Positions 1 through 13,947 of a stretch of DNA of 13,947 bases are shown here, piece after piece (position 1 is the stretch's first letter; each line of letters starts with the position of its first letter). The notes under the pieces are model-generated. The model was not told the DNA's origin and made no database searches. It was given only the letters and a program-made list of their open reading frames with translations. The translations under genes were made by a program, and so were the position numbers. The stretch is taken from the NCBI GenBank assembly GCA_038888155.1, contig JAWAJB010000023.1, positions 1 through 13,947 of the forward strand, in the 5' to 3' direction. This DNA comes from Desulfurococcaceae archaeon. Lineage in GTDB: Archaea > Thermoproteota > Thermoprotei_A > Sulfolobales > Desulfurococcaceae.

Positions 1-600
1 CGGCGTCAAACATCACCGTCGAAAGTAAGTCAAGATCGTTTATAAATTCTGTAAAATGATCTTTTCCAATCTTATTTTTCAGAATGTTGAGGTAGTTGCT
101 TCCCATAACCCTTTTAACAAACCCAACAACGTTTATCCCCTTATCATAACAATATCGTAATGCATCTACTCTCTCTTCAACATACCTTTCATCACCATAC
201 AGCGGCGGATCGATCACAGGGCCATCAATTAAGATGTAAGATTCACCTCCGCTTAACATGTTTGCCAATTTTCTGAGTGCTTTTATCTCTCCAAGCATCA
301 TAAGTACCTCTGATTCTTGGTTAACCGCTATTTCGTCCACACTCTCCAGCGGATCTATGCCTCCATCAACTTTTACTACAGGATGTAAGTATGAAAGTAT
401 TCTTGTGCTTCAGGTTTTTCGTCAACTCTTGAGGAGGGGATAACAAGCACTCCTAATACAAATTGACTAATAGCTGTGCTACCAAGAATTGCTCAGAAAC
501 CACCCTTAAGACGCCTTGAATCAATCATTTAGTTCACAAGAGACCACCCAACACTACTAATAGCGAATGACACATATTTTTGGTGCTTCATTCAACTTTC
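1..600 (-). pseudogene. NurA-like (RNase H-fold) nuclease gene, 5' part decayed, continues off the left edge
   Basis: Open frame 409 to the edge reads ...ESEVLMMLGEIKAL...YILIDGPVIDPP...INVVGFVKRVMGS...INDLDLL, matching NurA E, hhhDG and GhVKR motifs. Upstream (410-600) continuation is broken by a frameshift and in-frame stops (FAISSVGWSLVN*MIDSRRLKGGF*AILG). Absent from the ORF track. Confidence 0.6.
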
Positions 601-860
601 TATTTCCTCGCTGGTACTATATTGAGTATTAGGTTTCTTGTGAGGCAGGGCGGATACTGGGGGGAAGGGAAGAAAAATGGGGGATTTCTTGGAGTTTCCT
701 GAATGTGTAGGAAACGTTTTGTTTTATGAGTTTCGGTTCTTTGTGAAATTTAAGTTAGTGGTCTTTTACTGTGTGAGGAGAGGTAAATGGTTTCTTCAAT
801 TAAGGTTGATATTGTGATTTGGATGTGAAGATGGATGGGGTTGGAGATCCCCTCGATTTG

Positions 861-2078
861 TCATGAAGGTGGGTGGAGGGATCTTGTGTGGATAAATTCT
901 ACATTTTTTGGCTTGATTATGTTTATTACTGTTTTGAGCTCGTGTGGATAGTAGTGTCCCGAGACTCTCATCAGATATGCCTGCATATTCAGGTTGTTAA
1001 ACCAATTGGCTATGACTTCGTATTCCTGAGCTTCCTCAATTTTTGGTTCTGGCTCGCTTAGCACTGTTGCGGAGTCCCTTGGCAGGACGTGTGCATCCCT
1101 TAGGTCTCTTAAAACATCCACCGTTTCGTGGTAAGATGCAATTAAAACTGAGTTTTCTTCAATGTTTTCAAGGCTTACAGTCTCAAAATTTGACAATGTC
1201 TTTACGTAGTCGATGACAACTTTCGGCTCGGCTTGTATTCCTGCAACCACTTCCATGAGTTTGGAGACAGCCTCGGAAGCGATATACATGCTTTTCCCAG
1301 TTTGGAAGGACAGCCTGCTTAGGAGGAGGGCATACTCTAAGTCAAGCGGATGCATTGTTGCAACTATTAAGGTGTGCGCGTCAAATATCCTTTTAAGTAT
1401 TGCTTCTTCCTCGCCTGGCGAGATCGGAGCGCTAATTGAGCCCAAGTTGGTCCCCTCGATTATTAACTTATCGACTTTAATGTCCCTACTCTCGCTCAGG
1501 TATTCAAACATGCTTATTCCGCCATGAGCCTTCACAAACTCTTCTCCTTTTAGAAAGCCCTCAACTCTAAAGTCTCCGGTGTAGAGTATTGTTTCATCAC
1601 TTCCAAAGTATAAGAAGGCGTAAGCTGGGTGAGCACTATGTGATACTGGCAACGGCATAACGTCATTCTTGTCGGTTTCTAGAGGCTTAAGCTCCTCAAG
1701 CTCTACGTAATATTTTCTTGGAACCATGGAAAGCCACGTTGGCGAGTTGCACCACTTCTCCTCTAAAAATTTGTATATATTTAGGCTCGGCAAATAGACT
1801 TTGACTCTGCATGGGATGTTTGAGAGTAGGCCAAGATGGTCTAGGTGCATATGCGATATGTAAATAGCGCTGGCTTCTTCATACCACTCTGCCCTAGGCA
1901 CGGCGCCTATCTCCCTAAGCTCCCTTAAACCCCTGGGGGCTATGAAACCAGAGTAGAACCTTTTTATGATGTCGAACCTTATCCCCTGGTCGAATATTAG
2001 CGTTCGATCCCTGTCCTCTATTTTTACGAAGTTTCCGCCTATGCTCTTCGCCCCACTTAAGATCTCGACTTTAACCAT
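861..2078 (-). CDS. Metallo-beta-lactamase / beta-CASP (RNase J-like) nuclease, 405 aa
   Basis: SGAKSIGGN, DQG, ISHMHLDHLG (HxHxDH), VSHSA, YTGDFR, IIEGT, VSGH and FIHT motifs. Start moved from 2150 to ATG 2078 (MVKVEIL), with GGTGA upstream and an 8-nt overlap with the helicase stop. Confidence 0.88.
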   Translation of the reverse strand: MVKVEILSGAKSIGGNFVKIEDRDRTLIFDQGIRFDIIKRFYSGFIAPRGLRELREIGAVPRAEWYEEASAIYISHMHLDHLGLLSNIPCRVKVYLPSLNIYKFLEEKWCNSPTWLSMVPRKYYVELEELKPLETDKNDVMPLPVSHSAHPAYAFLYFGSDETILYTGDFRVEGFLKGEEFVKAHGGISMFEYLSESRDIKVDKLIIEGTNLGSISAPISPGEEEAILKRIFDAHTLIVATMHPLDLEYALLLSRLSFQTGKSMYIASEAVSKLMEVVAGIQAEPKVVIDYVKTLSNFETVSLENIEENSVLIASYHETVDVLRDLRDAHVLPRDSATVLSEPEPKIEEAQEYEVIANWFNNLNMQAYLMRVSGHYYPHELKTVINIIKPKNVEFIHTRSLHPPS

Positions 2079-5046
2079 GCGCGTTCTCACCACGTATACA
2101 TGTGTCTTGTTCTCTGGGCCATAGTACGTATCGCCTCTCAACTTTCTCAAAGATCTTCCAGTTCATTGTCTCCAGGGGGTTTCTGAACCTAAGAAGTTTT
2201 GGGGATCCGCTGTCAATATCGTATACTATATACAACCAGTAGTTCTCTTTCTCCTTCTTGGCGAGCTCAGCCTCGTCGTCTGTGAGTTCACCGTATATCT
2301 CTAGTCCGGCATGTCCCTTAACTTCGATCTTTCTAACATTGCCTGTCCTAGGGTCGATGCTCCTTATGTCGTAATGTTCGCTTGCTGGAACTGTTACAGC
2401 TATTCTCCCTTCATCTGTCTCAGTCTTTAGGGCGAACTTAACGGCTTCTTCCTCGACTCTTCGCTTAACATCCTCTGGCGGTTTAGCTGTCTCTCTGGGT
2501 AGCCCCGCAATAAACTTTATGCAGCCAAATGGCTCGGAGAATTCAAAGTTATAATTGCTCTCATTAGGCCATTTGTCCAGGTCTCTGAGACCTTCTCTCA
2601 CAAGGTTGTCTCTGTAGCTAGTTAGTGGAAAGAGCACGCTTCTTAAGGCGCTTCTAACATTAGAAACTATTAAGGCTTTAAGGTCGACTGGCAGACTTGG
2701 GTAACGTTCCTCGGAGACCCCAATACATCCAGAGAGGGCACTTGAGACTTCTGCGATTAGGTCCGCTCCTCTTAGAACCCTGCGGCTTTTATAGTAGACG
2801 CCTACTGGCTCGCTATAAACAGTGATGCCGTTACATGTCACCTTCAGGTTTAACAGCAGGAGCTCGTCCTCGCTTCCACCGAATGAAACAATGGTTGTTG
2901 TGGAGGACTTCTTGTAACGGAGAAGACCGAAGAAGTCGTCAAGAGTGTTTAAGGCTTTAGGCATCTCATGGCCGCGAGCGGCTCTGAGAGTGCCGTCCGT
3001 GCTTTCCTGAACAGTTAAGTCTAAGAGTGACGCCGCTCTCTTCACCAAACGTTTCAGCTCCTCCATAAACCCGGTGGAGTTTCTGAAGCCAAGTGCTTCT
3101 AGACTACTTTCAGCCTCTTCTCTGATTTTAGGCATGTATAGGACGTTTTTGCTTCTCAGCTCTCTCTCTATTTCACGCCTAGCAGCGATAATCTTTTCAA
3201 CAAGTTTTTCAAGGCCTCCTTTTCCTTCTTTGATAAAAGTTTGGATAGCCTTGTACTCGGTAACTCTCCTGAAAGCCTTTTTTTCCTTCTCTTTTTCAAG
3301 CACTACCTGAGGCGGTGCTTTGAAGATCCCCCCATCCTCACTGTACCATAAGACTACTTCGCCTGTAAATGGCCTCGGTTTAAGCTCTGCTCTTTTCAGA
3401 TTTATGAGTTTAACATACATGGAGTTTAGAGCCGCTTCGTCAGCGACATTATCTGTGAAGAGCGTGTATGCTTCAACGTCGTTCTTCTGTCCGAGCCTCC
3501 AGACACGACCTATTCTCTGCTCAAGCTTAATGAGGCTCCATGGAATCTCATAGTTGATAAGTATATTTGCGACCTGGAGATTAACGCCTTCGGCTACAAC
3601 GTCCGTCGCTATCAGAAGCCAAGCCTTTGGATCACTCTTAAACCTCTCCTTGATTTCTTGGAACGCCTTTTCATCGTGGGCTTCCTCAGAGCTTAACGTC
3701 AGAATGCTCCTCTTCCACTCGGGGCGCCTGCGCGTGAGCTGCTCAACTAAATATTTGAGGGTATCCCTGTACTCTGTGAAAATGACTGCCTTGAAGCCCT
3801 GCTCTGAAACCCACTCTAGGAGCTTGAAGAGCGCGTTAAGCTTAGTGTCGCATATCTCCATTATCTTCTTAGCAGTATCCCTGAGCACCTCTATCTTTGA
3901 GATGTCTTCGCCGCTGAGTAGGGGGGATGATTTCTCAAGAAACTCATTGAATATTTCGTCGGGATCCCTCTCTTCATACTCACACTCCTCGTAGCCGGCT
4001 CTAAAGAAGGATCGGACTGATTCAACGAGCTCCTTCAGCTCAGCCTCGTCGACTCCAGCTCTTCTGGCGAGGAGCCTCTGCATTGTAGTGTAGGCAGAAT
4101 AGGGGCTTGAGGAGGCCCTCTTAAAAACGAGGACTGTTAGGAGCGGGATAACCTCCTTGCTAATTAGCTCTCTCTCGTATGCGAGCTCAACGAGCTTGCT
4201 TCTTAAAAAGAGCACGAGATCCTCGATGAACTTATTCTCAAGGCTGCTTGCCTTAACTAGGCAGGCGTAGAATCTCGCCGGCGGAAATATGCGCCTTCTC
4301 TCATAGATGTTGTTGACGTCCTCCTTAGTTCTCCTGAAGAGTATTGCGCCGTGCGTAGCCTCATAGAAACGCTTAGTGTCAAGCTCCCTCCACCCGCCTA
4401 GGAAGGGATCGAGCAGTTTAAGTCTCTCAATATAGTCTCTGGCGTCCCCCCTATGGGGCGTTGCGGAGAGGAAAAGGACGTTCCTCTCTGGGTGGGCTTC
4501 AATTAGCTTCTTTCCGATGTTAAAGAACCTCTTAGTCTTGTAGCCTAACCTATGCGCTTCATCAACAATTATCAGGTCCCACGGTGCGTCGATAATCTTC
4601 TCAAGGTGCGCCTCTTTCTTCAAGAGGTCCATAGACGCAACGTAATATCCTTCTGGGAAGCCTTGCGCTTCAAGCCCGCGGATAGTCCACCTCTCCAGAT
4701 GATGTATCTTCAAGGTGGGTATACCCATTCTAAGAAGCTCTCTGCGCCACTGGTAGACGAGGACTCTAGGCACGACGATAAGGGTCCTCTTGACCCTACC
4801 GATAGCTTCAAGATACTTCGTGACAGCTATCACTGTAATAGTTTTGCCAAGGCCTATCTCATCCGCGATGAAAACTCTTACCGGCAACCTAGGAGCAAGC
4901 CGGGCGATGACCTCATGCTGGTGGAGATAGTGCTCCAGAGAATTCTCTCTCGAAATGTGGAGGAATGGTGCTATGAGCGGGTGAGTGCTGAAGCACTCCA
5001 GCAGGCCCGCAATTAAGCCTTGAACGACTTCCTTAAGGGATGGCAC
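2071..5046 (-). CDS. SNF2/HepA-family SF2 helicase fused to C-terminal DUF3883-type PD-(D/E)XK nuclease (991 aa)
   Basis: Motif I IADEIGLGKT, II DEAH, III LSATP, IV IFTEY, V TDVVAEGVNLQ, VI EQRIGRVWRLGQ. C-terminal VEEEAV...HYDIRS...IEVKG...YWLYIV nuclease signature. GTG start with G-rich SD. Confidence 0.92.
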   Translation of the reverse strand: MPSLKEVVQGLIAGLLECFSTHPLIAPFLHISRENSLEHYLHQHEVIARLAPRLPVRVFIADEIGLGKTITVIAVTKYLEAIGRVKRTLIVVPRVLVYQWRRELLRMGIPTLKIHHLERWTIRGLEAQGFPEGYYVASMDLLKKEAHLEKIIDAPWDLIIVDEAHRLGYKTKRFFNIGKKLIEAHPERNVLFLSATPHRGDARDYIERLKLLDPFLGGWRELDTKRFYEATHGAILFRRTKEDVNNIYERRRIFPPARFYACLVKASSLENKFIEDLVLFLRSKLVELAYERELISKEVIPLLTVLVFKRASSSPYSAYTTMQRLLARRAGVDEAELKELVESVRSFFRAGYEECEYEERDPDEIFNEFLEKSSPLLSGEDISKIEVLRDTAKKIMEICDTKLNALFKLLEWVSEQGFKAVIFTEYRDTLKYLVEQLTRRRPEWKRSILTLSSEEAHDEKAFQEIKERFKSDPKAWLLIATDVVAEGVNLQVANILINYEIPWSLIKLEQRIGRVWRLGQKNDVEAYTLFTDNVADEAALNSMYVKLINLKRAELKPRPFTGEVVLWYSEDGGIFKAPPQVVLEKEKEKKAFRRVTEYKAIQTFIKEGKGGLEKLVEKIIAARREIERELRSKNVLYMPKIREEAESSLEALGFRNSTGFMEELKRLVKRAASLLDLTVQESTDGTLRAARGHEMPKALNTLDDFFGLLRYKKSSTTTIVSFGGSEDELLLLNLKVTCNGITVYSEPVGVYYKSRRVLRGADLIAEVSSALSGCIGVSEERYPSLPVDLKALIVSNVRSALRSVLFPLTSYRDNLVREGLRDLDKWPNESNYNFEFSEPFGCIKFIAGLPRETAKPPEDVKRRVEEEAVKFALKTETDEGRIAVTVPASEHYDIRSIDPRTGNVRKIEVKGHAGLEIYGELTDDEAELAKKEKENYWLYIVYDIDSGSPKLLRFRNPLETMNWKIFEKVERRYVLWPREQDTCIRGENAHG

Positions 5047-5061
5047 ACCCCGTCCCCCCGC

Positions 5062-5480
5062 TTATCTTAGTCCAAATAGTTTTTAAAAGCCTTAACCGCC
5101 TTCATCAGCCTGCGGTATCATCTGCGCTCCCATACACATAGCCCCCCTGAAGCGCGACGCCCGGTGATACGCATCCCAACCCGGTCACTCTCTCTAATAA
5201 AACACATTAACTCAAAATCTTAGCGGAACTGGCGACGTTGGACAGGATTTCCACGTGGATTATTAACCTACTATATGGATTTATGTCCTGAGCGGTTATC
5301 ATTGAGTACACGGCCTCACAACTTAGTTCTCTAGCTAGACTGAGCAGCTCCCTTTAGGAGGAAATCTTGACTTCAGGTCCATTTTTCGCTTTCGACTGTT
5401 GGGCATAAAGACCAGTAGAACGCCACACTCTTCTGAGACAATCTCACAGTGAAGTAGCTTTTGGGCAGCTCGACCTGCAT
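5062..5480 (-). pseudogene. Decayed small accessory gene of the operon (position of DUF3780-like subunit)
   Basis: ATG at 5480 lies 1 nt after the ATPase stop (MQVELPKSYFTVRLS..., stop after 35 aa). Protein-like pieces continue in shifting frames: RELLSLARELSCEAVYSMIT...YSRLIIHVEIL, LLERVT, WDAYHRASRFRGA, YRRLMKAVKAFK, LFGLR* ending 15 nt before the helicase start. Confidence 0.6.
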
Positions 5481-5481
5481 G

Positions 5482-8400
5482 TTACGCTTCCCTCTTAACC
5501 CTCAGCTTGAAAGTAGCCTTATCCGCCAGGGCGTTGAACACTGATATTCTGTCCGCGTAAACTTCTATCGGCTCATCCATCTTTACTGAGACAAATGCCT
5601 CAGCTTGAAGGATCCTCGCTAAATCCGCTATCCTTTGAACTATGAGCTCCGAGATCTTAATGTCGGCGCTCGATCCATTTATAGTTATGTTGCCGCCGAT
5701 CCTTATGGAGAAGTCTGCTTTAGCCTTGGTGCCGAGTTGAGCAATCCTGCTTAGGGCGATCTGGGCGTGCGCTAAATCTCCCACGGAGACCTCGATGAGC
5801 TTGGCTCCAACATGCGTTAGATCCAGCCTCTTAACGGTGACTTCCTCCTCAAGGCTCCTCACATTTATAGAGAAGCTTCCCTCACGAGAGTATCCGTCCG
5901 CGCCCTTAGCTTCAACCCTAAGAGTGTGCCTTCCAGCAGGAAGCGGATCAATCCTCCACTTGGCGGTAAATGGCGGGCTTCCAGAAACGGGTTCAATAAT
6001 GCCTTTATCCGGCGTGAGCTCGACTCGCTCGCTATAACCTCCAATAGGCGTAATGGAGACTCTTACCTCGATGCTGTTGCCCTCATCAACCTCAACAATG
6101 CTCGGCTCAACGCTAATTATAAAGCCTCTTTCAATAGTTTCTTCGATTTCGCTGACTATGCCCTCCTTAAGAATCTCAACCCAGCCAGGTTGGCCGATTA
6201 GGTCTCTGAGCTTAAAGCGTTGTCCCTCAAACTCAACTTCATACCAAGTTATACGGAGTCTTCCGCCCTCAATAATCTGCCTCTCTTTTGAGAGAAGCAT
6301 GTTGGCGAACTCTCTAGCTGCGATGTTGAGAGGCAGTATTTCAGCGTCGTCTCTTAGGTGTGCCAAGATGTTCGGCTCTTTGCTTCCAATCTTCTTCCAG
6401 TACACCTCACCAGCCATCTTAACGCCAATGTCGAGCCTCCTCAGCCCCTCGCGGATAGCCTCCTCGACAACATCTCTCCTTGTGAACGGCGCGGCCGTGT
6501 TCGTGTAGAAGACCTCAAGTATCTTGCCGAACTCTATGGGCCTGTCTCCGCCAACTAAATCCCACTTCAGCAGCCTGCTGAAGAAGCTTGTGAGCTCGTC
6601 GAAGCTTATCCTTCTGCGCATCTTTGGGCCCGTTGATGAGTCCTCGAGGGCCGCCTCTGCCTGCGCTATGATGGCGCCCAGCGACGTCGTAACCACATAA
6701 TGGACAGTATCTCGCCCATCTTCCATTCTTGGGTAGGCAACACATGTCAAGGCGAAGAGCAGTTCGCTGTTAAACCTGTTTTCAATCTCCTGTATGTAGT
6801 GCCTTAGCTTCTCCTGCCTGATCTTCGCTAGCTCCTCGTCTCCGCGGAAGAACTCCTTCAGTTCACTGCTTATTTCCTTCGCAGCCTCTATCTTAGCGGC
6901 GTAACTGAGCATCTTCTCGAAGTCGGCTTCAACCTTCGGCAGAACTGCGGCGACAGTATTCCTATAGGTTCTCAAGCCTCCCTTAGACCCCAGTATTGCG
7001 TCTTCAACTTCCTTGTCAGATATGCTGTCCCTTGGTTTTACGAAGACTATTAGCTGGTACTCGGGCTTATCTTCTATTTTCGGAGGGCTATAGACTGAGG
7101 TGCCATACTCGATTATGTACGTCCTTTTCTCGCTGAAAAGGAATGGAGTCCACTCAAGGCGCTCGCCTCTCCTCGGCTTCCGAATGAGTAACTCTTCAGC
7201 TCTTTTCGCTAAGGCTTGGTAGAGGTTTAGGCGTGGGCCGCTGAGTATCTCGCTGGCCCTCTTTTCCACCAGGACTGTTATGGGGAGGTATGGGTCAAAC
7301 CAGTACCTGCCGTCCTGATAGTTGAAGTGGCTTAGGCGGGCAGGCATCTCATCTAGGATGCTCTTTATGTCTGGAGGCTGCAGTCCCTCTGAGGAGAATG
7401 TTTCCGGGTCATAAGTCATGAGCGCGGCATCCCTTAATGTCGGGAATGTTCTCAGAGGGATCTTAAACGTCTCGTAAGTGTATACTTTAAGCAGGATTGG
7501 CAGTGCTATTCTGAAGGCCAGCATCGGCCTGCTGCACTCAGCTATTAATCCAAGTCTTCCATCCTCGTCAACAACGTCCTTGGAGGCTACATCCCTAAAC
7601 TCCTTGCGGCTCTCGGTCAAAACCGAGTTCCTTATGTCTGGATCCCTTATGTCTATGTGCCACGGCATAATGAAGGTTGGATCTTCATTTCCCTTAAGGA
7701 GCTTCCTAACGACCTTCCTTGTTATCCTTATCGCATCCCTAGTCCTCCTGAGATCTCTGTTTCTTGAAATGAACTCCTGAAGAACCTCGATATACTTCGG
7801 ATGGAATGGGTAAGTATCCTTAGCCGAGAGAACTCTCCCAGATTCTTCAAGAGAGAACTGCCAGTCTGACTCAGAGCCGAAGATCTCGGGATAATCTCTA
7901 TATGTAGAGTGGAGTGCGTCCCTGGCTCTACTAGCCTCGTCTTCTGGGATCTCCTGGAAAATCCTTCGCTTAAGTATCTGAACTACATCCGTCGGAGTAA
8001 CTGGCGTGATGACTCTTGTAGTCTCCCTATGGAGTTCATCATATAATTTTTTAGCTAGGCCTGCATAGGTTTCTTCCTCAATTATTTGGTCTCCTCTACG
8101 CTCCATTTGGAGGGAGACAATCAGGGCAATTCCTGGGGTCCTTTCAACAGCCCTAGCTAAGTAGCCCATGAACATTATGAGGTTCTCGGCGTATCTTCTC
8201 AGCTCCTCAGCTCTGCTCACGGTGTATATATGCGGGAGTATCTCGTCGATCATTATTAGTACTGGCCTATTAGGCTCCTTTAGGACGCTCATTAGCACGT
8301 CTGTGAGCGGTGGGTGGGCGCCTAATTCGTCTAAGTGCATGACTTTAGCGTAGGTTCCAAGCCTATAAGCGAGCATACCCCACAGCGTCTTAATCGTAAG

Positions 8401-8835
8401 ATTGCCGACAACGTGTGGATCCTTCGGGGTTGGCGCCAACTCCCTCCTAGAACCATCTGTGACAACCACAAGCGGCCTTATTGCAGTCACTCTTGCCGCG
8501 AGCCGTTCATTAACCTTTTTCAGAGCTTCCGGCTTTGTGAACGCGTGGTATAGTGTGATCATAGCATGCGTCTTTCCCCCGCCATATAGCGATGTCAGCA
8601 GGAAGATTGCCCCACCCTCTTTGCTTTCTAGGGCACCGGCAACTTCACTTATTAGGTTCTCCATGGACTTGGTCATGTATGTCCTAGCGAAGAACTGGTC
8701 TGGATCTGAGTAAATTGGCTCTCCGCCTCCAACCACGTCGCCTAGATCTGGCGCGGCTTTATCATCAAGCGCCCTATTGAAGACGTCGGGCCAAACCTTA
8801 AGCTTTCCACTCTCATACAGGCTGAGCAGGCCCAT
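5482..8835 (-). CDS. DUF499-family P-loop ATPase (BrxC/PglY-related), ~1117 aa, C-terminal Ig-like domain
   Basis: YSDPDQFFARTYMT, Walker A LTSLYGGGKTH, Walker B LIMIDE, ILKRRIF, YPFHP and RRTRDAIR motifs typical of DUF499. Start moved from 9033 to ATG 8835 (MGLLSLY), which has GGGGTG upstream and overlaps the methylase stop by 23 nt. Confidence 0.88.
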   Translation of the reverse strand: MGLLSLYESGKLKVWPDVFNRALDDKAAPDLGDVVGGGEPIYSDPDQFFARTYMTKSMENLISEVAGALESKEGGAIFLLTSLYGGGKTHAMITLYHAFTKPEALKKVNERLAARVTAIRPLVVVTDGSRRELAPTPKDPHVVGNLTIKTLWGMLAYRLGTYAKVMHLDELGAHPPLTDVLMSVLKEPNRPVLIMIDEILPHIYTVSRAEELRRYAENLIMFMGYLARAVERTPGIALIVSLQMERRGDQIIEEETYAGLAKKLYDELHRETTRVITPVTPTDVVQILKRRIFQEIPEDEASRARDALHSTYRDYPEIFGSESDWQFSLEESGRVLSAKDTYPFHPKYIEVLQEFISRNRDLRRTRDAIRITRKVVRKLLKGNEDPTFIMPWHIDIRDPDIRNSVLTESRKEFRDVASKDVVDEDGRLGLIAECSRPMLAFRIALPILLKVYTYETFKIPLRTFPTLRDAALMTYDPETFSSEGLQPPDIKSILDEMPARLSHFNYQDGRYWFDPYLPITVLVEKRASEILSGPRLNLYQALAKRAEELLIRKPRRGERLEWTPFLFSEKRTYIIEYGTSVYSPPKIEDKPEYQLIVFVKPRDSISDKEVEDAILGSKGGLRTYRNTVAAVLPKVEADFEKMLSYAAKIEAAKEISSELKEFFRGDEELAKIRQEKLRHYIQEIENRFNSELLFALTCVAYPRMEDGRDTVHYVVTTSLGAIIAQAEAALEDSSTGPKMRRRISFDELTSFFSRLLKWDLVGGDRPIEFGKILEVFYTNTAAPFTRRDVVEEAIREGLRRLDIGVKMAGEVYWKKIGSKEPNILAHLRDDAEILPLNIAAREFANMLLSKERQIIEGGRLRITWYEVEFEGQRFKLRDLIGQPGWVEILKEGIVSEIEETIERGFIISVEPSIVEVDEGNSIEVRVSITPIGGYSERVELTPDKGIIEPVSGSPPFTAKWRIDPLPAGRHTLRVEAKGADGYSREGSFSINVRSLEEEVTVKRLDLTHVGAKLIEVSVGDLAHAQIALSRIAQLGTKAKADFSIRIGGNITINGSSADIKISELIVQRIADLARILQAEAFVSVKMDEPIEVYADRISVFNALADKATFKLRVKREA

Positions 8836-11806
8836 AATCATGCACCCCAAGCTGAAATGCTGGCGAAATAACCCTTTCGCAGAGGCGCCTCTCCGGATCA
8901 TCATCTGGCAGAACCCTAGAAAATATTCTTGCAAGGGAAAGTGCCTCATTAACCTGCTCCGGATAATTTTCGCGAAGCTTCTCAAGCCTACGCATATATT
9001 CAGCCGCGGAGTAAGCAGTCGCGTAGTACTCAAGCACGTGGAGCACGTCCACAGCGCATCTTACTTTGGGCTCCTCAGAAACACCGATGCCTCTGGCCTC
9101 AAGGAGCTCCGCAATTTTAGTCTTCTCCACAGAAAGCGGCTCAAGAAGAATGAGGGTCTTAGCCTTAGCCACCTTAGCGCCAGCCTCTTCTTTAACCTCC
9201 TTTAGCAGCTTCCATTCTTTTAAGGCCACTTTCACATCCAGCGATGTCCCTATAGAGAGGAGCCTGAGGTCTGTGCTCTCGATTATCTTCCTCCGCGCTC
9301 CGGCGATCAGGCATTTTGCGAGCATGTAGAACATAGCGTCTGGGCTCCTAACACCATCTTTAATCTCGGCTCTTCTGGCGAAGGCCTTTGCGAGACCTAT
9401 AGAGGCTGCCGGGTAAACGTAATCGTCAACGAGCTCGTCAACGCTGAGCCTACCAAGCGATATGACCTCCCTGTAGCTTGTTGCCGTTGTAAGGGCCGCT
9501 GCAAGCGTGTTTATGAAGAGGTCTCTTCCTGTGACTCCTAATTCTATGAGGCGCATAGCCCTCTCGGCGGCGGCCTCAATCATCTTATCATATAGCTTGG
9601 ATGCCTCTATGGCGCCAGAGGCACCTTTACGCCACACAACCACTATGCTAGTGTCCATTGAGAGCTTGCCTCGCTTAACAACGCTCTGAGCAGACTCGGT
9701 CGTTATCGGAAAAGCGTTGGTGACCCTTAAGCCAGCCGCCTCCCACCCAGCCTTAAGCAGAGCCTTCCAAGCGTCAGGATCAGTATGCGCATAATATGTC
9801 ACAAGCAAACCGCTATCCTCAAGCCTAGAGGCCATAGTAACGAATGAAGCATTCAGTAAATTCTGGAAGTGTCTAACTCCGTCTTCATATGTAGCTGACG
9901 CGCCGAGTCTGGGCGGATTAAGGCTAACCTCGCACAATGCATACTTCTCCCACTGCGTCGAAACCTCAATCCAGTTGTCGCCGACCTTCTCAAAGAAAGC
10001 TTCAGGTAGGAAGCGCGGAACAAGCCTACCATCTTCAACGTCGCTCAAAGCCCTCTTAAGCCAAACATAATAGAAGTCGCTAAGCTCAGCATAAGGAACA
10101 TCATCATAGTAAGGTGGATCGGTAATAGTCAAAGTGAATTTTTTATTAGGGCCTATCTTTCCTAAAACAGTTGCATCTTCTAACGAAACATTAACTTTAA
10201 TAGAAGATTGTTTGTTAACATCTGAGGTGAGATACGTTAAACTGCGAATAATAGCGCTAAACGATTTTCTCCAGGAGCCAGCTAATTCTTTAAAGGGATT
10301 TGCGTCAACCCAATTCCATTGCATCGCTATACCTCTCTCAGACATACTTTCGCCTATTTTAATCCACACTCCATCCCATCTATTCACTACAGAATTGAGG
10401 TAAGTGAGTTTGCATAGCGCTATTGTCAAGTACACTATTATTGCTTCTACGTATTGTTGTGTTTCTTCTTTAGTGCACCTTTCTTTCAGCACCGCTTCTT
10501 CGATTTTCTTGCCCGCCTCGCGTATTAGTTTGACGAGTCTGACGAGTGTTAAAAGCTGACGAGGATTAAACAGCTTATAGAACTTATTAAATCCCCAAAT
10601 CCATATACTTAGACAACCTCCACCGCTAGCAGTATAGCACCATAAATTCTCTATAGGTATGTCTGGATCGCCTTCTTTTAGCATTTTTTCTATTTCTTTT
10701 TTTGCTAGTTCGAGTTTTTGTTGGTCTTTTTGTGTGCATGGCTCGAACTCTAGGTCGCCGTTTTTTACTTTCACTTTTACGAGTAGCTTTTGTCTTGCTA
10801 GGGGTGTTATGTCTTCTTGTTCTAGGCTTTGGTTGTAAGTTTTTATGGCATGTTTCACGTAGCCTTCGAGTCTCTCTTTGACTTCTTTAGGTAGATTCTT
10901 TTTTTCGGTGTAGTGTCTTCCAGTCTGAGGATCCACTTGCATTATTGGCTGGTGGCAGAGTAGGCAGACGGCTTTTTCGCTTCGTGCGTTGATGTTGCTT
11001 TCTGGGACTCTGAACTTCTTATCGTTGATTAGAATTGTTGAGCCGGAGACTTTTGCGCCGTTAACTGCTTTGTCTCCTAATTTTTTGTTTAAGTCGACAA
11101 CCTTGATTTTGACTTCTTCGCCTTCTACTACGGGTTCCATCCATGCCAGCCGCTCGTAGCTGTTTTTGTTTTTGACTCTTGCAAGCCACCAGTTTCCGAC
11201 GAGTGGGGTCCAGCGTTCGCAGTGGGGGCACTTGATCTCCCATGAACCTATGTAGACGGCTACGTCCTCATCGTAAAGCTCTCTTATAAGGGGGTCTTCT
11301 TTGAGCCGTTCGGTGACCCATTTCCCCCAGCGTTCCACATCTTCCACGAGTTTTCTGCCGTATTTTGCTGGGTACTCTAGCACGGCCTTGAGGAAGATGT
11401 AGGCTGTTGGGAGGAGTTCGACGGCGGTTGTGTTTAGTCCTAGGCGTATTGCTTCAAGTGGTATGGAGCCGAATCCGGCGAAGGGGTCGAGTAGTTTGAT
11501 TCCATTAAACCTGTATGACGGGGGGTTGTTGTGTGCGGACTTTTTCTTGCCGCTTATCCCGATACCTCTTAGGAAGGTGCTTGGGCTTGTGTCCTCGGGA
11601 AGAAGGCAGCCTGCAATGATTGCTCTGGCGGAGATGAGTGGCTTCCTAGTCCACCAGAAGACCATTTCCCAGTGGGGTGGCCTTCCAGGCCCCTTCTCAA
11701 CGCTTGAAGCCTCGCTAACTTTGTCCCAGGGGAACTTGTAGGACTCTATAAATGCTTTAGGTGGAACCCCAGTAGTTTCATCGATTAGCTTGGTTTGTCC
11801 ATTCAA
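8813..11806 (-). CDS. DUF1156-family N6-adenine DNA methyltransferase with Zn-ribbon insertion (997 aa)
   Basis: N-terminal WWTRKPL (DUF1156 WWARRP-like), SAM-binding motif I DPFAGFGSIP (~11460-11488), CPHC (11219-11230) and CLLC (10955-10966) cysteine pairs, catalytic TDPPYY (DPPY 10109-10120) followed by YAELSDFYYVWLKR. TTG start preceded by SD-like GGAGGGAGTGA. Confidence 0.92.
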   Translation of the reverse strand: MNGQTKLIDETTGVPPKAFIESYKFPWDKVSEASSVEKGPGRPPHWEMVFWWTRKPLISARAIIAGCLLPEDTSPSTFLRGIGISGKKKSAHNNPPSYRFNGIKLLDPFAGFGSIPLEAIRLGLNTTAVELLPTAYIFLKAVLEYPAKYGRKLVEDVERWGKWVTERLKEDPLIRELYDEDVAVYIGSWEIKCPHCERWTPLVGNWWLARVKNKNSYERLAWMEPVVEGEEVKIKVVDLNKKLGDKAVNGAKVSGSTILINDKKFRVPESNINARSEKAVCLLCHQPIMQVDPQTGRHYTEKKNLPKEVKERLEGYVKHAIKTYNQSLEQEDITPLARQKLLVKVKVKNGDLEFEPCTQKDQQKLELAKKEIEKMLKEGDPDIPIENLWCYTASGGGCLSIWIWGFNKFYKLFNPRQLLTLVRLVKLIREAGKKIEEAVLKERCTKEETQQYVEAIIVYLTIALCKLTYLNSVVNRWDGVWIKIGESMSERGIAMQWNWVDANPFKELAGSWRKSFSAIIRSLTYLTSDVNKQSSIKVNVSLEDATVLGKIGPNKKFTLTITDPPYYDDVPYAELSDFYYVWLKRALSDVEDGRLVPRFLPEAFFEKVGDNWIEVSTQWEKYALCEVSLNPPRLGASATYEDGVRHFQNLLNASFVTMASRLEDSGLLVTYYAHTDPDAWKALLKAGWEAAGLRVTNAFPITTESAQSVVKRGKLSMDTSIVVVWRKGASGAIEASKLYDKMIEAAAERAMRLIELGVTGRDLFINTLAAALTTATSYREVISLGRLSVDELVDDYVYPAASIGLAKAFARRAEIKDGVRSPDAMFYMLAKCLIAGARRKIIESTDLRLLSIGTSLDVKVALKEWKLLKEVKEEAGAKVAKAKTLILLEPLSVEKTKIAELLEARGIGVSEEPKVRCAVDVLHVLEYYATAYSAAEYMRRLEKLRENYPEQVNEALSLARIFSRVLPDDDPERRLCERVISPAFQLGVHDYGPAQPV

Positions 11807-11809
11807 AAA

Positions 11810-12019
11810 TCACTCCCTCCAACTCTCCTTATAACGGTACCAATTTAACAGTTTGACTGACGCTATCAGCTTGTCATTTCCAACTATACTCTTGTATTTG
11901 GCATAATTTTGGGGAGAATTAATTTCGGCGTTAGAATGCCTATATTTACTCATAGTCAGGCACCATATTGTTGAAGTTGTTATGTGCGCGTATTTAAACT
12001 TAATTTTTTGATAATTCAT
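11810..12019 (-). CDS. Small hypothetical ORF or 3' remnant of a gene upstream of the methyltransferase (69 aa)
   Basis: Its stop sits within the methylase SD, 3 nt before the TTG start, and a TATA-like element lies 20-27 nt upstream of its ATG. No recognisable family. Confidence 0.3.
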   Translation of the reverse strand: MNYQKIKFKYAHITTSTIWCLTMSKYRHSNAEINSPQNYAKYKSIVGNDKLIASVKLLNWYRYKESWRE

Positions 12020-12055
12020 TTTTTATTAAAAACATGCAATTTTAAAATTTAATAA
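11990..12055 (-). promoter_or_regulatory. Putative archaeal promoter region of the defence operon
   Basis: Very AT-rich tract with TATA-like TTTAAAAT (~12046-12039, inside palindrome AATTTTAAAATT 12038-12049) and TTTAAATA (11998-11991) upstream of the operon. Confidence 0.35.
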
Positions 12056-12659
12056 GAAGCACGCATTGACGAGTGGAAGGTTTGTCTCTGAGGCGCGTCT
12101 GGGGGCTTTATTTTTATATGAAATCTTGGGGGCCTATCGGTGAGCTACGTGAGCTTACCTGGGGGTGTCTTGTCATAGAGGGAATTTGAAAGGGATTGTG
12201 GAGTTTTCATGAACATCTGATCGGCTGTACCTGCGGTCGCTTCTTTGAAGGTGACTTGGCTGGTATTTCTCTAGGCCTCAGAAGGGTGATTGGTCTCTTT
12301 TTAGCGATATGTTTTTCGGGGTGTAGGAAGCGGCTTCCCCGAATAACGTTTGGATGAACTATGTAGTTCTTTAATTTGAATCTCGGATGGGGTTGGTTGG
12401 ACTTGTTGGGGGGCTTTCTTGCTTGTTGATTATCTTGAAGTGTGGAGGAGCGAAAAAGCTTAGTTTTCTCTTCTGAAATTGGGGATTCCTTTATAGGAAC
12501 TCGGTATATTGCTTGATTTATGTGTTCTACGTGATGTTCTTTTTAGTGTTAATGCGTGAGGGGGTTCTTCGTTGAGGTGACATGCGACATTAGGCAGAAT
12601 TGGTCTTGAAAGGTCATACGTGGATGAGGGACCTATTGTTTTAACGATAAATTTCACTA

Positions 12660-12820
12660 TTGCGAGTTGCTTTTTCTTCTTTCTATGAAATCGTTGATTG
12701 CGTTTTAGAGTTTCCCGTTTCGCTCTTCGGCTTCAGTCTAAGTTTTTTGAAGCATTCTCGCTTGTAGGACCCGGGGGACTATGTTCGCCTTGCTTGCAGA
12801 TTTTGACTAAGTTTCTATAA
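12660..12820 (-). pseudogene. Possible decayed AbrB-type antitoxin
   Basis: Frame-shifted fragments LVKICKQG, IVP and RECFKKLRLKPKSE resemble the AbrB consensus VKV.KQG.I.IP..IR.KL.LKPG. Confidence 0.3.
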
Positions 12821-12999
12821 ACTTTACTCGAGTAGTTTTTCGTGGCTCATGAGGGTTTCAGTAGTGTTAACAGGGTTTTGAGGGCTCCTGTCAGCTGGGG
12901 CCTTTTTCTAGCATTTTGTAGAGTCAATTTTCATCTTAGGCTTTGGATGGTGCGCGCTTTGCCGCTTTTCCGGGGTCCTTTGCCAAATTGATTAGTGTG

Positions 13000-13180
13000 T
13001 TTAAAAATCCCCTTCATGGGGGGCCACCACCCTGACGTGAATGGTTCCACCTTTCGTTGTCATAGCTGGGGTATTGTGTTGCTGTCTGGCGGTTCTTCGT
13101 CAGCTAGGGGCTCGTCTTTAGTTTTTAAGTGTTAGGGTGTTTGCTTCCGGGTCGTATCTTACGGCTGAATCCGTTTTCAT
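13000..13180 (-). pseudogene. DUF2283-like antitoxin pseudogene
   Basis: ATG 13180: MKTDSAVRYDPEANTLTLK, then after frameshifts KDEPLADEEPPDSNTI and SYDNE. This parallels the DUF2283 pattern YDPEAD.LYI.L...D.E.....I..DYD..G. The 3' end is approximate. Confidence 0.6.
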
Positions 13181-13184
13181 ACTT

Positions 13185-13410
13185 CTTCTGTCTGCGAGCG
13201 ACGTCCTTGGGCTCTTGCCGCATACTGCTGTTACAGTGGTGTTTTTCTTTTGTTTTGTAAACTACGGCTATCCTGCCTAGATCTCAAAGCAGTCTTTAAG
13301 TGACTGAGTTGGATGGGCTGTTAATGTGAAGGTGTTCTTTGGACGAGCAATTTGCCGCTTTCTCTTCCTTTACGCGTCTTTATAACTAAGCTTAGCGTGT
13401 TTAACGTACG
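13185..13410 (-). pseudogene. DUF4258-like (BrnT/RelE-type) toxin remnant
   Basis: Fragments YVKHAK, IAVVYKTKEK and TVTAV occur in order in different frames directly upstream of the DUF2283-like remnant, the usual partner arrangement. Boundaries approximate. Confidence 0.4.
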
Positions 13411-13724
13411 CCCAGTCTCTTTTGTTTTCGCGGTGTTTTCTTTTCTCTGAGCTTTAATGCTTAAAATTCTACATCTCGCTTGTGGATGTTTGGATTGTTT
13501 GGAAGAGTAAGTTGATGGAGGGAGGAATGTTACGAGGTTTATAGGGAGGGATGAAATGTTTTAGGGTGAGCGTGTGAATTTGTTGTGTGTCCTCTTTTAG
13601 TGTCGTTTGTTTGGAGCTGTCTGCTATTTTTCCCTTGAAGGGTGCCTGTTTGTGTTTTGTTCTTGGAATGTGGTTTGTTTTTTTGGGTGTAGTGGCTGTG
13701 TGTTTTGTGTCGTAATTGTTATTA

Positions 13725-13759
13725 GTCTGTGTTTATCTGGTTTTTTCTGGTGAGGTCGG
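13725..13759 (+). promoter_or_regulatory. Putative TATA box and SD of the AbrB-type gene
   Basis: TTTATC at 13732-13737, about 25 nt before the ATG, and GGTGAGG at 13749-13755. Confidence 0.35.
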
Positions 13760-13947
13760 ATGCAGGCTGTTGGTAAGGTTGGGAAGAGGATGGTTTTGTA
13801 TCCGCCTAGGGAGCTTCTGGAGAAGCTTGGTTTTAGTGAGGGGTGTGATGTGGTTTTCAGGGTTGAGGGGGATAGGCTTGTAGTGGAGAAGGTTGAAAAC
13901 TTGTGGGAGCTTGCTCTCCGCTCGCGTAAGTGGGCTAAAACTAGTGT
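13760..13947 (+). CDS. AbrB/MazE/SpoVT-family DNA-binding protein (probable VapB-type antitoxin), partial at right edge
   Basis: SD GGTGAGG (13749-13755) then ATG 13760: MQAVGKVGKRMVLYPPRELLEKLGFSEGCDVVFRVEGDRLVVEKVENLWELALRSRKWAKTS..., a swapped-hairpin AbrB pattern, open to the window end. Confidence 0.85.
   Translation, partial: MQAVGKVGKRMVLYPPRELLEKLGFSEGCDVVFRVEGDRLVVEKVENLWELALRSRKWAKTS

Follow-up and report, generated by a model that had tools for sequence, protein, structure and literature searches.

Between positions 861 and 11806 of the 13,947-nt stretch of DNA that we analysed (hereafter, the window), the ORF listing contains four large co-oriented ORFs on the minus strand, tightly packed together with one decayed small gene. 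Our reading of the frames bears out the original prediction of four intact genes and a broken one, and searches against Pfam, PADLOC and NCBIfam models confirm its gene identities. The genes encode, in this order, a DUF1156-type N6-adenine DNA methyltransferase with a Zn-ribbon insert (8813..11806, 997 aa), a DUF499 AAA+ ATPase (5482..8835, 1117 aa counted from the ATG at 8835), a small partner protein of ~140 aa from an unannotated, weakly DUF7680-like family, recognized as a pseudogene by comparison with homologues (5067..5480), an SNF2 helicase with a C-terminal PD-(D/E)XK nuclease (NOV_C/DUF3883) and no N-terminal extension (2071..5046, 991 aa), and an RNase J-like beta-CASP metallo-beta-lactamase (MBL) nuclease (861..2078, 405 aa). 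Every expected catalytic motif was located in the four large genes, as had been claimed. The methyltransferase and DUF499 genes overlap by 23 nt, a single nucleotide separates the DUF499 stop codon (5482-5484) from the ATG of the small gene (5480), and the SNF2 and MBL genes overlap by 8 nt (ATGGTTAA), all as predicted. However, the predicted 15-nt gap between the small and SNF2 genes uses a TAA at 5062-5064 in another frame; in the frame shared with the homologues' C-terminus, the gap is 20 nt (stop at 5067-5069, SNF2 GTG at 5046). The operon comprises just five genes; the ORF listing contains no other ORF of at least 60 aa on its strand. A TTATAA at 11829..11834 (minus strand), 22 nt upstream of the methyltransferase start codon, is a low-confidence candidate for an archaeal TATA-like box, read directly from the sequence rather than with an archaeal promoter model. 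Since the identical gene order recurs in dozens of loci across different archaeal lineages, this arrangement is not due to chance. The host assignment of the contig is uncertain, because its bin is roughly double the size of its congeners, with 6.4% contamination.

The methyltransferase matched Pfam DUF1156 (PF06634) with 40.8 bits (gathering score 24), and the PADLOC models MTase_II PDLC03352 and HmaB with 862.5 and 179.7 bits, respectively, but scored 123.2 bits against the NCBIfam model DUF1156_antiphage, far under the cut-off of 1000. It carries the motifs DPFAGFGS (FxGxG, residues 107-114), DPPY (563-566), CPHC and CLLC, and is by its sequence a gamma-type N6-adenine enzyme. The DUF499 protein matched Pfam PF04465 over its full length (772.8 bits, profile positions 3-1022 of 1024), whereas its matches to HmaC (147.8 bits) and PADLOC DUF499 (95.7 bits) cover only the N-terminal ~400 aa, and its 117.7 bits against NCBIfam DUF499_antiphage are again far under the cut-off (1200). 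It contains the Walker A motif GGGKTH and the Walker B motif LIMIDE, and the AF2 model of its last 270 aa (pLDDT 93.5) had Ig-like sandwiches as Foldseek matches. By its sequence, the protein is an ORC/Cdc6-like ATPase with C-terminal beta-sandwich and RRM-like domains. The proposed relationship of DUF499 to BrxC is stated in the available text of PMC12839542.

The SNF2 protein matched the Pfam families SNF2-rel_dom (61.7 bits), Helicase_C (71 bits), ResIII (from residue 41) and, in its nuclease domain, NOV_C (53.3 bits, residues 865-950). Pfam gave no PLDc match in this protein; the helicases at two other loci (L056 and L058), by contrast, match PLDc_2. Against HmaA, in which a NOV_C nickase is indispensable for defence according to the accessible part of PMC11232893, it scored 191.8 bits with a match beginning at profile position 99, while the NCBIfam model NF042964 aligns to helicase residues 303-537 only. 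The helicases of Type-1 DUF499-centred BREX-related (BR) systems carry an N-terminal TUDOR domain, according to the available text of PMC12839542; in the window protein helicase motif I already lies at residues 65-69, and such a domain appears to be lacking, as judged from sequence only. The protein contains GLGKT, DEAH, QRIGRVWRLGQ and the nuclease motif D...EVK, and GLGKT, DEAH and D893...E908-V-K910 are kept in at least 90% of 24 homologues.

The beta-CASP signature consists of MBL motifs 1-4 (D, HxHxDH, H, D) and motifs A (acidic), B (His) and C (His). All seven are found in the window MBL (FDQG, HMHLDH, VSHS, TGDFR, IEGTN, SGHY and IHT), and their key residues (D30, H76/H78/D80/H81, H147, D169, E208, H375 and H397) are the same in all 18 operon-linked MBLs. 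A profile of the family matched PDB entry 2az4 (7e-25), the archaeal RNase J 5ws2 (3e-19), CPSF73 (1e-7), and Apollo and Artemis chains (5e-7). Against the RNase J model TIGR00649 of NCBIfam (cut-off 400), the window MBL scored 35 bits, four other operon members 51-71 bits, and eight non-operon paralogues 82-131 bits, likewise under the cut-off. PADLOC v2 had no match for either the MBL or the small protein; hence, as the original prediction supposed, no existing model spans all five genes.

The same prediction held that a trailing MBL gene is kept beside homologous archaeal operons, and our neighbourhood survey agrees. Among the 23 loci that were ascertained through DUF499 and that include an SNF2-nuclease gene and downstream DNA, 15 have an intact MBL, three a decayed one and five none; the gene or a remnant of it is therefore found in 18, and since it is missing or decayed in eight, it is not essential. 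Loci found through the MBL itself add three intact, two decayed and one relic copy. In the SNF2 tree no deep clade is without an intact MBL, and the seven loci where it is missing or broken are isolated, single cases. The nearest relative, L038, has a broken MBL. The beta-CASP gene is thus ancestral to the clade yet dispensable, having been lost or having decayed at least seven times.

One might argue that the MBL is an unrelated housekeeping gene of the RNA-processing RNase J/aCPSF2 type that merely adjoins the operon, as automatic annotations name its relatives 'ribonuclease J' or 'MBL fold metallo-hydrolase', and RNase J-like paralogues are common in the phylum, with matches at E <= 1e-5 in 130 of 401 genomes. 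However, a single branch with 100% support parts the 18 operon-linked MBLs from 10 RNase J-like paralogues encoded elsewhere, and these 10, when fetched, sat in contexts without any operon gene. Moreover, pairwise distances of the MBL and SNF2 proteins are strongly correlated (r = 0.96, 17 loci; none of 5000 permutations was as good), the MBL keeps its position in loci of many lineages, and its gene overlaps that of the helicase. A chance neighbour is thus highly improbable. No MBL relative was found at E <= 1e-5 in any of the 16 other genomes of the window's own family. By its sequence, then, the MBL is a dedicated putative beta-CASP nuclease that belongs to the RNase J branch and has been passed on together with the helicase-nuclease as a single unit.

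Because the closest solved or curated relatives of the MBL are ribonucleases (RNase J and CPSF73), with the DNA nucleases Apollo and Artemis more distant, RNA appears at least as plausible a target as DNA. An alternative reading is accordingly that the beta-CASP protein is an RNase and not a DNase, serving as a back-up or abortive-infection effector that would degrade transcripts after the DNA-level response has been triggered. RNase J is indeed the best curated family for the operon members (35-71 bits), and the best characterized solved relatives are RNase J enzymes of archaea and bacteria (3e-19 and weaker) as well as CPSF73; such a role would also parallel the HEPN RNase that many bacterial Type-1 BR systems carry as a fusion to DUF499 (1370 taxa; PMC12839542, in part) and the beta-CASP ribonuclease effector Cas14 of type VII CRISPR-Cas (PMC13069675, in part). 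However, all RNase J scores are far under the 400-bit cut-off, the operon MBLs form a clade apart from the RNase J-like paralogues, Apollo and Artemis were matched as well, and the MBL is tightly coupled to a DNA translocase-nickase. We regard this role as rather unlikely.

The small gene is broken in the window: homologous pieces are spread across three frames, the frame changes at least three times, there are two or more in-frame stops, and Arg stands where the family has its invariant Trp. All 25 related loci have an intact orthologue at this position. As the window comes from a metagenome bin and was compared with assembled contigs, not with raw DNA reads, the damage could in principle be an assembly or sequencing artefact, with the gene intact in the organism. 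However, contigs of runs X1 (3524-5826), X2 (1-5818) and X3 (5119-5342), which come from two studies, agree with the stretch letter for letter; there are several lesions, one of them a substitution at the invariant Trp; and the flanking 10.5 kb of coding sequence is free of lesions. This makes an artefact scarcely credible. The gene is a true pseudogene.

The protein family itself is an unannotated stand-alone family of ~140 aa. The original prediction named DUF3780 as a component of the known bacterial system; by Pfam, the small gene is not DUF3780, with no PF12635 match in sets of 4, 25 and 107 family members. A search by genome found the family in none of 401 genomes, though the control genomes gave no match either. 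Pfam DUF7680 (PF24728, gathering score 24 bits) was matched by one of 107 representatives at 24.4 bits and by two more at 16.6 and 19.8 bits, and by two of 25 family members with E up to 0.12; the window copy is too damaged for scoring. An hhalign comparison of the family with DUF7680 gave a probability of 1.2% and an E-value of 0.042, with a collinear alignment in which the invariant Trp is aligned. These matches weakly link the family to DUF7680. DUF7680 is also placed after DUF499 in the PLD-helicase loci of this phylum, and a DUF7680-like small gene is present where loci continue with McrB-like genes instead of an SNF2-nuclease gene.

As a core small gene is dead in this copy, the window operon may no longer restrict. 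It could even be a decaying or rewired relic, with restriction off, that persists mainly as a methyltransferase with accessory genes. In line with this, at least five disabling lesions have accumulated in a gene that is intact in all 25 related loci, no second copy was found in the assembly (weak evidence, since the search gave no match anywhere), and piecemeal decay is known in the lineage, as in L038. However, if the four large ORFs (10.5 kb) had the lesion density of the small gene, they should contain ~126 lesions, but none is seen, and contigs from three runs, belonging to two studies, carry the same haplotype. Furthermore, 16 of the 18 variant sites of the methyltransferase gene in related contigs are synonymous, and for the methyltransferase and DUF499 genes together, 21 synonymous variants stand against three non-synonymous ones; the methyltransferase and the ATPase are still under purifying selection. 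Related contigs contain no variants in the SNF2 and MBL genes, and the evidence on recent selection covers the methyltransferase and DUF499 genes. We consider the relic rather unlikely. From the dead small gene and the retention of the four others it follows that either the window system works without the small partner, or it recently lost restriction while keeping methylation.

Taken together, the locus is probably a restriction-modification-like defence system of the DUF499-centred, BREX-related (Hma-like) group, in an archaeal form with five genes, with the beta-CASP protein likely a second nuclease. The original prediction proposed a division of labour in which m6A would mark self, the ATPase and helicase would scan DNA, the DUF3883 domain would cut it and the MBL would be a second nuclease. 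A restriction-modification-like model has been proposed for BR systems (PMC12839542, in the available text). In our reading, the methyltransferase would mark host DNA, the ATPase and the small protein would sense or license, and the SNF2-nuclease would translocate along unmarked DNA and nick or cut it; the translationally coupled beta-CASP enzyme would then act as the second nuclease, most likely by 5'->3' degradation of the nicked or cut invader. More speculatively, and less likely than not, these operons could form a distinct, mainly archaeal DUF499/BREX-related subtype, unseparated in published schemes, with five ancestral genes of which two were unrecognized, namely, a DUF7680-like small subunit that accompanies the methyltransferase-DUF499 core for sensing and modification, and the beta-CASP half of an effector pair with the SNF2 nickase. 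In such a subtype the translocase-nickase would open the invader and the RNase J-like 5'-3' exonuclease would then resect it; if true, restriction would proceed by nick-and-degrade and not by double-strand cleavage.

All components of the BR core triad are present in the window, i.e., a DUF499 ATPase, a DUF1156 N6-methyltransferase in the same operon and a Swi2/Snf2 helicase. These are shared with Hma/Type-1 BR systems, as is the C-terminal PD-(D/E)XK domain of the helicase (NOV_C/DUF3883), here predicted to be active, and the PADLOC Hma models gave the best system-specific matches to the operon (148-192 bits). However, these matches are partial: the window helicase lacks the first ~98 HmaA profile positions, the DUF499 protein matches HmaC in the ATPase region only but Pfam DUF499 over its full length (773 bits), and the three-gene Hma system lacks the small partner and the beta-CASP gene, both conserved extra genes here. 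The restriction-like system of Gao (Type-2 BR; DUF499, DUF3780, DUF1156 and PLD/HKD-helicase), which the original prediction took for the closest form, likewise has a stand-alone small gene with DUF499 and a helicase without the N-terminal TUDOR region, and the beta-sandwich and RRM-like end described for about half of the Type-2 ATPases is also predicted for the window protein from its model. Nevertheless, that assignment does not hold, since neither DUF3780 nor PLD is matched in the window, whose helicase has a C-terminal PD-(D/E)XK domain instead, as in Hma/Type-1 BR, and the methyltransferase and DUF499 proteins are far under the NCBIfam equivalog cut-offs (123 vs 1000 and 118 vs 1200). 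Type-3 BR, with PglZ, inactive-STAND genes and a nuclease-less helicase, differs as well, as the operon has only its five genes, with no PglZ match, and its helicase has a nuclease.

A precedent for the fifth gene is Cas14 of type VII CRISPR-Cas, found mainly in archaea, where a defence system has likewise taken up a beta-CASP/MBL nuclease to do the cutting, but Cas14 is RNA-guided, ~600 aa long and of another beta-CASP lineage; the operon MBLs had no match to its NCBIfam model NF045584, which two non-operon paralogues matched weakly. Archaeal RNase J, a 5'-3' beta-CASP exonuclease, also works with an SF2 helicase, ASH-Ski2, but as a housekeeping RNA-decay pair without an operon link to a methyltransferase (PMC7144898, in the available text), and the operon MBLs are a separate clade. 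We found no published description of a beta-CASP fifth gene in such operons. The earliest description of the core that we found is the archaeal COG1743 -> DUF499 -> SWI2/SNF2 helicase-nuclease (-> EVE) operon of Bell et al. 2020 (PMC7641849), which has the same order of large genes and an archaeal distribution. It ends in a stand-alone EVE gene, which the window operon lacks, and its description, as far as the accessible text goes, mentions no beta-CASP gene and no small gene that would separate DUF499 from the helicase. Since the methyltransferase-DUF499-SNF2-nuclease core of the five-gene form was described before in archaea, only the two extra genes are new, and the core triad is that of Hma, the DUF499-centred BREX-related systems and the archaeal COG1743 operon.

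The window is one entire contig of 13,947 bp, from a bin (G000) of 2.42 Mb in 134 contigs. In the ORF listing, the minus strand of the window has four large ORFs that are intact and a small one that is wrecked. We identified the large ORFs with Pfam, PADLOC and NCBIfam as a DUF1156-type N6-methyltransferase (8813-11806, minus strand; PADLOC MTase_II 862 bits, HmaB 180 bits), a DUF499 ATPase (5482-8835, minus strand; Pfam DUF499 773 bits across the entire 1024-position model), an SNF2 helicase that ends in a NOV_C/DUF3883 PD-(D/E)XK nuclease (2071-5046, minus strand; HmaA 192 bits), and a metallo-beta-lactamase (MBL; 861-2078, minus strand; Pfam Lactamase_B_2 20.6 bits, below the gathering score). 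The DUF499 protein also matches HmaC (148 bits) and the Gao-type DUF499 (96 bits), both only within its N-terminal ~400 residues. The defence operon that the original prediction had read from the sequence is confirmed as an observation: the junctions of 23-nt overlap, 1-nt gap and 8-nt overlap were found as described, and the catalytic motifs said to be intact in the large genes were all located. However, the gap between the small gene and the SNF2 gene, put at 15 nt, measures 20 nt when the frame corresponding to the homologues is used. Bin G000 has a contamination of 6.43%, and its 2.42 Mb compare with 0.9-1.5 Mb for 12 genomes of the same genus; it may be mixed, and the host of the contig is therefore uncertain.

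A NurA nuclease domain (Pfam 37.5 bits) is encoded by a co-oriented, partial ORF downstream of the operon (2-340, minus strand); tblastn did not recover this ORF beside the operon at the other loci. The 2.1-kb stretch on the upstream side (11807-13947) holds no ORF longer than about 70 aa and shows a strong T/G skew on the plus strand; it gave no match in 20 related genomes, 12 of them of the same genus, and no Rfam family or repeats were found in it. A partial ORF resembling MazE/AbrB-type antitoxins (13760-13945, plus strand; 23.4 bits versus a gathering score of 24.7) exits the contig end.

To survey the MBL beside homologous operons, we combined two sets of loci. Scanning one genome per species for DUF499, in bins of Thermoproteota, Korarchaeia, Bathyarchaeia and Methanomethylicia and one bacterium, gave 13 loci; among 401 genomes of the phylum of the window, 46 had a DUF499 match at E <= 1e-20, and we examined the DNA around the strong matches. 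After removal of three duplicates, we counted 23 DUF499-ascertained loci, each with an SNF2-nuclease gene and DNA downstream of it. An MBL gene directly follows the SNF2-nuclease gene in intact form in 15 of these 23 loci, is a remnant or broken in three (L006, L009 and L035), and is absent in five (L004, L012, L023, L029 and L031). Both the SNF2 gene and the MBL are missing from two further loci (L028 and L030). Searching with the MBL itself, which yields a biased set since the query is the gene in question, added three intact SNF2-MBL pairs (L037, L039 and L055, the last on an IMG/VR contig), two broken MBLs (L038 and L040), one relic (L036) and one fragment at a contig end (L041). The four MBL motifs and beta-CASP motifs A-C are kept in all 18 aligned intact operon-linked MBLs, and a branch with 100% support separates these 18 from 10 RNase J-like paralogues of the same phylum, whose neighbourhoods are unrelated to the operon. 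Pairwise distances of MBL and SNF2 proteins are correlated over 17 loci (r = 0.96; matched by none of 5000 permutations), and the two trees have groupings in common. Since an intact MBL occurs in every deep clade of the SNF2 tree, while the seven absent or broken cases are single and scattered, the comparison argues for an MBL gene that was already present in the ancestor of the clade and was lost several times since. The survey did not refute the original prediction, against which a lack of conservation beside homologous operons was to count. Searched against phage records, the MBL protein gave no match, and against plasmid records it matched one distant bacterial MBL (25.5% identity).

Two decayed copies deserve mention in their own right. 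At L036 (G158:C2, 1924-3582), a 73%-identical MBL copy lacks its first 14 residues, has no operon around it and is fused in frame behind a fragment of an MFS transporter; it looks like a deletion relic. At L038 (G334:C6, 2864-4112), a stop-riddled MBL accompanies the nearest SNF2 relative of the window (71% identity), so that the two loci mirror each other, with a dead MBL there and a dead small gene here.

As for the kind of nuclease, the best match of the MBL family profile is 2az4, an uncharacterised Enterococcus protein (7e-25). RNase J chains from archaea and bacteria follow (3e-19 at best), then CPSF73 (1e-7), Apollo and Artemis (the latter two 5e-7 at best). PADLOC has no family for the MBL (five proteins searched). 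The NCBIfam RNase J model is the top match for the operon MBLs at 35-71 bits (35 for the window protein), and scores the non-operon paralogues more strongly, at 82-131 bits, also far below its cut-off of 400. The MBL is thus, judged by its sequence, a beta-CASP enzyme of the RNase J branch with a complete active site; it is not a curated RNase J, because all scores lie far under the 400-bit cut-off.

As for the small gene, an intact ORF of about 135-160 aa lies between DUF499 and the next gene in all 25 distinct loci, and these ORFs match an HMM built from close members at E values of 4e-76 to 3e-3. The family has no Pfam, NCBIfam or PADLOC name, PADLOC giving only noise for four proteins; it comprises 204 relatives at 90% clustering (a Pfam domain in 0 of the 120 listed), and in a set of 1.84 billion proteins, clustering at 50% leaves 111 representatives, practically all of them stand-alone proteins of about 130-170 aa. 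Its cultivated carriers include Desulfurococcus amylolyticus and an Ignisphaera sp. The predicted model (pLDDT 88) has a four-stranded sheet and five helices, and it appears to have no convincing solved relative: Foldseek returned nothing from the PDB at E < 0.6, VIA-align against 48,161 chains reached at best Z 6.0, within the stated noise range of the tool, a profile search of PDB sequences gave a single match at E 0.59, and the ESM Atlas gave no usable match. The element count of sheet and helices is the same as that of DUF3780 as described verbally in PMC12839542, and no member of the family matches PF12635 (DUF3780); a PF12635 search of the 401 genomes found no match, the control genomes being likewise silent. 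Pfam DUF7680 reaches 24.4 bits in one of 107 members (gathering score 24), with two more below the threshold. Because the profile-profile match of the two families by hhalign is weak (probability 1.2%, E 0.042), although it is collinear and aligns the invariant Trp of the common [FY]W..S motif, we hold the likeness to DUF7680 as a lead, not a finding.

A DUF7680 gene directly follows a more distant DUF499 in three genomes of the phylum (L056, L057 and L058), where the DUF1156 methyltransferase is placed divergently; in two of these loci (L056 and L058), the helicase has an N-terminal PLD domain, as in the Type-2 BREX-related (BR), or Gao, arrangement. This points to the DUF7680 gene as an archaeal counterpart of the DUF3780 position, apparently unremarked so far; full-text literature searches found no mention of DUF7680.

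In the window, all that is left of the small gene (5067-5480, minus strand) is fragments spread over three frames and interrupted by in-frame stops, and the invariant Trp of the family reads Arg. Contigs of three hot-spring metagenome runs, which belong to two studies, carry this stretch letter for letter, and at least one of these runs may have been where the window came from. Mapping of one metatranscriptome placed 0 reads on the window, a result that carries no weight. A search of the bin for another copy of the small gene, run without a positive control, found none. Scaled from the lesion density of the small gene, the four large ORFs should hold about 126 lesions but have none, and variant sites in related contigs are synonymous in 21 cases and non-synonymous in three in the methyltransferase and DUF499 genes, with none in the SNF2 or MBL genes. 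The missing lesions, together with the 21:3 ratio, argue for continued maintenance of the large genes in the absence of an intact small gene.

At 9200-10700, in the middle of the methyltransferase gene, community contigs break, and their joints skip 1491, 367 and 76 nt. G+C falls to 0.40 here, and one run shows spikes in depth of up to about 200-860x. This pattern suggests several alleles or related methyltransferases that differ around the target-recognition insert. Upstream of its DUF499 gene, locus L027 (1-4991) has a pair of DUF1156 methyltransferase genes in divergent orientation. The loci L028 (5072-8081) and L030 (1826-8106), of the window's own family, have, in place of SNF2 and MBL, McrB-like AAA_5 ATPase genes with unannotated partners of ~440 aa after the methyltransferase, DUF499 and small genes. 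The McrB-like genes match McrB in the PDB (1e-6), with an N-terminal domain like 6n0s (8e-39), and one copy has a weak EVE match. This arrangement could be an effector swap, but the McrB-like genes may just as well form a type IV system of their own next to the operon.

We propose that the methyltransferase would mark self DNA, that DUF499, using its C-terminal domains, which vary, and probably aided by the small protein, would sense or assemble, and that the SNF2-nuclease, by analogy with HmaA, would translocate and nick or cut unmarked DNA. The translationally coupled beta-CASP enzyme would supply a second activity. As this enzyme is coupled to a DNA motor-nickase, we favour 5'-3' degradation of nicked invader DNA as its role. 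An RNA-directed back-up role, which has analogues in the HEPN domain on bacterial DUF499 and in Cas14 of type VII CRISPR, is a serious rival, albeit on balance the less likely one.

Few RM-like defences are as widespread as the DUF499/Hma/BR systems, and experimental tests of these are limited to the helicase-nuclease, in a bacterium. The clade would add to them two ancestral, co-evolving parts: a beta-CASP nuclease, as a putative second catalytic activity open to assay, and the small protein, so far without annotation, as a candidate adaptor. It offers a natural deletion series, with the small gene lost in the window and the MBL lost in other loci. With type VII CRISPR-Cas as the precedent, it would also provide a second instance of beta-CASP enzymes being recruited into prokaryotic immunity. 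PADLOC and NCBIfam leave these two genes of the operon unnamed, and annotation pipelines could add them.

The original interpretation, an archaeal restriction-like subtype extended by a beta-CASP nuclease, is right in part: the extension by a beta-CASP gene is supported, while the methyltransferase-DUF499-SNF2 triad that it extends is already known. Several earlier papers cover this triad, with HEPN-DUF499 as an RM-like system (PMC3710099), as an archaeal operon of COG1743, DUF499, SNF2-nuclease and EVE (PMC7641849), as Hma (PMC8565338), of which HmaA defends via its nickase domain (PMC11232893), and within the three types of DUF499-centred BR systems (PMC12839542). Full-text literature searches found no account of the five-gene form: an MBL is absent from the Hma-embedding preprint, DUF499 and lactamase co-occur in one paper, where the latter word means something else, and beta-CASP and 'defense island' co-occur in none. 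As auxiliary nucleases, PMC12839542 gives HNH, HKD, PD-(D/E)XK, TOPRIM/OLD, HEPN, PIN and Schlafen, and its main text names no lactamase, MBL, beta-CASP, RNase J, CPSF or Artemis. In its predicted domain make-up, the clade mixes features of the published BR types: its helicase-REase is like that of Type-1 BR (Hma) but without the N-terminal region, its stand-alone small gene and the beta-sandwich/RRM-like tail of its DUF499 are like those of Type-2 BR, and its beta-CASP gene is foreign to both.
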